This document shows positions 1 through 64,000 of a stretch of 64,000 bases of DNA, piece after piece. Position 1 is the first letter of the stretch; every line of letters starts with the position of its first letter. Made by a program: the position numbers and the translations under genes. The DNA lies in assembly GCA_016205975.1 (NCBI GenBank), contig JACQSK010000007.1, positions 5,328 through 69,327 on the forward strand, written 5' to 3'. The notes under the pieces are model-generated. The model saw nothing but the letters and a program-made list of their open reading frames with translations. It was not told where the DNA came from and ran no database searches. This DNA is from Candidatus Uhrbacteria bacterium. GTDB taxonomy: Bacteria > Patescibacteriota > Patescibacteriia > UBA9934 > GWF2-40-263.

Positions 1-25
1 AGGATGTTCATGAGGCGCGGCCAAC

Positions 26-349
26 TCATACCTCGGGTTGTTTCAAAGCGGCCTCGATACGATCCAGCGCTTCCATGGCGCTTTGCTCTGAGGCGGCTTT
101 CGCCGTTTCGTACTTCGCCTGCGCTTTTTGGATCGCCTCGCCCAGCATCTGATTCTCGCGCGCGACCGTCTCGTGGACGTTGGTTTCCAAGATGTGCATG
201 AGTCGATCAAGCTGTTCGGGCGTCATCTCCGGCATCATCGCCACAAAGCCAGCCTTCACGTCTTCGGGCATATCGGCCGCGGTTAAAAGGAGAGCGAAAC
301 GCTCGCCGAGTTTTTTTGCTTCTTGCTCGATGTCTGGTTGTGGATCCAT
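26..349 (-). CDS. hypothetical small acidic helical protein
   Basis: ORF 26..382 trimmed to internal Met (MDPQPDIEQEAKK...); balanced composition, no family recognised. Confidence 0.4.
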   Translation of the reverse strand: MDPQPDIEQEAKKLGERFALLLTAADMPEDVKAGFVAMMPEMTPEQLDRLMHILETNVHETVARENQMLGEAIQKAQAKYETAKAASEQSAMEALDRIEAALKQPEV

Positions 350-383
350 AAGGTATGATAGTTTACAACGAGTATACCCCATT

Positions 384-1301
384 ATGGCACCAAATATCGA
401 ATACCCCTACATGCCGCCTGGGCGGTTTCTGAAGTACGCCTCGCCGGACGATCCGTTTATGGTCGCCGCGGCGCGTGCCAGGGCGGAGCAGGCGAGCGAT
501 GCCTTGTATCCGGTTGGGGCCGCGATGGTCGTGGGCGGCGCGATGGTCGCGCGCGCGGGGAACGGGTTTAACCGCGGGGCCGGGAAGGTGCATGTGTGCC
601 CGCGGATCGTTCTGGACGTTCCCAGCGGGACCGGGTATGAGCTGTGCGATCTCCACGATCCGACGGGTCATGCGGAGCGGATGCTCTTGCAGGTCGCTCG
701 GGAGGCTGGGATCGATCCAGCCGGCAGCGACGTCTATCTGTACGGCCACTGGTGGGCGTGCGAGCCCTGCTGGAGCGCGCTCATCGAAGCGGGCGTGCGG
801 GATCTCTATGTGACCGATGACGCGCACGAGCGGTTTGCGCGAGAGAAGGTGTATGGAGAGACACTCACGCCCGGCGTGAAAAGCGTCTACATCGCCGGAC
901 CGATCACCAACGTGGAAGACTTTGAGAGCCAGAAGCGTTTTTATGAAGCGCTCGGGGAGGCCGCAGAGCAGGTGGGATGTCGAAGCTGTATCCCGCATCG
1001 GGATAGCGGTGAAACCCAGTGGGCGCACGATGAGAATAAAGCGGCGGACGTGTTTGCCTGGGCGACGGGGGCGGTGCGTGACTGCGATGTCGTGGCGGCT
1101 GATGTGAGCGTGCCTTCGCTTGGGACCGGCGGGGAACTCGTCGAAGCCACGAGGGAAGGGAAGCACATCGTTCTTCTGTCCAAGAGAGGCTCGCGCGTCT
1201 CCGCATTCGTCCGAGGCAATCCCTCCGTGGTCTATCACATCGAGTATATTGACGAAGCTGATGCCGCGCGACAGCTTCGAAATGTCCTGAGGCAGCTCTA
1301 G
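384..1301 (+). CDS. dCMP/cytidine deaminase domain fused to nucleoside 2-deoxyribosyltransferase (NDT/DNPH1-like) domain
   Basis: N-terminal zinc-deaminase motifs HAE and PCxxC (HAERML ... CEPC). C-terminal VYIAGPI ... GTGGELVEA matches the N-deoxyribosyltransferase fold with its conserved Glu. Start set at Met69 of ORF 180..1301. Confidence 0.65.
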   Translation: MAPNIEYPYMPPGRFLKYASPDDPFMVAAARARAEQASDALYPVGAAMVVGGAMVARAGNGFNRGAGKVHVCPRIVLDVPSGTGYELCDLHDPTGHAERMLLQVAREAGIDPAGSDVYLYGHWWACEPCWSALIEAGVRDLYVTDDAHERFAREKVYGETLTPGVKSVYIAGPITNVEDFESQKRFYEALGEAAEQVGCRSCIPHRDSGETQWAHDENKAADVFAWATGAVRDCDVVAADVSVPSLGTGGELVEATREGKHIVLLSKRGSRVSAFVRGNPSVVYHIEYIDEADAARQLRNVLRQL

Positions 1302-1399
1302 CCAGGAGCGTGTACATTATTTTTCGATCGAAAAGAAATGGAGACGTTCGGAGTGGGAGCGTCTCCCGTGGAACAGAGCGAGTCTTGCAGAGGTTGTCG

Positions 1400-1428
1400 A
1401 AGAAAAAACGGCTTGAGGAAGCCGTTTC
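1400..1428 (-). terminator. intrinsic terminator downstream of HTH paralog A
   Basis: 8-bp hairpin aacggctt/aagccgtt (1406..1427) followed on the minus strand by a U-run (plus-strand agaaaaaa). Confidence 0.5.
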
Positions 1429-1430
1429 GA

Positions 1431-2153
1431 TCAGTCAGTCTGTGAGGCCGCGGAGATTTCGTGGACGATGCGCAGGGTGCGCGTCGTCTTTTCGTATTCC
1501 CATCGGACGATGTCGCAGCTGCCCCAGTGCATCCTCTCGACCGCCTGGATGACGACGAGCTGAAGACGTCCTTTCACCTGTCGAACGCGCACGAGGCCAC
1601 GCGCTTGTGTGGGCGCCCGCAGATACACGAGCAACGCGGGGTGTTTGCTCGCATGGCGCAAGATCATCCGATGCACGGTGCTGCGACTCGTCTTGAGTCT
1701 CTGGGCCGTGGCTCTGATCGACACCCCCTGGACGCGATGGAGGTAATAGGCGACAGAGTCTGGATCCGTCGGATCGTAGAAAACGTCCTTGGCACTGGGC
1801 GGCTTGTAGCGCTTGAGCGTGATCGTGTCTGCCCCTGCGCGCCATTCCACGACCGTCCCGTCCTTCCATCCGCAGCAGTTGAGCGCGCGAGCGCCCAGAA
1901 TGAGACGGACGCTGTTGGGCGGCAGTCGGTAGAGTTTGAGCCAGCCGCGCTCCACCTTGATGTTGTTGACAAGACGGTACCGGCGGACGGATTGGCGCAG
2001 AGCGTGGATCGTGAGGTAGCCGAGTTCGCGCGCCACGCGTCGTTCGTGCAAGCCTTCTCGCAGACGCCGGTCCGCCTGCGCGGCGCGTTCACGCACCGCT
2101 GTGCGGGACAATCGGCAGCCATGGATCGGTTCCATGTTCTCTCCCGTTCTCAC
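1431..2153 (-). CDS. HTH-domain protein, tandem paralog A (putative transcriptional regulator)
   Basis: 240-aa ORF with two helix-turn-helix-like segments (VARELGY..., VSIRATAQRLKTSRSTVHRMILRH) and a conserved CGWKDG block. Clear paralog of the adjacent ORF. Confidence 0.55.
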   Translation of the reverse strand: MRTGENMEPIHGCRLSRTAVRERAAQADRRLREGLHERRVARELGYLTIHALRQSVRRYRLVNNIKVERGWLKLYRLPPNSVRLILGARALNCCGWKDGTVVEWRAGADTITLKRYKPPSAKDVFYDPTDPDSVAYYLHRVQGVSIRATAQRLKTSRSTVHRMILRHASKHPALLVYLRAPTQARGLVRVRQVKGRLQLVVIQAVERMHWGSCDIVRWEYEKTTRTLRIVHEISAASQTD

Positions 2154-2854
2154 GGAGTTTCCTGAAGCTGTGCCGAGTGTTCCAGGTTCACGCGCAGCAC
2201 GCGCGCCTCCTCGTCATACTCCCACCGAACGATGTCGCCGCCTTTCCATTTCAACCGCTTGATCGGCGTTATGAGCGTGAGCGATAGGCTGACGCCGCCC
2301 TTATGCACCGAGACGATGCCGTCGTCTTCGATCGGGGAGCGCGTGAAGGCCGGGAGCTTTGGGTGCTTCATGGCGTGCCTGAGGGCCATACGCCGCGCCG
2401 CGCTGCGGGAGACGCCGAGTTCTGTCGCGACGTCCGTGAGAGTCTTGCCCATGACGCGGTGCAGGTAGTAGGCAACAGAATTCGGATCGTCGTCGCGCAC
2501 ATGCGCGTTTCTGCGGTTGAGTCGGACAGCTCGCAAGAGGATCGTCGCACCTTTGATACGCCAGTGGATGCCCTGGCCGTCTTTCCAACCGCACCGTCTG
2601 AGCGGACGGGTCGTCAGTAAGAGGAAGGATGTGCCGTTCTTGCGCAGAGGGAGTTTGAGCCACCCCTTGTCACGCCGGTATCCATGGCGCTTGCGATGAT
2701 ACTGGACGGACGCCAGTAAGGCCTTCACAGACACATAGCCGAGTTCCTTGATGACCCGGCGCTGCGACACGCCGTCGAGCAGCATCTGCGAGGCTTGCGC
2801 GGCGCGTTCGCGTTGCTTGGCGCGCGGGAGCCGGCGGGCGTTGATGGGATCCAT
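2150..2854 (-). CDS. HTH-domain protein, tandem paralog B (putative transcriptional regulator)
   Basis: 234-aa ORF sharing HTH segments (KTLTDVATELGVSRSAARRMALRH), CGWKDG, DPNSVAYYLHRV and IVRWEY with paralog A. Its stop overlaps the start of paralog A by 4 nt. Confidence 0.55.
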   Translation of the reverse strand: MDPINARRLPRAKQRERAAQASQMLLDGVSQRRVIKELGYVSVKALLASVQYHRKRHGYRRDKGWLKLPLRKNGTSFLLLTTRPLRRCGWKDGQGIHWRIKGATILLRAVRLNRRNAHVRDDDPNSVAYYLHRVMGKTLTDVATELGVSRSAARRMALRHAMKHPKLPAFTRSPIEDDGIVSVHKGGVSLSLTLITPIKRLKWKGGDIVRWEYDEEARVLRVNLEHSAQLQETP

Positions 2855-2944
2855 GGAACCTCCATTGCGGTTATAGCGAAAAGGAGCCGGGTGGTCAAGG
2901 GATTTGAAAAGCGCGCCTCTTGGGGAAGCGCGCCGTGAGTCTGG

Positions 2945-3742
2945 TCAGGCCGCGGTGGCCTTCTTCTGGTACGCGTCGGTGCCAGGCCAGCCGAGCTCCT
3001 CGAGCGCCAGGACGCTCCGCGCCCAGGACGAGCGCACCCAGATGTGCTCGCTCATCGTGGGAACCTCTCGACCCACGTAGAGGTCGAGGCGGTCGAGCTC
3101 GAGGCCACGCAGCTCCTCGGGTCGGTCCTGCCTCTGGAGGTGGTTCACCGCGACGAGTCGCTCGTTGTTGGTCACCAGGCAGAACATGATCTCACCCTCA
3201 TGCAGGCACTGGTACTTGTCCCAGACCTGCTGAGGCGTGAGGTTCACCATTTTGGCGATGGTGGCGAGACGACACCAGCGGCGGCGCGTGCTGCGCCCGG
3301 TCGTCTCCTTGACCATGTAGGGCGTGCGACCCACGAGGCGTTCGAGAACGCCGTTCTTGATCTGGCGGGCGCCCTGGAAGAGGCTCGTGTCGGGCCACTC
3401 GTCGTAGCCATCCGTCATGCCGGAGATCGTCATGAGACCGAAGGGCTTGGTCGCCCAGCGGACGAAGATGGTCGGGTTGTGCTGGTCGCCCTGGACGGCC
3501 GTGAGGAGGTGGATCTCGTTGCCCGCCTCGCGGATGGCCTGCCGGCGCTCGAACGAGTACGGCTCGGGGTTGCCGTCCTCGTCGTAGGCGTGCGACTGAC
3601 GGTGGGGCACGGGCCAGATGTAGGTGATCAGCGCCCAGGCTCCCTCGGGGACCTCCTCGCACGCGAGCGTGGTGTCCTCGTAGATCGGCTCACGCTCGTC
3701 TTCGTAGGTGCCGCTGTGCCGGCTGATCTTGATGCGGAGCAT
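2945..3742 (-). CDS. hypothetical protein (GC3-rich ORFan)
   Basis: ORF 2945..3781 trimmed to Met14 (MLRIKISRHSGTYE...). Balanced amino-acid composition, unlike the antisense ORF 3044..3793. No family recognised. Confidence 0.5.
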   Translation of the reverse strand: MLRIKISRHSGTYEDEREPIYEDTTLACEEVPEGAWALITYIWPVPHRQSHAYDEDGNPEPYSFERRQAIREAGNEIHLLTAVQGDQHNPTIFVRWATKPFGLMTISGMTDGYDEWPDTSLFQGARQIKNGVLERLVGRTPYMVKETTGRSTRRRWCRLATIAKMVNLTPQQVWDKYQCLHEGEIMFCLVTNNERLVAVNHLQRQDRPEELRGLELDRLDLYVGREVPTMSEHIWVRSSWARSVLALEELGWPGTDAYQKKATAA

Positions 3743-3831
3743 CGTTCCTCCTTGTCCCGAGTGCCCATGTTGGGCTCTCATTCAATGGACTAAGCGAGGA
3801 TAGTCGAAAATCCTCCAACTGTCAACCTTGG

Positions 3832-3864
3832 GTATCAAAAATCAGCCAGTTTTGACTGGCTGAC
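3832..3864 (-). terminator. intrinsic terminator downstream of dcd
   Basis: Perfect palindrome tcagccagt-tttg-actggctga (3843..3864) followed on the minus strand by a U-run (plus-strand atcaaaaat). Confidence 0.5.
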
Positions 3865-3869
3865 GTTTG

Positions 3870-3985
3870 ACTCTGTGTGTCATCCCGAACAACGTGAGGG
3901 ATCCCATGACGAATCATTCGAACGAAAAATGGGATCCTTCCTCCTCGATGACTCGTCGTCAGGATGACACAGAGGATGACACTCG
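3870..3985. repeat. nested imperfect inverted-repeat element (~115 bp) in the leader of the ORFan gene
   Basis: Outer arms ctctgtgtgtcatcc / ggatgacacagag (second arm duplicated), inner arms gagggatcccat / atgggatccttc, central palindrome cgaatcattcg. Confidence 0.5.
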
Positions 3986-3997
3986 CAATGAGTTCAT

Positions 3998-4687
3998 TTA
4001 TAAACTGAATTGATTCTTGATCTCATCAAGCTTACCCTCGACGAGCATCTGCCGTTCGTCGTCTTTGTCGAGCTTGAACCCCTGTGAGCCGGCCTGCTGT
4101 GAGCCTGTCGAACCCATCGAACCAGATTCCGTATACTTGGCCGCCGTCATGCCGTGAAGGTTGGCTTCTTCTGGCGTGAGCGGCCGATTCAGTTCTTGGA
4201 AGATCACCTGGCACACGCGCTCACCTGGATACAGACGGATCACTTGGTCGCCGGCTTCGTTTTTCATGGGGAATATGAGATGACCCTTGTAGCCCGTATC
4301 GATGATGCCCGAGAGCGATAGGTCAATGCCGCGGCGGTTGGTCGAAGTACGCGGGAACAAGACGGCCATGAGGTGCAGCGCGTTCAACTCGATGCGTTCC
4401 AGGCTCGTGCCGATCACAAACTCGTTTGGGAGCAGTTCAAAGTATTGCCCGGGCTGAAGCTGGACTTCATCGAATTGCTCGCGATGCGCGTCCACATCGT
4501 CAATGGCGACCTTGATAGCGCGTCGGCCTTTCTCATCAACCGTCCAGTTGCGCGGGATCAGGAACTTGTATCCAAGGCGCAGGTCAATGGCGTGCGGTTG
4601 GATTTGGAACTGGTCGAGCGCGGGGGTGAATCGGAGGGCGCTTGTGGTGATGGCGGAGAGGATTTCTGGGCGTGTGAGGATGGACAT
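3998..4687 (-). CDS. dcd: dCTP deaminase / dUTPase-family protein with ~45-aa C-terminal extension
   Basis: IDLRLG ... SGIIDTGYKGHLIFPMKNEAGDQVIRLYPGERVCQVIF pattern of the Dcd/Dut family, plus an extra Ser/Gly/Lys-rich tail. Confidence 0.8.
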   Translation of the reverse strand: MSILTRPEILSAITTSALRFTPALDQFQIQPHAIDLRLGYKFLIPRNWTVDEKGRRAIKVAIDDVDAHREQFDEVQLQPGQYFELLPNEFVIGTSLERIELNALHLMAVLFPRTSTNRRGIDLSLSGIIDTGYKGHLIFPMKNEAGDQVIRLYPGERVCQVIFQELNRPLTPEEANLHGMTAAKYTESGSMGSTGSQQAGSQGFKLDKDDERQMLVEGKLDEIKNQFSL

Positions 4688-4705
4688 AGGGAGGGGGACA
4701 GAGGG

Positions 4706-4736
4706 GGCAAAAGAAAAGAGCGCGGAGCGCTCTTGA
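4706..4736 (-). terminator. intrinsic terminator downstream of rplA
   Basis: On the minus strand, hairpin aagagcgc-tccg-cgctctt followed by ttcttttgcc. Confidence 0.5.
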
Positions 4737-4738
4737 CT

Positions 4739-5449
4739 TTAGGAGTTTGCATCCATTTTTATGCCGGGACCGATCGTTGAGGAGAGGCTCGCATTTTTGA
4801 TGTAGATGCCCTTGGAGGCCGAGGGTTTCATTTTTTTGATCTGATCCAGGAGCGCACGCAGGTTCACCTCGAGGTTCGCCTCGGAGAATGAACGGCGGCC
4901 GAAGACCTGGTGGATGTTGCCGGTGTTGTCGTTTTTGAAACTTTCCTTTCCGGCCTTTTGTTCCTGGATCATTTTCACGACGTTGGGACTCACGGTGTCG
5001 GTCTTGGGGTTTGGCATGAGGCCGCGGGGTCCGAGCAGGCGCGCGAGTTTGGCGAGCTTGGGCATCATGACCGGCGTGGCCACGGCTACGTCGAAGTTGA
5101 TGACTTGGCTCTGCGCGATCTGTGAGATCAGCTCGTCTCCTCCCACGATGTCCGCGCCGGCCGCCTTGGCCTCAGCTTCCTTGTCACCCTCCACGAACGC
5201 GGCGACTTTTTTGATCTTGCCTGTGCCGTGTGGCAGGGCGATGGTGCCGCGCACTTGCTGGTCCGATTTGCCCGCGTCGATGCCCAGGCGCACATGCAGC
5301 TCGATGGCTTCATCGTACTTGGCGGTTGCAGTTTTCTTTGCAAGCGCGAGCGCTTCGGAGATCGTGTATATTTTGTTTTTGTCGACGAGCGCCTTGGCTT
5401 GAACGAATCGTTTGCCTGGCTTGGCCTCCTTGTGTTTTCCGGTTGACAT
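4739..5449 (-). CDS. rplA: 50S ribosomal protein L1
   Basis: Strong L1 signature (MSTGKHKEAKPGKRF ... GKIKKVAAF ... LGPRGLMPNPK). Start set at Met24 of ORF 4739..5518. The 89-nt gap to rplK may hold the L1 regulatory site. Confidence 0.85.
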   Translation of the reverse strand: MSTGKHKEAKPGKRFVQAKALVDKNKIYTISEALALAKKTATAKYDEAIELHVRLGIDAGKSDQQVRGTIALPHGTGKIKKVAAFVEGDKEAEAKAAGADIVGGDELISQIAQSQVINFDVAVATPVMMPKLAKLARLLGPRGLMPNPKTDTVSPNVVKMIQEQKAGKESFKNDNTGNIHQVFGRRSFSEANLEVNLRALLDQIKKMKPSASKGIYIKNASLSSTIGPGIKMDANS

Positions 5450-5538
5450 AGAGATGGTGGTTTTAGCGCCCTGAGCTTGTGGTTCGATGGAACTTACCAC
5501 GGTGAGCATGTCGAACACGTCGAAGGGCTCCCACGGTT

Positions 5539-5961
5539 TTATTTAACGTCGACTCCCATTTGTCGGCATGTCCCAGCGATAATCTTCATCGCCGCATCGA
5601 CGTCCTGGGTGTTTAAGTCTGGAAGTTTTTTGATGGCGATCTCGCGCAGTTGATCCTTCGTAATCGAACCGACCTTGGTCGTGAGGGGATTGCCGGAGCC
5701 TTTTTCGATCTTCGCGGCTTTCTTAATCATGTCGGAAGCCGGCGCGGTCTTCGTGATGAAATCGAAGGTGCGATCCTTATAGACGTTGATGATAACCGGA
5801 ACGATTTCTCCGCGGCGGTCCTGCGTGGCCGCGTTAAACTTTGCGACGAAATCTCCAATCGGCAGTCCGTGCTGACCAAGGGCTGGACCGACGGGAGGAG
5901 CTGGCGTTGCGGCTCCTCCTGGAATCTGAAGCTTCACCTGAGTAACGAGTTCTTTTGCCAT
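5539..5961 (-). CDS. rplK: 50S ribosomal protein L11
   Basis: [32 protein letters not shown] ... canonical L11. Confidence 0.9.
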
Positions 5962-6025
5962 AGCGATTTTTTACTGGATTCCCAATAAGGGCGACCAGGC
6001 TATGAATTAGTGGCGAGAATGTACC

Positions 6026-6571
6026 TTAGGCTTTCTTAATTTGCAAGAAGTCGAGCTCAACCGGGGTTTCACGGCCGAACAGGTTCACGAGCACCTTGAC
6101 CTTTCCGCGTTCCTCGTCGATCTCCGAGACCTTGCCCTCCTGGTTCTTGAACGGGCCGTCGGTGATGATGATGGACGAACCTTTCTCGATATCAAACGTG
6201 TACTCAGGCTCGTTCACGCCCATGCGCTTCTGAAGCGCTTCCATTTCTTTTTCCGCGATCGGCGTAGGCGTCGTGCCCGTGCCGATGAAGCCGGTGACGT
6301 TGGGCGTGTTGCGCACCACGTACCATGAGTCGTCCGTCACGATCATCTCGACCAAGACGTAGCCGGGGAAGATTTTTTCCTCGATCGTCTTGCGCTTGCC
6401 GTTTTTGATTTTGATTTTTTTCTCCTTGGGCACGAGGACATGAAAAATCTTTTCCTCCATGTCCATCGTCTCGATGCGCTGGTTCAGGTTCTCCTCGACG
6501 TTTTCCTCGTAACCGGAGTAGGTGTGAATCGCGTACCAGCGGCGACCCAGGTTGGCTATTTGCTTTGGCAT
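6026..6571 (-). CDS. nusG: transcription termination/antitermination factor NusG
   Basis: NGN domain (WYAIHTYSGYEENV) plus KOW domain (GPFKNQEGKVSEID) in the conserved secE-nusG-rplK position. Confidence 0.9.
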   Translation of the reverse strand: MPKQIANLGRRWYAIHTYSGYEENVEENLNQRIETMDMEEKIFHVLVPKEKKIKIKNGKRKTIEEKIFPGYVLVEMIVTDDSWYVVRNTPNVTGFIGTGTTPTPIAEKEMEALQKRMGVNEPEYTFDIEKGSSIIITDGPFKNQEGKVSEIDEERGKVKVLVNLFGRETPVELDFLQIKKA

Positions 6572-6572
6572 A

Positions 6573-6797
6573 TTAGCTGGTGATCACGATGAGCCAGGCC
6601 AGCCCCTTGTTGAGAAGCCAGTCGAGCCCGCCGAAGAACGCGGCGAGAATAACGCACAGGACGATGACCAGGACCGAGTACTTGGTGGTCTCCTGGCGGC
6701 TGGGCCAGGCGACCTTGCGCAGCTCCTCGCGCGCCTCCTTCACGTAGCGCAGGAGCCAGACGAGAGGGTTGGCTCTCTTTTGGGCTTGGGTGTTCAT
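6573..6797 (-). CDS. secE: preprotein translocase subunit SecE
   Basis: 74 aa with one C-terminal TM helix, immediately upstream of nusG. Confidence 0.8.
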   Translation of the reverse strand: MNTQAQKRANPLVWLLRYVKEAREELRKVAWPSRQETTKYSVLVIVLCVILAAFFGGLDWLLNKGLAWLIVITS

Positions 6798-6892
6798 AAA
6801 ATCGGTATCTTAAAAGGCCCGTCGCGGGCCATTGATCGGCATCATAGCTGAGAGCCTTGGGTTTGGCAAGAGGACTGGGGACAGAAGGTTCT

Positions 6893-6930
6893 CTGGGAAA
6901 AGAAAAATCCCGCTGGGAGGTGAGCGGGAT
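6893..6930 (-). terminator. intrinsic terminator downstream of the IS110-like gene
   Basis: Hairpin atcccgct-gggaggtg-agcgggat (6907..6930) followed on the minus strand by ttttcttttcc. Confidence 0.5.
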
Positions 6931-7092
6931 CGTTGGTCTAGGCCATGCGCCTGCGGGCGGCCTCGAGCTTCTGGCGGCGAGCGAGCTCGCTCCACTGGTC
7001 GGCGAGCCACTCGACGAACTTCGTCACCGTGCGCCACAGGGCCATCTTGTGGATGTGTCCGTCGGTGTAGCGCTTCTTGCCTTCCACCTCGA

Positions 7093-8445
7093 TCACCTCG
7101 GGGTGGGCGACGTGGAGCTTCGCCTTGTACTCGAGCAGGAGGCGGCCCCAGTGTGTGCGGTCGCTCTGCCGGTTGAACTGGTCCGCGAGCAGATACAGCG
7201 CCTGCCTCGCGTCCGGGTGCCAGTTGGCGGGCTGGCCTGCACGGCGGCGGGGGAACTCCCATCCTCCATGACGGCTACGCCACAGAACATCTTGAGCTTG
7301 GCCTGGGTGGCCTTGCGCGCGCGGTGCCGGAGCTTGGAGCGCTCCTCATGGCACGCGACGGCACGCTCGAGCAGGGCGGCCTGCTCCGGTCGCCTGTTCT
7401 TCGCGCACCAGGAGGCGACGCGTTGCAGGGTCTGGAACTCGCTGTTCCCCAGCTGGACGAAGCGCTTGAGTTCCTGGAACCTCGCCTCGCGCTCCAGCCG
7501 GGTGGACTCCTCGTAGAGGCTGTCCATCCGCGCCTGGTTGGGTTCGACCATGAACCGCTCGATCCCGCCGATCGCGGAGATGAGCCTTCCCGCGAGCGCG
7601 GGGCCGATGCCCGAGACATCCTCCAAGATGTGCTGCCACACCTGGGTGTTCTTCACGGCGCGGTCGAGCTCCTTGAACCGCGCGGCCTCCTCTTCCTGGA
7701 GCGCCAGGTAGATGCGGTCGTTGGCCTTGAACTCGTTGAACGCGCGTTCGATGTCGAGCTCGGCGAAGTCCTGCTCGGCGCACAGCACCTGGCCCACGAG
7801 GGCTCGGTGCAGGCGCTGTTCGCAGGCGATACGACCCTTCATGGCGTCGATGCGCAGAGCCTGGCACTCGCGCACCCAGATGATGCGCCGTGTGTTCACC
7901 GTCACCTCGTGGAAGAGGCTGGGCTTGTCGCGCGCGAGCTGCGCCAACAGCTTGGCGTCCTCGTCCTTCTCGCCGTGGCGTTCCCGCTTGAGCTCGAAGG
8001 GCGGAAGGCGCAGGACCTTGGCACTCACGCGCTCACCCTGCTTGGACAGGGCGAAGGCGAGCCGGTCTCCCGAGCCGCCGAGCGACATCCCGACGACGTC
8101 ACCGCGCTGGAGGCCGTCGAAGGTGATGGGAACCTTGGTGGCGACCTGGGTCTTGCCGTCCTGCTCGCGCAGGTGCACCTGGTTGAGCTTCTCGACGTCC
8201 TCGGTCTTCTTCACCGTACGCCACTTCACGTGACGTGGGTTGAAGTCTGCGAGGCTGTCTTCGGGCGCGATGTCACGCCAGGCGATGGGGAAGCGACCGC
8301 GCACCCAGTCGAGCTCGGCGTTGTCGTCCTCCAGCTCGTAGGTGTCCTCACGCCCGCCGTCGATGACGGTCATCTGGGTGGGACGCGCTTCTCCTTCCTT
8401 GGTCTTCTTGACCCGGTGTCGGACACCGATGAACCTCTTGTTCAC
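7093..8445 (-). CDS. IS110-family-like transposase/recombinase (RuvC/DEDD-like segment plus helix-hairpin-helix), divergent
   Basis: VVGMSLGGSGDRLAFAL resembles a RuvC/YqgF/DEDD N-terminal motif. LEDVSGIGPALAGRLISAIGGIERF closely resembles the HhH of IS110 Transposase_20 (LxxIPGIGxxTAxxLLAEIGDxxRF). The canonical Ser motif is not recognisable. The last ~60 aa are low-complexity, so a frameshift is possible. Sits in a GC-rich block between secE and gyrB. Confidence 0.4.
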   Translation of the reverse strand: MNKRFIGVRHRVKKTKEGEARPTQMTVIDGGREDTYELEDDNAELDWVRGRFPIAWRDIAPEDSLADFNPRHVKWRTVKKTEDVEKLNQVHLREQDGKTQVATKVPITFDGLQRGDVVGMSLGGSGDRLAFALSKQGERVSAKVLRLPPFELKRERHGEKDEDAKLLAQLARDKPSLFHEVTVNTRRIIWVRECQALRIDAMKGRIACEQRLHRALVGQVLCAEQDFAELDIERAFNEFKANDRIYLALQEEEAARFKELDRAVKNTQVWQHILEDVSGIGPALAGRLISAIGGIERFMVEPNQARMDSLYEESTRLEREARFQELKRFVQLGNSEFQTLQRVASWCAKNRRPEQAALLERAVACHEERSKLRHRARKATQAKLKMFCGVAVMEDGSSPAAVQASPPTGTRTRGRRCICSRTSSTGRATAHTGAASCSSTRRSSTSPTPR

Positions 8446-8587
8446 TTCTCCCTCTGGTGAATGTCACCCAACGGGGAAACCCTGTTTCGGGCAACGCGCC
8501 ACCCTAGCAGTTTGGTCGACTATGTCAATGGGCAAAGTAAAACCCCCGTTACTCTCGCAAGCTTCGGGAGCAGGAGCCATGCAACTG

Positions 8588-18038: not shown

Positions 18039-18704
18039 TTATCCACAGAGGCGCTTACGAGCGGCTTCCAGCTCTTGCGCGGTTCCCACTGGCAACCAGA
18101 AGTTCGCTTGAACGCCAGCGATCTGGCTGGTTTTTGCGAGCACGGCAAGCGTTTGTGGAAGTCCGAACTCGGTAAACTCGCTTACATGGATTTCAACAGG
18201 CGACACTTGAAAGAAAGAATCGTTGAGCAGGTAGGCGCCGCACACGGCATTGCGGCCAGGCGCGAGCTCTCTGAAGTGTCCTTGCTCGATCACGGCGGCG
18301 GCTTTGAGGTCATGATCCGACAGGTGATAGAGAAGAGCCAGGTCATGGGCACAGAGCCGTTCGAGGTCTTCTTTCCGATACAGGTCGTCGCCGTTGACCA
18401 CCAGGAACGGACGTCGGAGATGGCTGCGCAGCAAGTGAACCGCGCCGGCGGTTCCTGAGAGCGGTTCTTGGATCACGTAGCGGATGGGCGTGTTGCGCCA
18501 GGCCGTGCCCAGATATGCCATAAGGTCTTCACGCAGATGGTTCACAACCACAAACAACTCGTCGACATTCTCCGGCAGCGCTGAAAGCACATGCGCGATG
18601 AGTGGTTTCCCGCAGATGTCGATGAGCGGTTTGGGGGTTTCGTGCGTGAGAGGCCGCAGGCGCGCGCCTTTGCCGGCCGCGAGGATGACCGCTTGCATAC
18701 TCAA
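18039..18704 (-). CDS. sugar-phosphate nucleotidyltransferase (NTP_transferase family)
   Basis: N-terminal AVILAAGKGARLRPLT glycine-rich loop of sugar-1-phosphate nucleotidyltransferases. Confidence 0.75.
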   Translation of the reverse strand: MSMQAVILAAGKGARLRPLTHETPKPLIDICGKPLIAHVLSALPENVDELFVVVNHLREDLMAYLGTAWRNTPIRYVIQEPLSGTAGAVHLLRSHLRRPFLVVNGDDLYRKEDLERLCAHDLALLYHLSDHDLKAAAVIEQGHFRELAPGRNAVCGAYLLNDSFFQVSPVEIHVSEFTEFGLPQTLAVLAKTSQIAGVQANFWLPVGTAQELEAARKRLCG

Positions 18705-19771
18705 GATTGTTCCAAACGCGCGGCCACCTCGGCTTTTTTCAGCGCGAGGATGATCGGTTCCAGCCCTCCGTTCATGATGGCCGTGATGTTGTGGAAGTTT
18801 TCCTGGATGCGATGGTCGGTCACGCGGTCCTGGGGGAAGTTGTATGTGCGGATTTTTTCCGAGCGGTCGCCGGTGCCGATCTGTCCGCGCCGCGCCTCCA
18901 CGCGTTCTTTCTGGATCCGCTCTTGTTCGCCGGCGTAGACGCGGGCGCGGATGATCGACAGCGCGCGTTCTTTATTTTGTTTGAAGCTGCGTTCTTCCTG
19001 GCAGTACACCATGATGCCGGTAGGCAGGTGCGTGACGCGCACGGCCGAGTAGGTCGTGTTCACGCTCTGGCCTCCCGCGCCTTGCGAGGTTGTGGCTTCG
19101 ATCTTCAAGTCCTCTGGACGGATTTTGATGTCGAGCTCCTCCACCTCCGGTAGGATCGCCACGGTGACAGTGGAGGTATGCACGCGGCCAGCCTTTTCCG
19201 TTTCCGGCACGCGCTGCACGCGATGCACGCCGCTTTCATATTTCAGCTGGCTGTACGCGTTCTCGCCCTTGATTTCAAAAATGACTTCTTTGTAGCCGCC
19301 CACGTCGTTTCGGTTGGTTGAGATAAGTTCCGTTTTCCACTTGTGCGCCTCGGCAAAAAGCGTGTAGCCGCGCATGAGCTCGGCGGCAAACAGCGAGGAC
19401 TCGTCGCCGCCCGCGCCCGCGCGGATTTCGACGATGATGCTTTTCTTGTCCATGGGGTCGGGCGGGATGAGTGCGACGGTCAGCTCCTGTTCCAGCGCGA
19501 GGATGCGCGGCTCCAAGAGAGTGAGTTCCTCCTGCATGAGCTCCAAGAGCTCGGTGTCTTTGGACTGTGCGAGCGCTGACTTGGCTTCTTCCCGGTCTGC
19601 GAGCGCACGCTCGTAGCGCGAGCCGATCTCGACGATTTCTTTTTCGTCTTGGTAGAGGGAGTTCACTTCGCGCAGTTTGCGCGGATCAGAAAGCGTCTCC
19701 TGAGCGCTGAGCTTGGATTCGAGTTCGGTCAGGCGCGCGCGGTGCGCGGTGAGTTGGTCGGTGAGAGACAT
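18701..19771 (-). CDS. prfA: peptide chain release factor 1
   Basis: GGQ motif (SQGAGGQSVNTT) and RF1-type domain layout. Followed by an NTP-transferase gene and prmC. Confidence 0.9.
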   Translation of the reverse strand: MSLTDQLTAHRARLTELESKLSAQETLSDPRKLREVNSLYQDEKEIVEIGSRYERALADREEAKSALAQSKDTELLELMQEELTLLEPRILALEQELTVALIPPDPMDKKSIIVEIRAGAGGDESSLFAAELMRGYTLFAEAHKWKTELISTNRNDVGGYKEVIFEIKGENAYSQLKYESGVHRVQRVPETEKAGRVHTSTVTVAILPEVEELDIKIRPEDLKIEATTSQGAGGQSVNTTYSAVRVTHLPTGIMVYCQEERSFKQNKERALSIIRARVYAGEQERIQKERVEARRGQIGTGDRSEKIRTYNFPQDRVTDHRIQENFHNITAIMNGGLEPIILALKKAEVAARLEQS

Positions 19772-19817
19772 AATCGAAAAGCGTCCAAAGGAAAGGACGC
19801 TTTTGATTGTACCATTT

Positions 19818-20111
19818 TTACGCGGCGGATTTTTCTTTCTCCTCGCGCTTGGCGACTTTCCGGGCCGTGCGTTTGATCTTCTTGGCTTTTTTGCCAGTGA
19901 CCTCTACGACTTTTCTGGTCGCGCGTTCCTGGAACTTCTCCACGCGGCGGGCCGTGTCGATGATCTTCTGCTTGCCCGTGTAGAACGGGTGGCAGGCGGC
20001 GCACAGCTCTACTTGAATATCCTCGCGCGTTGAGCCGATTTCGTAGACCGTCCCGCAGGCGCAAGTGATCTTGGCGTTGGGGAAGTACTCTGGGTGGATG
20101 TCTTTTTTCAT
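19818..20111 (-). CDS. rpmE: 50S ribosomal protein L31 with Lys-rich C-terminal extension
   Basis: [28 protein letters not shown] ... [10 protein letters not shown]. Start set at Met38 of ORF 19818..20222. Confidence 0.85.
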
Positions 20112-20206
20112 AGTGGGCGCACACGGGAATATGTGCTTAACGGCCAGAGAATAACAGGGCGCTCTGAGGTTGTCAATTACCCGTTCGTGCCTCATGATGC
20201 GGCCGT

Positions 20207-21271
20207 ATGGCGACGCCGACAAGTCATTTTGATTATGTGCTTCCTCCAGAGCTCATCGCCCAGCATTCCGTCGTGCCCCGCGATCACTCGCGGTTGATGC
20301 GGTTGGATCGCGAGTCAGGCGCGTGGGAGCACAAGCGGTTTTACGAGATTCTGGGTGAGCTCCATGCGGGAGACGTTTTGGTCATGAACAACACAAAGGT
20401 GTTTCGCGCGCGGCTCGTGGCGCACGTGCATGGTCGAGCAATCGAGTTGTTTTTGCTGCGACCGCGCGGGGAGACCTGGGACGTGCTCGTGAGACCCGGG
20501 CGACACATGGCCGCTGGCGATACGATCACGGTTGGGGCCATGACTGGGCGCGTCGTGGCAAAGTCAGACGTCCTCTCCGTCCGATTTGACCGATCGGCGC
20601 AAGCGCTCATCGACTACGCCAACCTGCACGGCGAGATCCCCGTACCGCCGTACGTTCATGAGACTCCGGCGGATCTTCGCGACTATCAAACCGTGTACGC
20701 CCGAGAGACGGGGTCCGTGGCCGCGCCCACGGCTGGGTTCCATTTTACGCAAGAGCTTCTCAAAAAGATTCGCGAGAAGGGGGTCGAGATCCGTGAGGTC
20801 ACGCTGCATGTGGGGTTAGGGACGTTTCGTCCGATGAAGACGGCGACGATCGAGGAGCACGAGATGCACGCGGAGTTCGTCACGATTCTGCCCGAGGCCG
20901 CGCGAGCGATCAACGCGGCTAAGCGTGAAGGCCGCCGTGTGATCGCCGTGGGCACGACAAGCGTGAGGACGCTGGAAGGCGTCGCCGCTCAAACGTCTCC
21001 ACTTTTTTCCGATCGTGAAAAAGTGTCGACACAGCTTTTGGGTCCTTTGCGTCAGGAGGGTTACACGGGCGACGTGAATCTCTTTATCACTCCAGGCTTT
21101 TCGTTCAAGGTCGTCGACGCCCTCATCACCAACTTCCACTTGCCCAGGTCCACACTCCTTGTCCTCGTAGCCGCCTTTGCGGGACGAGAGCGTGTCTTGG
21201 CCGCCTACGAGGAGGCGGTCCGCGAACGCTATCGCTTTTTCTCCTTCGGCGACGCGATGTTTATCCGGTGA
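20207..21271 (+). CDS. queA: S-adenosylmethionine:tRNA ribosyltransferase-isomerase
   Basis: [13 protein letters not shown] ... [11 protein letters not shown] ... PVPPYVHE ... typical QueA. Confidence 0.85.
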
Positions 21272-21404
21272 CATTGACGCGGTTCTCCTTCTTCTCTATA
21301 CTCTCGCCATAATTCATCCCACAGGCGGAACCACGCGTTCTGGCTCCTCCCTCGATTCAATCGTGGGTCCAGTCGCGCCGTCGAAGCAAAAAGGAAAAAA
21401 GCCT

Positions 21405-22136
21405 ATGCCCACGATCCCATCCCTTACCGACATGCTGAAAACCGGTATGCACTTCGGCCACCAGACGTCCCGTTGGCATCCCAAGATGAAAAAGTACATC
21501 TTCGGAGAGCGCGCGGGCGTCCATATTATTAATCTGGAGGAAACCCAGACGCAGCTGCAGGGCGCGCTCGAGACCCTGAAAGGCCTGGCTTCCCGCGGCG
21601 GGGTTATCCTCTTTGTCGGCACCAAACCTCAGGCCCAGGAAGCCGTGAAGACGTACGCGGGCGCGTGCGAGATGCCCTACGTCGTCAACCGATGGCTTGG
21701 AGGAACGCTCACCAACTTTGGACAGATCAAGCAAACCTTGAAGCGCATGAAGACGCTCAAGGATCAGCGTGATAAGGGCGAGCTCAAAAAGTATACGAAG
21801 ATGGAACAGCTCATGATCAGCCGCGAGATCGAAGACATGGAACACAAGTTCGGTGGCATCCAGCATCTCGTGAAGGCTCCTGACGCCCTGTTCATCATTG
21901 ACACCAAGACGGAAAAGACGGCTGTGAAGGAAGCCGAGGTCACGGGCATCCCCATCGTTGCCCTGTGCGACACCAATGTGAATCCCGCCGCGATCACGAA
22001 AGTCATTCCGGGAAATGACGATGCGGTGAAGGCTATTGAGCTCGTTTGTAAACTCGCCTGCGAGGCGATTAAGGAGGGAAGGGCTGAGGCCGTAAAGGTC
22101 GCGGCGACACCCAAGCAGACTCCAACCGAAGTATGA
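21405..22136 (+). CDS. rpsB: 30S ribosomal protein S2
   Basis: MLKTGMHFGHQTSRWHPKM ... start set at Met77 of ORF 21177..22136. Confidence 0.9.
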   Translation: MPTIPSLTDMLKTGMHFGHQTSRWHPKMKKYIFGERAGVHIINLEETQTQLQGALETLKGLASRGGVILFVGTKPQAQEAVKTYAGACEMPYVVNRWLGGTLTNFGQIKQTLKRMKTLKDQRDKGELKKYTKMEQLMISREIEDMEHKFGGIQHLVKAPDALFIIDTKTEKTAVKEAEVTGIPIVALCDTNVNPAAITKVIPGNDDAVKAIELVCKLACEAIKEGRAEAVKVAATPKQTPTEV

Positions 22137-22720
22137 GCATCGACGCAAAGCTCGTTTCAGACCTGCGCGCGCAAACGGGCGCGGGCATGATGGACGCCAA
22201 GAAGGCGCTGGAGGAAACGCAAGGCGACCTCGAGCGCGCGATCACGCTTCTGCGCGAGCGCGGCGTGGCCAAAGCGGCCAAGAAAGCCGACCGCGAGACG
22301 CATGAGGGTCGCGTGCACAGCTATATCCACTCCAACGGGAAACTTGGCGCCATGGTCGAGGTTCTGTGCGAGACGGATTTCGTCGCGCGCAACGAAGCCT
22401 TTATTGCTTTCTGCAATGACCTTGCCATGCACGTGAGCGCGGCCGAGCCTCTGTACCTCTCGCGTCAGGACGTGCCTGAGGACATCGTCGCAAAGGAAAA
22501 AGAAATCTACACCGCCGAGATGGCAGGCCAGGGCAAGCCCGCCGAGGTGATCACGAAAATTATCGAGGGGAAACTCAACAAGTGGTATTCGGAGGTGGTG
22601 CTTCTGGAGCAGCCATTCATCAAGGACGAGGATGTGACCATCGAGGAGTTTTTGAAGGGGAAAATCGTGAGCCTGGGAGAGAACATGCAGATCCGCCGAT
22701 TCGCGAGATTCAATATTTAA
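22133..22720 (+). CDS. tsf: elongation factor Ts
   Basis: UBA-like N-terminus (LRAQTGAGMMDAKKAL) and EF-Ts core. Overlaps the rpsB stop by 4 nt. Confidence 0.9.
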   Translation: MSIDAKLVSDLRAQTGAGMMDAKKALEETQGDLERAITLLRERGVAKAAKKADRETHEGRVHSYIHSNGKLGAMVEVLCETDFVARNEAFIAFCNDLAMHVSAAEPLYLSRQDVPEDIVAKEKEIYTAEMAGQGKPAEVITKIIEGKLNKWYSEVVLLEQPFIKDEDVTIEEFLKGKIVSLGENMQIRRFARFNI

Positions 22721-22731
22721 GAGAATTGGGA

Positions 22732-22762
22732 GACCGGCCGTTGACGAAACGGTCGGTTTTTG
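22732..22762 (+). terminator. intrinsic terminator after tsf
   Basis: Hairpin gaccggccgtt-gacga-aacggtcgg followed by ttttt. Confidence 0.5.
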
Positions 22763-22891
22763 ATTAGATGGCGCTGTCGTTTGGCTGGGTGATTCTACCC
22801 CGTGACGACAGTCATCCTTTGCGTTTGGCGATAGACGGAGCGGTTGTTTACTCAGCCGCAAAGTCAATGTAACCAAATTGCGGAGAACATC

Positions 22892-23827
22892 ATGGGTACC
22901 ATCCCTGTCTGGCTCAAGGACCTGATCGACAAGTTCAACGTACACGGCGACGACGCTGGTGTGGCGGGAGTGCTCAACAACTTCCCGCTCGTGATGCGTG
23001 CTGGCCGTCTGCTCATGGGCACCTCCGTCTTCCTCTCCGACCTCACCGCGCTCATCGACCGCTACGAAGCGAGCGAGCGTGAGGGTCAGACCAAGGTCGA
23101 GCGCCTGAAGGGTCTCAAGTATCCCAGCCTCACCGGGAAGAACTGGAGGGCCGACCTGCACACCTGGATGCAGGAGGTCTTGGATGCATTCCTGGGCTTC
23201 CACGTGGACGTGCCCGAACCGCCGAGCTTGAACCGCGCCCAGCGCCGGCTCATGATGAAGTACAAGCTCTGGCTCTTCTTCGTCCCTGCGATCGGCGAGG
23301 ACAAGTATCCGGAGCACTTCGTGAAGTTCGACTGGAACCGCTTCCTGTCGGGTGTCCCGGCCACCGCTCTCCCGCTCCCGGGTCGCTGGATCGCCTTGGA
23401 GGTGATCCAGAAGCCCAACTACCAGGATGGTCGCTACCCCAACGACCAGCTCATGGCCGACATCGGGATCACCACCCGTTTCGCCCACCCGCACTCCGGC
23501 AAGGGCGAGGGTGACGACCTCATGGAAGACATCCTCCCCAAGGTCGCCGAGGTGCTCCAGTCTCTGGGTGGAACCGTGAAGATTCAGTCCGCCCGGATCT
23601 TCAACTTCCTTGGGCACCTCTTCAACTGGTTGCGCCTCCACACCAGCGAGCACCGCCTTCCGAACCTGGGATCCACCAACTCGGTAGAGTGGTGCGAGGA
23701 GCGCTACGACTCGCACATTGCGCTCTTCGTGGGCCACTCCGACGACGGTGGCCTCGCCTTCGTTAGCGGCTACTGGCGCGGCTTCCGGGGCGATAATATC
23801 GGCTTCCGCTTCCTGGTGCAGTTCTAG
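22892..23827 (+). CDS. hypothetical protein (GC3-rich ORFan)
   Basis: ORF 22844..23827 trimmed to Met17 (MGTIPVWLKDL...). Strong GC3 bias. No family recognised. Confidence 0.5.
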   Translation: MGTIPVWLKDLIDKFNVHGDDAGVAGVLNNFPLVMRAGRLLMGTSVFLSDLTALIDRYEASEREGQTKVERLKGLKYPSLTGKNWRADLHTWMQEVLDAFLGFHVDVPEPPSLNRAQRRLMMKYKLWLFFVPAIGEDKYPEHFVKFDWNRFLSGVPATALPLPGRWIALEVIQKPNYQDGRYPNDQLMADIGITTRFAHPHSGKGEGDDLMEDILPKVAEVLQSLGGTVKIQSARIFNFLGHLFNWLRLHTSEHRLPNLGSTNSVEWCEERYDSHIALFVGHSDDGGLAFVSGYWRGFRGDNIGFRFLVQF

Positions 23828-23967
23828 TCCCCTGGATCCCTGCCACGTCGCTCGCGAGTGACGTCCTCCAGCACACATCATCAACAGCGGTCACTGACGC
23901 ACAGTGGCCGCTTTTTTGTTTCGTGCGATAAGTGCTAAAATCAGTCCATCATTTATATCCATCCTTT

Positions 23968-24972
23968 ATGCTTCGAATCGCGATCAATGGTTTTGGCAGA
24001 ATTGGCCGGACAACGCTACGCGCGGCCTGTGAGCGCAAGGGCGTCCAGGTCGTCGCCATCAACGACCTCACCGATCCCGCAACGCTTTCGTATCTTTTGA
24101 AACATGATTCCGTGTTTCGTACCTGGAACAAGTCCGTGAAGGCTGGCAAGGACTTCATCGAAGTCGATGGGGTGAAGATTCCGGTCTACGCACAGAAAGA
24201 TCCCACACAGCTTCCCTGGAAGGCGCTGAAGGTGGATGTCGTCATTGAGTCCACTGGCTTCTTCCGCAAGAAGACCGATGCGCAAAAGCACATCCAAGCT
24301 GGCACCAAGAAAGTCGTGATCTCAGCTCCGTCGGACGACGCGCCGACATTCCTCATGGGCGTGAACCACCAGCTGTGCAAGAAGTCCCACGCCGTCATCA
24401 ACAACGCATCCTGCACGACCAACTCTGCCGCACCGGTTGCGCAAGTTCTGGCCGAGGAGATCGGGGTGAAGAAGGCGATGCTCACCACGATCCATTCGGT
24501 GACGGCGAGTGAGAACTTGGTCGATGGACTCCCTAGCAAGAAAGACGACCTGCGCATCGGACGCAGTGCCATGATCAACATGATCCCGACCTCGACGGGT
24601 GCCGCCAAAGCCACGACCAAAGTCGTCACTGCGCTCAAGGACAAGTTCGATGGCATCTCGGTTCGAGTCCCTTCGCTGGATGTGTCTTTGACAGACTTCA
24701 CGTTTTTGATGAAACGAAACACCACCGTCGAAGAGATCAACAAGGTTCTCAAAGCTGCGGCGAAATCTGCTCGATGGAAAGGAATTTTGGGAGTGACCGA
24801 CGAACCGCTCGTGTCCACCGATTTTATTGGTTCGTCCTACGGCGCGGTCGTCGACCTCGACCTCACCCGTGTGGTGGACGGTGACCTCGTGAAGGTGCTT
24901 GCTTGGTACGATAACGAATGGGGATATACCCAGCGTCTTCTCGACCTCGTTCAGTACGTGGGCAAGCTATGA
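23968..24972 (+). CDS. gap: glyceraldehyde-3-phosphate dehydrogenase
   Basis: INGFGRIGR Rossmann motif, ASCTTN catalytic Cys, WYDNEWGY C-terminus. Confidence 0.9.
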   Translation: MLRIAINGFGRIGRTTLRAACERKGVQVVAINDLTDPATLSYLLKHDSVFRTWNKSVKAGKDFIEVDGVKIPVYAQKDPTQLPWKALKVDVVIESTGFFRKKTDAQKHIQAGTKKVVISAPSDDAPTFLMGVNHQLCKKSHAVINNASCTTNSAAPVAQVLAEEIGVKKAMLTTIHSVTASENLVDGLPSKKDDLRIGRSAMINMIPTSTGAAKATTKVVTALKDKFDGISVRVPSLDVSLTDFTFLMKRNTTVEEINKVLKAAAKSARWKGILGVTDEPLVSTDFIGSSYGAVVDLDLTRVVDGDLVKVLAWYDNEWGYTQRLLDLVQYVGKL

Positions 24973-26153
24973 AGATGCGCCGGCTCACCAATGCCATGAA
25001 TCTGCGCGGCAAGCGTGTTCTCGTGCGTATCGACGGGAACGTGCCCGTCAAAAATGGACGAGCGGTTGACGGGCCCCATGGGCGCATCGCGCGCTCGGCC
25101 GTGGGTATCAACTGGCTCTTGCAGCGTGGTGCGCGCGTGATTGTGATGACGCACCTGGGCTCGCCGCGCGGCAAGCGCGTGGCGGCCTACTCGATCAAGC
25201 CGATCGCCAAGCGCCTTTCCAGTTTGCTGGGGACGCGCGTGAAAGTGACGCGTTCGGTGGTGGGTGGCGATGTGGAAAAGGCGGTCAGGGCGATGCAGGA
25301 CGGCGAGGTGCTGATCTTGGAAAACGTGCGGTTCGATGCACGCGAGGAACAAAACGCGCCGTCGTTCGCCGAGGCGCTCGCGAAATTGGGCGACTTGTAT
25401 GTGAACGACGCGTTTGCCGTGTCCCACCGCGCGCATGCGTCCGTGGACGCGATTACCTCTGAGCTTCCCTCCTACGCAGGTCCACTTCTTGCCGATGAGC
25501 TTTCGGTGTTGAGCCGGTTGGGCGAGCGTAGCAAACGTCCATTCGTGCTCGTCTTGGGCGGTCTCAAAATGTCGACCAAACTTCCGCTCTTGCTTCGTCT
25601 GCTCCCCACGCTGGACCGCGTGTTGTTGGGCGGAGCGATCGCGAGCGCTTTTCTCGTCGCGCAGGGGCAAGAGGTCGGAAAATCGGCGTACGAAAAAGAG
25701 TCTGTGGCGCTGTGCGCGAAACTGCTAAAGGCGAACAAGGACAAGCTGCTGTTGCCCATCGACGTCGTGGTGGCGCGGTCGTTGCGCAAAGACGCGCACC
25801 GCCGGGTCGTCTCGGTGAGTGAGATCGGGCAGAGCGATCGGATCGTAGACATCGGCTCCAAGACCGTGAGCGCGTTTGTCCAGACGCTCAAGGGTGCCAG
25901 GACGATTTTGTGGAACGGCCCGCTTGGGTACTGTGAGCTTCAAGCGTTCTGCGCCGGTACGCGCGAGATCGCTCGAGCCGTCGGCGCGCAGACCGGGACA
26001 GCCACGACGATTGTGGGAGGAGGGGACACGCTCCCCGTGATTGAATCCTTAAAACTTGCCGAGACGTTTACTCTGCTGTCTACGGGCGGCGGTGCGCTGC
26101 TGCAATTTTTGTCAGGCGAGCCGTTGCCGGGCGTGGAGGCTCTGAAAAACTAA
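24969..26153 (+). CDS. pgk: phosphoglycerate kinase
   Basis: [12 protein letters not shown] ... HLGSPRG ... GGGDT, typical PGK. Overlaps the gap stop by 4 nt. Confidence 0.9.
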
Positions 26154-26167
26154 GACCCCTAGGACCT

Positions 26168-27421
26168 ATGAAAATTGAAAGCCTCCATGCGCATGAAATC
26201 CTCGACTCCCGCGGGAACCCGACGCTCTCTGTGACGGTGATGTTGCGTAGCGGCGTGACCGGAACCGCGAGCGTTCCCAGCGGCGCGTCCACGGGCACGC
26301 ATGAGGCGCTTGAGTTGCGCGATGGCGATCCCAAGCGCTATCACGGCAAGGGCGTTCTGAGAGCGGCGGCGAACGTCCACCGCATCATCACTCCCGCGCT
26401 TGTGGGCATGAACGTGACCCGCCAGCGTGAGATCGACGCGACCCTGATCGCTCTGGACGGCACGGCAAATAAATCCGCGCTTGGCGCCAATGCGATCCTG
26501 GGAGTTTCTCTTGCTTGTGCACATGCTGCAGCTCGGGCAAAAAAGCTGCCGCTCTACGCCTACCTCCGTCGGACATACCAGCTACCAGCTACCAACTACC
26601 ACCTACCGATTCCAACCATGAACGTCCTCAACGGCGGCGCCCATGCCGGTTGGATTCTCGACTTCCAGGAGTTCATGATCGTGCCGCGCCAGAGGAAGTT
26701 CCGCGAGCGCGTGCGTTGCGGCGCGGAGGTTTTTTATGAGCTGGGGGAGCTGCTCAAGCAAAAAGGGTTTTCAACGCTCAAAGGCGATGAGGGTGGATAT
26801 GCCGTTCCTCTCAAGACAAACGAGGACGCATTCAAGCTCATCCTGCTTGCCATCAAGGCGGCGGGATACAAGCCCGGCAAGGAGGTGTCCCTCGCCATGG
26901 ATCCTGCGCTCTCGGAGTTGTACAACAAGAAAACCAAACGGTATGAACTCAAGCGCGAAGGCAAGACGCTCACGGCAGGCCAGATGATCGCGATGTGGGA
27001 ACGCTGGGTCAAGACGTACCCGATCGTGAGTCTGGAAGATGGACTCGATCAGGACGATTGGGACGGATGGGTCGCGCTCACCAAGCGTCTGGGAAAGAAG
27101 GTGGCGCTCGTGGGGGACGACTTTTTGGTGACCAACGCCGGACGGCTGGCCAAGGCGATCGAGTTGGGCGCGGCAAATACGATCCTCATCAAAGTGAATC
27201 AGATCGGCACGCTCTCGGAGACGATCGATGCGATTTTGCTCGCCAAGCAATTTGGCTACAAGGTGAGTGTCTCCCATCGCTCCGGCGAAACGGAAGACAC
27301 CACCATCGCCGACCTTGCCGTGGCCGTGAATGCCGACTTTATCAAAACCGGCTCTCTGTCGCGCTCCGAGCGTCTGGCAAAATATAACAGGCTTATGGAA
27401 ATTGAGGAGGAAGTTACTTAG
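26168..27421 (+). CDS. eno: enolase
   Basis: ILDSRGNPT ... SHRSGETED ... canonical enolase motifs. Confidence 0.95.
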
Positions 27422-27424
27422 CGT

Positions 27425-29005
27425 ATGTCCGATGCCATAAAAAAACCGACGCTGCTGGTCGTGCTGGACGGATTCGGCGTGGCGCCGGACTCAGACGGGA
27501 ACGCGATTACCAGGGCCAAGACGCCTACCTTCGACCGTCTCATCCGCGCCTATCCCACCATGACCCTGCGCGCCTCGGGCGAGGAAGTCGGGCTCTCTTG
27601 GGGAGAGATGGGGAACTCAGAGGTCGGCCACTTGGCGATCGGCGCTGGTCGCGTGTATTACCAGACGCTGCCGCGCATCAACCGCGCCATAGACGCCGGA
27701 ACGTTTTTGATGAACGCGGCATTTCTGCACGCGATCGAGCACGCGAAGGCGCACAAGAGCCGACTACATCTGGTGGGCCTGGTAAGCCAAGGGCGCGTGC
27801 ATTCACTGGACGCCCATGCCCATGTGCTGCTCGCGCTCGCCAAAAAGAAAGGCGTGAAGGACGTGTTCGTGCAGGCGATTCTGGACGGCCGCGACACGCT
27901 TCCCAGCGTGGCGGTGGATTTTATCGGGACGCTGCAGGAGAAAATGAAAGAGCTTGGCGTGGGCAAGATCGCCTCGCTTTCAGGTCGTTTCTTTGCCATG
28001 GATCGCGATAACCGATGGGACCGGATCGAGAAAGCGTACAACGCGATGGTGCTTGGCGCGGGCGCGCAAGCAGAGAATCCTCTCTCTGCCATCAAAGCCT
28101 CGTATCAAAAAGAAGTGTACGACGAAGAGTTTGAACCAACCGTGATCGTCGAGCAGGGAGCACCCGTGGGGCTCATACAGGAGAATGATGCTGTGATTTT
28201 TTTTAACTACCGTCCCGACCGTATGCGCGAGCTGACGCGCGCGTTCTCTTTGCCGAGTTTTGAAGCCTTTGCGCGCAAGCGCGTCGAGAATCTGTTTGCC
28301 GTAACGATGACCGAGTATGAGGCCGGCCTTCCCGTGGAGGTCGCGTTTCCGCCTGAGGCCATTGAGCAGACGCTCGCTGAGGTTATCTCGCGCGCCGGTC
28401 TCAAGCAGCTCCACATCGCCGAGACCGAGAAGTACGCGCATGTCACGTTCTTCTTGAACGGTACCAAAGAGGAACCGTTCCCTGGCGAGACGCGCATCAT
28501 CATCCCTTCTCCCCAGGTCGCGAGCTATGACGAAGCACCCGAGATGAGCGCCCGCGCGATCACAGAGCGCGTCATCAAAGAGATGCGGGAGAACTCGTTT
28601 GATTTCATCGTCATCAATTTTGCCAACCCGGACATGGTGGCGCATACGGGGAACATGGAGGCAAGCGTGAAGAGCGTGGAGGTCGTGGATGAATGTCTTG
28701 GACGCCTGGTGGAGGAGACGCTCGCGCGCGATGGCGTCTTGTGCCTTACGGCCGATCACGGCAACGCCGAGGAGATGAAAAACTTGCGCACCGGAGAGAT
28801 GGACAAGGAACACGCGACCAACCCTGTGCCGTTTGTGATCGTGAGTCAACGCCTCGAAGGCCAGCCGTCTGTGGCCGGGGAAGTGCCCGAAGGGGATCTC
28901 TCGCTCCTGTCGCCGGTGGGGATTCTGGCGGACGTGGCACCGACCGTGCTGGCGCTCATGGGGATAACTGAGCCGCCGGAGATGACGGGACAACCACTGT
29001 TATAG
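27425..29005 (+). CDS. gpmI: 2,3-bisphosphoglycerate-independent phosphoglycerate mutase
   Basis: LVVLDGFGVAP ... catalytic-Ser region and C-terminal ADHGNAE motif of iPGM. Confidence 0.9.
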   Translation: MSDAIKKPTLLVVLDGFGVAPDSDGNAITRAKTPTFDRLIRAYPTMTLRASGEEVGLSWGEMGNSEVGHLAIGAGRVYYQTLPRINRAIDAGTFLMNAAFLHAIEHAKAHKSRLHLVGLVSQGRVHSLDAHAHVLLALAKKKGVKDVFVQAILDGRDTLPSVAVDFIGTLQEKMKELGVGKIASLSGRFFAMDRDNRWDRIEKAYNAMVLGAGAQAENPLSAIKASYQKEVYDEEFEPTVIVEQGAPVGLIQENDAVIFFNYRPDRMRELTRAFSLPSFEAFARKRVENLFAVTMTEYEAGLPVEVAFPPEAIEQTLAEVISRAGLKQLHIAETEKYAHVTFFLNGTKEEPFPGETRIIIPSPQVASYDEAPEMSARAITERVIKEMRENSFDFIVINFANPDMVAHTGNMEASVKSVEVVDECLGRLVEETLARDGVLCLTADHGNAEEMKNLRTGEMDKEHATNPVPFVIVSQRLEGQPSVAGEVPEGDLSLLSPVGILADVAPTVLALMGITEPPEMTGQPLL

Positions 29006-29028
29006 GTCTTATTGGTCCTCTACGACCT

Positions 29029-29730
29029 ATGCGCATTGTTACCGTCTTGAAAAAATTAAGCAGGCGCTGGAAAAATCCCGGCGCCATGGAAGTGGGAAAC
29101 CCGTATCAGAATCTGGTTGCGGTGATGCTGTCTGCGCGCACGCGCGACGAGCAGGTGCTTCGATTGCTGCCAGCATTTTGGAGGGCATTCCCAACGCCAC
29201 GCGCCTTGTCGCGGGCGGCGACCAAACAGATTGAATCGAGAATCAACACGATCGGAATGTATCGACAGAAGGCGAAGAACCTGAAACGGATGGCGACGGA
29301 AGTCGTGGAAAAGTTTCATGGGGAGATCCCATCGACCATGGACGAGCTCGTCTCTCTTGTGGGCGTTGGGAGGAAGACCGCGAGCGTTGTGCTCGTCGCG
29401 AGCTTCGACACGCCAGCCATTGCCGTGGACACCCATGTACATCGCATGACAAATCGATTAGGCTGGGTGAAGACGACGACGCCGAAGCAGACGGAAGCCG
29501 CGCTCCTGAAACTCGTGCCGCGAGCTTGGTACAAAACGGTGAATCGCGTGTTCGTTAAGCACGGACGTTACATCTGTATCGGATCTCCGCGCTGCTGGGC
29601 GTGTCCGGTGCGGGAGCGGTGCACGTTTAAACAAAAAAACCTAACGGCTCCGAAGAATGCTCAAGAGATTCTCGCGGACATCGAGCGCCGAGAAAGAAAT
29701 CTTGAACGGCTCAGGGAGCAAGCGGTTTAA
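29029..29730 (+). CDS. nth: endonuclease III (HhH-GPD DNA glycosylase with 4Fe-4S cluster)
   Basis: LVSLVGVGRKTASVVL HhH motif and the C-x6-C-x2-C-x5-C cluster CIGSPRCWACPVRERC. Confidence 0.85.
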   Translation: MRIVTVLKKLSRRWKNPGAMEVGNPYQNLVAVMLSARTRDEQVLRLLPAFWRAFPTPRALSRAATKQIESRINTIGMYRQKAKNLKRMATEVVEKFHGEIPSTMDELVSLVGVGRKTASVVLVASFDTPAIAVDTHVHRMTNRLGWVKTTTPKQTEAALLKLVPRAWYKTVNRVFVKHGRYICIGSPRCWACPVRERCTFKQKNLTAPKNAQEILADIERRERNLERLREQAV

Positions 29731-29732
29731 CT

Positions 29733-30287
29733 ATGTTCATTGATCAACATTGGAGCGCGCGCGTGCATCAGATGACCAAACCGTCGTGGCTCTTGCGGCC
29801 CGTCGCGATTTTTTGCGCGACGTCGCTTTTGTTCATCATGATGACGGCTCTCTTGTTTGCCTGTTCTCCTGTCGATTGCGACGTGAACCTGTGGGAGCGC
29901 GTATGGGGTTCGGCCATCACTCTGGGTGTGCCGCTGTTCATGACATGGCTTGTGACCTTCGGCTTGCAAAAGCTGGTCAAGCGCGAAAGACCGTTTGAAA
30001 ACGGACGAGGCGCGCCGCTGATCCAAATGGTATGGATAGAACCATCGTTTCCCTCCGCACACGCGGCCCTCGCGTTTGCTACCGCCGCCGTCGGTCTGTT
30101 TCGTTACGCTGACGTATTCGGTCCTTGGCTTTTTGTGGCGGCGGCGCTGGTCGCGCTCAGCCGCGTGGCCGTGGGAGTCCATTATCTCTCTGACGTTGTT
30201 GTCGGCGCCATGGTGGGTCTGGTCGTTGGTAGCACAACGTGGTACGGGCTCATGTGGCTTTTCTTTATGTCGCCGTGGTTTCACTAG
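29733..30287 (+). CDS. PAP2-family membrane phosphatase (undecaprenyl-diphosphatase-like)
   Basis: KRERPF, SFPSAH and SRVAVGVHYLSDV, the three PAP2 signature motifs. Confidence 0.7.
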   Translation: MFIDQHWSARVHQMTKPSWLLRPVAIFCATSLLFIMMTALLFACSPVDCDVNLWERVWGSAITLGVPLFMTWLVTFGLQKLVKRERPFENGRGAPLIQMVWIEPSFPSAHAALAFATAAVGLFRYADVFGPWLFVAAALVALSRVAVGVHYLSDVVVGAMVGLVVGSTTWYGLMWLFFMSPWFH

Positions 30288-30290
30288 AGT

Positions 30291-30776
30291 ATGACGAAAA
30301 AAATCGTGTGCGTTTCAGGAGGCTTCGATCCGATCCATGTGGGTCATGTACGGATGATCCTCGAAGCCAAAAAACTCGGGGATGAGCTTGTGGTGATTTT
30401 GAATAACGATAACTGGCTGAAAAAAAAGAAGGGGCACGCGTTTATGCCCGAGGAGCAGCGGCGTGAAATTATTGAGGCGATCAAAGGAGTCGATCGCGTC
30501 GTCCTCACTCAGCACGCTCCCGATGACAACGATCGAAGCGTCTGCGAGTCCCTGCGTGAAATTCACCCTGACATTTTTGTCAATGGCGGCGATCGTTTTT
30601 CCGACAACATCCCCGAAGCTATCCTCTGCCGCGAGCTTGGCATTGAAACGGTGTTCAACGTGGGTGTCGGCGGCAAAATGCAATCCAGCTCATGGCTCAC
30701 TGCACAAGACCGCGACGATCGCGCGTGTTTCTGCGCGTCCGGAAAAAAATATATGGAATGCTGCTATCGGAAATAA
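30291..30776 (+). CDS. cytidylyltransferase-like nucleotidyltransferase with C-terminal SEC-C metal-binding motif
   Basis: GGFDPIHVGH (HxGH) nucleotidyltransferase motif. C-terminal CFCASGKKYMECC resembles the SecA-type SEC-C motif. Confidence 0.65.
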   Translation: MTKKIVCVSGGFDPIHVGHVRMILEAKKLGDELVVILNNDNWLKKKKGHAFMPEEQRREIIEAIKGVDRVVLTQHAPDDNDRSVCESLREIHPDIFVNGGDRFSDNIPEAILCRELGIETVFNVGVGGKMQSSSWLTAQDRDDRACFCASGKKYMECCYRK

Positions 30777-30834
30777 AGATTTTTTGGTCAGTGTATCGTG
30801 GAGAAGATGAGAGGTGTCAGACGCTTATACATGA

Positions 30835-31872
30835 ATGGAAACTATGCTTCGAACCTTCGGCATTTTTTTGGGGCTCGTAATCGTGCTTTTTGTGGTGCTC
30901 GCAGGAGGATTTGTGTTCGACGCGTTCCTCGTGGATCCACAAGCGAATGCCGAGTCGGTGATCTTTGAGGTCGAGCGTGGGGACTCGGTGAGTGACATCG
31001 CCCTGGGTCTCAATGAGGCGGGCATTATCACCAGTGAACTGTTTTTCAAAATCTATGTGAAGCTCACCGGCAACGCCAGCCATCTTCAGGCAGGCTCCTT
31101 TGAGCTGACGCCGGGAATGAACTTCCGCTCTTTGGTCGCCGAGCTGATTGACGCGCAGGCGCAAGAAGTTGAAGTCACGATCCCCGAAGGCTACACGATC
31201 GAACAAATCGGCGAGGCAGTGATGAAGGCGCTTCCGGGCATCTCGGAGGAAGATTGGGAGGACGCCACTGGCACGAATGGAAAGTCGATGATCGAGGAGG
31301 GTGAGCTCCTTTCAGGGATTCCTGACGATCAGGGAATGGAAGGCTATCTGTTTCCAGACACGTATCGTTTTCGCGTGGATGCGTCCGCACGAACGGTTGC
31401 AGAGACTATGGTCTTGACGCTCAAGCGTCGGTTGGCAGAACAGGGGATCGGCGTCCCAGAGAACCTTCGGTTTGCAAATGGCCTGACGTTCCACGAACTC
31501 CTCACACTCGCCTCGATCGTTGAGCGCGAGGTGCGCTCACCAGAGGACATGAAGCGCGTGGCCGGCATCTTCTTCACACGTCTCAAGATCGGCATGGCGC
31601 TGCAAGCAGACTCCACCGTCAACTATCTCACGGGCAAGCAGGACGCCTCCGTGACTCTGGAGGACAGCCGGATCAACTCGCCCTACAACACGTATCGCGT
31701 TCTTGGTTTGCCGCCAGGCCCTATTTCCAACCCCGGCATGAATGCCCTCACCGCCGTGCTTGAACCCCTCGACTCCGACGACTTGTACTTCTTGACGACG
31801 CCCGAGGGTGAGGTGATTTACGCCAGGTCATTCGATGAGCATGTGGCGAACAAGTATCAGTATTTGAAGTGA
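30835..31872 (+). CDS. mltG: endolytic murein transglycosylase MltG/YceG
   Basis: N-terminal TM helix plus YLFPDTY and TLASIVEREV motifs of YceG. Confidence 0.85.
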   Translation: METMLRTFGIFLGLVIVLFVVLAGGFVFDAFLVDPQANAESVIFEVERGDSVSDIALGLNEAGIITSELFFKIYVKLTGNASHLQAGSFELTPGMNFRSLVAELIDAQAQEVEVTIPEGYTIEQIGEAVMKALPGISEEDWEDATGTNGKSMIEEGELLSGIPDDQGMEGYLFPDTYRFRVDASARTVAETMVLTLKRRLAEQGIGVPENLRFANGLTFHELLTLASIVEREVRSPEDMKRVAGIFFTRLKIGMALQADSTVNYLTGKQDASVTLEDSRINSPYNTYRVLGLPPGPISNPGMNALTAVLEPLDSDDLYFLTTPEGEVIYARSFDEHVANKYQYLK

Positions 31873-31945
31873 CATATTTGAAGTGAGGATTGACGGAAAC
31901 GAATCTTTGCGGTAGCCTCGCCTGAGCGATGAAAGGAGGAACCCA

Positions 31946-33232
31946 GTGGCTCCATTTCAGTTTTGTTGGCCGGATCCGTGGAAGCCGGTCATGGTTGCGC
32001 GGGATTTCACGCTCCTGAGAGACAGGGAAGGCCCGCTTGCGGTGGAAGGTATGCGGCTCATCGAACTCATTGCCGGATGCCTGTACGAGATTCCCCCGCA
32101 GAGGGCAGGGGCAGGACTCGAGCAGATCAAGGAATTGCGCGCAGGCAAAATCCTCTCGCGCAACCTCAAGGTATCCAAGCGGATGAACGGGGGAACGCTG
32201 GAGGAGGAAGGCCAGCAGTGCTTCATCTCCTACGACGGCGTGTACAAGGCGCGTCGGGGGCTTGGGCGCGCGGATCGCCGCGGCCAGGGCAGCGAGATTC
32301 CGGATCTTCAGCGATGGGACGGAACTTTCGAAACCCTGATGAGGACATCCTGGGAGCTGCGTCGTTCCGGGGAGGACGAGCGGGCGCAGTTCGTCCTGGT
32401 CGCCGTCCAGTCTGCCCAGGCGCACGAGCGCGTCTTGGACGAGGATAAACGTCGGGCGCTCAGCCGTACGCTCCAGACGGTTTCTTTGAAAGACCGTCCC
32501 GAGTGTATCCCGCTGGTGTGCTTTGCCGGCCACAATCGTCTGATCGCGCGCATCCAAGCCGTGCGCGGCATCGGCCGGCGCATGAGCCTGCGTGAGCTCG
32601 TGCTTGAACACACGATTGATCGCCTGCGCGAGATTTGCCGCGAGGTGAGCATCTCTCAGGAGTACCGGCTGCGCAAGCCGTGGATGGCTCCTGGCCCCAA
32701 GCGCACGCCGAGACTTGTGCGCCAGGAGGCCGAGCGGTTGGAAGATGCCGCGCGGCGCCTGCGCCTCATCGGTCTGCGGCCGCTCAATCGGTCATTCGTC
32801 CGAGCGGCGAACGATCTGGCCGAGGCGGCTCGGCTTCTGCGCGAAGCGGCGGCAGGTCGCAACGGCGACACGATCGATTGCGCGCGCGAAGTCATCGGCC
32901 GCGTGTACCGATCCATGCGCCAGCTCGAGTGCCATTGGCAGCTGGAGGAGATCTTGTCCCTGTTGGCCAGCTTGCGGGACCGCGGGGAGACGCTGTCGCC
33001 TTCCCAGCAGCTGGCTTGGCACGAGGAGCTGCGTCTCGTGCATCGGCGTCTGACCACGGTGGATCGACTCACGGGCAAGCGGCTGGAAGACGGTTTTGTC
33101 CATCCCGTGCTCCACCGCGTGGTGCCCCATGTCCACTTGGCCGACGTCCACCTGATGCGCTCGTTGCGCGACGGCGGGCCGAATCTGGAAAAAGTGTACG
33201 AAGAACTGCGGACCGCTTGCGAGCCGCTATGA
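31946..33232 (+). CDS. hypothetical Arg/Leu/Glu-rich helical protein (GC3-rich ORFan)
   Basis: GTG start 8 nt after a strong RBS (aaaggagga). Runs up to a terminator at 33237. GC-rich, so overlapping spurious ORFs exist in other frames. Confidence 0.45.
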   Translation: MAPFQFCWPDPWKPVMVARDFTLLRDREGPLAVEGMRLIELIAGCLYEIPPQRAGAGLEQIKELRAGKILSRNLKVSKRMNGGTLEEEGQQCFISYDGVYKARRGLGRADRRGQGSEIPDLQRWDGTFETLMRTSWELRRSGEDERAQFVLVAVQSAQAHERVLDEDKRRALSRTLQTVSLKDRPECIPLVCFAGHNRLIARIQAVRGIGRRMSLRELVLEHTIDRLREICREVSISQEYRLRKPWMAPGPKRTPRLVRQEAERLEDAARRLRLIGLRPLNRSFVRAANDLAEAARLLREAAAGRNGDTIDCAREVIGRVYRSMRQLECHWQLEEILSLLASLRDRGETLSPSQQLAWHEELRLVHRRLTTVDRLTGKRLEDGFVHPVLHRVVPHVHLADVHLMRSLRDGGPNLEKVYEELRTACEPL

Positions 33233-33236
33233 ACGC

Positions 33237-33262
33237 ACCGACCTTTTACGGGTCGGTTTTCT
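33237..33262 (+). terminator. intrinsic terminator before uvrD
   Basis: Hairpin accgacc-ttttacg-ggtcggt followed by ttttct. A TAGAAT -10-like hexamer sits at 33270..33275. Confidence 0.45.
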
Positions 33263-33284
33263 GATATGTTAGAATGTCCTGGCT

Positions 33285-35366
33285 ATGAAAGAGTTTGTGC
33301 TTCAGGACGAGGGAAATCAGAACCGTCTCAAGATCAACTATCAGGAGGAATTGAATCCTGAGCAGCTCGACGTCGTGCTTCATGGCGACGGCCCGTGTTT
33401 GGTGTTGGCGGGCGCCGGTTCGGGGAAGACCAGGACGATCACGTATCGTGTGGCCTATTTGCTTGAGCGCGGCGTGGCGCCTGGGGCTATTTTGCTGGTG
33501 ACCTTCACGAACAAGGCGTCCAAAGAAATGCTCGCGCGGGTAGAGAGTTTGCTGGGGAGTTACCCAACAGGTCTGTGGGGTGGAACGTTTCACTCGGTTG
33601 CCAATCGTCTGCTCAGGATCTATGCGTCTGAGATTGGCTACACAAAAAATTTTACGATTCTGGACGAGGAGGACGCCAAGGCGCTCGTCAAGGCGTGCGT
33701 GCAGACGCTCGACATCGACACAAGCGCCCGTCGCTTTCCGTCCCCGGGCGTTGTGCACGCGATGGCGAGCTACGCCAGAAACTCAGGACAGACCCTGCGA
33801 GCCGTTGTGGAAAACAAGTATCAAAACTTTTACGAGTTGATTTCAACGATCGAGCGCGTCGTGGACCTGTATGAGGCCCGCAAGAAAGACGCGGACTCGA
33901 TGGACTTTGATGATCTTCTCCTGAAGCTGCGCGAGCTTCTTTTCACGCGGGATGACATCCGACGACGTCTGGCGGCGCAGTTCCGGTATGTGCTCGTGGA
34001 CGAGTATCAGGATACCAATGTTGTTCAGTCAGAAATCGTGAGGCAGCTTTCAAGCGAGCATGGCCATGTGCTGGTGGTGGGTGACGATGCGCAGTCGATC
34101 TATTCGTTCCGCGCGGCGCAGATTCGAAACATCCTCGGGTTTCCAGAAACGCATCCGGGCACGAAGACGTTTCGGCTTACGACGAACTACCGTTCCACGC
34201 CGGAGATTTTGGCCGTGGCCAACGCCACCATCCAAAAGAATCAGGAACAGTTTGAAAAGAATCTTTCGTCCGTACGCGGATCGGCTGAGCGGCCCAATCT
34301 TGTGCCGGCACAGAGCAGCGCACAGGAGGCGCAATTCATCGCGCAGCGCGTCTTAGCGCTCAGGTCAGAAGGGACGCCCTTGTCTGAGATGGCCGTTCTG
34401 TTTCGAGCAGCTTTCCATTCCCAGACGCTCGAGTTCGAGCTCATGAAGCGCGACATTCCCTATGAGTATCGCGGCGGCATGAAATTTTTTGAACGCGCGC
34501 ACGTGAAAGATGTGATTGCGCACTTGCGTCTGCGTCTCAATACGCACGACGAGGTGGCATGGATGCGCGTGCTCTCCCTCATGAACGGGATCGGTCTTGC
34601 CACGGCCCAGAGGATCGTGTCCCAGATTCGTGATGCCTCGTCTCTGGACGAGGTGTTGACGCGCTCACTCGCGATTCCGTCCCGTGCACAGGCGAGTTGG
34701 GGGACGCTCTGTAAGTTGCTCTTGAAGCTGAGCCGCGAGGACCTGCCCAGCGATTTGATTCGCATGGTGACAGGCGGGGACTATCAGGATTATCTGCGCG
34801 CCGAGTATCCGGACTTCATGGATCGCCTGGAGGATCTGGAACAGTTTGCCATTTTTGCGGAAGGATATGCGGACCTACGGTCGCTCCTTGATGAGGTGTC
34901 CTTGAGCGCCGACTTTGGTTCCGTGCGTGAGCAGGGTTCGTCTGAGGATGAGGAGAAGATTGTTCTCTCCACCATTCATCAGGCCAAGGGGCTTGAGTGG
35001 GACGCGGTGTTTGTGATGCACCTGTGCAACGACAAGTTTCCCAATCCGCGCGCGCTCACAGAGGCCGGGGGACTTGAGGAAGAGCGGCGCCTGTTTTACG
35101 TGGCGACCACGCGCGCAAGGAAGCACTTGTTTTTCACGTACCCCATCACCAGCGGCTATGATACGATGATGCTCAGCCAACCGTCGCTGTTTCTTGAAGA
35201 GCTGCCAGGCGGCCTGCTCGAAGAAGTGAGGCTGAAACGTTCTTTCATGGCAGGAGCCGCGCTGGAAAATAGCGACGCGACGATCGTGCTGGACGCACTC
35301 GGTGAGCGGACGCCGAGCAAGGACGTGAGCAAGATGAGTTTTTTAAGAGGAGTCGATGAGTTATGA
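33285..35366 (+). CDS. uvrD: ATP-dependent DNA helicase UvrD/PcrA family
   Basis: Walker A (AGAGSGKTRT), VLVDEYQDTN and UvrD C-terminal motifs. Confidence 0.9.
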   Translation: MKEFVLQDEGNQNRLKINYQEELNPEQLDVVLHGDGPCLVLAGAGSGKTRTITYRVAYLLERGVAPGAILLVTFTNKASKEMLARVESLLGSYPTGLWGGTFHSVANRLLRIYASEIGYTKNFTILDEEDAKALVKACVQTLDIDTSARRFPSPGVVHAMASYARNSGQTLRAVVENKYQNFYELISTIERVVDLYEARKKDADSMDFDDLLLKLRELLFTRDDIRRRLAAQFRYVLVDEYQDTNVVQSEIVRQLSSEHGHVLVVGDDAQSIYSFRAAQIRNILGFPETHPGTKTFRLTTNYRSTPEILAVANATIQKNQEQFEKNLSSVRGSAERPNLVPAQSSAQEAQFIAQRVLALRSEGTPLSEMAVLFRAAFHSQTLEFELMKRDIPYEYRGGMKFFERAHVKDVIAHLRLRLNTHDEVAWMRVLSLMNGIGLATAQRIVSQIRDASSLDEVLTRSLAIPSRAQASWGTLCKLLLKLSREDLPSDLIRMVTGGDYQDYLRAEYPDFMDRLEDLEQFAIFAEGYADLRSLLDEVSLSADFGSVREQGSSEDEEKIVLSTIHQAKGLEWDAVFVMHLCNDKFPNPRALTEAGGLEEERRLFYVATTRARKHLFFTYPITSGYDTMMLSQPSLFLEELPGGLLEEVRLKRSFMAGAALENSDATIVLDALGERTPSKDVSKMSFLRGVDEL

Positions 35367-36505
35367 ACTACAACGAACGCTCACTTGAGTTGCACAAACA
35401 AAAAAGGGGAAAGCTGGTTATTCAGTCGAGCTTTCCGCTTGAGACGCGGGAGGATTTATCTGTGGCCTATACGCCAGGAGTTGCGCAGCCGTGTTTGGAA
35501 ATTGCCAAGGACAAGAATCTTGCGTGGGAGCTGACGATCAAGGGTCACTCGGTGGCGGTGGTATCAGATGGGTCGGCGGTGCTGGGGCTCGGAAACATTG
35601 GGCCCGAGGCTGGCTTGCCGGTCATGGAGGGTAAGGCGATTTTGTTTAAGCACTTTGCCGGGATCGATGCGTATCCGATTTGTTTGGACGTGCATGACGT
35701 GGACGGAATCGTGGCGGCGGTGAAGGCGATCGCGCCAGGGTTTGGGGGAATCAACTTGGAAGATATTGCCGCGCCGGTCTGTTTTGAAGTGGAGCGACGG
35801 CTTGTGGAAGAGCTCGACATTCCCGTGATGCATGACGATCAGCATGGCACGGCCGTGGTGGTGCTCGCGGGACTATTGAACGCGCTCAAGGTCGTCGGAA
35901 AGAAACTCGAGGACGTGTCGGTTGTCATCTCGGGCGCCGGCGCCGGTGGCATGGGGATTACGCACTTACTTTTTGAGGCAGGACTGACAAAGCTCGCCAT
36001 GTTGGATTCAAAAGGCCTCATTGCTCCTGGGCGCGAGGGGATGAACACATACAAAGAAACGCTCGCGGCGCGCATCAATCCGGAAGGACGCACAGGCCGT
36101 CTCGCGGAGGCGCTCGTGGGAGCGGATGTCTTTATCGGTGTGAGTCAGCCAGGACTCGTGAACGCGGACATGGTACGCAGCATGACGGACAAGGCGATCG
36201 TGTTTGCGATGGCTAATCCCGTTCCGGAGGTCATGCCTGACGAAGCACGTGCAGGCAGAGCCGCCGTTGTTGCCACAGGACGGTCAGATTATCCAAATCA
36301 GGTGAACAACGTGCTGGCTTTCCCCGGGATTTTTAAGGGAGCTCTCGATGGAAAACTCCGTCGCATCACACCAGCGATGCTCGTCGCCGCCGCGCACGCG
36401 CTCGCGAAGCTCGTGCCAGAACCGACCAGCGAGAAAATCATGCCGTCGCCGTTTGAGCCTGGACTGGCGGACGTGGTGGCAGAGGCGGTGAAGCGCGTTG
36501 CGTAG
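35363..36505 (+). CDS. NAD(P)-dependent malic enzyme
   Basis: SVAYTPGVA and VVSDGSAVLGLGNIG signatures of malic enzyme. Overlaps the uvrD stop by 4 nt. Confidence 0.85.
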   Translation: MNYNERSLELHKQKRGKLVIQSSFPLETREDLSVAYTPGVAQPCLEIAKDKNLAWELTIKGHSVAVVSDGSAVLGLGNIGPEAGLPVMEGKAILFKHFAGIDAYPICLDVHDVDGIVAAVKAIAPGFGGINLEDIAAPVCFEVERRLVEELDIPVMHDDQHGTAVVVLAGLLNALKVVGKKLEDVSVVISGAGAGGMGITHLLFEAGLTKLAMLDSKGLIAPGREGMNTYKETLAARINPEGRTGRLAEALVGADVFIGVSQPGLVNADMVRSMTDKAIVFAMANPVPEVMPDEARAGRAAVVATGRSDYPNQVNNVLAFPGIFKGALDGKLRRITPAMLVAAAHALAKLVPEPTSEKIMPSPFEPGLADVVAEAVKRVA

Positions 36506-37061
36506 TATGCTCCAGGATCGAAACAATCGTGTTCGCCGATGGGGATCGACCTCCGTGACTGCCATCGTAGTTCTTGTCTTGTTTATTTTGTTTATTTTTG
36601 CCGTGCGGTGGTTTCGATCTGAGCCTGTCGTGGAAGAGTCGGTTGTCTCCTCGATTGCGAATGTCCTCAAGCCTGATCCCATCTCGCAAGCCGTGATCGA
36701 CGGGGCGATTGACACAAAAAGCCGCGAGGCGACGCTCAACTGGGTGGCGACCGGTGAACGTGTAGGCGCGGCAACGCGTGGTGAGAAAGATGATCGGTAC
36801 TATTTTGAGATGAGAGCATCTCTTTCCGAGATCGATCGAGAAGTCTCGTACTACCAGGTCTGGCTTTTGAGCCTGTTGCCGTACGACTTCTTTTCGCTTG
36901 GCGAGATGGTGACGGATGAAGAAGGATATTTCGTGCTTGAGTGGGAAGCGCCCAACGATGAAGATTACTCGAGCTACACGCAGGTGATTGTCACCGTGAA
37001 TCAGTATGAGGGGAGTTCAGATCCAGGGACGCACTTAGTTGAAGGTGAGTTTGGAAATTAA
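36498..37061 (+). CDS. hypothetical membrane-anchored protein
   Basis: N-terminal TM helix then an acidic soluble domain. Overlaps the upstream stop by 8 nt. Confidence 0.45.
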   Translation: MRSMLQDRNNRVRRWGSTSVTAIVVLVLFILFIFAVRWFRSEPVVEESVVSSIANVLKPDPISQAVIDGAIDTKSREATLNWVATGERVGAATRGEKDDRYYFEMRASLSEIDREVSYYQVWLLSLLPYDFFSLGEMVTDEEGYFVLEWEAPNDEDYSSYTQVIVTVNQYEGSSDPGTHLVEGEFGN

Positions 37062-37086
37062 ATACAGAAGACGGTTGTTTGTTCGC

Positions 37087-38310
37087 TCACGGCACATCGT
37101 GATCGAAGTGGAAGCCGCTTGAGCGAGATTTGAACTCGGCCTGGAGTGTGCCAGCACGTTTCCAGATACCCGCGCCGTAACGGTGCTGGAGTTGATCAAG
37201 AGAAGAGAGGACGGAACGCATGCGTCGTTCTTTTTTGAATAAGGAGATGCGTTTTGGGTCCGGACAGACCATAGAGGCTGTGATGCCCAACAGGCGCACA
37301 AGCCTTGAAGGAGCGACTTGAAAAAACGGTCGCAGGATGCGCCAGACAATTTCAAATAGAGCAAGTCCGTCAGTGAGAGGTTCCTGGCTCGTCCTTTGTT
37401 CTCCATGACCAGAGAAGTCTGCAAATCGAACATACGCGGACACGCGACAGGCCGCAACGCCATCGCGGCGCATGCGCCAAGCGACTTTGTCGGCAAGGCC
37501 CAAGAGGTAGCGTTTGAGTATGGTTAGGTCGTTGGTATTTTCGGGGAGCGTGTAAGAGTGGCCGTAGGATTTAGGTGAGTCAGGAGTGGAGGTGGTGACG
37601 TGTTCGATTTCCCGGCCCCAGGCGGCTTCGTGGAGCCAGACTCCGTAGCTGTCAAATGCTTCGACGAGCCGGTCAACAGGAAACTCCCGCAGCTGGGCAA
37701 AGGTTTCGATCCCAAGGTCACTGAGCCGTTCACGAATACGTCCACCAATGCCGCAGAGGTCTTCTAAGTTGGACCGGTCTAATAACTCGAGTACCTCGTG
37801 TGCCTGAACGACCGTGAGGCCGTTTGGTTTTACAGACTCGGATGCAAGTTTCGCCATGAGACGATTGGGCGCGACGCCAATCGATGCGGTGATGCGTTCG
37901 CCGCACTCTTCGCGGACGCGCTCTCGGATGGCTTGGGCCATGAACGCGGCCCCAAGGTAATCCGTTGCTTCTTCTGTGAGGTCTAAAAAACTTTCGTCGA
38001 CGCTGAATGCTTCTACACGATCCGTGAACGACCGGTAGATCGCGTTGAAGCGGCGCGTGATGTCTGAGTATTTTTCTGGGTCGCCCGGGTACAAAATAAT
38101 CGAAGGGCAAATTTTTTTTGCCTCCCACGTCGACATGGCTGTTTTCACTCCCAGCCGTTTGGCCTCGATGGAAGCCGTTGCCACAATGGATCGCTTTTGA
38201 TTTTTGCCCGTGATGCCAATGGGCTTTCCGCGCAAAAACGGATTTGCTTGCTGCTCAACAGACGCAAAGTAGGAATTCATGTCGATGTGAAGAATGATAC
38301 GACTATCCAT
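37087..38310 (-). CDS. dinB: DNA polymerase IV (Y-family translesion polymerase)
   Basis: ILHIDMNSYFASVE ... FSVDESFLD catalytic motifs. Start set at Met54 (MDSRIILHID) of ORF 37087..38469. Confidence 0.85.
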   Translation of the reverse strand: MDSRIILHIDMNSYFASVEQQANPFLRGKPIGITGKNQKRSIVATASIEAKRLGVKTAMSTWEAKKICPSIILYPGDPEKYSDITRRFNAIYRSFTDRVEAFSVDESFLDLTEEATDYLGAAFMAQAIRERVREECGERITASIGVAPNRLMAKLASESVKPNGLTVVQAHEVLELLDRSNLEDLCGIGGRIRERLSDLGIETFAQLREFPVDRLVEAFDSYGVWLHEAAWGREIEHVTTSTPDSPKSYGHSYTLPENTNDLTILKRYLLGLADKVAWRMRRDGVAACRVSAYVRFADFSGHGEQRTSQEPLTDGLALFEIVWRILRPFFQVAPSRLVRLLGITASMVCPDPKRISLFKKERRMRSVLSSLDQLQHRYGAGIWKRAGTLQAEFKSRSSGFHFDHDVP

Positions 38311-38551
38311 CCGCATAGAGCTCGACGAGCCGCCACTCGAGTATTTCTGGATCGAGCTTGAGCTTAAAATAATTGGTGGCATCAGAGACCGAGAAATAGA
38401 AGACGCGTTTGGTTCCCTCACGCGCCGTATGGACGAGGTTGACCTTCTCGAGTTTGTAATCGCGCTCATTCCACCGCATCGCGTGGGGAACCACGCGGTT
38501 GTTTTTGAAGGAGACGATCACGTCGATAGGATCGTTGAGAAGCTCATGCAT
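38303..38551 (-). CDS. small hypothetical protein translationally coupled to dinB
   Basis: 82-aa ORF (MHELLNDPIDVIVSF ...) whose stop overlaps the dinB start by 8 nt. Possibly a YolD/UmuD-like accessory factor; family not confirmed. Confidence 0.4.
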   Translation of the reverse strand: MHELLNDPIDVIVSFKNNRVVPHAMRWNERDYKLEKVNLVHTAREGTKRVFYFSVSDATNYFKLKLDPEILEWRLVELYADG

Positions 38552-38857
38552 AGAGACCTCCTTTTGTGACGCGCGACATCATGTATCGGATGATTTGTTT
38601 CGTGCGGCGACGGCTTGTGCGAAGCCTGAGCGTGCGCAGGCTTTTGAGGACGCGTTCTTCACGGCGGCTGGGAAGAAAGGAAAGAGTGATCGCGTGATAA
38701 CGAAGGGTAGCGATGGACATATGGGGGATGGGATCACTCTTAAGGGTTAGGAATGACGCAGAAGTCTCGCCTTGGCAATTCGAAGTCTACTGGTACAACG
38801 CGTGATCCCAACGCGCTGTATCAGCAGGCCACGAACGGCCAAGGACTCATTGTTTTC

Positions 38858-39472
38858 TTACACAGGCTGAAACTTACGGATCACGGCACGGACGACTCCT
38901 TGGATGATGCAGTCTTGGACATAGAGTGGGTCCATGGAGCTGTTGGCGGGTTGTAGGCGGATCCGATTCCGCTCGCGGTAAAACCGTTTGAGCGTGGCAA
39001 ACGCGTTGTCGAGCAGAGCCACGACCACCTCGCCGTTGCGAGGGCTTGGATTGCGTTCGATCACGACGAAGTCGCCATCGAGAATCCCATCTTCGATCAT
39101 GGATCGGCCTTTGACGCGCAAGACGTATGAGTTCGCGCTATCCATCACGAAGTCCGCTGGCACGGCCATGGCTTCGTTTTCTTGTACGGCTTCAATCGGC
39201 ACGCCTGCCGTGATGAGACCAAGCAGCGGGAGAAGGACCGATGGGCCGCTTGCTGACTCTTCTACCAGCTCGATCGAGCGCGCTTCGCCCTCCTCGCCAA
39301 TATGGATGAGACCTTTTTCAACGAGCGATTGGACATGACCATGGATCGTTGCAGGGGACGAGAGTTCAAAGTGCTCGGCGATTTCCCGATACGACGGTGC
39401 GTAGCCGTTGTCTTCGATCTGCTCGCGGATAAACTCGAGCATCTCAGATTGTTTTTTTGTAAGAGGAGGCAT
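38858..39472 (-). CDS. lexA: LexA repressor
   Basis: N-terminal wHTH (LTKKQSEMLEFIREQIEDNGYAPSYREIAE) and S24 peptidase domain with Ser-Lys dyad (VKGRSM ... LKRF). Start set at Met138 of ORF 38858..39883. Confidence 0.9.
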   Translation of the reverse strand: MPPLTKKQSEMLEFIREQIEDNGYAPSYREIAEHFELSSPATIHGHVQSLVEKGLIHIGEEGEARSIELVEESASGPSVLLPLLGLITAGVPIEAVQENEAMAVPADFVMDSANSYVLRVKGRSMIEDGILDGDFVVIERNPSPRNGEVVVALLDNAFATLKRFYRERNRIRLQPANSSMDPLYVQDCIIQGVVRAVIRKFQPV

Positions 39473-39482
39473 AGGAGGTTGT

Positions 39483-39525
39483 GTTCGTTTTATGTTCGTA
39501 TGGTAGCCCGAACAAAAACCGAACG
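39483..39525. promoter_or_regulatory. inverted repeat in the lexA promoter (candidate SOS operator)
   Basis: tGTTCGtTTTaTGTTCG at 39483..39498 and CGAACaAAAAcCGAACg at 39509..39525 form a 17-bp imperfect inverted repeat 10-50 bp upstream of the lexA start. Contains GTTC/GAAC half-sites, but not the canonical GAAC-N4-GTTC arrangement. Confidence 0.45.
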
Positions 39526-39655
39526 CAATAGATGAGTGTGGATAAGTCGTTTTGTGCACTGCACATCCCCATGTTGTCCGATGACAGGCGGAAAGCGGTT
39601 TGATATTCTGCTGGAGGAATTTGTTCATCCCCTCTGCGCCCTCCCCCTCCTCCCT

Positions 39656-40735
39656 ATGCTTAAAACCGTCGAGTCCGTTACCCAAGGGCACCCCGACAAA
39701 GTTTGCGACCAGATTGCCGACGCCATCGTCGACGAGTATTTGCGCCGAGATACGTTTTCGCGCGTGGATGTGAACGTCATGGGAAGCCACGGCATGATGA
39801 TGATCGGCGGGGAAGTGACGTCGACGGCAGATTTTGACATCGGCGCGCTCGCAAAAAAAGTGTATGAAGAGATCGGCTACCATGACGACCTGGAAGTATT
39901 CGTCAACATCGAGACGCAGTCAGACGAGATGAAACGCATCCATAACGGCGTGACGGACAACGTGGTGGTGAACGGCTATGCGACAGGCGAGACCCGCGAG
40001 CTCATGCCGCGTGCGGTCGTCTACGCGCACAACCTGGCGCGCCGGCTCGATGACCTGCGCCGCACGGACCCCGCGTTCTCCTGGCTCAAGCCCGACGGCA
40101 AGGTCCAGATCACGATGGACGGCTCCCGCGTGAAAGCCGTAACGATCCTTGCCTCGCACCAAGTGAGCATGAAGGACCGCGATGTACAGACCGCTCTTTT
40201 GGAACGTGTGCTCATTCCCGTCGTGGGAGAGGAAGGCGTACAGATCGTAATCAATCCCATCGGTTCCTTCACCGAGGTCGGTTTTCGCGCGGACTCAGGC
40301 GCGAGTGGGCGCAAGGTGAGCGTGGATACCTACGGAGGTCTCATTCCCCATGGCGATTCGTCGCTCTCGGGTAAGGACCCAAACAAAGTGAACCGCGCGG
40401 GAGCGTGCATGGCGAGATTTGCCGCGCGTTCGATCGTCGAGCAAGGTCTGGCGAGCGCCGCGCTTGTGAATCTTGTTTACTCGATGGGGCGCGCAGAGCC
40501 TATCCATGTGCAGGCAACGGCCTCGCCCATAGGCGGTCTACGGCCGAGGGCGATGGGGGAAAAGTCGCAAGGCGCGAAGATGGATCTCACGAACTTGATC
40601 CGACAAGAATTTGATTTCCGTCCTGAGGCGATCGTGGAGAGACTTCAGCTTCTGCAGCCTCTCTATCGCGCCACAGCGTCCTACGGACATTTTGGGCGTA
40701 ATGGTTTCCCGTGGGAGGAATGTCTTGTGTTATAA
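39656..40735 (+). CDS. metK: S-adenosylmethionine synthetase
   Basis: GHPDKVCDQIADA, GKDPNKVNRAGA and YGHFGR signatures. Start set at Met41 of ORF 39536..40735. Confidence 0.9.
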   Translation: MLKTVESVTQGHPDKVCDQIADAIVDEYLRRDTFSRVDVNVMGSHGMMMIGGEVTSTADFDIGALAKKVYEEIGYHDDLEVFVNIETQSDEMKRIHNGVTDNVVVNGYATGETRELMPRAVVYAHNLARRLDDLRRTDPAFSWLKPDGKVQITMDGSRVKAVTILASHQVSMKDRDVQTALLERVLIPVVGEEGVQIVINPIGSFTEVGFRADSGASGRKVSVDTYGGLIPHGDSSLSGKDPNKVNRAGACMARFAARSIVEQGLASAALVNLVYSMGRAEPIHVQATASPIGGLRPRAMGEKSQGAKMDLTNLIRQEFDFRPEAIVERLQLLQPLYRATASYGHFGRNGFPWEECLVL

Positions 40736-40745
40736 TTCCTCCCGT

Positions 40746-41195
40746 ATGAAAGGGAGGAACGCAGATCATGCCAACCGGTCAGTCGCGGCGGTCGTCGCGA
40801 TTGTTTTAGTAGCGAGCGCGTTTCTCTTTTTACGAGGAGCGCCGGAGCAAGTCGTGGGGGTCTCGCAAGACGGCTTGGTGCGCGCCTCCGGGCTCACGCG
40901 TTCCGCGGGAAGCCTTGTGGTTGAGCGCATCGACGACGTGGAGACATCCGTGACGGCTGTCAGAAGCCCTGTCTATGAAGTTTCTTTCACGGGAAACGGA
41001 CGCCTGGATCAAGGGGAGCTCGTGATGGAGATCGACGAGGACGAATCGCTCTCCGATAGTGCCTTGTACGCCTTTGATCGCGAGACACTCAACTGGATTG
41101 AGCTCCCAACGCTCTTTGACCTGTCGCACGCAACCCTCTCGACGTCGCTCTCGTTCTCCGGAAGCTTACTCGTGGTGGCTGGCGCGCGAGAATAA
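40746..41195 (+). CDS. hypothetical signal-anchored secreted protein
   Basis: Start at Met46 of ORF 40611..41195, then a hydrophobic helix. The start codon lies in the loop of hairpin ttcctccc / gggaggaa. Confidence 0.4.
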   Translation: MKGRNADHANRSVAAVVAIVLVASAFLFLRGAPEQVVGVSQDGLVRASGLTRSAGSLVVERIDDVETSVTAVRSPVYEVSFTGNGRLDQGELVMEIDEDESLSDSALYAFDRETLNWIELPTLFDLSHATLSTSLSFSGSLLVVAGARE

Positions 41196-41274
41196 ATTTG
41201 ATGTGCATAACTTTGATGTGTTATAATCGAACCAATCTTTTTTCTTAACGTCCTTTTTTTCTACGGAGCATTTT

Positions 41275-41682
41275 ATGCCAACAAAAAAAAAGCCGGCCGC
41301 GGCCGCGCCTGAGAGCGTTCCAGCAAAACCGGTTGCGAAAAAGAAGATCGCGAAAAAATCCAGCAAGCCCACAGCCGCCAAAAAACAAACGCTGGTTCTG
41401 GACAATGCGCCGGTCCTCATGCAAGAGACGGAAGTGCACAAGCCCGACCACACCATCGAGGTGCATCGCAAGTTCGTCCTGGTGGGCACTTGCTCCCAGT
41501 GCGAGCACATGCCCATGCACGCCGGCAGGCTCGTGGCGCTTCTCTCGGTGGTCATCGCCGTCTTGTCCGTCATGCTCATCGCAAAGTCCTCCCCCATCGA
41601 CTTCAGCCAGTTCCAATTCAGCTTTGCCCAGCAGGAGGAATTACCTCAATCCGATTCCGCATTAACAGGAGGCTCTCGCTAA
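41275..41682 (+). CDS. hypothetical membrane protein with Lys/Ala/Pro-rich N-terminus
   Basis: 135 aa; histone-H1-like basic N-terminus (PTKKKPAAAAPESVPAKPVAKKK) followed by one TM helix. Confidence 0.45.
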   Translation: MPTKKKPAAAAPESVPAKPVAKKKIAKKSSKPTAAKKQTLVLDNAPVLMQETEVHKPDHTIEVHRKFVLVGTCSQCEHMPMHAGRLVALLSVVIAVLSVMLIAKSSPIDFSQFQFSFAQQEELPQSDSALTGGSR

Positions 41683-41684
41683 CT

Positions 41685-42290
41685 ATGAAACGTTTCGCTT
41701 TTGCGCTCGCGGGCGCGCTCATGCTCTTGGGAGCAGGCTGTTCCCAGCCGGCTCAGGAGGCATCTGAAATCACCTTTACCTATCCCGACACTGTGGCAGA
41801 AGAAACACCAGAGGTCCTCTGGACATTCCCAGGAACGCTTCCTGATGAGCAGATCGCTGGGAAACAAATCCGCATCACGACCGAGAAAGGCGACATCGTG
41901 TTTGAATTGTTTGAGGACACGGCCCCTATGACCGTTTCTAACTTCGTGTACCTGACCACCGGCGGTTATTACGATGGTCTCGCCTTCCATCGCCGTGAGG
42001 AAGGGTTCGTGATTCAAGGCGGGGATCCCAACGGGGATGGCACAGGCGGGCCTGGATATGATTTTGCCGATGAGCTCGACGATGCGTATGCGTATGAACG
42101 CGGGATCGTCGCGATGGCCAACCGCGGCCCGGACACGAACGGCTCCCAGTTTTTCATCATGCTGGACGACACGCCGCTGCCTAAGGCCTACACGATTTTT
42201 GGCCGCGTGACAGAGGGCCTGGACGTGGTCGATGAGATCGTCGTGGGAGACGTGATGGGGCGCGTGACGGTAGAAGATCGACAGCCATAA
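41685..42290 (+). CDS. ppiB: cyclophilin-type peptidyl-prolyl cis-trans isomerase lipoprotein
   Basis: Lipobox LLGAGCS. Cyclophilin motifs FHRREEGFVIQGGDP and GSQFFI. Confidence 0.85.
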   Translation: MKRFAFALAGALMLLGAGCSQPAQEASEITFTYPDTVAEETPEVLWTFPGTLPDEQIAGKQIRITTEKGDIVFELFEDTAPMTVSNFVYLTTGGYYDGLAFHRREEGFVIQGGDPNGDGTGGPGYDFADELDDAYAYERGIVAMANRGPDTNGSQFFIMLDDTPLPKAYTIFGRVTEGLDVVDEIVVGDVMGRVTVEDRQP

Positions 42291-42291
42291 T

Positions 42292-43419
42292 ATGTTCACG
42301 CAACGCAGGGTCGAGATTCTCGTCCCTGCGTTTTTAGTTTGTCTGGTCGCTGTGCCATTTGTGGCGGGGTGGGTGGTTTCTGGGAGAGCTCTTACGGAAT
42401 CGGATAGGACGTATTTGACCGATAGGACCTATGAAGAGGACCGTTCGTCGGACCACACGCCTCTGCCAGAGGAAGTCCGCGGTCTGTATTGGACGGCCGC
42501 CACGGCCCTGTCCTCGCGCGCGGACGAGCTGCTTGCGTACATGAAGGCGTCCGGTCTCAACACGGTCGTGATCGACGCTAAGTACGACAATGGTGTCGTG
42601 GCGGCATTTCCGTCGTCCTTGTTCACGACCCTCTACGACGCAGGCATCTACCGCATCGCGCGCGTTGCGGTCATGCGTGACGGCGCGTTTGCGCTCGCCC
42701 ATCCCGAGGTCGCCCTGCGCACGGCCTCGGGCGCGCTCTGGCAAGACAAGGTCGGCTCGCTCTGGGTGGATCCAGCCGCGCCCGACGTGACACAGGAGGC
42801 CATCGCGCTCGGCCGCGCGCTCTACGCCGCGGGGTTCGACGAGATCCAGTATGACTATGTGCGTTTCGCCTCCGACGGCGAGGTGCGTGCGATCGTGTAT
42901 CCGATCTGGGACGGCACAACGTCCAAGGCCGAAGTCATGCAGCGTTTCTTCAGGACGGTGGGCGGCGCGCTTGGGGTAGACGGCATTCCGGTTTCGTTCG
43001 ATCTTTTCGGCATGACGTTCTGGTCTTTGGGTGACTTCAATATCGGCCAGCGCCTGGTTGACGTGCTGCCGTATGCCGACTGGGTGTCACCTATGGTGTA
43101 TCCGTCGCATTATCCAGACGGCTTCAAGGGATACGAGAATCCGGCTGAGGCGCCCTATCAGATCGTGAAGCAGTCGCTCGATGAGGGCTTGCGGCTGATG
43201 CACGGCGTGTATGCCGGCTCGGATGAAGCACTCGCCTCGCACTTCCGTCCCTGGCTGCAAGATTTCGATATCGGCGCCGTGTACACGAGCGACTACATCG
43301 AAGCACAAATCGCCGCCGCCCGCGACACCGGCGCTTCCGGCTGGCTCTTGTGGAACGCGCGCAACGTGTACGAGGCGGCGGATTACAGAGAAAGTCGCGT
43401 CAGTTCCGAGACTTTTTGA
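42292..43419 (+). CDS. putative glycoside hydrolase (DUF4015/GHL10-like TIM barrel)
   Basis: N-terminal TM helix plus the NTVVIDAKYDNG ... GFDEIQYDYVRF pattern of the putative glycosyl hydrolase family. Assigned from memory. Confidence 0.55.
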   Translation: MFTQRRVEILVPAFLVCLVAVPFVAGWVVSGRALTESDRTYLTDRTYEEDRSSDHTPLPEEVRGLYWTAATALSSRADELLAYMKASGLNTVVIDAKYDNGVVAAFPSSLFTTLYDAGIYRIARVAVMRDGAFALAHPEVALRTASGALWQDKVGSLWVDPAAPDVTQEAIALGRALYAAGFDEIQYDYVRFASDGEVRAIVYPIWDGTTSKAEVMQRFFRTVGGALGVDGIPVSFDLFGMTFWSLGDFNIGQRLVDVLPYADWVSPMVYPSHYPDGFKGYENPAEAPYQIVKQSLDEGLRLMHGVYAGSDEALASHFRPWLQDFDIGAVYTSDYIEAQIAAARDTGASGWLLWNARNVYEAADYRESRVSSETF

Positions 43420-43448
43420 AAAGGACTCACACCCACGTGCCTTCTCCT

Positions 43449-43525
43449 CTCATAGGCGGCAGCCACTGCTGCCGCGTTCGAGTGCGCGTACGCTTCGGAA
43501 GCGGGAGCAGTGGCTCCCGCCTCTC
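43449..43525. repeat. ~75-bp structured intergenic repeat, copy 1
   Basis: ATAGGCGGCAGCCACTGCTGCCGCGTTCGAGTGCGCGTACGCTTCGGAAGCGGGAGCAGTGGCTCCC. Two hairpins (gcggcagc/gctgccgc and cgggag/ctcccg) whose loop-proximal halves are mutually complementary. ~90% identical to copy 2. Confidence 0.6.
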
Positions 43526-43528
43526 ATG

Positions 43529-43563
43529 AATTAAAAATAAAAGCGGCCGGGGAGTCCAGCCGC
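43529..43563 (-). terminator. intrinsic terminator downstream of the 482-aa gene
   Basis: On the minus strand, hairpin gcggctggactccccggccgc followed by ttttatttttaatt. Confidence 0.55.
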
Positions 43564-43593
43564 GCGTTGAACACGTTTTTGTTTCAGTCCTCT

Positions 43594-45042
43594 CTACCCG
43601 AGGTAGGACCGGCACTCGGTGATCATCCGGCCCGTGCGCGCGTACCAGCGCAGGAGGGAGCCTTCCAGACGCAACCGGTAGATCGCGTGGCTGCCCTTGC
43701 CCAGTGAGGACGACGTCGGGTCACTGGTGAACACGCCCCAACAGCGGGGATGATCGAAGCCGCTCGCCACGGCATACACGTGCTTGCCGTGGGTCACGAC
43801 CTGGCGGAGGTCGAACACGCATCCTGCTGCGCCTTCGATTTCACTCCAGGTGAACGACCCGTTCTCCTCTCGACGTCCGACCACGAGGAGTTGGCCGCCG
43901 CCCATCAGAGAGACCGAGGCGCGGAAGCCGTCTTGCATGAGGAGGAAGTCGTTGATGTGCGTTGCCAGGACGTGCTGCCAGCGCACACGCGTGTCACCCA
44001 AGTCGTCGTATTCCAGGATCTGGAGGTTCGTGGTCGTGTCCTTGCAGATGAGGAACGAGCCGATCTCCTTCACGGGAGTCGTGGGGAGCTTGAAGGACAG
44101 TTGGCTACTGTCTGGCAGGACGACCAGGGTGCGATCGCCGCACCGCGTGCGGACGCTCCCATTGCCCGTGAGGACCGGATCCCCGCTGACCTCGCCCAAG
44201 TCCTCCCAGGCACTTGCGTGCAGGGGGAGCTTCAGGAGCTTCCCGTCGACGCGAGCGAACACCGAGCCGTTCCACGTGATGACCGGCGCGGAGATGGACG
44301 CGGCCTGGAGCTCCTGGTCATTGTTCACGATCAGCCAGCGTCCCTCGCCACGGGAGATGACCACCGCGATGATGACGTGACCGAAGTCTTCGGCCGTGTA
44401 CCCGTGCACGGCGGCCTGGACGCGACAGTCGGGCTCCCACCAGGGGATGGACAGCTCCTCCCAATCGGTCGTGACGTGAGGCCTGGCATCGAGGCAGCGG
44501 ATCAATCCGCTGCCGCTCCACACGCACAGCGTGTTGCCCGTGAGGACGGCACCGATCGGATCGGAGAATCGACGTGACCAAGGGTAATCGTAACCCTCAC
44601 TCAGGATCGATTGATCGAGGTGCCAGATGAACGGATCGCGAGAGAGGATGGTTCTCTCAAGTGCATATCCGTCCGTGTCGAACACCTGTCCCTCGTTGGT
44701 CGTGACCAGAGGGACTCCATCGACGCAGGAGAACGCGCCTCCCACGACTCGATCCGCCTTCTGCTCCCACGGGTTGAGTCCAGTCCACACGTGGCCGTCC
44801 TTGGTGAGGCCCGCGCAGACATCCTCTCCGCGCTTGTTCATGACGCACACGGTCGTGAGGTCGAGGCTCTTGGGCAGAAGGTTGCCCCACTGCGTCTCGA
44901 ACACCTCGCCCGGCGTGAGCATCCGGAAAGGATCCTCCATGAACCGTTCCAGCAGTTCGACGGGGAGAGTACCCTCCTCGATCGCCTCCCAGACTTCCCT
45001 GCCTACACCGGCCAGACGCCGTGCTTCCTTGGTGAGTACCAT
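43594..45042 (-). CDS. hypothetical repeat-rich (beta-propeller-like?) protein, GC3-rich ORFan
   Basis: 482 aa, strong GC3 bias, recurring Gly/Trp-containing blocks. No family recognised. Confidence 0.5.
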   Translation of the reverse strand: MVLTKEARRLAGVGREVWEAIEEGTLPVELLERFMEDPFRMLTPGEVFETQWGNLLPKSLDLTTVCVMNKRGEDVCAGLTKDGHVWTGLNPWEQKADRVVGGAFSCVDGVPLVTTNEGQVFDTDGYALERTILSRDPFIWHLDQSILSEGYDYPWSRRFSDPIGAVLTGNTLCVWSGSGLIRCLDARPHVTTDWEELSIPWWEPDCRVQAAVHGYTAEDFGHVIIAVVISRGEGRWLIVNNDQELQAASISAPVITWNGSVFARVDGKLLKLPLHASAWEDLGEVSGDPVLTGNGSVRTRCGDRTLVVLPDSSQLSFKLPTTPVKEIGSFLICKDTTTNLQILEYDDLGDTRVRWQHVLATHINDFLLMQDGFRASVSLMGGGQLLVVGRREENGSFTWSEIEGAAGCVFDLRQVVTHGKHVYAVASGFDHPRCWGVFTSDPTSSSLGKGSHAIYRLRLEGSLLRWYARTGRMITECRSYLG

Positions 45043-45182
45043 TGCTTCTCCTGTTCACCACTGTGTCAGGCGGTATGCCTGACAGCTTCGGGTGAACCTG
45101 GGCTTGTGCCCAGTGGATGGAGCCTAACAGATATTGTTTGTATTGAAAAGGGCTTACGTCCCATGTCCTTCCTATACCGTCC

Positions 45183-45260
45183 GTATAGGCGGCAGCCCCT
45201 GCTGCCGCGTTTGGATGCGCGTCCGCATCGGAAGCGGGAGCAGTGGCTCCCTCGGCCGTG
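45183..45260. repeat. ~75-bp structured intergenic repeat, copy 2
   Basis: ATAGGCGGCAGCCCCTGCTGCCGCGTTTGGATGCGCGTCCGCATCGGAAGCGGGAGCAGTGGCTCCC, a direct repeat of copy 1 on the other side of the 482-aa gene. Confidence 0.6.
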
Positions 45261-45298
45261 CCCGTCCTACGGGCGAGGCGGGCGAGGCCCGCCTATGA

Positions 45299-45333
45299 AT
45301 AAAAAACCCACCGTCGCTAAAGCTTCGGTGGGC
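45299..45333 (-). terminator. intrinsic terminator downstream of the 204-aa gene
   Basis: On the minus strand, hairpin cccaccg-aagctttagcga-cggtggg followed by tttttt. Near-identical copy at 46205..46238. Confidence 0.6.
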
Positions 45334-45354
45334 GCGTCAGGCAGTATGGATTCT

Positions 45355-45969
45355 TCAGGCCACGAGCCTGAAGTCGTTGTATCCACTCCCGCCGTCGAAG
45401 CACAGGGAGTGGAACCCATCCGGCGCGTACGAGTCGCGAGTGTTCTGGAGGTACCGCGCCGCGATGCGCTGAAGCGCCGGAAGACGTTCGTGCGGTACGA
45501 GTCGGTTCATGTCCTCGACGAACAACGCGACCTCATCCTGATCCCACCCGATGAACGACAGGAGCGACACGAACGCGTACTCGGGTCGGTACACATTCGC
45601 TCCGTAGCGATAGCCGTACTTGGTCAGCACCCCGTCGCGCTTCGCGAACTGGCGCCCTTCCGGCCAGCGGCGGATGTAGGTCATGAAGCCGTAGTACTCC
45701 ATGGCCCACAGGTAGCTGTGGACGCTGAAGTTCGCGTCGATGTCACCCGTCTTCATGGGGTCCATGTGGTTGTACGCGCGGATTCCGAGCCGCCACATGA
45801 GGTGGTACGGAGTAACCGCCTGCGGCGTGTCGAGCACCCCGTCACGGATGACCGATGCCACCGTGACCGTCGGCGATGCGGTGGTGCGCTCGATCACGGC
45901 CTCGGAAAGGTTGGGACAGGTCGGCTGGGCGTGACGCACGCCGAGCTTCTTTTTGAAGGCAGAGTCCAT
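45355..45969 (-). CDS. hypothetical protein (GC3-rich ORFan)
   Basis: Start set at Met119 (MDSAFKKK...) of ORF 45355..46323, preceded by an AAGGAAG RBS. Aromatic-rich. No family recognised. Confidence 0.5.
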   Translation of the reverse strand: MDSAFKKKLGVRHAQPTCPNLSEAVIERTTASPTVTVASVIRDGVLDTPQAVTPYHLMWRLGIRAYNHMDPMKTGDIDANFSVHSYLWAMEYYGFMTYIRRWPEGRQFAKRDGVLTKYGYRYGANVYRPEYAFVSLLSFIGWDQDEVALFVEDMNRLVPHERLPALQRIAARYLQNTRDSYAPDGFHSLCFDGGSGYNDFRLVA

Positions 45970-46204
45970 TGTTCTTCCTTCCCCGCGTCGCGCGGGGCGT
46001 TGGTGGTGTTGGTCGCGAACCTGTTGTCTCGCCGTTTTTGTGAACGGCGCGAAATCGTTTGGAAGAATAGAAACGATTCCGATCCCATAGATATCTTCAC
46101 CTGCTCTTTGAATTCGTTGAATCCCAAGAAAACAGCATGCAAGATAACGGCTCACTCTAGCCGTTTTTTGTGATTTTGTCAAACGTCTATGAATGAAAAA
46201 ACCC

Positions 46205-46238
46205 ACCGTCGCTAAAGCTGAGGTGGGCGTGGCCTGAC
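46205..46238 (-). terminator. intrinsic terminator downstream of the 138-aa gene (repeat of 45299..45333)
   Basis: ATGAATGAAAAAACCCACCGTCGCTAAAGCTGAGGTGGG, the same hairpin-plus-T-run module. Confidence 0.55.
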
Positions 46239-46247
46239 CGGTGAGGG

Positions 46248-46661
46248 TCAAGCAGATTCGGCGTCGATGACTCGCAGGGTTGCCTTGCCCGTGATCTGGC
46301 ACAGGAGCTCCCAGGTCTGGCACGCGTTATCGGGGCACGAGTAGATGGTCGTGTCGGTCTTGGCGCCTTGCGTTTGCACCGCGACGGGTTTGCCGCAGTG
46401 CGTGCAATTGAAGTGGCCGCGGGCGTTCCGACGCCGACGGTTCCACTCCAGCCACCAGGCCGTGAGCTCGAGCGTCGCCTGTGCGTCATCGGGCGCGCCC
46501 GTAAGATCCGCCCCCAAAGGGAGCTCATGCAGGCCCCGAGCAACGATCCACGAGAGGATCGGCAGGAGGCTCTCACGCAATGGCTCTGGCAGCTCATCGG
46601 GCAGGAGCGTGTGATGGAGCTCACCCACGAGATGCGTCCAGTCGATGCCGTCGGGGTCCAT
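46248..46661 (-). CDS. hypothetical protein with C-terminal zinc-ribbon
   Basis: Start set at Met22 of ORF 46248..46724. C-terminal CTHCGKP ... CPDNAC pair. Confidence 0.45.
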   Translation of the reverse strand: MDPDGIDWTHLVGELHHTLLPDELPEPLRESLLPILSWIVARGLHELPLGADLTGAPDDAQATLELTAWWLEWNRRRRNARGHFNCTHCGKPVAVQTQGAKTDTTIYSCPDNACQTWELLCQITGKATLRVIDAESA

Positions 46662-46747
46662 CTGGATCACGAGGGAAAAAGAGGGTTGAGGGGCGCGGTC
46701 AGACAAGGAACTCCTCCAAGACAAGAGACCTCTGCTATAATAGCACC

Positions 46748-48148
46748 ATGCATCCCGCTATTACAGAGAAGACCTTTTACCAATACCTCAAGTGCCCCAA
46801 CTGGGTGTATTTAGATTTACACGCGTTTGAACCCAGACCGCACGAAGCACTTCTCTCTCGTCTGCAAGACGACGGCCTGCTGCCGGAGAAAGAACGCGAG
46901 CTGCTCACCGACCGTCAGGACACAGCCGAGGTGACGGCCGAGGACCCGGACGAGGCTTTCACTCAGACGCTCGCTTTCATGCGCGAGGGGCGCCACACCA
47001 TTTATCACGGCGTCCTCGTCGACAAGCACTGGGTGGGACATCCGGACATCTTGGAGCGCGTGGAGGGCCAGTCGCGCCTGGGGCATTATTATTATGTGGC
47101 GGCGGATTTGAAGCGCACGCGGTTCGTGCGCGACGATCATAAGTTCCAGGGTTGTTTTTACGCTGAGCTTCTCGAGCGCGTGCAGGGCGTGAAGCCGGTG
47201 CAAGGCTATGTCATGACGCCGGACAGGGAAGTCATCCCGTATCTCATTGAGGAGTTTGAAGCCCAGTACGAGATCACGCTCACCGAGATTGAAAAAATCG
47301 TCGCCGGCAAACGGCCCGCGCATTTTGTGACCTCTGGCTGCAAGCAGTCACCATGGTTTGCTGAGTGTCGCAGCGAGTCGGAAGCGTGCGACGACCTCTC
47401 GCTCTTGAACCGCGTGTGGCGCGAGGAAGTGCATCGGCTTGAGGAGGCTGGCGTCACGACCATCGGCGCGCTCGCGCTCAGGAGCGTGCCAGACCTTGAA
47501 CGGCTGTGCCCGGAGGTGAGCTCCACGCGTTTGGAAATTATGCGCGACCAGGCGATCGCCATCAAAGAAGGCCGTCACCTCATTCGGGGGCACGTGCAGA
47601 TGCCGGAAGCGCGCGTGGAATTATTTTTCGACATTGAGAGCGACCCGCTGCGCGACTTTGATTATCTCCTGGGTGTCCTGGAGGTGACGAGCCATGGCGA
47701 GCAGTACCATTCCTTTTTTGCCGCCGCGCCGGAGCAAGAGGCGCAGATGTGGAAAGAGTTCGTGGCGTTCATCGAGGGTCATATGGACGCGCCCATCTAT
47801 CACTATGGCTGGTTTGAGCGCGAGGTGGTGGAGCGGTTTGCCGCCCGCTACGGCATTTCCGAAATCGCGCGCCAGGCGCTGCAGGAGAATATGCTCGACC
47901 TGCTCGATCTCATCCGGCCCGCCGTGATTTTTCCGCTCTCGTTTTATTCGCTTAAAGACTTGGGCGCCTACATCGGGTTCCAGTGGAGGAGCGAGGACGC
48001 CTCGGGCGCCAACTCGGTCCTGTGGTTTGAGGAGTGGCTCAAAAAGAAAACCCCCAAGCTCCTGCAGAAGATCCTTGAGTATAATGAAGATGACGTGCGC
48101 GCCACGCATCGCCTGCAGCGGTGGGTGAGGGAACACGCCAGTTTATGA
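46748..48148 (+). CDS. RecB-family nuclease, TM0106/COG2251-like (PD-(D/E)xK plus RNase-H-like domain)
   Basis: N-terminal FYQYLKCPNWVYL Cys motif, PD-(D/E)xK-like GHPDIL ... YVAADLKR, C-terminal YHYGWFE ... EYNEDDVRATHRL. Start set at Met57 of ORF 46580..48148. Confidence 0.6.
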   Translation: MHPAITEKTFYQYLKCPNWVYLDLHAFEPRPHEALLSRLQDDGLLPEKERELLTDRQDTAEVTAEDPDEAFTQTLAFMREGRHTIYHGVLVDKHWVGHPDILERVEGQSRLGHYYYVAADLKRTRFVRDDHKFQGCFYAELLERVQGVKPVQGYVMTPDREVIPYLIEEFEAQYEITLTEIEKIVAGKRPAHFVTSGCKQSPWFAECRSESEACDDLSLLNRVWREEVHRLEEAGVTTIGALALRSVPDLERLCPEVSSTRLEIMRDQAIAIKEGRHLIRGHVQMPEARVELFFDIESDPLRDFDYLLGVLEVTSHGEQYHSFFAAAPEQEAQMWKEFVAFIEGHMDAPIYHYGWFEREVVERFAARYGISEIARQALQENMLDLLDLIRPAVIFPLSFYSLKDLGAYIGFQWRSEDASGANSVLWFEEWLKKKTPKLLQKILEYNEDDVRATHRLQRWVREHASL

Positions 48149-48471
48149 AATCGCCGCGCCTCATCCTCCTGCTTGCAGCCCTCGTGGTCATCGGGGCCGT
48201 CCTCGTGAACGTCGCGAGTAACTCCGACGACAGAGCGTCTTCGGTTCGTCCAGACGCGCCTCAGGGTGACGGCGCGCGCGCGGTCCTCACGGAGAGTTCC
48301 TGTACAACCGCGGGCGGTATCTGGAACGCCTGCGGTTCTGCCTGCCGCACCACGCCCGACGCGCCGTGTATCGAGGTGTGCGTGGAGTACTGTCAGTGCG
48401 CTTCAGATACGCAATGTCCTACCGGCCTTACCTGCGGCGACTTCGTTGACGGAGTCGGCGTCTGCCTATGA
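48145..48471 (+). CDS. small secreted Cys-rich protein
   Basis: 108 aa; signal peptide then a mature region with 12 Cys (CTTAGGIWNACGSACRTTPDAPCIEVCVEYCQCASDTQCPTGLTCGDF). Start overlaps the nuclease stop by 4 nt. Confidence 0.5.
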   Translation: MKSPRLILLLAALVVIGAVLVNVASNSDDRASSVRPDAPQGDGARAVLTESSCTTAGGIWNACGSACRTTPDAPCIEVCVEYCQCASDTQCPTGLTCGDFVDGVGVCL

Positions 48472-49334
48472 AAGCCATTCGACTTTTTGTCACAAGCATG
48501 ATCCTCCTCATCGCCCTGGGCGCGGCGTTGTATTCGTCTCGCGTGGACGTGATGGAGTGGATTCGGGAGGCAACGGCGCCTGTGTTGCCGGAGGCGGTGG
48601 AGTATGAGGCGGTAGAAGAGACTCGTGATGATTCGGTAGACCCAAACTTTAGCCTGGATGAAGCTGCGGAAGTGATCGATGAAACTCCATCCGTCCCATC
48701 CGTACCATCCGTACCATCCGACCCATCGCCCACACAGGACGCCTCAGACCAAACAGCACCGACCGCCATCAACCTCGCCGTTCCCTTCACGCCCCAAGCG
48801 CCGCATGCCGACTGGGGAGAGCCGTACAAAGAAGCGTGCGAGGAGGCGAGCGTGTACATGGTGCGTCGGTTCTACGAAGGCACGCCCGAGGGTCTCATGA
48901 ATGCCGATCAGGCAGATGCCGACCTCTTGCAGATCGTGGCGTTTGAGCGCGAGCTGTTCGGCTTCTATGAAGACACCACCGCCGAACAGACAGCCACGCT
49001 CGCCGAGCTCATGTTCGGGTACGCAGGTGAGCTCATCGAGAACCCAACCGTAGACGACATCAAGACCCACTTGATCTTGGGCCATCCCGTGATCGTCCCG
49101 GCCGCCGGACGCGAGCTCGGCAATCCGTACTTCACTGCGCCCGGGCCGCTCTACCACATGCTCGTCATCCGCGGTTACACGCAAGAGAATCAGTTCATCG
49201 TAAACGATCCTGGCACCTCCCGCGGCGAGGCGTACCTCTACGACTTTGACACGCTCATGAATGCGATGCACGATTGGAACAACGGCGGCGAGATCACGGA
49301 AGGAAGGAAGGTCGTGCTCGTACTTACGCCGTAA
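48468..49334 (+). CDS. membrane-anchored peptidase C39-like (papain-like) domain protein
   Basis: TM helix, Pro/Ser-rich linker, then VPFTPQAPHADWGEPYKEACEEASVYMV, which resembles Peptidase_C39_2 (VPxxxQ ... C.xAS), with a downstream His. Overlaps the upstream stop by 4 nt. Confidence 0.5.
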   Translation: MKAIRLFVTSMILLIALGAALYSSRVDVMEWIREATAPVLPEAVEYEAVEETRDDSVDPNFSLDEAAEVIDETPSVPSVPSVPSDPSPTQDASDQTAPTAINLAVPFTPQAPHADWGEPYKEACEEASVYMVRRFYEGTPEGLMNADQADADLLQIVAFERELFGFYEDTTAEQTATLAELMFGYAGELIENPTVDDIKTHLILGHPVIVPAAGRELGNPYFTAPGPLYHMLVIRGYTQENQFIVNDPGTSRGEAYLYDFDTLMNAMHDWNNGGEITEGRKVVLVLTP

Positions 49335-49338
49335 CCCT

Positions 49339-49809
49339 ATGGACTATTTTCTCGGTGGTTCTCTTGGAGGCTTAGTCGCATTCGTGTTTGCGATTCCCGC
49401 GATTCTCTTGGAGGTCACGCAAAAAGGCGGGGTGAGCGAGGCGCCGCTCGTCATCGACGTGAAGACGATTTTTGGATTCAAGATTCGTGACAAGCATGAG
49501 GTCTTTTTGATCGGCCTTTTGCTCCACATCGTAATCGGTTTTCTCTTTGGTCTCATCTACATCATCTTCGTGAAGCGCGGCTGGCTGTTCGTGACGCACG
49601 CGCCGTACACGTTTTTGTCGCTGCTGGTCTACGCGATCCTGAGCTGGATCGTCGCCAACCTGGTCGTATACCCGGCGCTGGGTCTGGGAGCCTTCGGCCT
49701 CAAGGAAGGCCGTCACGTCTGGATGGAAACGATTGTGTCGCACCTGATCTTGGGCGTGAGCCTGTGGCTTTTGGTGCAGTATTATCAACCTCTCTTTTTT
49801 GGCACATGA
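49339..49809 (+). CDS. hypothetical 4-TM membrane protein
   Basis: Start set at Met27 of ORF 49261..49809; four hydrophobic helices. Confidence 0.5.
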   Translation: MDYFLGGSLGGLVAFVFAIPAILLEVTQKGGVSEAPLVIDVKTIFGFKIRDKHEVFLIGLLLHIVIGFLFGLIYIIFVKRGWLFVTHAPYTFLSLLVYAILSWIVANLVVYPALGLGAFGLKEGRHVWMETIVSHLILGVSLWLLVQYYQPLFFGT

Positions 49810-50999
49810 CTCCGTCGCTTTCCGTTTCCCAATATCTCGAGCTCGTAAACGTTTCCCTCGGGCAGATGCCAAGGGATTTTGTGATCGAGGGTGAGGTGTC
49901 GGATTTTCGCGTGGCGCAAGGCAAGTGGGTCAGTTTTGATTTGAAGGATGAAAAAGATCAGGCGCTCTTAAAGTGTTTCATGACTGCCTGGCAGTTGAAG
50001 ACGGCGATCGAAGACGGCATGCGCGTGCAAGTCAAAGGCGCTCCGAAGATTTATGAACGCTTTGGGACGTTTAAGCTCAACGTGACGGACGTCGAGCCGG
50101 TGGGAGAAGGAGCGCTGAAGCGCGCCTACGAACTCTTGAAGAAAAAACTGGAGAGCGAGGGACTGTTCGATCTGTCACGCAAGCGCTCGCTGCCAAGGTT
50201 CCCAGAGCGCATCGGGCTCATCACCTCGCGCGACGCAGCCGCGTACGGCGACTTTTTGCGCATCTTGAACAACCGCTGGAGCGGCGTGGAGATCCTCTTT
50301 CATCAGGTCCATGTCCAAGGCCGCGAAGCCGTGCCGGACATCCTCGAAGCCTTTGCCGCTCTTGGCTCCCTCCATCGTCCTGATGTCATCGTGCTGACCC
50401 GAGGCGGCGGGGGACTCGAAGACCTGCAAGCGTTCAACGACGAGCGCATCGCCCGCGCCATCTACGCCTCGCCGATTCCCGTCGTCTGCGCCGTGGGCCA
50501 TGAGCGCGATGAGTCTCTGTGCGATCTCGTCGCCGACGTCCGCGCCTCCACGCCCAGCAACGCGGCCGAGCGAGTTGTCCCCTCGCGCGAGGACGTGCGC
50601 TACGAGGTGCAGACGCTGTGCGATCATCTCTTCACAAAGATGGAGGACGCCCTGCGCGAGCGCGTAACGGTGATCGATGAGGCGACGCGCCGCGTGAGTT
50701 TCCTGTTAGAGAGACAGAAGGAACGACTGGCGCGCGTGTCTGAAGATCTGGTCTCCGGCCCGGAGTTCTGGTTCTCGCGGCTCCGAGAGCGGCTTGCTTC
50801 CCACGAGCGCGTCCTCAAAGAACTCAACCCAAAACGGGTTCTCGCCCGCGGCTATAGCATCGTACGTTCTGGAGGCCGCGTGCTCACAAGCGTGTCGACC
50901 CTTGAAGTGGGGAGCCTGATCCAGGTACAATTTGCGGCAGGTTCAGCGCAGGCGCAGGTGCGTCGCGTAAATGAGAAAGGCCAGCAGACGCTCGTATGA
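49806..50999 (+). CDS. xseA: exodeoxyribonuclease VII large subunit
   Basis: OB-fold N-terminus and ExoVII catalytic core (LTRGGGGLEDLQAFNDE). Start set at Met15 of ORF 49764..50999, overlapping the upstream stop by 4 nt. Confidence 0.85.
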   Translation: MTPSLSVSQYLELVNVSLGQMPRDFVIEGEVSDFRVAQGKWVSFDLKDEKDQALLKCFMTAWQLKTAIEDGMRVQVKGAPKIYERFGTFKLNVTDVEPVGEGALKRAYELLKKKLESEGLFDLSRKRSLPRFPERIGLITSRDAAAYGDFLRILNNRWSGVEILFHQVHVQGREAVPDILEAFAALGSLHRPDVIVLTRGGGGLEDLQAFNDERIARAIYASPIPVVCAVGHERDESLCDLVADVRASTPSNAAERVVPSREDVRYEVQTLCDHLFTKMEDALRERVTVIDEATRRVSFLLERQKERLARVSEDLVSGPEFWFSRLRERLASHERVLKELNPKRVLARGYSIVRSGGRVLTSVSTLEVGSLIQVQFAAGSAQAQVRRVNEKGQQTLV

Positions 51000-51211
51000 C
51001 ATCGAAAAAAACCGTTCTCAATTTTTCAAAGGCGTTTGAGGAGCTTGAGGGAATCACGCGTTGGTTTGATTCTCAAGAGCAGCTCGATCTGGACAAAGGT
51101 TTGAAACAGTTTGAGCGCGGGCTTGAACTCGCCAGCGAGCTCAAGAAAAAACTCTCAGAAGTCGAAAACAAGGTTGAAGAGATCAAAAAGAAATTTGCCG
51201 ACCCCCTATGA
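50996..51211 (+). CDS. xseB: exodeoxyribonuclease VII small subunit
   Basis: 71-aa helical protein (FEELEGITRWFDSQEQLDLDKGLKQFERG) overlapping the xseA stop. Confidence 0.85.
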   Translation: MTSKKTVLNFSKAFEELEGITRWFDSQEQLDLDKGLKQFERGLELASELKKKLSEVENKVEEIKKKFADPL

Positions 51212-51561
51212 CGTACATCCTCTTTCGTTGGATCGTGAACGCTCTCGCCCTGCTCCTGGTCGCCAACGTCGTCCCGGGCTTCGGCGTCGCCTCGCTGTAC
51301 ACCGCGCTCATCGCCGCTCTCGTCTTGGGGCTCGTGAACGCGCTCGTGCGCCCGCTGTTTTTTATCCTGACGCTTCCCATCACGATCCTGACCCTCGGCC
51401 TGTTTACCTTCGTTGTGAACGCCTTCATGATCTGGCTCGTCTCCACGATCGTGAAAGGTTTTGTCGTGGAAGGGTTCACCCCCGCCCTCCTCGCCGCTCT
51501 CTTGCTCTGGATGATCTCCCTCACAACCAACTGGCTTATTAAACAAGCAAAGGAATCGTAA
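51208..51561 (+). CDS. DUF360 / phage-holin-4_2-like 4-TM membrane protein
   Basis: WIVNALALLLVANVVPGFGV ... LVNALVRPLFFILTLPITILTLGLFTFVVNAF pattern of the 4-TM holin-4_2 family. Confidence 0.6.
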   Translation: MTYILFRWIVNALALLLVANVVPGFGVASLYTALIAALVLGLVNALVRPLFFILTLPITILTLGLFTFVVNAFMIWLVSTIVKGFVVEGFTPALLAALLLWMISLTTNWLIKQAKES

Positions 51562-51585
51562 AATCGCCGCTGGGCGATTTTTCTT

Positions 51586-52293
51586 ATGCCCCATGCCAAC
51601 GCTCTGCAACCTTCCACGCTCGTCATCTCCGTCGGCGGTTCGCTCGTGGTTCCCAATGGCGGGATCGACGTTGAGTTTCTCAAAGACTTCCAGGGGCTGA
51701 TTCACGCGCACTTCAAGCGCGGTTGGCGGTTCGTCGTGGTGGTCGGCGGCGGAGGGACGGCGCGCCACTATCAAGAAGCCGCGCGAGGCGTGGGCAAGCT
51801 CACGCGCGACGACCTCGACTGGCTGGGGATCCACTCCACGCGGTTGAACGGCCACCTCATGAGGACCGTGTTGCGCGACGTGGCGCACCCCATCATGATC
51901 AAAGACCCGACCGGCTCGCTGCGCCAGTGGACCAAGCCCGTCTTGGTCGCGGCCGGATGGAAGCCGGGATGGTCTACCGACTACGTGGCCGCGCGTCTGG
52001 CCAAGCGTCTCAAAAGCAAGCTGGTCGTGAACCTCTCCAACGTCGATTACGTCTATGACAAAGATCCGCGCAAGCACAAAGACGCCGAGGCCATCTGCAC
52101 CATTTCGTGGAAGGCGTTTCGCCGCCTCGTCGGCAACACGTGGGACCCGGGCATGAATGTCCCGTTTGATCCGGTCGCTTCACGCCTGGCGCACCACTCA
52201 GGAATCCGCGTGGCGATTTTGAATGGGAAGAATATCTCGAATCTTGAAGGGCTTCTGACTGGCGAACGGTTTATTGGAACCGTCATCGGTTGA
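51586..52293 (+). CDS. pyrH: uridylate kinase (archaeal/short type)
   Basis: Amino-acid-kinase fold (VISVGGS ... VVVGGGGTARHY). Confidence 0.8.
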   Translation: MPHANALQPSTLVISVGGSLVVPNGGIDVEFLKDFQGLIHAHFKRGWRFVVVVGGGGTARHYQEAARGVGKLTRDDLDWLGIHSTRLNGHLMRTVLRDVAHPIMIKDPTGSLRQWTKPVLVAAGWKPGWSTDYVAARLAKRLKSKLVVNLSNVDYVYDKDPRKHKDAEAICTISWKAFRRLVGNTWDPGMNVPFDPVASRLAHHSGIRVAILNGKNISNLEGLLTGERFIGTVIG

Positions 52294-52363
52294 CGAAAAT
52301 GGAAAACAGGTTCATGATGGCCGGTCCCGAATCGTCGGGAGTTCCATCCGTCAGGAGGACGCC

Positions 52364-53242
52364 ATGCAGGTAGACTATGTCATCGTGAGTGCTCCCTCTG
52401 TACGGGGCACGCCGAGTGAAGATGCCTATACGATCGAGGGGGGAGGCGGAGGTATTCCGTTTTTTCTGGCGATCGCGGACGGACACGGAAACGAGGTGGA
52501 CGAAGAGGGGACGCTCGTCAAGAAGTCGCCGACCGTCGCGAGGTTTGCCCGGCGTGTCGCCGAAGGGTTGCGCGAGCAGTTTGCACGCTTTCCCGATCCG
52601 GCGTTGTTTACAGACACCTTTGACGCCGTGGCCGAGCAGGTAGACGCAGAGTTTCTTCCGCTGACACAGCACCTTCGCCCGCCAGGGTCGTTGGATGTGG
52701 GAGCGGTTGCGATCTGCCTCACGGTGGTGGACGGCAAGATCCACCTCGCGCAGACAGGGGACAGTCGCCTCTACGCGGGGTGCACGCGCGGCAGCGGGTT
52801 CACGCTTCTCACGCGCGACCACGACGGACGCAACCTGGGGGAGAGGCGGCGCCTGTATCCTCTCATCGAGGAACAGCGTTTTGCCATCCTCCCTTTTTCC
52901 GACGTCCTGTCGCCGGTTCCTCCGCGGCTGTTTCGACAGACGGAGCGGGGCTGGTATGGGGGGCTGATCCCCACGCGCACGTTCGGCGATTGGGAGTACC
53001 AACCGGCCGTGATCCATACCCCTGAGGTTCAGACCGTTGAGCTCGCCTCTGTGCCTGCGGGAACGCTGTTTGCTCTGTGCTCGGATGGAGGCAATCGCAC
53101 CGTCGAGGAGGTTCTGGGACGGTTGCGCGGACGCACGGATCAGGGCGCGCTCCTGGAAGCGGCAGAGCTGACGCGAGCGCGCGTGAACGGCCCTTCGGAC
53201 GACGTGACCATCATCTACTTCCGCGCGCAGCCGTCTTTCTAA
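52364..53242 (+). CDS. PP2C-family Ser/Thr protein phosphatase
   Basis: LAIADGHGN, TGDSRLY, CSDG and DDVTII metal-binding motifs. Start set at Met31 of ORF 52274..53242. Confidence 0.8.
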   Translation: MQVDYVIVSAPSVRGTPSEDAYTIEGGGGGIPFFLAIADGHGNEVDEEGTLVKKSPTVARFARRVAEGLREQFARFPDPALFTDTFDAVAEQVDAEFLPLTQHLRPPGSLDVGAVAICLTVVDGKIHLAQTGDSRLYAGCTRGSGFTLLTRDHDGRNLGERRRLYPLIEEQRFAILPFSDVLSPVPPRLFRQTERGWYGGLIPTRTFGDWEYQPAVIHTPEVQTVELASVPAGTLFALCSDGGNRTVEEVLGRLRGRTDQGALLEAAELTRARVNGPSDDVTIIYFRAQPSF

Positions 53243-53257
53243 GGCGGCTGTTTTTTT
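53228..53257 (+). terminator. intrinsic terminator after the PP2C gene
   Basis: Hairpin cagccg-tctttctaagg-cggctg followed by ttttttt. Confidence 0.55.
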
Positions 53258-53329
53258 CACGGGATCTTCTACGTTTGTTAGTGTCTCCTGGCTGGAGGTC
53301 TCACGCCCGACCCAAACCAGAAGTTCCTG

Positions 53330-53866
53330 ATGCCATTCCTACAGCGTCCGCCGTCCCTCACGTTCACGGTTGTTCCCTTGGACGATGGTCAGCCATCGTT
53401 TAAAGCCGGTTGCGGACACACCATCTGGAGGATGGAGCGTCTGGTGCTTCACGGCAAGACGGTATGCAAGAGCAATCCGAATTTTTCGGCGCTACCCACC
53501 GGCCCTGACGGGTACCGTGCCATCATCGCACCCAAGCAGTGCATACTCTGCCAGTTCGCGGAACCATTCGCGGCCGCGATCGAATGTGCCTGCTGCCATC
53601 ACGTCATCTTTCGCGGTGACCCCGTGAGCGCCTACTTTTTCACAGGCGAGACTCCCCCCAAGGGATTCGACGAAGCGCGCGCCACGCGCACGCGCAACGG
53701 CTTCGTCGGCTGCATGGGATGGGAGTGCTGCCCTACGAGTGGATTCTTCGCAGGTCACTGGACCACGGAGGGAATCCTCACTCCCTTCTCAACCGGTTCC
53801 CTCGCCGCGCAAGCGCTCGTCGAGGGGAACATAGTCGTCTCTGACATAGAGGCCTTGAAGGGTTAA
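53330..53866 (+). CDS. hypothetical Cys-rich protein (uncertain)
   Basis: 178-aa ORF with 13 Cys (CILCQ ... ECACCHH ... CMGWECC). Only plausible ORF in a 1.1-kb gap. Weak RBS. Confidence 0.3.
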   Translation: MPFLQRPPSLTFTVVPLDDGQPSFKAGCGHTIWRMERLVLHGKTVCKSNPNFSALPTGPDGYRAIIAPKQCILCQFAEPFAAAIECACCHHVIFRGDPVSAYFFTGETPPKGFDEARATRTRNGFVGCMGWECCPTSGFFAGHWTTEGILTPFSTGSLAAQALVEGNIVVSDIEALKG

Positions 53867-53910
53867 CCCGCACGCGACAGTCGCTCCTCCGCGGCTGTTT
53901 TTCTTTTTGC

Positions 53911-53940
53911 ATTGGACAGGCACACCGGTTTGATTGATAA
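53911..53940 (+). promoter_or_regulatory. sigma70-like promoter candidate for rplJ-rplL
   Basis: TTGGAC then a 17-18-nt spacer then TGATAAT, ~420 nt upstream of rplJ. Confidence 0.3.
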
Positions 53941-53959
53941 TCTTCACAGAATCCATAGC

Positions 53960-54355
53960 GAATATTTCATCTCTCTGGTAGACCCAGGCTTCTCCTCCGA
54001 AGGCGGATCCGCCTCTCTCGGAAGCCTGGGCCGTATCAACGCCCTCCGTCATCCTGACGACGAGTCCTCGAGGAGGAAGGATCCCATTTCCTTCGAGCGA
54101 ATGCTCTACAACGGAACCACTCAACTCCGTACGGAATGAACAACGCACCCTAACCGTCTAACCCTCCTCTGCATTTGACAGAAAAACCTCGGCTGGTTAT
54201 CCTGGGGCTCGAACTAAAGATTTACCGTAGACAACGAGCTGGCATGAGCCATAAGTCTCGTCGAGGTGAACAACGAAAGAGCTCCGCTTTTTCGACCTTG
54301 TTCTACGGCGTAAGTCCGTAGTTCATTTATTTAAAGGTCGAACTTTCAATACACT
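53960..54355 (+). promoter_or_regulatory. structured rplJ leader (candidate L10-L12 autoregulatory leader)
   Basis: Long leader with nested hairpins (cccaggcttc ... gaagcctggg around ggcggatccgcc; ctacgg-cgtaagt-ccgtag inside ttcgacc ... ggtcgaa), immediately upstream of the rplJ start. Confidence 0.4.
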
Positions 54356-54362
54356 CTCTCTT

Positions 54363-54881
54363 ATGCCCAAAACACGTGCACAAAAGGCAGAGATCGTTGA
54401 CGAGCTTGCTCAGAAGCTTGGGAAGATGAAGTCCGTCGTGTTCACGAACATTTCGGGATACACCATGGACGATGCCAACGGCCTGCGTCAGAAAGGACGC
54501 GCGGTCGGCGTAGAAGTCATGATCGCTAAGAAGACGCTCCTCAACCGAGCGCTTCAGGCAAACGGCTTCACCATCGCCCCGCAAGAGCTCGAGGGCAGCA
54601 TCCTCACCACCATCGGTTTCGATGATGAGGTCGCCGCCGCCAAGCTCATGGCGGAGTTTGGGAAGGATCGCGAGGCGATCAAGATCGTCGGCGGTATCCT
54701 GGAAGGAGCGTTTGTCGGCGCCGCTGCCATCAAACAACTCGCCACTCTGCCAAGCCGCGAGGCACTTCTCGCCAAGCTGGTCGGCTCCCTCAACGCGCCT
54801 ATCTCCGGCTTCGTCAATGTCCTTGCCGGGAATCTCCGTTCATTGGTTTGCGTCCTTAATGCTATTAAAGCCACAAAATAA
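54363..54881 (+). CDS. rplJ: 50S ribosomal protein L10
   Basis: MPKTRAQKAEIVDELAQKL ... canonical L10. Confidence 0.9.
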   Translation: MPKTRAQKAEIVDELAQKLGKMKSVVFTNISGYTMDDANGLRQKGRAVGVEVMIAKKTLLNRALQANGFTIAPQELEGSILTTIGFDDEVAAAKLMAEFGKDREAIKIVGGILEGAFVGAAAIKQLATLPSREALLAKLVGSLNAPISGFVNVLAGNLRSLVCVLNAIKATK

Positions 54882-55292
54882 ATGCTTATGTCAGACGAAA
54901 CAAAAACCGTCGAGGTTCCTGAGAAGTTTAAGAGCCTCGTTGCGTCGATCGAGTCCATGTCCGTCTTGGACCTCGCCGATCTCGTGAAAGTCCTCGAAGA
55001 GAAGTTCGGCGTGAGTGCCGCGGCTCCTGCCATGATGATGGCCGCCGGTCCGGCCGCTGGCGCCGCCGCCCCTGAAGAGAAGACGAGCTTCGATGTGGAG
55101 CTCACCGCCGCCGGCGAGAACAAGATCAATGCCATCAAGGCCGTTCGTGCCATCACGGGCCTTGGTCTCAAAGAGGCGAAGGACCTCGTGGACGGTGCGC
55201 CCAAGATGGTGAAAGAAGGCGTGGACAAGGCCACGGCCGACAGCATCCAGAAGCAGTTGGAAGAAGCGGGTGCCAAGGTGACCGTCAAGTAA
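54882..55292 (+). CDS. rplL: 50S ribosomal protein L7/L12
   Basis: Ala-rich hinge and C-terminal domain [28 protein letters not shown]. An alternative start sits 6 nt downstream. Confidence 0.9.
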
Positions 55293-55303
55293 GAGATACA
55301 AAA

Positions 55304-55333
55304 TCCGCGAGGCTGGCTCGCGGATTTTTTTAT
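55304..55333 (+). terminator. intrinsic terminator after rplL (no rpoB follows)
   Basis: Hairpin atccgcgag-gctgg-ctcgcggat followed by ttttttt. Confidence 0.7.
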
Positions 55334-55707
55334 TCAGAGACGCGGTTGAGGACCGCGCCGTCGATCGTGATCATGTTCGGATCATCGGTGGTGACGACCG
55401 TCATGTTATACTCCTTGCTTCCATCTTTGTAGATTTTTTTGACGAGCAGGGATCCATCCAGAAAGCGCTCCGTGATCGCGTAGGTACCTTCTTCTTTATA
55501 AGAGGAGTCGGTCGTGAGCGTGTAGCGCGTATCCTGAAACTCATATTCCATCCACCAGGGATACTCGTCTTCGTTGACGCCTTCCGCGCGCCAGGTGCCG
55601 GTGAGCTCGTCAACAGAGACGTCGTTGTTTTGGAATCGGGGCCAGAGCAGGAAGCCGCCTACGAGCAGGACAGCGAGGATGAGCGTGAGCCAGTGGTGGA
55701 GTTTCAT
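55330..55707 (-). CDS. small secreted/membrane-anchored hypothetical protein
   Basis: 125 aa with N-terminal signal/anchor (WLTLILAVLLVGGFLLW). Follows the large membrane protein on the same strand. Confidence 0.5.
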   Translation of the reverse strand: MKLHHWLTLILAVLLVGGFLLWPRFQNNDVSVDELTGTWRAEGVNEDEYPWWMEYEFQDTRYTLTTDSSYKEEGTYAITERFLDGSLLVKKIYKDGSKEYNMTVVTTDDPNMITIDGAVLNRVSE

Positions 55708-55711
55708 AGGA

Positions 55712-57928
55712 TTAACGGAGGTGACTTGCCGCGATCGAATAAAGTTTCGATCCGGCTAAAAGATAAATGGTGTAGCCCGCTTCGTCAACCGCAAAGTCGG
55801 TCAGGCCTTCGAACGCGCCGGAGCGATATTGCACGACGAACTCGCCGCTCTCTTTTTCAAATACGATCAGACGGTGGGTGGCGGGTTCAAGGGCATAGAG
55901 GTACCGGCTTTCGGGATTGGTCCACAACCGGATCGCGCTGGTGAGAGGCGGATCCACCACGCCGGCATCCCAGCCGTCCTCGCTGCCGCTGGTAAACCGC
56001 GAGATCCTGCCGTTTTTCATGAGCACATACACGCTGCCGTCGATGGCCAAGGACGCGGCATTATCGAAGGAGACGGTGCGGGAGGTGATCCAGTTGGATT
56101 CGTCGTTGAACGTCGAACCGCTGCGGGAGAAGCGCAGCACCTGGCCCTCGAGTGCGGCAGAGGTCGGACGCAACACGTACAGACGGTTGGCGTAAGCCTC
56201 CAGGTCCACCCAAGAGGCGTGGCTCGCTCCCGTGGCGGTGAGCGTTCCGTCGTCTTGAGAGACAAGCGACACGGCGCCGTCATCGCCTAGAACATAGACG
56301 CGCCCTTCTTCCTCGGAGGCGGCGCGCGCGGGAGTGCCCTTGGCGTCATCTCCTACGACGACCTCGAATCGTTTCGTCTCGCGGTTGAACACATAGACGC
56401 GGCCGTCGGAACCGAACACATACAGCGCGCCCGCGCTTGAGAGCAGACTGTTGCCGAACACGCCGTCCACCACGCTCGCGAGGTCGCCCAGGAGCGGGGG
56501 ATTGGGAATGGTGACGAGGTGGCGGATTTCGTCCAGCGCGCTCTCCAGGCTGCTTTGCAGCTCTTGGGATTTGGCCTCGCGCTCAGGCGTGTCTGTGCTG
56601 AGGTTTTCGATGAGCGTCTGGGCATTCAGGTAGAGGCTTCTCGCTTGGTCTTCGTCTTTGTAGATCACGGCGCCGCCCGCGCGCTCCATGAGGTCCTCAA
56701 TGGTGACGAGACTTTCCTGGTAGGTTGTTTCCTCGGCGGTGCGCGCTTGGGAACGCGAGAGGAAGATAATGCCTACGATCAGGACGAGGACCGCCACGGC
56801 AATGCCCAGGATCAGAAACTGCGTGCCGCGCGGGACGCGTTGCGTTTGGCGGATGAGCGAGCGCAGCTGGGTCAGGCCGTGTTCCTTGCTGAATCGGATC
56901 CGTTTTTTCAGGCGTGTGCGTTCTTGTTCGCTGGCCAGGGTCTTGATGGCCGTGCGGGCGTGGTGAAAGGCGCGCTTGCCAAGGAACAGGAGGACATGCA
57001 GCAGCAGGCGGGCGATGCGTTTGAAGGTGGCAGCCGTTGAGTCGCGGGCATTCAGGTCTTGGAGGATGCGTGATTTCGAACGCGTTCGGTTTTTGGCCCA
57101 CAAGAGGACACGCTGAACCAAGGAAGAAAGTTTCGGACGCTGGTCTTCCAAGAGGTCATGGGTGGAGGACTCCATGCGTTGAAACTCTCCCACGGAGACG
57201 TCCGCCCGGAGCACGGCCGTTCGTTCGTCGTTGCCGAGCGCGTGTGCATCGGCGTCGGAAACTTTGAGTACCACGAGCAGCAGGCCGTCCTTGTGTGAGA
57301 AGTACTGACGCACTTTTTCAACCGCGCTCACCGGGGGAAGGGTGGAGAGGATCTGGTTCAGCTCGTCTGGGACGATGGCGCGCTGGAGGTCCTTGTCGCA
57401 GACGCAGAACACGTCACCCGGATGCAGGTCGCCGTCCAACACGACCGCAAAGGTTTTTTCCCAGGTGGGAAGGGACTGTTCGGTTTGGATGCCGCGGAAG
57501 AGGTTGAAGATTTGGTAGCGCTGGGAAGGTTTTTTGTGCAGGAACAGCGCCGTGAGCTCGCCGGTTCCCGACAGGAACATCTGGCGCGCGGAGGCCACGC
57601 CCACCAGCGCGTGGACGTGCTCGATAGGAAGGACGAAGCGGCCCTCGCGCACGGAGGCGGACAAGGTCTCGTTGAGCGCACCAAGGAATTGTTCAAAACG
57701 GTGTTGGGGGTTTGCCTCCTTGCCGAAGGAGTCGGCCAGGCGGTGCATTTGGTCGTTCAGGATTTGCAAGAACGCCTCTGCGTCCGCGTTGTCCTTTTTC
57801 GTGTAGCTCAACATGAACACAAAACCTCCTCGGTCTTGGACGGGGAGGAGCAGCGAAACACCCCGAATGTGTTCATCCGGAGATTGCGGTTGATAGTGTG
57901 CAGCTTTCAGCTCGGTGGCCATACCCAT
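55712..57928 (-). CDS. large bitopic membrane protein with extracytoplasmic beta-propeller-like repeat domain
   Basis: 738 aa: ~350-aa cytoplasmic N-domain, one TM helix (LILGIAVAVLVLIVGIIFL), then a C-terminal domain with recurring YVL/GxDG blocks. Confidence 0.55.
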   Translation of the reverse strand: MGMATELKAAHYQPQSPDEHIRGVSLLLPVQDRGGFVFMLSYTKKDNADAEAFLQILNDQMHRLADSFGKEANPQHRFEQFLGALNETLSASVREGRFVLPIEHVHALVGVASARQMFLSGTGELTALFLHKKPSQRYQIFNLFRGIQTEQSLPTWEKTFAVVLDGDLHPGDVFCVCDKDLQRAIVPDELNQILSTLPPVSAVEKVRQYFSHKDGLLLVVLKVSDADAHALGNDERTAVLRADVSVGEFQRMESSTHDLLEDQRPKLSSLVQRVLLWAKNRTRSKSRILQDLNARDSTAATFKRIARLLLHVLLFLGKRAFHHARTAIKTLASEQERTRLKKRIRFSKEHGLTQLRSLIRQTQRVPRGTQFLILGIAVAVLVLIVGIIFLSRSQARTAEETTYQESLVTIEDLMERAGGAVIYKDEDQARSLYLNAQTLIENLSTDTPEREAKSQELQSSLESALDEIRHLVTIPNPPLLGDLASVVDGVFGNSLLSSAGALYVFGSDGRVYVFNRETKRFEVVVGDDAKGTPARAASEEEGRVYVLGDDGAVSLVSQDDGTLTATGASHASWVDLEAYANRLYVLRPTSAALEGQVLRFSRSGSTFNDESNWITSRTVSFDNAASLAIDGSVYVLMKNGRISRFTSGSEDGWDAGVVDPPLTSAIRLWTNPESRYLYALEPATHRLIVFEKESGEFVVQYRSGAFEGLTDFAVDEAGYTIYLLAGSKLYSIAASHLR

Positions 57929-57993
57929 TTGCTCTCAACGGCTCGTTTGTGTACATTATACTCGAGTTGTTTCAAGGCGCAAATGAAGCCATT

Positions 57994-58599
57994 ATGAGTA
58001 AAAAACCGTTCAAGCTTGAACAGATGTTTGGTTCAAAGACGCGCGCGCATCTGTTGGCGCTTTTTCTTCAGCATCCCGACGAAGCCTTCTTTGTCCGCGA
58101 GCTGACGCGTCGAATCAACGCCCAGCTGAACTCCGTGCGCCGCGAGCTGAAGAACTTGGTTGACCTGAACCTCATCACAGAAAAAGTCGGGACAGACAAG
58201 CACGCCAAAAAACTTTCCGAGAAAAAAAAATACTACTGCGTGAACACGGATTTTATTCTCTACGAAGATCTGCGCTCTTTTTTTCAAAAGGTGCAGATTC
58301 TTTTGAAGCAGAATCTTGTCCAAGAGATTGAAGAGAAGGGCCGCGTCGACTACTTTGCTTTTACCGGCAGGTTCGTGGACGCACCGGATATTCCGACGGA
58401 CATTTTGATCGTGGGCGCGATCAAGCAGACGGATCTGGAAAAGATGATTGGGAAGTTCGAGGCGGAGATCCCCTATGAGATCAACTACACGCTTATGCCC
58501 AAGGATGAGTTTTTAGATCGCCGCCAGGTGGCGGACCGCTTCCTTTTTTCCGTGTTGAACGGCGAGAAGGTCGTCATGATCGATCGGCTCCATCCCTAG
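57994..58599 (+). CDS. winged-HTH transcriptional regulator fused to nucleotidyltransferase-like domain
   Basis: N-terminal ArsR/MarR-like wHTH (FVRELTRRINAQLNSVRRELKNLVDLNLI). Start set at Met33 of ORF 57898..58599. Confidence 0.5.
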   Translation: MSKKPFKLEQMFGSKTRAHLLALFLQHPDEAFFVRELTRRINAQLNSVRRELKNLVDLNLITEKVGTDKHAKKLSEKKKYYCVNTDFILYEDLRSFFQKVQILLKQNLVQEIEEKGRVDYFAFTGRFVDAPDIPTDILIVGAIKQTDLEKMIGKFEAEIPYEINYTLMPKDEFLDRRQVADRFLFSVLNGEKVVMIDRLHP

Positions 58600-58602
58600 C
58601 GT

Positions 58603-59010
58603 ATGGAACTCGCTTTGAGCGCACAGACGGTTGGGAGCGTGTCGATTGCCTTGATGGATGGCGCGCGCGTTCAAAAAAAAAGCGACGTGGACGCCGCTCC
58701 TGACCAATTCCTGAAGGCCATTGCCGAAACGCTCGGTGCCTGGGGCGTCCCCCTCTCTTCGTTCACGCGAATCGTCGTGGTGGTGGGCCCAGGTTCATTC
58801 ACCTCGTGCCGCGTCATCACAACCATCGCCAACGCGATCGGCTTTACCCAGACGATACCGGTTGTGGGTGTGGAGAATCCCGACCATCGCCCCTTGGATG
58901 AGCTTTCGATTCCGGAGGATGCCTCCGCGTTCGCCGTTCCCTCCTACGACCGTCCACCGAACATTACCAAGCCGCATTCCACCCGCATGGGGATAAATAG
59001 AGTGGAATGA
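58603..59010 (+). CDS. tsaB: TsaB/YeaZ-like protein (N-terminal domain only, truncated form)
   Basis: VGPGSFTSCRVITTIANAIG matches the TsaB glycine-rich motif. Only 135 aa versus ~230 for the full protein. Confidence 0.55.
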   Translation: MELALSAQTVGSVSIALMDGARVQKKSDVDAAPDQFLKAIAETLGAWGVPLSSFTRIVVVVGPGSFTSCRVITTIANAIGFTQTIPVVGVENPDHRPLDELSIPEDASAFAVPSYDRPPNITKPHSTRMGINRVE

Positions 59011-59072
59011 GTTGTCTTCAGGTGATACATTAAACCCAATCGTTAATTCATTTTTTTAATCAAATCCTCTCT

Positions 59073-59753
59073 ATGCCTTTTTCCTATGCCGTGCTTCAAG
59101 AGCCACTCTTAGAGCTCTGGAACACGATCGTCGCTTATCTCCCCAACGTGATCGGGGCGGTTCTCGTTTTCCTCATCGGCGTCATCGTTGCCCTGATTTT
59201 GCGCAGCGTGATTGTCAAAGTCGTCGCCGTCTTGCGCATTGACGAGCTGGCTCGCAAGCTCGAGCTCACGCATCAGTTTGAGCGCGTTGGTCTGCGCCTG
59301 CACATCGGCGGGCTGTTGGGATGGATCGTGAAGTGGTTCTTCGTCATCATCGGCCTCATTGCCGCCACGGACATCTTGGGATGGGAACAGGTGACGGATT
59401 ACTTGCAGCAGGTGGTGCTGTTCGTGCCAAACGTGATCATTGCCGTGATCATCCTGTTGGCTGGAATCTTGTTGGGCAACTTCGTGCAGAACGTCGTCAA
59501 GTCGGCCGTGGAAGCCGCGTCGCTTGCGAGCGCCGATTTCCTCTCAGGCATCGCCAAGTGGTCGATCCTCATCTTCAGCTTCATGGCGGCGTTGGTTCAG
59601 CTCCAGATTGCCCCCGAGCTCATCCGCGTGCTCTTCACGGGGCTTGTGGCTCTGTTGGCGCTGGCCGGCGGCCTGGCCTTTGGTCTGGGCGGCAAGGAAC
59701 ACGCGCATCAATTCTTGAACCGTCTGAAGAAAGATATTTCTTCCGAGCGATAA
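59073..59753 (+). CDS. membrane protein with duplicated Conserved-TM-helix (MscS-associated) repeats
   Basis: Two copies of the pattern NVIGAVLVFLIGVIVALILRSVIVKVV / NVIIAVIILLAGILLGNFVQNVVK. Confidence 0.5.
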   Translation: MPFSYAVLQEPLLELWNTIVAYLPNVIGAVLVFLIGVIVALILRSVIVKVVAVLRIDELARKLELTHQFERVGLRLHIGGLLGWIVKWFFVIIGLIAATDILGWEQVTDYLQQVVLFVPNVIIAVIILLAGILLGNFVQNVVKSAVEAASLASADFLSGIAKWSILIFSFMAALVQLQIAPELIRVLFTGLVALLALAGGLAFGLGGKEHAHQFLNRLKKDISSER

Positions 59754-61238
59754 ATGGACGACCGCTACACGTACGGAAATTTGCGTTTTTGGGAAGAGTT
59801 CCCCGGCCTCTTGGTTTGGGGGACTTTTGCTCTTGCACTCAGCTTGTCTTTCTTGCGGCCCTTATGGGTGATCGTGTTCATCCTCGTGTTTGATCTGCTC
59901 TGGCTCTACCGCGTGCTCTACTTCAATATTTTCGTTGTCATCTCTTGGAGGCGTTACCACGCCGCTGCGCGCACGGACTGGCAGAGCAAGCTTGCGGAGG
60001 TCCCTTCCTGCGCGCGCGTGCATCACCTCGTTTTTTTGCCGACCTATCAAGAGACGTATGCCATCATTCGCGAGACGCTCAAGTCGTTGAAGGAAAATCC
60101 CTTTCCCAACGATCGGATCATCGTGGTGTTGGGAGGAGAAGAAGCGGACGGGGAGGCGTTTGGCAAGCACGCACAGCGCGCCAAAAAAGAATTCGGGTCC
60201 GTGTTCAAGGAGCTGATCGTGACCGTGCACCCCAAAGGGCTCTCGGGGGAGATCCCCGGCAAGGGGTCGAACTTGAACTGGATGGGTCATCAGGTGGAAA
60301 AGGTTTTGAGTGAGACGTATCCCCACATAGCCGATGAGGATATCGTCGTTTCCGCTTTCGACGTGGATACGATCGCGCATCCGCAGTATTTTTCCTACCT
60401 TGCGTATCTCTATTGTACGGTTCCCGAACCGACGCGCAGCTCCTACCAACCCATCGCCATGTTCTCCAACAACATCTGGAGCGCCTCGGCGCCTGTCAGG
60501 ATCGCCGCGTTTGGAACGACGTTCTGGCTCTTCGGTGAGCTCACGCGCGCCGATCGGCTGTGGACGTTCTCCTCGCACTCTATGCCCTGGAAGATGTTGA
60601 AGGACGTGCGCTTCTGGCAGAAGGACATCGTGAGCGAGGACTCGCGCATCTTCATGCAGGCGTTCCTTCACTATCATGGCGACTACCGCGTGACGCCGAT
60701 GTTCCTGCCTGTCTCCATGGACGCCGTGACCGGCAAGACGTACCTGGAGTCCTTGAAGGGCCTGTATGTGCAGATGCGGCGCTGGGCGTGGGGTGTGGAG
60801 CATCTGCCGTACTTGGTGCATGGGTTCAAACGGGACAAGCAGATTTCAGGCTGGAAAAAATTCCGTTATTTTTTCAACCACGTGGAGGGGATGTACACGT
60901 GGGCCACGGCGCCTATCACGATGTTCGTCTTGGGCTGGCTGCCTCTGTGGGTCGCCAAAGGGGAAACCAATGCGCTCATCCAGGCAGCCCCGTTTACCCT
61001 GGAACAGCTCATGCAGTTTGCCATGGTCGGTATTTTGATCTCGGCCGTGATGTCCTTGACGCTTCTCCCTCGCCGTCCTCAGGAAGTGCGCAAGCATGCC
61101 TGGGTGGTGATGGGCCTGCAGTGGATCCTCTTGCCCGTGACGTTTATTTTGTTCGGTTCCTTTCCAGCGATCGACGCCCAGACGCGGCTGATGCTTGGGA
61201 AGTACTTGGGGTTTCATGTAACCAAAAAGACGAGGTAG
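59754..61238 (+). CDS. processive family-2 glycosyltransferase (cellulose/chitin-synthase-like)
   Basis: GKGSNLNW (GK[AG]GNLN-like) and QMRRWAWG (QxxRW) motifs, multi-TM. Confidence 0.7.
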   Translation: MDDRYTYGNLRFWEEFPGLLVWGTFALALSLSFLRPLWVIVFILVFDLLWLYRVLYFNIFVVISWRRYHAAARTDWQSKLAEVPSCARVHHLVFLPTYQETYAIIRETLKSLKENPFPNDRIIVVLGGEEADGEAFGKHAQRAKKEFGSVFKELIVTVHPKGLSGEIPGKGSNLNWMGHQVEKVLSETYPHIADEDIVVSAFDVDTIAHPQYFSYLAYLYCTVPEPTRSSYQPIAMFSNNIWSASAPVRIAAFGTTFWLFGELTRADRLWTFSSHSMPWKMLKDVRFWQKDIVSEDSRIFMQAFLHYHGDYRVTPMFLPVSMDAVTGKTYLESLKGLYVQMRRWAWGVEHLPYLVHGFKRDKQISGWKKFRYFFNHVEGMYTWATAPITMFVLGWLPLWVAKGETNALIQAAPFTLEQLMQFAMVGILISAVMSLTLLPRRPQEVRKHAWVVMGLQWILLPVTFILFGSFPAIDAQTRLMLGKYLGFHVTKKTR

Positions 61239-61262
61239 CCTACCTCGTCTTTTTTAAGACGG
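61233..61262. terminator. bidirectional intrinsic terminator between convergent GT2 and NUDIX genes
   Basis: aaaaagacgaggtag-c-ctacctcgtctttttt: 10-bp perfect stem flanked by A-run and T-run. Overlaps both stop codons. Confidence 0.6.
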
Positions 61263-61953
61263 TTCTCGTTTCGAACCCTCCGCGATCGGCGCGTTTTTTT
61301 GTTTGGATGAGCTGGAGCTGTTCGCGCGGTGTGCCCGTGATTGCGGTGAGGCTGTGGATGACCTCAAGTATGTCGGCGAGCTCCTCCGTATCTTCGCTTT
61401 CGAGATACTCGAGAACTTCCTCGCAGAGCTTCGCACGTAGGCGTTCTTTATATTCTTGTTCGTCTGCCGCGTAGAAGTCTGCCGTCTGGCCCTGCGCCTG
61501 GACGATCTCGACGATTTTGTCGCGTACGAGTTTGTCGTGGCAGACGTACAGCGGGTGATAACCTTGGCGCAGAAGCAAGTCCACGGGGGAGAACCGTGGA
61601 GAGGGAAGCGCCTCCCACGCAAACCACTCCCAGCCTGAACACTTATCGGGTTCACAGACGCGCGGCTCTCCCGAGGCCCAGTCGGCTCGCATGAAGATCG
61701 TGATGTAGTGCGTGCCCCATGCGGGGATCGGATCGTTGACCACGGCGGCAAAACGGACATTCTGGATTTCGATACCGACTTCCTCGCGCGTCTCCCGCCT
61801 GGCACAGTCCTCCCAGCTCTCCCCAAACTCAAGGTGCCCGCCAGACGGGCTCCATGTTCCCGCGCCGTGTGCGCCTTGCCGCATTCCCATAAGTACCTTG
61901 CCGTCTTTGACGACCAGGACGCCGATTCCTACTCTCGGTCGTTCAGCGTTCAT
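61240..61953 (-). CDS. NUDIX hydrolase fused to MazG/HisE-like NTP pyrophosphohydrolase domain
   Basis: Nudix box [26 protein letters not shown]-terminal [11 protein letters not shown] ... [13 protein letters not shown] helical all-alpha NTP-PPase-like pattern. Confidence 0.65.
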
Positions 61954-61993
61954 ACGTTGTTTTCCTTCAGGTGTTTGTTATCATACAGCCTGT

Positions 61994-63040
61994 ATGGCCT
62001 CAACCGTGAGCATCAATATCGTGGCGTGGAACTCGATGTCCTTTATCCCGGACCTTATGAAGTCCATTATGGCCCAGACCTATCGGGACTTCAATGTGCT
62101 CGTGATTGATAACGGATCCACCGATGGCGTGGGCGCTTTTCTGCGCGAGCACTACCCGGACGCGATGACGATCAGGAACGCGCGCAACCTCGGCTTCAGC
62201 GCGGCACACAACCAAGGCATCCGCTATGCGCTTGAACACTGGGATGCGTCAGAAGCGAACGCGCGATTCATCCTGGTCACCAATCCAGACATTCTTTTGA
62301 CGCCTACCTTTTTGGAGGAGCTCATGGCCGCGGCGCGTGCGCATCCTGAGGCCGGGAGCTTCGGCGGCAAGCTCTTGCGCGCCTTTGGCGAGAACCTGTC
62401 CGATGAAGTGATGAAAGAAACGATCCACTCAGACCGGATCGACTCCACGGGCCTGCGCCCTCACCGTAATCTCACTGTTACGGATCGTGGGGCAGGGGAA
62501 TTGGATCAGGGACACTACGATGCGCTGGAACCTGTCTTTGGCGTGAGCGGCGCGCTTGCGCTCTACCGCGGCGGAGCCTTGCAGGAGGCGCGACAGGACG
62601 ACGAGATTTTTGATCAAGATTTTTTTGCGTACAAGGAAGACGTGGATCTGGCCTGGCGGTTACAGCAGCTGGGCTGGGACGCCATCTATGTCCCGCAGGC
62701 CAAAGCATATCACTATCGTGGCATGTACGGCCCGGAGAAAACCGGGATGTTCCAAAAGCTCAAAAACTGGCGCAGCAAGCCCGCTATCCGCAATTATCTT
62801 TCTACCCGCAACCACTGGCTCATGCTCATAAAAAACATCCAGCCTATCCACGCACTTCTCGCGCTCCCATGGGCGCTTCCCCATGAGGTCGCCCGCTTCC
62901 TGTATGTCGCCGTGTTCGACCAGGGTATCAAGGCATCCTTCAGCGTTCTGCGTCTTCTTCCTTCCCTGTTCAAAAAACGGAGCCTCATGCGCGCCAAGCG
63001 CAGGCGGCCGGCGCGGGAGCTCCGACGTTGGTTCATTTAG
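61994..63040 (+). CDS. family-2 glycosyltransferase
   Basis: IVAWNSMSFIPDLMKS ... VLVIDNGSTDG ... DxD region, GT2 A-fold. Start set at Met95 of ORF 61712..63040. Confidence 0.75.
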   Translation: MASTVSINIVAWNSMSFIPDLMKSIMAQTYRDFNVLVIDNGSTDGVGAFLREHYPDAMTIRNARNLGFSAAHNQGIRYALEHWDASEANARFILVTNPDILLTPTFLEELMAAARAHPEAGSFGGKLLRAFGENLSDEVMKETIHSDRIDSTGLRPHRNLTVTDRGAGELDQGHYDALEPVFGVSGALALYRGGALQEARQDDEIFDQDFFAYKEDVDLAWRLQQLGWDAIYVPQAKAYHYRGMYGPEKTGMFQKLKNWRSKPAIRNYLSTRNHWLMLIKNIQPIHALLALPWALPHEVARFLYVAVFDQGIKASFSVLRLLPSLFKKRSLMRAKRRRPARELRRWFI

Positions 63041-63054
63041 GGTATAATAGAGCC

Positions 63055-63999
63055 ATGCCTCACTCCCAAGAGTACCTCGAGCGCATCGAACCAGACGCCA
63101 TGCGTCATCATCGTGCCCGCGCGCGGACTACGCGTTTATTTTTCGTGTTCACGGCCGTGGCTGTCGCGTTCTGGATGCTCGCCGTGATCGTGAGCGCGGT
63201 TTGGGTGTTTGACCGCACGCTCACCGCGCGTGATGGTTTGCTTGCGACCCATGAGCAAGCCTTGGCGTTCTCGTTTGATGAAGCGTCAGCGTCGCTCCGT
63301 GACTCGCAGGACTCGCTCGCACAGGCGCAGCGTTTCCTGCCCGTGCTCGTTTCGGCGCGCTGGATGCCGTTTCTGGGGAGTCGCGTCGAGGCGTTTACAC
63401 GCGTCATTCGCTCAGGCCACGATACGATCGCGGCGCTCGCGCCGTTGTTTGATTTAGGCAGCGACCTCATCCAACTTTCCGGGCTCTCGCAGGAGTATTT
63501 GAAACAGATGCAGGATGGCCTTGTCCCAGGGGTCACGTTCGGTGATCTCTCCACACAGACCAAACGCGCCATTCTCCAGCGCTTGAGCGCTTCCGCGGAC
63601 GACCTGGAACTCCTTTCCGCTCAGATGGCGATCATTGAGGACGAGCTCTCCGTGCTTGTGCGGGAGATGCCCTCAGACCTTGTGCGGTCGATCACGCTCC
63701 CGTTACTCTCTGAACTGAACCGGGTCGGGAGCGAGGTGAAGCTCGTCGGTTCCTTTGCGCGGCTGCTTCCCGCCTTTGCCGGACTCGACACGCAAGCGAC
63801 CACGCTTCTCCTCTTTTTGAACAACGAAGAATTGCGTCCAGGCGGGGGGTTTATCGGTTCCTACGGCGTGCTCAAGACGTTTGGGGGAGACATCGCCGAA
63901 CTTGAGACGGAGGACGTGTACGCCCTGGACGACGCCGCCGCGGGAAAAATCACGCCCCTGATCGCCCCCTTGCCCCTGCAACGCTACAACGGTGCCACC
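63055..63999 (+). CDS. DUF4012 domain membrane protein (partial; continues beyond window end)
   Basis: Open frame from ATG 63055 to the window end, N-terminal TM helix, LLLFLNNEELRPGGGFIGSYGV matching DUF4012. A TATAAT hexamer lies 7 nt upstream of the ATG (possible leaderless mRNA). Confidence 0.6.
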   Translation, partial: MPHSQEYLERIEPDAMRHHRARARTTRLFFVFTAVAVAFWMLAVIVSAVWVFDRTLTARDGLLATHEQALAFSFDEASASLRDSQDSLAQAQRFLPVLVSARWMPFLGSRVEAFTRVIRSGHDTIAALAPLFDLGSDLIQLSGLSQEYLKQMQDGLVPGVTFGDLSTQTKRAILQRLSASADDLELLSAQMAIIEDELSVLVREMPSDLVRSITLPLLSELNRVGSEVKLVGSFARLLPAFAGLDTQATTLLLFLNNEELRPGGGFIGSYGVLKTFGGDIAELETEDVYALDDAAAGKITPLIAPLPLQRYNGAT

Positions 64000-64000
64000 A

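Follow-up and report, generated by a model that had tools for sequence, protein, structure and literature searches.

A zinc deaminase fused to a DNPH1-like domain, encoded with the thymidylate genes of Candidatus Uhrbacteria and related Patescibacteria

Human DNPH1, a 2'-deoxynucleoside 5'-phosphate N-hydrolase (5-hydroxymethyl-dUMP hydrolase), acts on hydroxymethylated nucleotides downstream of DCTD, a dCMP deaminase, and these two enzymes make up the same pair of activities that we predict here for the two halves of a single bacterial polypeptide. A similar pairing of genes is found in the MilA/MilB and BcmA/BcmB systems, in which a CMP hydroxymethylase of the thymidylate-synthase (TS) fold is accompanied by an hmCMP/CMP N-glycosidase of the nucleoside 2-deoxyribosyltransferase (NDT) superfamily, which pathways deliver free bases for antibiotics. 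Xp12-like phages, for their part, as well as the source of the deaminase mSCD-B5, encode—as does the locus described below—a dCMP-family deaminase beside a TS homolog that carries Asp177. The phage deaminases so located include enzymes selective for 5-methylcytosine (5mC), and the formation of dT from 5-methyl-dC nucleotides has been proposed for them, although mSCD-B5, the one 5mC-selective phage deaminase that has been characterised, needs triphosphates and not monophosphates (bioRxiv 10.1101/2024.12.05.627091). As to the TS residue itself, the N177D substitution switches the enzyme from dUMP to dCMP, with 5mdCMP as the product (PMC8670742). Our search of the literature found no paper on a deaminase–deoxyribosyltransferase fusion, on DUF4346, or on such thymidylate genes in CPR bacteria.

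We analysed a stretch of 64,000 nucleotides from a Candidatus Uhrbacteria genome, hereafter the window, in which one gene encodes a protein that joins the two domains (Table 1). The alignment of homologs favours the ATG at 384 as its start over an upstream TTG at 180, and the resulting 305-aa protein is 100% identical to the NCBI entry "hypothetical protein HY631_01240" of a Candidatus Uhrbacteria MAG. A search with the fusion protein returned more than 200 homolog clusters, with relatives in 171 species genomes, those with informative names being almost all Patescibacteria. Residue conservation was counted in 91 full-length relatives: H96, E98, C126, and C129 are present in all 91, and E251 in 90. 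Because of that number of clusters and that degree of conservation the fusion is far beyond chance, and there can be hardly any doubt that positions 384–1301 encode a real, conserved fusion of a dCMP-type zinc deaminase with a DNPH1-like domain. The AF2 model of the protein has a pLDDT of 94.9 and a pTM of 0.90.

Table 1. Location of the fusion gene, its domains and motifs, and two neighbouring genes in the window (nucleotide positions; aa, residue numbers of the fusion protein; fractions, number of the 91 full-length relatives with the residue).
Feature	Position	Strand	Basis or remark
Fusion ORF, 305 aa + stop	384..1301	+	ATG start; complete ORF
Zinc deaminase domain, dCMP-deaminase branch, about aa 18-160	435..863	+	Pfam PF00383
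H70-x-C72 ... C88-x-x-H91, insert ahead of HAE	591..656	+	Four residues invariant, 91/91
H96-A97-E98, zinc-ligand His + catalytic Glu	669..677	+	H and E 91/91
C126-E-P-C129, two Cys zinc ligands in GHWWACEPCW	759..770	+	Both Cys 91/91
DNPH1-like domain, NDT superfamily, aa 165-305	876..1298	+	Pfam, profile, Foldseek
V-Y169-I-A-G-P-I174	885..905	+	Tyr169 = DNPH1 Tyr24 / MilB Phe17; Y 85/91
P204-H205-R206-D207, small helix after strand 2	993..1004	+	Alignment; AF2 helix 204-207
Ala227, position of DNPH1 general acid Asp80 / MilB Asp78	1062..1064	+	Alignment
P-S245-L-G-T-G-G-E251	1113..1136	+	Ser245 = DNPH1 Ser98; S 89/91
GTGGELVEA motif, aa 247-255	1122..1148	+	Contains E251
S273-A-F-V-R-G	1200..1217	+	Ser273 = DNPH1 Ser128'; S 79/91, T 7/91
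Small protein "sm2"	26..382	-	In this subclade folA and the fusion gene are separated by three minus-strand genes, of which this is the last
DCD-fold gene, conserved operon neighbour	3998-4687	-	Pfam DCD 88.7 bits

The zinc deaminase that forms the N-terminal half is complete and belongs to the dCMP-deaminase branch. It matches dCMP_cyt_deam_1 (PF00383) at aa 25–143 with 33.5 bits (cut-off 25), and its profile finds the S. mutans dCMP deaminase 2hvv as the best match in the PDB (E 5e-9, aa 18–140), followed by 4p9c (E 2e-5) and human DCTD (E 1.4e-4); the profile of the whole family likewise finds the S. mutans enzyme among the PDB sequences (E 3e-7). The insert ahead of HAE aligns with the Cys/His-rich insert of that same enzyme, and from the sequence pattern of its four invariant residues (H70, C72, C88, and H91) we infer a putative second, structural metal site. 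With the canonical dCMP deaminases—the ComEB-type 2hvv of S. mutans, human DCTD, and T4 Cd—the domain has in common the fold, the HAE/CxxC and GxNG(F/Y) motifs, and the Cys/His-rich insert; but the similarity is remote only, the fusion protein reaching 13.9 bits against the 219-bit cut-off of the NCBIfam ComEB model, and the family carries a signature of its own, consisting of a YPYMP extension, HVCPR, and GHWWACEPCW. The extension, conserved in the form (I/V)xYPY(M/L)P, precedes the deaminase domain. Within the zinc-binding motif the Pro that precedes the first Cys ligand in canonical PCxxC is replaced by Ala or Cys, the sequence here being A-C-E-P-C.

The best Pfam match of the C-terminal half is Nuc_deoxyrib_tr (PF05014) at aa 168–270, with 27.3 bits, just under the cut-off of 28.8; PF15891 also matches, with 24.9 bits. 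Compared with the PDB, the family profile finds Rcl/DNPH1 at an E of 5e-8 and bona fide NDT chains at only 0.015, while Foldseek aligns the domain with DNPH1 8rpt at an E of 2e-7 and a target TM of 0.68–0.75; the best 50 Foldseek matches in the PDB all belong to the NDT superfamily (DNPH1, MilB, BcmB, and cyanobacterial NDT). Human and rat DNPH1 (Rcl) are thus the closest solved relatives by both profile and fold, though with an identity of only 22–26%, and the motifs VY(F/I)xG, PSLG(V/T)G(Y/G)E, and SA(M/F)(I/V)RG are common to them and the C-half. The original prediction for this gene, made from the DNA letters alone, had recognised both halves, from HAE and CEPC in the one and from VYIAGPI, GTGGELVEA, and a conserved Glu in the other, and our results bear out that division. 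Two of its particulars need amendment: CEPC does supply the CxxC zinc pair but lacks the Pro of the announced PCxxC, and of the two expected Pfam families only the deaminase exceeds its cut-off, PF05014 remaining marginally below. It had also named what would speak against it, namely a C-half of the LOG (PF03641) or DprA type or a loss of the catalytic Glu or the zinc ligands; the residues are present, and for LOG or DprA there was no Pfam match at E<=1, no PDB profile match at E<=0.1, and none among the top 50 Foldseek matches. Base exchange, by contrast, which had been offered as one activity of the C-half, fits poorly with a domain that is closer to the hydrolases DNPH1, MilB, and BcmB than to the base-exchanging NDTs.

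Much of the DNPH1 active site can be traced in the C-half, where Tyr169, His205, Ser245, Glu251, and Ser273 are each kept in 72–90 of the 91 relatives. Glu251 occupies the position of Glu104, the covalent nucleophile of DNPH1, and Ser245 and Ser273 those of Ser98, which binds phosphate, and of Ser128', a phosphate ligand contributed by the partner subunit. Tyr169, the counterpart of the catalytic-triad Tyr24 of DNPH1, stands where MilB and BcmB, which act on ribonucleotides, have Phe; and in MilB the exchange F17Y switches the specificity, Tyr going with 2'-deoxy and Phe with ribo substrates (PMC4081090). Ile174 aligns with Ile29 of DNPH1. At the next position Thr175 (T in 76/91, S in 11/91) takes the place of Arg30 of DNPH1 and of Arg23, with which MilB recognises the hydroxymethyl group, so that we rejected a MilB-type recognition of 5-hydroxymethyl; a recognition of the DNPH1 type, through backbone contacts, is possible by analogy. 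In a loop whose alignment is of low confidence, His205 (kept in 72/91) is opposite DNPH1 His56, which contacts O2, and Pro204 (Pro in 89/91) opposite Glu55, the residue that activates water in DNPH1 (PMC10603095). The general acid of DNPH1, Asp80, mutants of which served to trap substrate according to the titles of PDB entries, is replaced by Ala227, at which position the relatives have Asp (25 of the 91), Ala (23), Ser (16), Thr (10), or Gly (10). Asp is present there in a distant clade and in stand-alone homologs, and across the 91 relatives its loss covaries with the gain of Arg206-Asp207; to judge from that pattern, Asp207 possibly compensates for the missing Asp227. In view of Ala227 and Pro204, the C-half may be slow, inactive, or engaged in other chemistry. 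These three replacements (at Asp80, Glu55, and Arg30), together with the fusion to a deaminase, distinguish the domain from DNPH1.

The genomic surroundings indicate in what metabolism the protein takes part. In most of 80 species loci thyA, folA, and the fusion gene are directly adjacent and on one strand, and across those loci tmk lies upstream of the operon and a DCD-fold gene and rplA downstream; in a distant clade the order is thyA-folA-dcd-gene-tmk, again on one strand. In the present genome the region upstream of the window is carried by a contig (L002, position 5217 of which is the window start) with thyA at 62–901 and folA at 904–1404; that is, 3.8–5.2 kb upstream of window position 1. 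Alignment with PDB structures places an Asp of this ThyA homolog opposite E. coli Asn177 and a Pro opposite His147, the two residues that specify dUMP in canonical ThyA, while the catalytic Cys146 as well as Arg166, Asp169, Tyr94, and Glu58 are retained. Asp177 was found in 74 of the 74 loci examined, and in these the fusion deaminase always occurs with the Asp177 TS. The ThyA homolog is therefore predicted, by analogy with mutants and phage enzymes, to be of the cytosine-specific (dCMP) type. We consider it very probable that the fusion gene has a role in thymidylate synthesis. Whereas MilB and BcmB work towards antibiotics, the genes assembled here are those for DHFR and Tmk, near ribosomal protein genes in minimal genomes.

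The fusion gene had also been described as convergent to a dCTP-deaminase gene, and a minus-strand gene of the DCD fold is indeed there, but at a distance of 2.7 kb, with three minus-strand genes between, and its product has the Pro of IFPMKN opposite the catalytic Glu—(T/V)LE—of 4xjc and 2qxx. Its score with the NCBIfam dCTP_deam model is 84.4 bits against a cut-off of 92.8. By its sequence, this neighbour is probably not a deaminase.

From this context we propose a pathway in which the ThyA homolog would methylate dCMP to 5-methyl-dCMP, with the DHFR recycling the dihydrofolate from that step; the deaminase half would convert 5-methyl-dCMP, or possibly the triphosphate, into dTMP; and Tmk would phosphorylate the dTMP, so that thymidylate would be made without passing through dUMP. 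Since the Asp177 ThyA homolog is present in all the loci, the conversion of 5-methyl-dCMP to dTMP is the most likely reaction of the deaminase, and on balance we lean towards a thymidylate route through 5-methyl-dCMP, on the strength of the sequence and of the phage analogues. Unlike the phage pairs, which serve genomes that replace C by 5mC, the genes considered here are chromosomal and cellular and come with DHFR, Tmk, and the DNPH1-like domain. As for that domain, it would bind a 2'-deoxypyrimidine 5'-monophosphate and cut its glycosidic bond, with deoxyribose 5-phosphate covalently bound to Glu251 as the intermediate, releasing the free base and deoxyribose 5-phosphate, and would in this way remove either dUMP, unusable here and arising from the deamination of unmethylated dCMP, or 5-hydroxymethyl-dUMP. 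That the C-half is an active clean-up N-glycosidase of this kind, as its residues might suggest, is a tentative assignment that we would sooner doubt than rely upon. The explanation as a whole, pathway and clean-up together, falls somewhat short of an even chance.

The C-half is probably accessory to the pathway, since Ala stands at the Asp80 position here and its motifs are gone from many orthologs: in about 35 of 80 orthologous loci (about 40% of the orthologs) the gene occupies the same locus with a C-half that is shortened and devoid of the motifs, which stubs retain a C-terminal helix (...RQLRNVLRQL). The frequency of that loss indicates that the pathway works without the C-half. Domains of the same NDT-like subfamily are found in other arrangements as well: fused to a deaminase in both domain orders, to Tmk, to a DCD-fold domain, and to DHFR, with triple fusions of DHFR, deaminase, and NDT-like domain in P0078 and P0127. 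The contigs of the reverse-order fusion (P0213) and of the Tmk fusion (P0192) measure only 1.2–1.4 kb and give no gene context. Stand-alone members, proteins of about 150 aa, came from an exhaustive search with representatives, a word-indexed search with the C-half having yielded only fragments of fusions; their genes cluster with TS, dCMP-deaminase, and DCD-fold genes in four of the six contexts examined. The cyanobacterial clusters among them include a TS-like protein with Asn177 and an ordinary ComEB-type deaminase, so that the function of the NDT-like domain does not depend on the Asp177 route.

Other explanations have to be set against this pathway. The original prediction had seen in the protein an unusual salvage or pool-editing enzyme coupling deamination with base exchange or release; that is, an ordinary dCMP deaminase would form dUMP, and the fused domain would release or exchange its base, giving uracil and deoxyribose 5-phosphate. 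The requisite domain families and catalytic motifs are there, the solved structures nearest to the N-half belong to dCMP deaminases, and CPR bacteria depend on salvage. Human DNPH1, moreover, takes dUMP as a slow substrate (PMC10483697). Yet the gene is embedded in a conserved thyA-folA operon with tmk, a thymidylate context and not a catabolic one; beside an Asp177 TS, dUMP would be no useful product, so that a dedicated dCMP-to-dUMP enzyme makes little sense there; and if the TS did use dUMP, its destruction would oppose dTMP synthesis. Many orthologs do without the C-half, but none without the deaminase. Because of this context, and also of Ala227 and the motif losses, a salvage function fits the locus badly, and we judge it improbable.

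If, alternatively, the C-half were not catalytic but a nucleotide-binding regulatory or structural module—for example, a dNMP sensor that controls the deaminase, or an oligomer holder—with the deaminase as the sole catalyst, the absence of the general acid and of the water-activating Glu, as well as the repeated decay to stubs that keep the terminal helix, would be understandable; the pTM of the model points to a fixed packing of the two domains, and allosteric control by dCTP and dTTP is known from canonical dCMP deaminases. This possibility nevertheless has to contend with the retention of Glu251, Ser245, and Tyr169, with the covariation at positions 206–207 and 227, which suggests a relocated carboxylate and not decay, and with the existence of members that stand alone or are fused to other enzymes, a distribution more typical of an enzyme; we regard it as unlikely, if worth keeping in mind. 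As a further alternative, the C-half might be a transferase that moves deoxyribose 5-phosphate (or deoxyribose) between bases and so balances the dNMP pools. The NDT superfamily acts through a covalent glycosyl-Glu intermediate from which transfer and hydrolysis are both possible, the near-invariant Pro204 in place of the water-activating Glu would suit transfer, and so would a Pfam best match to Nuc_deoxyrib_tr. But sequence and fold are nearer to DNPH1, BcmB, BlsM, and MilB than to the NDTs, a thymidylate context calls for no base exchange, and we know of no dNMP transglycosylase, all of which makes such a transferase very improbable.

A part in anti-phage defence, of the dCTP-deaminase or DcdV-like kind, was rejected: the fusion gene and five neighbours gave no PADLOC match, and the context is also one of housekeeping genes (ribosomal proteins, nusG, secE, and gyrB). 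We likewise rejected a phage origin of the fusion, for which there was no PHROG match and in BFVD only single-domain NDT-like or deaminase matches. A tblastn search against phages found only three Xanthomonas phages, with weak partial matches (41–42% identity over 75 aa), and the inspected regions of one of these three contained no TS gene.

Thymidylate synthesis is among the most conserved steps of DNA-precursor metabolism, and an order with methylation first has up to now been suggested for phages with 5-methylcytosine DNA alone. If the proposed pathway is true, the usual order of the two steps would be reversed among a large set of ultra-small bacteria, methylation preceding deamination, and genes of theirs that are annotated automatically as "thymidylate synthase", "dCMP deaminase", or "dCTP deaminase" would have to be renamed. 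The fusion would then be a bacterial counterpart, in a single polypeptide, of the human DCTD–DNPH1 sanitising pair, and biotechnology could draw on the lineage for compact enzymes, both deaminases of 5-methyl-dC nucleotides and DNPH1-like ones. In its furthest extension—a cellular lineage, Uhrbacteria and related Patescibacteria, with dUMP-free thymidylate synthesis, in which dUMP is a useless and dangerous dead end, the fused domain disposes of it, the Glu-less DCD-fold neighbour could be a pyrophosphatase that aids in the disposal, and the stand-alone and the Tmk- or DCD-fused relatives of the NDT-like domain make up a new pool-sanitising branch of the NDT superfamily that accompanies non-canonical TS-fold enzymes in several phyla—the proposal is a speculation that is unlikely to hold in full. 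Read more cautiously, the fusion still links deoxypyrimidine metabolism with a branch of the NDT superfamily about which little is understood.

The fusion gene reads from an ATG start; a longer reading from a TTG at position 180 was not supported, the homologs beginning at the same M-x-x-I-x-Y-P-Y-M-P sequence. The original prediction of a deaminase fused to an N-deoxyribosyltransferase (NDT) domain was confirmed by its four motifs, all of which were located at their predicted places, as well as by a Pfam scan, in which dCMP_cyt_deam_1 matched residues 25–143 at 33.5 bits (cut-off, 25), Nuc_deoxyrib_tr matched residues 168–270 at 27.3 bits, slightly below its cut-off of 28.8, and Nuc_deoxyri_tr2 gave a further match. 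Membership of the C-terminal half in the LOG or DprA family, which finding would have spoken against that prediction, received no Pfam match even at E ≤ 1.

Searching all PDB sequences with a profile built from 91 full-length relatives, we recovered Rcl/DNPH1 (E = 5e-8), the S. mutans dCMP deaminase (3e-7), BcmB (4e-6), BlsM (1.6e-4), MilB (2e-3), and bona fide NDTs (0.015). The N-half profile retrieved the dCMP deaminase 2hvv (E = 5e-9, residues 18–140), in an alignment that ran through the Cys/His-rich insert preceding HAE, followed by a phage dCMP deaminase and human DCTD. Within that half H96, E98, C126, and C129 were present in all 91 relatives, as were H70, C72, C88, and H91, which latter residues we infer to form a second metal site. 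The AlphaFold2 model calculated from the 91-sequence alignment was confident (pLDDT 94.9, pTM 0.90); human DNPH1, MilB, BcmB, and a cyanobacterial NDT headed its best 50 Foldseek matches in the PDB, every one of which belonged to the NDT superfamily. The protein is a novel combination of known kinds, a dCMP-family deaminase with a DNPH1-like domain of the NDT superfamily, and we found no paper on that fusion.

Public databases have held the fusion since the 2015-era CPR genomes, solely as hypothetical or partially named proteins. A Candidatus Uhrbacteria MAG encodes a protein 100% identical to ours, entered as "hypothetical protein HY631_01240", and the relatives (more than 200 clusters; 171 genomes in a one-genome-per-species scan) are entered as "hypothetical", "deaminase", "deoxycytidylate deaminase", or "2'-deoxynucleoside 5'-phosphate N-hydrolase". 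Nearly all the informative record names are of Uhrbacteria, Parcubacteria, or Patescibacteria, with further ones from Moraniibacteriota, Falkowbacteria, and Gracilibacteria. Many TPA MAG records (L013–L087) are titled "uncultured Gammaproteobacteria bacterium", apparently as a placeholder and not as a taxonomic statement, because those records carry a Patescibacteria/CPR-type operon and synteny.

Features of the window, of the same-genome contig L002, and of the phage match
Feature	Coordinates	Strand	Remarks
Fusion gene	384–1301	+	ATG start, 305 codons
HAE	aa 96–98		Fusion protein
C-E-P-C	aa 126–129		Fusion protein
VYIAGPI	aa 168–174		Fusion protein
GTGGELVEA	aa 247–255		Fusion protein
First ORF of the window	26–382	−	Last of three inserted genes (L002 1401–5565)
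Two tandem paralogs (weak HTH matches) and 278-aa gene	1431–2153, 2150–2854, 2945–3781	−	Between fusion and DCD-fold genes
DCD-fold gene	3998–4687	−	Pfam DCD match
450-aa ORF	7093–8445	−	Faint IS110-type transposase match (E 0.009); between nusG/secE block and gyrB, where relatives carry other genes
thyA(Asp177) homolog, then DHFR gene	L002 62–901, 904–1404		3.8–5.2 kb upstream of window position 1
Xanthomonas phage match to deaminase half	ON189043.1 43751–44068		And relatives

Three contigs encoding the identical fusion protein reach upstream of the window, whose start corresponds, with an identical overlap, to position 5217 of L002. The resulting order is thyA (+), folA (+), a 991–1256-aa protein and two proteins of ~106 aa (−), the fusion gene (+), two or three variable genes (−), the DCD-fold gene (−), rplA, rplK, nusG, and secE. 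A tblastn survey of reference proteins against 87 loci showed thyA, folA, and the fusion gene as immediate same-strand neighbors in the majority of species, with tmk directly upstream; in a distant clade (29–33% identity) the one-strand order was thyA, folA, dcd, the fusion gene, and tmk. Two proteins, P0078 and P0127, are DHFR::deaminase::NDT-like triple fusions. From this synteny and those fusions we conclude that the fusion gene belongs to a thymidylate operon, the three-gene minus-strand insertion between folA and the fusion gene occurring only in the subclade of the window, and its 991–1256-aa product having no Pfam domains. The longest reading of the last inserted gene, if real, would start 1 nt from the ATG of the fusion gene; with the start called at 349, the divergent intergenic region measures 34 nt. 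Downstream, the stretch 1431–3781 looks like a variable island, differing among species and also among strains with identical fusion proteins (240 + 234 versus 234 + 234 aa).

The DCD-fold neighbor had been taken for a dCTP deaminase, of which assignment the fold stands; but the gene scored 84.4 bits against the NCBIfam dCTP_deam cut-off of 92.8 and, aligned to 4xjc and 2qxx, has a Pro (IFPMKN) in place of the catalytic Glu of dCTP deaminases (TLExxN), as do its CPR relatives. In the dUTPase motif I-D-S-D, compared with E. coli Dut, the second Asp also appears to be missing from the protein. The neighbor may act as a (d)NTP pyrophosphatase instead of a deaminase.

The ThyA homolog of the operon retains the catalytic Cys146, along with Arg166, Asp169, Tyr94, and Glu58 (E. 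coli ThyA numbering), but has Asp instead of Asn177 and Pro instead of His147; in the PDB alignments its p-h-D faces p-f-N. For the human DNPH1, E. coli ThyA, and Dcd sequences in our own alignments, the key positions were cross-checked against the PDB alignments. Wherever a thymidylate synthase (TS) homolog was present at the deaminase-family loci or in the L094/L095 cluster, which has a stand-alone NDT-like gene, Asp177 occurred (74 of 74: 68 with Pro147, five with Tyr147, and one partial); at the loci without a TS match the contig stops short of thyA. Position 177 sets pyrimidine specificity, a thymidylate synthase becoming a dCMP methylase when its Asn is changed to Asp, and cytosine-modifying TS homologs are associated above all with residues 177 and 147 (PMC8670742). 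This signature across the 74 loci thus predicts that the homolog would methylate dCMP and not act as a ThyA on dUMP. The neighboring DHFR, in some cases part of a fusion, speaks for reductive methylation, with dihydrofolate as a product, as opposed to hydroxymethylation, in line with established TS chemistry.

A precedent is reported in a preprint on phages, where dCMP-deaminase-family genes adjoining Asp177 TS homologs include 5mC-selective deaminases, proposed as a source of dT nucleotides from 5-methyl-dC nucleotides, the characterized example favoring triphosphates (10.1101/2024.12.05.627091). The Asp177 TS, that precedent, and the DHFR together suggest, as the best reading for this clade, a route in which dCMP would be methylated to 5-methyl-dCMP by ThyA-Asp177 with DHFR, then deaminated to dTMP by the deaminase half of the fusion protein—the phosphorylation level of its substrate might differ—and finally phosphorylated to dTDP by Tmk. 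We found no signals of defense systems or phage families; the only phage records resembling the deaminase half were those of the Xanthomonas phages Langgrundblatt1/2 and Pfeifenkraut (41–42% over residues 71–145), and in the two regions read of one such genome no TS gene was seen.

With respect to the C-terminal half, the roles of the DNPH1 residues are taken from PMC10603095. Among the 91 relatives Tyr169, corresponding to Tyr24 of the catalytic triad, is Y in 85 and F in six; Ser245 (Ser98, phosphate binding) is conserved in 89; Glu251 (the nucleophile Glu104) in 90; Ser273 (Ser128', phosphate binding from the partner subunit) is S in 79 and T in seven; and His205 (by alignment His56, contacting the base O2) is H in 72 and F in 17. 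A Tyr at the first of these positions marks the 2'-deoxy-specific members, as judged from the F17Y switch (PMC4081090), whereas the CMP-specific MilB and BcmB have Phe. In contrast, the window protein has Ala227 for the general acid Asp80 of DNPH1, by alignment a near-invariant Pro204 (89 of 91) for the water-activating Glu55, and Thr175 for the hydroxymethyl-recognizing Arg of MilB. We do not class the protein as a DNPH1 ortholog, because it deviates at the Asp80 and, by alignment, the Glu55 positions. Asp occupies position 227 in 25 of the 91, and does so in the most distant clade as well as in the stand-alone homologs; from this distribution the full Tyr-Asp-Glu triad looks ancestral. In 43 sequences A, S, T, or C at position 227, following Trp226, goes together with Arg-Asp at 206–207, and where residue 227 is Asp, residue 207 is mostly His; this covariation may represent a relocated carboxylate, or could be a mere marker of two clades.

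The NDT-like catalytic function is accessory and has been repeatedly lost, because in ~35 of 80 species the protein at the orthologous locus is shortened (lengths clustering at 236–238, 207, 170–176, and 243–288 aa), with the deaminase motifs intact and PSLGxGxE absent; most shortened forms keep the last helix (...RQLRNVLRQL). An exhaustive search with the C-half uncovered a distinct stand-alone subfamily of ~150 aa (33–40% identity) that shares the motif set and has Asp at the Asp80 position as well. This subfamily, of at least 610 clusters in cyanobacteria, Firmicutes, and Parcubacteria, is often named "nucleoside 2-deoxyribosyltransferase" by NCBI, and several members are misnamed "XRE family transcriptional regulator". 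In four of six contexts read, the stand-alone genes cluster with a TS-fold and a DCD-fold gene, with a dCMP deaminase also present in three of those four; the remaining two contexts were uninformative. Three cyanobacterial clusters (L091, L093, L096) contain TS::PterinBD-DUF4346 (Asn177, Leu147), a ComEB-type deaminase, and a DCD-fold gene. That TS-fold protein, fused to the pterin-binding DUF4346, is very divergent; we found no literature on DUF4346. The metagenome contigs L094/L095 combine an Asp177/Pro147 TS, a second TS-fold paralog of 342 aa, the NDT-like gene, a class II ribonucleotide reductase, an SDR, and two DCD-fold genes (one of 173 aa), with no CDA-fold deaminase within 5 kb. On contigs too short for context, the domain is fused to a thymidylate kinase (P0192), to a DCD-fold domain (P0230), or, in reverse order, precedes a deaminase of the GHWWAC type found in our fusion (P0213). 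These clusters and fusions therefore tie the subfamily functionally to deoxypyrimidine-nucleotide enzymes, much as is seen with MilA/MilB and BcmA/BcmB. No paper was found on the link of the stand-alone subfamily to TS clusters.

The function that we rank as most likely for the C-half, tentatively and as possible rather than probable, is the hydrolysis of off-pathway deoxyuridylate-type nucleotides: either dUMP arising from unmethylated dCMP, or 5hm-dUMP, since with an Asp177 TS the dUMP-type nucleotides would be dead ends. Such a clean-up would parallel the human DCTD–DNPH1 sequence. Alternatively, this half may be a non-catalytic nucleotide-binding module or a transferase.

Our functional statements throughout are based on sequence, fold, conservation, and gene context. 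For no cellular lineage did we find a paper describing an Asp177 TS within the thymidylate operon, and the proposed cellular synthesis of thymidylate via 5-methyl-dCMP would be more novel than the protein itself and can be tested directly.

Follow-up and report, generated by a model that had tools for sequence, protein, structure and literature searches.

Three consecutive genes, here called A, B and C, lie between a DUF4015 gene and a RecB-like nuclease gene in a 64 kb stretch of DNA (the window) from clonal groundwater Uhrbacteria, and the spacers around them repeat one another. How did this arrangement arise? CPR bacteria have tiny genomes, and to our knowledge the gain of accessory genes in them is poorly documented. 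An initial annotation had proposed either an acquired island of ORFans or a REP/MITE-like element family that mediates insertion. The reading we favour, with our confidence evenly balanced for and against it, is that the segment represents a variable accessory-gene slot between the two flanking genes, in which the spacer has been duplicated. The features concerned are the following, in positions of the window.

42292..43419, plus strand: DUF4015 gene, putative glycosyl hydrolase (Pfam PF13200, E 5.9e-71), conserved flank
43412..43534: spacer copy gamma, DUF4015-proximal half, with the tail TTGAAAAGG..., two inverted hairpin units and then CTCATGAAT
43452..43475, plus strand: hairpin unit c1L, ATAG followed by GCGGCAGC-CACT-GCTGCCGC (covariance model R1, 47.9 bits)
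43501..43524, minus strand: hairpin unit c1R, AGAG followed by GCGGGAGC-CACT-GCTCCCGC (R1, 47.0 bits)
43535..43563, minus strand: predicted intrinsic terminator T2 of gene A, GCGGCTGGACTCCCCGGCCGC then TTTTATTTTT (scan match, 8 pairs, 7 of them G-C)
43594..45042, minus strand: gene A, 482 aa, accessory here, with an N-terminal helical segment and then a predicted beta-propeller-like body
45140..45354: spacer copy beta, separating A from B, a composite of the post-C and pre-DUF4015 spacers with the join at ATTCATAG
45183-45214 (plus strand, 45.5 bits), 45228-45257 (minus strand, 33.8) and 45272-45298 (14.9): R1 matches in spacer beta
45301..45334, minus strand: terminator T1' of gene B, CCCACCG...CGGTGGG then TTTTTT, a 94% copy of the post-C terminator
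45355..45969, minus strand: gene B, 204 aa, apparently an inserted accessory gene, GC3 0.86
45970..46182, minus strand: predicted gene B promoter (TTGACA-17-TAGAGT, 46182-46154, promoter scan 10/12) and structured leader of about 180-190 nt
46184..46259: spacer copy alpha, C-proximal half, with a stop-codon hairpin (GCTTGACCCTCACCGGTCAGGC), terminator T1 (46196-46229) and then CATTCATAGACG
46248..46706, minus strand: gene C, 152 aa, with a zinc-ribbon (CxxC...CxxxxC) and an AWWLEW motif, apparently resident and not inserted
46748..48148, plus strand: RecB/Cas4-like nuclease gene of TM0106 type with an RNase_H_2 domain (Pfam PF13482, E 6.7e-36), conserved flank

The three minus-strand open reading frames were recovered at the coordinates first proposed (43594..45042, 482 aa; 45355..45969, 204 aa; 46248..46661). 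The start of gene C is most likely the TTG at 46706 rather than 46661, since this start is preceded by a GGAGG ribosome-binding site and the resulting N-terminus is conserved in homologues. The direct repeats of about 75 bp reported around the 482-aa gene were confirmed as a 67-nt repeat in two copies only (43452-43518 and 45185-45251, 91% identity). A second, 34-nt repeat comprises the terminators at 45301-45334 and 46196-46229 (94% identity). Neither repeat has further copies within the 64 kb, and the observed count was reached in 0 of 100 shuffles. When indels are tolerated the 67-nt homology stretches to about 43412-43534 and about 45140-45300, with identity at 103 of 121 aligned positions. 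Downstream of each of A, B and C there is indeed a hairpin, followed by a T-run and ATTCAT. The near-identical module said to follow each gene holds for the terminators of B and C, but that of A is a different hairpin; likewise, the repeated structured element follows A and B, while C keeps only the junction ATTCATAGACG. The GC3 of the three genes (0.82, 0.86 and 0.80) does exceed that of two flanking genes (0.74-0.75), but it is not unique in the window, where NusG has 0.80 and further genes 0.85-0.90. The label ORFan is partly true, with six distant homologues for A, one for B and positional homologues in relatives for C.

Comparison with related genomes, which the initial annotation had called for, distinguishes C from its neighbors. 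The compared relatives share conserved flanks (RecB-like gene 76-83% identical) and differ in slot content. In L242 the slot is empty, with the DUF4015 and RecB-like genes (the latter 80% identical) 143 nt apart. L245 and L249 have kept C, L243 carries C together with a 251-aa gene, and another relative holds an 84-aa, a ThiF and a 474-aa gene with DUF4015 absent. The DUF4015 gene itself is syntenic in L242 and L245. Since its content varies among relatives between nothing, C alone and other genes, the slot appears to be a variable insertion site. Positional homologues of C are 58% identical in the closest relative, L249 (E 1.5e-56), and 31-34% identical in L243/L244 and L245 (E 1e-21 to 1e-24). 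They were located by synteny; in a joint query with C and the RecB-like gene, which has 340 homologues, mostly from Uhrbacteria, the best 120 matches were all RecB-like. Since C is 58% identical in the closest relative with position and orientation unchanged, we consider it resident, and it is probably a vertically conserved, divergent partner of the nuclease gene. An acquired island thus describes A and B and not C, the syntenic neighbor of the RecB-like gene. Nor does the opposite reading, of lineage-wide terminators behind core genes, apply: the hairpin is no common terminator in the loci covered, and neither A nor B belongs to the core. No bracketing repeats were found in the slots of relatives, and no empty or intermediate alleles were seen in the population, all contigs of which are 100% identical.

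Gene A matched itself alone in a word-indexed search, and searches of Pfam, PADLOC, PHROGs and NCBIfam gave no match. Six full-length homologues (31-36% identity) were found in other genomes, and because these occupy a conserved NDK-x-A-MurA context, A appears to have been relocated. Its AlphaFold2 model is all-beta (pLDDT 74.6); the suggested Foldseek comparison returned the propellers of BamB and DDB1, and a PDB profile search returned designed propellers (E 8e-11). Judging from the model, the product is a beta-propeller-like protein. The promoter scan found no consensus promoter for A.

For gene B, a search of 5.8 billion proteins yielded one cluster of homologues (P0003, 60% identity) and a PDB sequence search no match; the structure model (pLDDT 35) is unusable. 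The homologue, at locus L007 of another genome, adjoins a tRNA-Ser gene and an island encoding a serine recombinase, an SNF2 protein and a methyltransferase, and has a GC3 of 0.84 against 0.46-0.68 for most of its neighbors. Promoter and leader are 81% identical per column between the two loci, and the similarity begins at the -35 box. Gene B is likely a mobile unit, since its sole homologue lies in a different context, the DNA homology starts at the -35 box and the gene is GC3-rich in both hosts. It would be a complete unit of sigma-70-type promoter, leader, gene and terminator, the last of which (T1') folds with -18.5 kcal/mol (z -2.6). Among 50 predicted pairs of the leader, comparison with L007 revealed 2 compensatory and 6 one-sided changes and 0 broken pairs. 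A UUCUUCC stretch is able to pair with the ribosome-binding GGAAGGAAG; the leader is conserved, apparently structured and might mask its own ribosome-binding site. The island showed no DNA or protein similarity to a phage collection that would indicate phage origin, and viral contigs gave no matches for gene B, its leader or the hairpin. With a Tas/IS110-like array located at 8.6 kb the island has ten 10-mers in common, none of them at an island junction; other window chunks of equal size have 2-8.

The spacers between the genes suggest how the slot was filled. Spacer beta is identical to the post-C spacer at 55 of 60 positions and to the pre-DUF4015 spacer at 103 of 121, with about 36 additional nt that hold a third, weak hairpin unit (45272-45298). 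As a composite of two neighboring spacers joined at ATTCATAG, it argues that the presumed cassette modules are local segmental duplications bracketing two inserted transcription units. The right-hand copy appears to be native, because it contains the stop codon of DUF4015 (TTGAAAAGG). At the other end, the terminator T1 of gene C (-16.3 kcal/mol, then TTTTTT) is preceded by a hairpin over the stop codon (GCTTGACCCTCACCGGTCAGGC), homologous to the one that terminates the gene B homologue in L007. Gene C of L249 ends with GAATCTGCCTGA, and the octamer CTGCCTGA is found both where C natively ends and, in the window as well as in L007, within the 3′ UTR of gene B; we infer an 8-nt microhomology that would mark one insertion junction.

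In the history we propose, C would have been the resident neighbor of the nuclease gene, and B and A would have been added downstream of it as self-contained transcription units. The ancestral spacer between C and DUF4015 would have consisted of a terminator hairpin with T-run, the junction ATTCATAG, two inverted GC-rich palindromic hairpins (24-28 nt) and a short tail. Three partial or complete copies of it would now exist, a C-proximal half after C, a full copy between B and A and a DUF4015-proximal half before DUF4015, which implies that each insertion came with a spacer duplication. As a result every newly added gene would be followed by a terminator, with direct repeats on both sides. Calling the arrangement cassette-like was fair in that direct repeats bracket each inserted gene. 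Mechanistically, incoming DNA, circular or concatemeric, might have recombined through short homologies at the hairpin-rich spacer. A single insertion of a composite B-spacer-A segment fits equally well, and so does terminal redundancy of a concatemer of more than unit length.

The hairpin deserves attention apart from the island. Its consensus is ATAG followed by GCGGSAGC-CNCT-GCTSCCGC; units are 24-28 nt long with an 8-bp GC-rich stem and always intergenic, and 7 of 9 carry ATAG. The sequence is almost invariant over genomes of 41-58% GC, and the sole variable pair of the stem always stays complementary. Unit c1L lies 33 nt 3′ of the DUF4015 stop in the orientation of that gene, and its motif and orientation match single copies in other Patescibacteria, while c1R, its inverted partner, is co-oriented with gene A. 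The inverted units, about 20 nt apart, form one long hairpin with 28-nt arms that are 86% complementary and 13 nt apart; the plus strand of the first 67-nt copy folds with -55.1 kcal/mol (z -7.2). A C-G to G-C swap between c1L and c1R leaves the local stems intact, but the long hairpin thereby acquires C.C and G.G mismatches. Both one long hairpin and separate local hairpins are predicted, as the initial annotation had claimed. Single copies at five loci of other Patescibacteria (after trxB, gyrB and rpoD, before ybeY and cysS) are all intergenic and co-oriented with flanking genes; they were retrieved by exact pattern, outside which diverged or otherwise placed copies fall. A scan with GGCGGSAGCCNCTGCTSCCGC, too permissive for GC-rich genomes, gave, among the matches listed, mostly single and presumably chance hits in unrelated GC-rich genomes, together with hairpin copies in three other Uhrbacteria or Patescibacteria contigs. 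No further copies occur in the rest of the 64 kb; related loci totalling about 200 kb likewise yielded none apart from those fetched by pattern. Rfam gave no match in the window at gathering score and, within the island, nothing beyond noise (E up to 5). Conserved in sequence and apparently low in copy number, the hairpin seems to be an undescribed motif of Uhrbacteria and Patescibacteria that matches no Rfam family. Its position and orientation at the five loci suggest a role at the RNA level, as a 3′-end, processing or insulating stem-loop.

One could then ask whether the modules are simply terminators or stabilizing stem-loops under selection, kept alike by gene conversion and unrelated to the arrival of the genes. 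In its favor, every gene is followed by a hairpin and T-run, and in other genomes single hairpins accompany housekeeping genes, either in the 3′ UTR or between cistrons. However, the copy between B and A holds a plus-strand unit antisense to both genes and a tail resembling the DUF4015 stop, neither with a plausible role there, and the repeats have no further copies in the remainder of the 64 kb. We give this explanation some chance, though a rather small one.

Alternatively, the hairpin doublet could be a REP/REPIN-like element whose movement relies on a RAYT-type Y1 transposase encoded outside the window, and which either reached both flanks of gene A by transposition or favors gene capture. 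The tetranucleotide ATAG before a GC-rich palindrome recalls the GTAG of REPs, and the inverted pair about 20 nt apart and the near invariance across genomes of 41-58% GC would also fit. We nevertheless judge it unlikely: the homology of the copies runs far into both flanks, as for a duplicated segment and not a transposed element, 64 kb hold one cluster and about 200 kb of related loci none additional, other genomes yielded single hairpins and not doublets, and the scanned ORFs of the window gave no match to a Y1 transposase. An insertion-mediating REP/MITE-like family, as initially envisaged, is not borne out, since the whole local spacer is duplicated, flanks included, and the window contains no more copies. 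The inverted ends AGGCGG/CCGCCT of a candidate MITE are present, but the flanks of both copies are homologous and no other copies were found.

We also considered, as very improbable, that the ATAG hairpins and the ATTCATAG junction are sites of an unrecognised, integrase-independent cassette capture in CPR bacteria; if so, units of promoter, gene and terminator would be stacked behind a resident gene. An integron-like array of cassettes ending in attC-like sites and captured site-specifically would account for the shared orientation of the genes and the structured element behind each of them, for direct repeats around each inserted gene and for a junction motif ATTCATAG common to all three boundaries, yet it is extremely improbable: the recommended attC check revealed no RYYYAAC ... 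GTTRRRY pair 40-130 nt apart on either strand of 43301-46800, no tyrosine recombinase or Phage_integrase-type match occurs among the scanned ORFs of the 64 kb, B has its own promoter conserved with its homologue, each element arm is a perfect hairpin unlike attC arms, and the modules after B and C are unrelated to that after A in their terminator part.

Our preferred reading, the variable slot with duplicated spacers, makes the locus a case of ordinary genome plasticity, neither an integron nor an active repeat-element family, and it does not overturn current understanding. Its value would lie in a slot resolved to the base, with two foreign or relocated units stacked behind a resident, spacer duplication and an 8-nt microhomology. 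The by-products, the ATAG hairpin motif in Patescibacteria and the leader of gene B, may be of greater use than the island itself.

Several known systems resemble parts of the locus. Integrons and IS200/IS605-type chemistry would be analogues of hairpin- or single-strand-directed capture. attC sites consist of R'' (RYYYAAC) and R' (GTTRRRY) around an imperfect palindrome of 57-141 bp, cassette ORFs are mostly promoterless, and CALINs are clusters of attC sites without an integrase, with which the absence of an integrase from the window would be compatible. The window shares with such cassettes the common orientation of the genes, the structured imperfect palindrome behind each of them and the bracketing repeats, but differs in having neither R''/R' cores nor an integrase, at least one gene with a promoter, and self-complementary arms. 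REP/REPIN elements are extragenic imperfect palindromes of 20-40 nt in tens to hundreds of dispersed copies mobilised by RAYTs. Alike are the GC-rich extragenic palindrome with a conserved tetranucleotide in a comparable position, the inverted pair forming a long hairpin and the location between convergent genes or in 3′ UTRs; in contrast, the window hairpin is of very low copy where measured, carries ATAG and not GTAG/GTGG, shares flanks between copies as in segmental duplication, and occurs in other genomes as single units only. A search of the literature for REP elements in CPR gave an incidental mention only. With intrinsic terminators the locus has in common the hairpins with T-runs after A, B and C, whereas the ATAG units have no T-run and, unlike terminators, are conserved in sequence across genera. 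Integration hotspots and phage-style morons, the latter being promoter-gene-terminator units, are similar in their conserved flanks with content varying by relative, and B is a full unit that elsewhere lies beside a tRNA gene and an island carrying a recombinase. Different from these, the slot described here is tiny (0-3 genes), has no recombinase or tRNA gene at the site, and its insertions are bracketed by spacer duplications of 60-120 nt.

Our analysis confirmed that the three minus-strand ORFs of the initial annotation are present in the window, where they occupy a slot between a DUF4015 gene and a RecB-like nuclease gene. The content of this slot differs among relatives. The source organism is a Candidatus Uhrbacteria bacterium (CPR/Patescibacteria).

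Genes of the slot and its flanks (window coordinates)
42292-43419, plus strand: DUF4015 gene
43594-45042, minus strand: gene A (482 aa; NCBI locus HY631_01475)
45355-45969, minus strand: gene B (204 aa)
46248-46706, minus strand: gene C
46748-48148, plus strand: RecB-like nuclease gene

Slot content in relatives (locus; RecB-like identity; content)
L242; 80%; empty, 143-nt gap
L245; 76%; gene C only
L243; 79%; gene C and a 251-aa gene
Contig of the homologous protein P0016; 80%; 84-aa, ThiF and 474-aa genes, without DUF4015
L249; 83%; gene C, contig end 336 nt past C

A and B are additions to a variable slot, and the three genes have different histories. The locus is best read as a small hotspot of insertion in which the spacer was duplicated, comprising two inserted units and one resident gene; insertion would have proceeded by short-homology recombination. 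The sequence features noticed initially are real and the description "cassette-like" is apt, and the suggestion of acquisition holds for A and B as additions to the slot but not for C, which is resident and has positional homologues. The three slot genes on the P0016 contig (1998-4359, minus strand), the ThiF-like gene among them, look like a defence or accessory operon. The island also occurs on Logan contigs of several runs (SRR12113385 to SRR12113433); these match the window at 100% identity across 42000-48200, so the population is clonal, and the contigs covering this region showed no alternative allele.

The spacers between the genes carry the evidence for duplication. The direct repeats proposed to bracket gene A were recovered as a 67-nt pair (43452-43518 and 45185-45251, 91% identity), and a 34-nt repeat lies 3' of genes B and C (45301-45334 and 46196-46229, 94%), so that direct repeats bracket both inserted genes. 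Both motifs have just these copies in 64 kb, a count reached by none of the shuffles. In gene orientation (minus strand), the first part of the B-A spacer (45354 to 45140) is identical to the post-C spacer at 55 of 60 positions and the second part, at 103 of 121, to the spacer that runs from the A terminator to the DUF4015 stop; the parts meet at ATTCATAG, and about 36 additional nt hold a third, weak hairpin unit. Because the B-A spacer aligns with first one and then the other, one spacer is present in three partial or complete copies: C is followed by the C-proximal half, B and A are separated by a full copy, and the DUF4015-proximal half precedes DUF4015. The last is marked as the native one, since it includes the DUF4015 stop codon (TTGAAAAGG). 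The ATTCAT seen by the earlier reader is the junction common to the spacer copies. As the flanks were duplicated together with the hairpins, this indicates the copying of a segment and not the transposition of an element.

Gene B has a single homologue cluster (60% identity). The homologue adjoins a tRNA-Ser and an island that encodes helicases, an SNF2 protein, a methyltransferase and a large serine recombinase, and its GC3 is 0.84 compared with 0.46-0.68 in most neighbours. The -35 box of TTGACA-17-TAGAGT is the exact point at which similarity between the window and the homologue's locus (L007) starts, and it runs to the start codon.

Promoter and leader of gene B
45970-46182, minus strand (L007 4473-4685): promoter and leader of about 180 nt, from promoter scan and alignment

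In this alignment, which compares two distinct sequences (window and L007), mean column identity is 81% at the DNA level against 60% for the protein. Of the 50 pairs in the consensus fold of the leader none is broken; six changes are one-sided and two are compensatory, falling in two stems, and a UUCUUCC stretch could mask the ribosome-binding GGAAGGAAG by pairing. The leader had no match in Rfam and is a candidate new cis-regulatory RNA. At the 3' ends, CTGCCTGA is present in the B 3' UTR of both window and L007, gene C ends natively in L249 with GAATCTGCCTGA, and CCCTCACCGGTCAGGC, which directly follows the C stop in the window, is matched in L007 by the B homologue's terminator (loop and 3' arm). 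These matches point to joining at an 8-nt microhomology and suggest a B element that was circularly permuted or of more than unit length.

The likeliest start of gene C is TTG 46706 (152 aa), with a GGAGG ribosome-binding site and an N-terminus conserved among homologues. Its homologues at the corresponding position, which are oriented divergently to the RecB-like gene, show 58% identity in L249, the closest relative, and 31-34% in L243/L244 and L245, and all share with it a CxxC...CxxxxC zinc ribbon and an AWWLEW motif. It is this shared place and these shared motifs that mark C as a resident gene. The gap to the RecB-like gene is 41 nt (46706-46749); a palindromic GCTATAATAGC at 46737-46742 could serve as a -10 box both ways, in which case the RecB-like mRNA would be nearly leaderless.

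Gene A had no match in Pfam, PADLOC, PHROGs or NCBIfam. A word-indexed search matched only the gene itself, and an exhaustive HMMER search yielded six full-length homologues (31-36% identity), two of them in a conserved NDK-x-A-MurA-rpsL/rpsG/fusA context (four contigs) and another in tandem with a 507-aa gene of comparable length. An AlphaFold2 model (pLDDT 74.6) has a helical N-terminal segment and an all-beta body; Foldseek matched it to the BamB and DDB1 propellers, and a PDB profile search to designed propellers (E 8e-11). Clues to function are limited to the fold class of A and the zinc ribbon of C. The GC3 bias reported initially (A 0.82, B 0.86, C 0.80) stands relative to the two flanking genes (0.74-0.75), but some core genes are similar (NusG 0.80, others 0.85-0.90). 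Since C is resident yet GC3-rich, high GC3 is not a dependable sign of acquisition here.

Each repeat arm is an 8-bp hairpin, GCGGSAGC-CNCT-GCTSCCGC. Repeat copy 1 folds as a single long hairpin (-55.1 kcal/mol, z -7.2); for copy 2 on the minus strand, local hairpins that stay separate are the preferred fold, and the remark on alternative folds was therefore correct. Between the two arms a C-G pair is exchanged for G-C, which keeps the local stems and gives the long hairpin C.C and G.G mismatches. One unit lies 33 nt past the DUF4015 stop, with its inverted partner downstream of the A terminator; this is the layout to be expected of two convergent 3' regions. Among the matches listed in a first pattern scan of the genome collection, most were single ones in unrelated GC-rich genomes and were taken as chance. 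The hairpin with the same ATAG prefix was found in at least two Uhrbacteria and at least one Patescibacteria contigs (L041, L127, L104), and a stricter metagenome scan gave three matches, all on Hainich groundwater contigs, one being the same sequence as L104. Outside the window there are at least five distinct loci, single-copy each.

Hairpin copies in groundwater Patescibacteria
L041, 3926-3957
L127, 2989-3020
L246, 11389-11420
L247, 1529-1560
L248, 9340-9371

In all five the hairpin is intergenic and has the same orientation as the genes on either side (after trxB, gyrB and rpoD, before ybeY and cysS), with host GC from 41% to 55%. The form ATAGGCGGSAGCC-N-CTGCTSCCGC is conserved nearly base for base in these intergenic regions, next to housekeeping genes. 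The sole variable stem pair is complementary in 9/9 units (G-C in six, C-G in three). The hairpin has no match in Rfam. We infer a low-copy, sequence-constrained stem-loop that probably acts in transcripts.

A REPIN-like origin would be possible only if the rest of the genome held many copies and a RAYT gene; a covariance model built on the hairpin found no more copies, bar the weak third unit, in a search of 264 kb that comprised the remaining window and 19 related loci, and the ORFs annotated over the window include neither an integrase nor a Y1 transposase. For a viral source, no similarity to phage records was found, nor was the hairpin found in viral contigs. Against an integron, a search for the attC core pair found none in the island.

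Besides the hotspot, the window holds other features. Two adjacent minus-strand genes (1431-2153 and 2150-2854) encode proteins of 234-240 aa with similar N-termini and a weak helix-turn-helix match each, followed by a 278-aa gene without family match (2945-3781, minus strand, GC3 0.90); these genes may form another accessory patch. A high-GC3 gene (6940-8445, minus strand, 0.88) matches the NCBIfam families "TIGR-Tas system RNA-guided endonuclease" (E 9.7e-15, below cut-off) and "IS110 RNA-guided transposase" (E 1.5e-10) as well as an IS110-type protein in PDB. Its reading frame apparently shifts near 7240-7290, as protein-like sequence persists in a second frame down to 6940. Directly upstream and next to gyrB, 8623-8974 contains repeats in a 105-106-nt register, with GTCGARAGAYG recurring at intervals of about 53 nt, which Tandem Repeats Finder did not detect. 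Downstream of C in L249 (1-336), TCGAAAGACGA-like strings recall these units, as 11-mer matches only that are not significant. The 8623-8974 repeats are possibly a stem-loop-type guide array, of the kind described for CPR genomes (PMC12045711).

What the first reader, a model, noticed from the sequence alone, without database searches (positions are those of the whole stretch)
46748..49335. Overlapping operon: RecB-like (TM0106-family) nuclease, Cys-rich secreted mini-protein, C39-like peptidase
Start and stop codons overlap by 4 nt at both junctions, implying coupled expression. The middle gene encodes a 108-aa signal-peptide protein with 12 Cys in ~60 residues (a toxin/bacteriocin- or inhibitor-like knot). 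The downstream gene is a membrane-anchored papain-like Peptidase_C39_2-type domain. The upstream gene is a PD-(D/E)xK plus RNase-H-like nuclease. This is an unusual combination that may form a secreted-peptide maturation or defence/competition module. The operon continues into xseA-xseB.
Basis: partly seen in the sequence, partly recalled or inferred. Interest (0 to 1): 0.55.

Follow-up and report, generated by a model that had tools for sequence, protein, structure and literature searches.

The report
Surface protease with inhibitor-like partner
In a conserved housekeeping operon of an uncultured groundwater bacterium (Candidatus Uhrbacteria), a membrane-tethered cysteine protease sits next to a small ten-cysteine protein that resembles animal "TIL" protease inhibitors. 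The two probably work as a pair on the cell surface, while the nuclease upstream is most likely only a neighbour.

Summary
The three genes exist and both junctions are ATGA overlaps. The mini-protein has 10 cysteines, not 12. A DUF2938-like membrane gene lies between the peptidase and xseA.

The window is Candidatus Uhrbacteria (CPR/Patescibacteria). The trio is the front of a nine-gene same-strand run, 46748-53242. A conserved TGnTATAAT lies 6 nt before the nuclease ATG, so the transcript is probably leaderless. Five of the eight junctions overlap by 4 nt, so overlap is not special to the trio.

The whole block is syntenic in about 45 related contigs. Gene order alone therefore proves no module.

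Three things tie the Cys-rich gene specifically to the peptidase:
- They stay adjacent, in swapped order and without the nuclease, in L027, L057 and L061.
- They are fused into one ORF in L015.
- Both are N-terminally anchored extracytoplasmic proteins.

The peptidase keeps invariant Gln/Cys/His/Asp, has a papain fold, and resembles endolysin and pseudomurein-peptidase domains. The Cys-rich domain belongs to an unannotated prokaryotic family (771 clusters, also in DPANN archaea). It is related to the TIL protease-inhibitor domain (hhalign probability 93.5%).

The bacteriocin and defence readings are not supported. The most likely reading is a surface cysteine peptidase plus a TIL-like regulator. 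The function itself is inferred, not shown.

The parts
46733..46741 (+). Extended -10 promoter element TGcTATAAT. It ends 6 nt before the ATG of the nuclease gene, so the mRNA is predicted to be leaderless.
   Evidence: Read. The same TGnTATAAT (or TATACT) sits at the same distance from the ATG in about 25 of 32 orthologous loci. The generic two-hexamer scan did not list it because it has no -35 box.
46748..48148 (+). TM0106-family RecB-like nuclease: a Cas4-like PD-(D/E)xK N-terminal half plus an RNase_H_2 C-terminal half. It is cytoplasmic and is the first gene of the operon.
   Evidence: TIGR03491 at 1.7e-94; PF13482 at 6.7e-36; Cas4 TIGR00372 at 3.3e-08, below its cut-off. No hydrophobic segment.
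48145..48471 (+). 108-aa membrane-tethered Cys-rich protein: TM or signal-anchor helix (residues 6-24), variable disordered linker (25-50), and a TIL-like ten-cysteine domain (residues 53-107, nt 48301-48465).
   Evidence: 10 invariant Cys in 65 homologues with spacing C-x9-C-x3-C-x7-C-x3-C-x3-C-x-C-x5-C-x5-C-x9-C. In the AF2 model residues 51-108 score pLDDT 87-97 in block means. hhalign against TIL gives probability 93.5%. No Pfam, NCBIfam, PADLOC or PHROG hit.
48468..49334 (+). 288-aa membrane-anchored Peptidase_C39_2 papain-fold cysteine peptidase: TM helix (residues 2-23), disordered acidic/Pro-rich linker (~50-95), and catalytic domain (100-288). Codons: Cys124 at 48837-48839, His230 at 49155-49157, Asp247 at 49206-49208.
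   Evidence: PF13529 at 7.5e-10. Q110, C124, H230, N246 and D247 are invariant in 56 homologues. AF2 pLDDT 87.7. Foldseek: 3ERV 8e-7, PeiR 8Z4N 4e-5, xylellain, interpain, SpeB, staphopain. phrog_10051 endolysin at 1.3e-5.
49339..49809 (+). 156-aa DUF2938-like multi-pass membrane protein. It follows the peptidase/Cys-rich pair in both gene arrangements and may be a third member of the envelope unit.
   Evidence: PF11158 at 4.4e-07 (30.1 bits, just under the 31.4 cut-off). Several hydrophobic segments. Adjacent in L027 and L061 as well. Insertions of up to 1.4 kb occur between it and the peptidase in L001, L003, L004 and L010.
49806..51211 (+). xseA (49806-50999) and xseB (50996-51211), the two exodeoxyribonuclease VII subunits. 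Both starts are ATGA overlaps.
   Evidence: TIGR00237 at 8.8e-112; TIGR01280 at 1e-10.
51208..53251 (+). Rest of the same-strand run: Phage_holin_4_2-family membrane protein (51208-51561), archaeal-type UMP kinase pyrH (51586-52293), PP2C phosphatase (52274-53242), and the first strong terminator-like hairpin (53227-53251).
   Evidence: PF04020 at 8e-33; TIGR02076 at 1.7e-55; PF00481 at 5.7e-13. The 11-bp stem followed by a T-run is the strongest terminator-like site in 45000-53500.

Best explanation
The three genes open a conserved, probably leaderless, translationally coupled housekeeping operon of Candidatus Uhrbacteria. Its order is nuclease, Cys-rich protein, C39_2 peptidase, DUF2938-like membrane protein, xseA, xseB, holin-4-family protein, pyrH, PP2C.

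Within it, the functional unit is the pair Cys-rich protein plus peptidase, possibly with the DUF2938-like protein. It is not the trio.

Both partners are held on the outer face of the cytoplasmic membrane by an N-terminal helix and a flexible linker. The peptidase is an active papain-fold cysteine peptidase of the PF13529 type. It most likely cuts peptide bonds in the cell's own wall or surface layer, because the same domain serves as an endolysin catalytic domain and resembles pseudomurein endoisopeptidase.

The Cys-rich protein carries a disulfide-type ten-cysteine domain related to TIL protease inhibitors. It is made from the same message by stop/start overlap, which would favour similar amounts of the two proteins. 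It most likely binds the peptidase as a regulator or inhibitor, or less likely as a targeting subunit, and so keeps a potentially autolytic enzyme in check.

The TM0106 nuclease is a cytoplasmic DNA-processing enzyme. It is co-transcribed, and fits thematically with xseAB, but it is not mechanistically linked to the pair.

Shown: gene structure, families, catalytic residues, fold, topology prediction, synteny, the swapped arrangement, the fusion, and the TIL relationship. Inferred: physical interaction, inhibition, substrate, and disulfide formation.
For: Operon structure:
- ATGA overlaps.
- TGnTATAAT conserved 6 nt before the nuclease ATG in about 25 of 32 orthologous loci.
- No strong terminator before 53227.

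Linkage of the pair:
- The two genes are adjacent in 19 of 21 GTDB species loci. One of the other two is a distant lipoprotein (L028); the other is L025, where no peptidase ORF follows in the last 240 nt of the contig.
- They are adjacent in 22 of 24 closer metagenome loci; the other two contigs end right after the Cys-rich gene.
- Their open frames overlap or abut in every closer metagenome locus that holds both, and the four GTDB loci with uncertain peptidase starts leave no room for a gene; no inserted gene was seen, whereas insertions do occur between the peptidase and DUF2938.
- In L027, L057 and L061 the order is peptidase then Cys-rich, and no nuclease is present.
- In L015 a single 339-aa ORF reads TM + Cys-rich domain + C39_2 domain. 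The peptidase's own anchor is deleted and the frame is continuous.

Topology:
- One N-terminal hydrophobic helix in each protein, with basic residues in front.
- DPANN homologues carry a lipobox-like motif instead, so tethering is conserved.

Peptidase:
- Invariant Q110, C124, H230 and D247.
- Papain-fold matches, including 3ERV and PeiR.
- Endolysin PHROG match.
- PF13529 is listed as an endolysin catalytic domain of phages of Gram-positive hosts (PMC8223927).

Cys-rich domain:
- hhalign against five solved TIL inhibitors scores 35.8 (probability 93.5%). In 200 column shuffles the maximum was 24.8.
- P0289 matches this family's profile at 9.6e-14 and Pfam TIL at 8.6e-20.
- P0216 combines a Kazal inhibitor domain with two copies of this domain.
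- The shared motif WNxCGSAC also retrieved bona fide TIL domains, one inside an alpha-2-macroglobulin-like protein.
Against: - The nuclease-to-Cys junction is as tight as the Cys-to-peptidase junction in most loci. The whole block is syntenic, so much of the adjacency could be inherited gene order in one lineage.
- Only one fusion was found (L015), in a single MAG.
- The three swapped loci may come from one lineage. L027 and L061 encode the same protein.
- Most of the wider Cys-domain family has no C39 neighbour: 43 more distant metagenome loci and the DPANN loci L029 and L031. In L025 the Cys-rich gene follows an oxidoreductase instead.
- The window protein itself gets no Pfam TIL hit. TIL Cys4 is missing and the C-terminal half differs.
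- Foldseek found no significant PDB neighbour for the model, and no TIL structure appeared in the list.
- To my knowledge, known TIL inhibitors act on serine or metallo-proteases, not cysteine peptidases.
- No substrate evidence exists for any CPR PF13529 protein.
Confidence: 0.5

Rival explanations
1. Pure synteny. The three genes, and the Cys-rich/peptidase pair, are unrelated housekeeping genes packed together in a streamlined CPR genome. Overlaps and co-transcription reflect genome compaction only.
For: The whole 10-gene block, including pyrH, xseAB and cyclophilin, is conserved in the same order in nearly every related contig. 4-nt overlaps occur at five of eight junctions. Distant members of the Cys-domain family have no C39 neighbour.
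Against: The pair remains adjacent when the order is swapped and the nuclease is absent (L027, L057, L061). There is an in-frame fusion in L015. Both proteins share the same predicted compartment and tether architecture. No insertion was ever seen between them, whereas the next junction tolerates insertions.
Confidence: 0.25
2. Targeting subunit. The Cys-rich domain is a binding module for cell wall, a surface glycan or the host-cell surface. It positions the peptidase, like the cell-wall-binding domain of an endolysin, rather than inhibiting it.
For: The fusion in L015 has the order binding-like domain then catalytic domain. In other proteins the domain is fused to non-protease modules: Gmad2 + Germane, GH32N-like and DUF333. 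That pattern suits a general binding or scaffold domain. The weak top Foldseek hits are small carbohydrate-binding knots such as CBM1 (E about 0.7, not significant).
Against: The only significant similarity is to the TIL inhibitor family, and the domain co-occurs with a Kazal domain. No similarity to any known wall-binding domain reached significance.
Confidence: 0.15
3. Secreted-peptide maturation. The peptidase cleaves the Cys-rich precursor to release a bacteriocin- or toxin-like knot.
For: The C39 name is associated with bacteriocin leader cleavage. The product is small and Cys-rich. A conserved Gly-Gly (G57-G58) precedes the core. There are sub-threshold Pfam matches to 'YxzE-like putative bacteriocin'.
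Against: The match is to PF13529, not to the transporter-linked PF03412, and there is no ABC transporter in the operon. The peptidase domain is predicted to be extracytoplasmic. The Gly-Gly lies inside the folded domain, after invariant Cys53, and recurs in internal repeats of P0289. The YxzE matches cover the TM helix and linker at 13-20 bits against a cut-off of 40. The protein is a strongly conserved core gene that is tethered, by a lipobox-like motif in archaea. In L015 the domain is fused upstream of the enzyme.
Confidence: 0.06
4. Three-gene defence or competition module in which the nuclease acts together with the secreted pair.
For: The nuclease has a Cas4-like domain. Junctions are tight and the promoter is shared.
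Against: No PADLOC system matched, only weak Cas4 profiles. The locus is core synteny, not an island. The nuclease is cytoplasmic and the pair is extracytoplasmic. The pair occurs without the nuclease. No homologue was found in viral contigs.
Confidence: 0.03

Closest known systems
TIL domain (trypsin-inhibitor-like cysteine-rich domain, Pfam PF01826 / MEROPS I8; e.g. Apis AMCI 1CCV, Ascaris inhibitors 1ATA and 1EAI)
   Same: About 55 residues with ten cysteines. Shared core ...W-x-x-C-G-S-x-C ... C-x3-C-x3-C-x-C. Profile-profile match over 33 columns (probability 93.5%, well above shuffles). Linked through intermediate sequences that pass Pfam's TIL threshold. The C-x3-C loop that holds the reactive site in TIL inhibitors (own knowledge of 1EAI) corresponds to the nearly invariant C-I-E-V-C.
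   Different: Prokaryotic (CPR bacteria, DPANN archaea) and membrane-tethered. TIL Cys4 and its loop are absent, and an extra Cys appears in a different C-terminal half. The window protein does not reach the Pfam threshold. No inhibitory activity is known. The neighbouring enzyme is a cysteine peptidase, not a serine peptidase.
Peptidase_C39_2 (PF13529), e.g. the Bacillus anthracis 'putative C39-like peptidase' PDB 3ERV, and endolysin catalytic domains of this family
   Same: Pfam hit above threshold, papain fold, and conserved Gln/Cys/His/Asp. Match to an endolysin PHROG.
   Different: N-terminal membrane anchor plus a long disordered linker. It is a conserved chromosomal core gene of a CPR lineage, with a dedicated Cys-rich neighbour. 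The substrate is unknown.
Bacteriocin-processing C39 peptidase domains of ABC transporters (PF03412; ComA/LagD type)
   Same: Same papain-like clan, and the same family name in annotation.
   Different: Not fused to or next to an ABC transporter. Predicted outside the membrane rather than cytoplasmic. No double-glycine leader substrate. The Pfam match is to PF13529 only.
Operon-encoded cysteine protease plus dedicated protein inhibitor (staphopain/staphostatin, PDB 1PXV and 1Y4H). From own knowledge, also the secreted inhibitor IseA of Bacillus D,L-endopeptidases.
   Same: A papain-fold cysteine peptidase co-transcribed with a small protein proposed to restrain it. Staphopain appears among the structural neighbours.
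   Different: Staphostatin is a cytoplasmic beta-barrel with no cysteine knot. Here the partner is extracytoplasmic and TIL-like. Inhibition is untested.
Pseudomurein endoisopeptidase PeiR/PeiW (PDB 8Z4N, 8Z4H)
   Same: Structural neighbour of the catalytic domain (E 4e-5, TM-score normalised to the target 0.53). It is a cysteine peptidase that cuts cell-wall peptide cross-links.
   Different: Sequence identity is only 16-18%. It is a phage or prophage enzyme of methanogens with different accessory repeats.
TM0106-family RecB-like nuclease (TIGR03491)
   Same: Full-length match far above the cut-off.
   Different: Nothing unusual in the protein itself. Only its position as the first, leaderless gene of this operon is notable.

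Membership tests
TIL domain (PF01826 / MEROPS I8) | Match to the Pfam TIL model at or above the gathering score (24.5 bits) | tested here: not met
   The window protein has no hit even at E<=10. Seven of 65 family members hit below threshold (best E 0.37, 8-11 bits).
TIL domain (PF01826 / MEROPS I8) | Remote homology to solved TIL inhibitors at profile level | tested here: met
   hhalign gives probability 93.5%, E 2.2e-7 and score 35.8 over 33 columns. Reversed control scored 12.7. 200 column shuffles gave mean 11.1 and maximum 24.8. Bridging sequences P0289, L087 and L102 pass the Pfam TIL threshold.
TIL domain (PF01826 / MEROPS I8) | Ten cysteines in the canonical spacing (C1..C10 including the C3-x3-C4 pair) | tested here: not met
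   There are ten Cys, but Cys4 and its loop are absent and a different third Cys follows the C-x-C.
TIL domain (PF01826 / MEROPS I8) | Five disulfides with the 1-7, 2-6, 3-5, 4-10, 8-9 connectivity; protease inhibition through the C5-C6 loop | not testable with these tools
Peptidase_C39_2 (PF13529) | Pfam model above the gathering score | tested here: met
   40 bits against a cut-off of 24, residues 103-248.
Peptidase_C39_2 (PF13529) | Papain-like fold with catalytic Cys/His (plus Gln oxyanion residue and Asp/Asn) | tested here: met
   Q110, C124, H230, N246 and D247 are invariant in 56 homologues. The AF2 model (pLDDT 87.7) matches 3ERV at 8e-7 and other papain-fold peptidases.
Bacteriocin-processing C39 peptidase / double-glycine system | Peptidase domain fused to or encoded with an ABC exporter; cytoplasmic location | tested here: not met
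   No ABC transporter is present in the operon or in any syntenic locus. The N-terminal anchor is predicted to place the domain outside the cell.
Bacteriocin-processing C39 peptidase / double-glycine system | Substrate with an N-terminal double-glycine leader, cleaved to release the mature peptide | tested here: not met
   The N-terminus is a hydrophobic Sec-type anchor. The conserved GG lies inside the domain, after invariant Cys53. The YxzE 'bacteriocin' matches are sub-threshold and fall on the TM helix and linker.
TM0106-family RecB-like nuclease (TIGR03491) | Full-length match above the NCBIfam cut-off; Cas4-like plus RNase_H_2 halves | tested here: met
   317 bits against a cut-off of 97, residues 6-459. 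PF13482 at 6.7e-36. Cas4 profiles at 3e-8.
Known anti-phage defence systems (PADLOC-DB) | Match of the component proteins to a defence-system model set | tested here: not met
   Only weak Cas4 profiles matched the nuclease. Nothing matched the Cys-rich protein, the peptidase or the DUF2938-like protein.
Functional gene pair (Cys-rich protein + peptidase) | Adjacency retained after rearrangement, and a fusion in at least one genome | tested here: met
   Swapped order without the nuclease in L027, L057 and L061. A single-ORF fusion in L015. Caveat: few independent events.

The most novel reading that the evidence does not exclude
The ten-cysteine protein is the founding example of a prokaryotic TIL-type protease regulator. 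On this reading it is a dedicated, stoichiometrically co-translated inhibitor of a membrane-tethered PF13529 cysteine peptidase that remodels the envelope of CPR bacteria. The same unannotated domain family (771 clusters at 50% identity) would then be a surface-protein module shared by the two ultrasmall episymbiont radiations, CPR bacteria and DPANN archaea.
Probability: 0.2. Interest if true: 0.65.

Novelty: new variant of a known kind. Interest (0 to 1): 0.42.

Why it matters
CPR bacteria and DPANN archaea are tiny, mostly uncultured cells, and how they build and remodel their envelopes is largely unknown. If this reading is right, three things follow.

- It supplies a concrete pair of surface proteins whose interaction can be tested: a papain-fold peptidase and a TIL-like partner. 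The pair is conserved through the Uhrbacteria-like contigs examined here.
- It extends the TIL protease-inhibitor fold, which the papers retrieved here discuss only for animals, to a sizeable prokaryotic family missing from Pfam.
- It corrects a tempting misannotation. 'C39 peptidase' next to a small Cys-rich secreted protein looks like a bacteriocin system but is not one.

The conserved TGnTATAAT placed 6 nt before the start codon is also a clean example of a probable leaderless operon start in this lineage.

Tried and rejected
- **Direct annotation of the Cys-rich protein.** Pfam, NCBIfam, PADLOC and PHROGs gave nothing.
- **First homologue search.** The word-index search found only 10 relatives, which wrongly suggested a tiny family. 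The profile searches corrected this.
- **Solved structures.** The family profile against PDB sequences gave only chance-level matches, to BK-channel beta subunits. Foldseek of the AF2 model against PDB gave no significant neighbour.
- **'YxzE-like putative bacteriocin'.** These sub-threshold matches map to the TM helix and linker, and I rejected them.
- **Double-glycine leader.** Rejected because the GG lies inside the domain.
- **Phage origin.** No relative was found in IMG/VR contigs.
- **RNA elements.** No Rfam family and no tRNA anywhere in the window.
- **Literature.** Searches for C39 in Patescibacteria and for bacterial TIL domains found nothing specific. One Microgenomates genome paper merely lists a secreted C39 peptidase.
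- **More fusions.** No further fusion was found among the 325 fetched proteins.


Full report
**What is there.** The window is from a Candidatus Uhrbacteria genome (CPR/Patescibacteria). The 108-aa product is 100% identical to NCBI protein HY631_01495 of a Candidatus Uhrbacteria MAG. Three + strand genes lie at 46748-48148, 48145-48471 and 48468-49334. Both junctions read ATGA, so stop and start overlap by 4 nt.

- Gene 1 is a TM0106-family RecB-like nuclease (TIGR03491 at 1.7e-94; RNase_H_2 at 6.7e-36; sub-threshold Cas4 matches).
- Gene 3 is a Peptidase_C39_2 protein (PF13529, 40 bits against a cut-off of 24).
- Gene 2 has no hit in Pfam, NCBIfam, PADLOC or PHROGs.

Two details of the observation need correction. 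The mini-protein has 10 cysteines, not 12. The operon does not pass directly into xseA, because a DUF2938-like multi-pass membrane protein gene (49339-49809) lies between them.

**The operon.** The same-strand run continues as DUF2938-like, xseA (49806), xseB (50996), a Phage_holin_4_2-family protein (51208), archaeal-type pyrH (51586) and PP2C (to 53242). ATGA overlaps recur at 49806, 50996 and 51208. The first strong terminator-like hairpin is at 53227-53251. The 4-nt overlaps are therefore the rule in this run, not a mark of the trio.

Directly upstream of the nuclease gene is TGcTATAAT (46733-46741), ending 6 nt before the ATG. The same extended -10 element sits at the same distance in about 25 of 32 orthologous loci. 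This implies a conserved, leaderless transcript start at gene 1.

**Conservation.** I examined contexts of homologues through three routes:
- protein look-ups;
- a scan of one genome per GTDB species (21 loci);
- a metagenome scan (68 loci).

I mapped the neighbours with tblastn and HMMs. In essentially all Uhrbacteria-like contigs the order is (cyclophilin, DUF4015, variable genes), nuclease, Cys-rich, C39_2, (occasional insertions), DUF2938-like, xseA, xseB, holin-family, pyrH. Equally, the trio is no better conserved than neighbours with plainly unrelated functions, so gene order alone says little.

**What separates the pair from the nuclease.**
- In L027, L057 and L061 the peptidase gene comes first and the Cys-rich gene follows. 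There the Cys-rich gene is either stand-alone or extended by Gmad2 + Germane domains. The DUF2938-like gene comes next, and no TM0106 nuclease is present in the flanks.
- In L015 one continuous 339-aa ORF encodes the anchor, the Cys-rich domain, a short linker and the C39_2 domain. The peptidase's own anchor is deleted.
- In every closer metagenome locus that holds both genes, their open frames overlap or abut. In the GTDB set the junction is equally tight in most loci; in four (L016, L022, L023, L026) the peptidase start is uncertain, but the gap of roughly 25 to 230 nt leaves no room for a gene. The next junction (peptidase to DUF2938) carries insertions of up to 1.4 kb, for example a Gp49/HTH (HigB/HigA-like) toxin-antitoxin pair in L001.
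- The nuclease has no hydrophobic segment. The other two proteins share one architecture: basic N-terminus, one hydrophobic helix, a disordered acidic linker, then the domain.

Caveats apply. Only one fusion was found. The swapped loci may represent few independent events. In L025 the Cys-rich gene follows an oxidoreductase, with no peptidase ORF in the remaining 240 nt.

**The peptidase.** Q110, C124, H230, N246 and D247 are invariant in 56 homologues, so the second refutation criterion (loss of the Cys/His pair) is also not met. The AF2 model (pLDDT 87.7) has a TM helix (2-23), a disordered stretch (~50-95) and a confident domain (100-288).

Foldseek places the domain among papain-fold enzymes: 3ERV (Bacillus anthracis C39-like, 8e-7), the Alr0975 acyl-enzyme, pseudomurein endoisopeptidase PeiR (4e-5), xylellain, interpain, SpeB and staphopain. 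It also matches an endolysin PHROG (1.3e-5). PF13529 is catalogued as an endolysin catalytic domain in phages of Gram-positive hosts (PMC8223927). A cell-wall or surface-protein peptidase is therefore the best guess. The substrate is inferred, not shown.

**The Cys-rich protein.** All 65 aligned homologues have exactly ten Cys, with spacing C-x9-C-x3-C-x6-11-C-x3-C-x3-C-x-C-x5/7-C-x5/11-C-x9-19-C. The AF2 model is confident for residues 51-108 (block-mean pLDDT 87-97), with a TM helix at 4-24. Foldseek finds no significant solved neighbour.

The motif G-G-x-W-N-x-C-G-S-A-C ... C-I-E-V-C-V-x-Y-C-E-C recalled the TIL inhibitor domain, so I tested that. Five solved TIL sequences were recovered or verified from the PDB. 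hhalign of the domain profile against them gave probability 93.5%, E 2.2e-7 and score 35.8 over 33 columns. A reversed control scored 12.7, and 200 column shuffles gave a mean of 11.1 and a maximum of 24.8.

Independent links point the same way:
- A full HMMER scan of 1.84 billion representatives found 771 relatives (167 at E<=1e-10).
- Among them, P0289 (seven repeats, 9.6e-14 to this profile) matches Pfam TIL at 8.6e-20.
- P0216 carries a Kazal inhibitor domain plus two copies of this domain.
- The shared DNA pattern also retrieved bona fide TIL domains, including one in an alpha-2-macroglobulin-like protein.

Against full membership, the window protein does not reach the Pfam TIL threshold. 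TIL Cys4 and its loop are missing, and the C-terminal third differs. I therefore call it TIL-like: a divergent prokaryotic relative, not a member in the Pfam sense.

**Wider family.** The domain occurs as stand-alone tethered proteins in Patescibacteria. It also occurs as lipobox-type small proteins in DPANN archaea (for example Candidatus Bilamarchaeum, P0185). There are fusions to Gmad2 + Germane, GH32N-like and DUF333 modules. These distant members are not next to C39_2 genes. The pairing is thus a feature of the Uhrbacteria-like clade, not of the domain family as a whole.

**Mechanism proposed.** One leaderless mRNA starts at the nuclease gene, and downstream genes are translated by termination-reinitiation at ATGA overlaps. 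The Cys-rich protein and the peptidase are inserted with N-in/C-out topology and float on flexible linkers in the wall zone. The peptidase cleaves wall or surface peptides. The TIL-like partner is made from the same message, which would favour similar amounts of the two proteins, and binds the peptidase to restrain or direct it. Operon-encoded inhibitors of papain-fold enzymes are a precedent (staphostatin; IseA from my own knowledge). The nuclease and xseAB act on DNA in the cytoplasm and are merely co-transcribed. Binding, inhibition, substrate and disulfide formation are all inferences.

**Rejected readings.**
- *Bacteriocin maturation.* The Pfam family is the wrong one (PF13529, not PF03412). 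There is no ABC exporter, no double-glycine leader, and the enzyme is predicted to be extracytoplasmic. The conserved GG lies inside the fold. The 'YxzE bacteriocin' matches are sub-threshold and fall on the TM helix and linker.
- *Defence module.* There is no PADLOC system. The locus is core synteny. No homologue was found in viral contigs.

**Verdict.** The interesting part is narrower than proposed: a conserved surface peptidase paired with a previously unannotated TIL-like protein. The finding is a new variant of known kinds rather than a new kind of system. Function remains untested, so interest is moderate.

Noticed in passing
window 46733-46750, and orthologous loci (e.g. L008, L010, L013, L044, L047): An extended -10 element, TGnTATAAT, sits exactly 6 nt before the ATG of the nuclease gene. 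It is conserved in about 25 of 32 orthologous loci, with no room for a Shine-Dalgarno sequence, so this looks like a conserved leaderless operon start in Uhrbacteria.
   Followed up: partly
window 43452-43518 and 45185-45251; 45301-45334 and 46196-46229: Two pairs of hairpin-containing direct repeats (67 nt at 91% identity; 34 nt at 94%). They bracket minus-strand hypothetical genes (43594-45042, 482 aa; 45355-46323, 322 aa) that have no Pfam or PHROG hit. This is the variable region between DUF4015 and the nuclease; related genomes carry other genes there, such as a 536-aa gene in L005 and L006. The repeats could be REP-like elements or terminators. Their role is unexplained.
   Followed up: partly
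L001 7198-7807; L003 1999-2322; L004 7255-8133; L010 3338-4789: The junction between the peptidase and the DUF2938-like gene is an insertion hot spot in relatives. It holds a Gp49/HTH (HigB/HigA-like) toxin-antitoxin pair in L001 and unannotated genes elsewhere. The window has only a 4-nt gap there.
   Followed up: no
L029 5001-5345, L031 5001-5342; proteins P0180, P0182-P0185, P0216: DPANN-type archaea (e.g. Candidatus Bilamarchaeum) carry a lipobox-type version of the same ten-Cys domain, with the signature CECGGIAGF. It lies next to BofA-, SIMPL- or YdjM-like genes rather than a peptidase. P0216 combines a Kazal domain with two copies. The same subtype also appears next to a C39_2 gene in contig L057.
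   Followed up: partly
L087 2-4741: A metagenome ORF of 1580 aa or more resembles alpha-2-macroglobulin: a TED domain with a CGCFEQ thioester-like motif and a bMG10 domain. It carries an embedded bona fide TIL domain (Pfam 6e-7), which would be one protease-trapping protein carrying a second inhibitor module.
   Followed up: no
window 51586-52293: The UMP kinase is of the archaeal type. TIGR02076 (pyrH_arch) scores 188 bits, above its cut-off of 158. The bacterial pyrH model scores only 55 bits against a cut-off of 244.
   Followed up: no
window 51208-51561, and all syntenic loci: A 117-aa Phage_holin_4_2-family membrane protein (8e-33) is a conserved core gene overlapping the xseB stop by 4 nt. 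It is 76-91% identical across most Uhrbacteria-like loci (about 50% in the most distant ones), so it is unlikely to be a phage holin here.
   Followed up: no
window 41490-43419: The genes just upstream also encode envelope proteins: a cyclophilin with a ~125-aa N-terminal extension, and a DUF4015 putative glycosyl hydrolase with an N-terminal hydrophobic anchor. The neighbourhood therefore mixes several extracytoplasmic proteins with DNA-repair and nucleotide-metabolism genes.
   Followed up: no
L025 1849-3722: In one Uhrbacteria MAG (nzgw368) a 141-aa paralogue or orthologue of the Cys-rich protein overlaps by 4 nt with an upstream FAD-dependent oxidoreductase-like gene instead of the nuclease. 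No peptidase ORF follows in the last 240 nt of the contig.
   Followed up: partly
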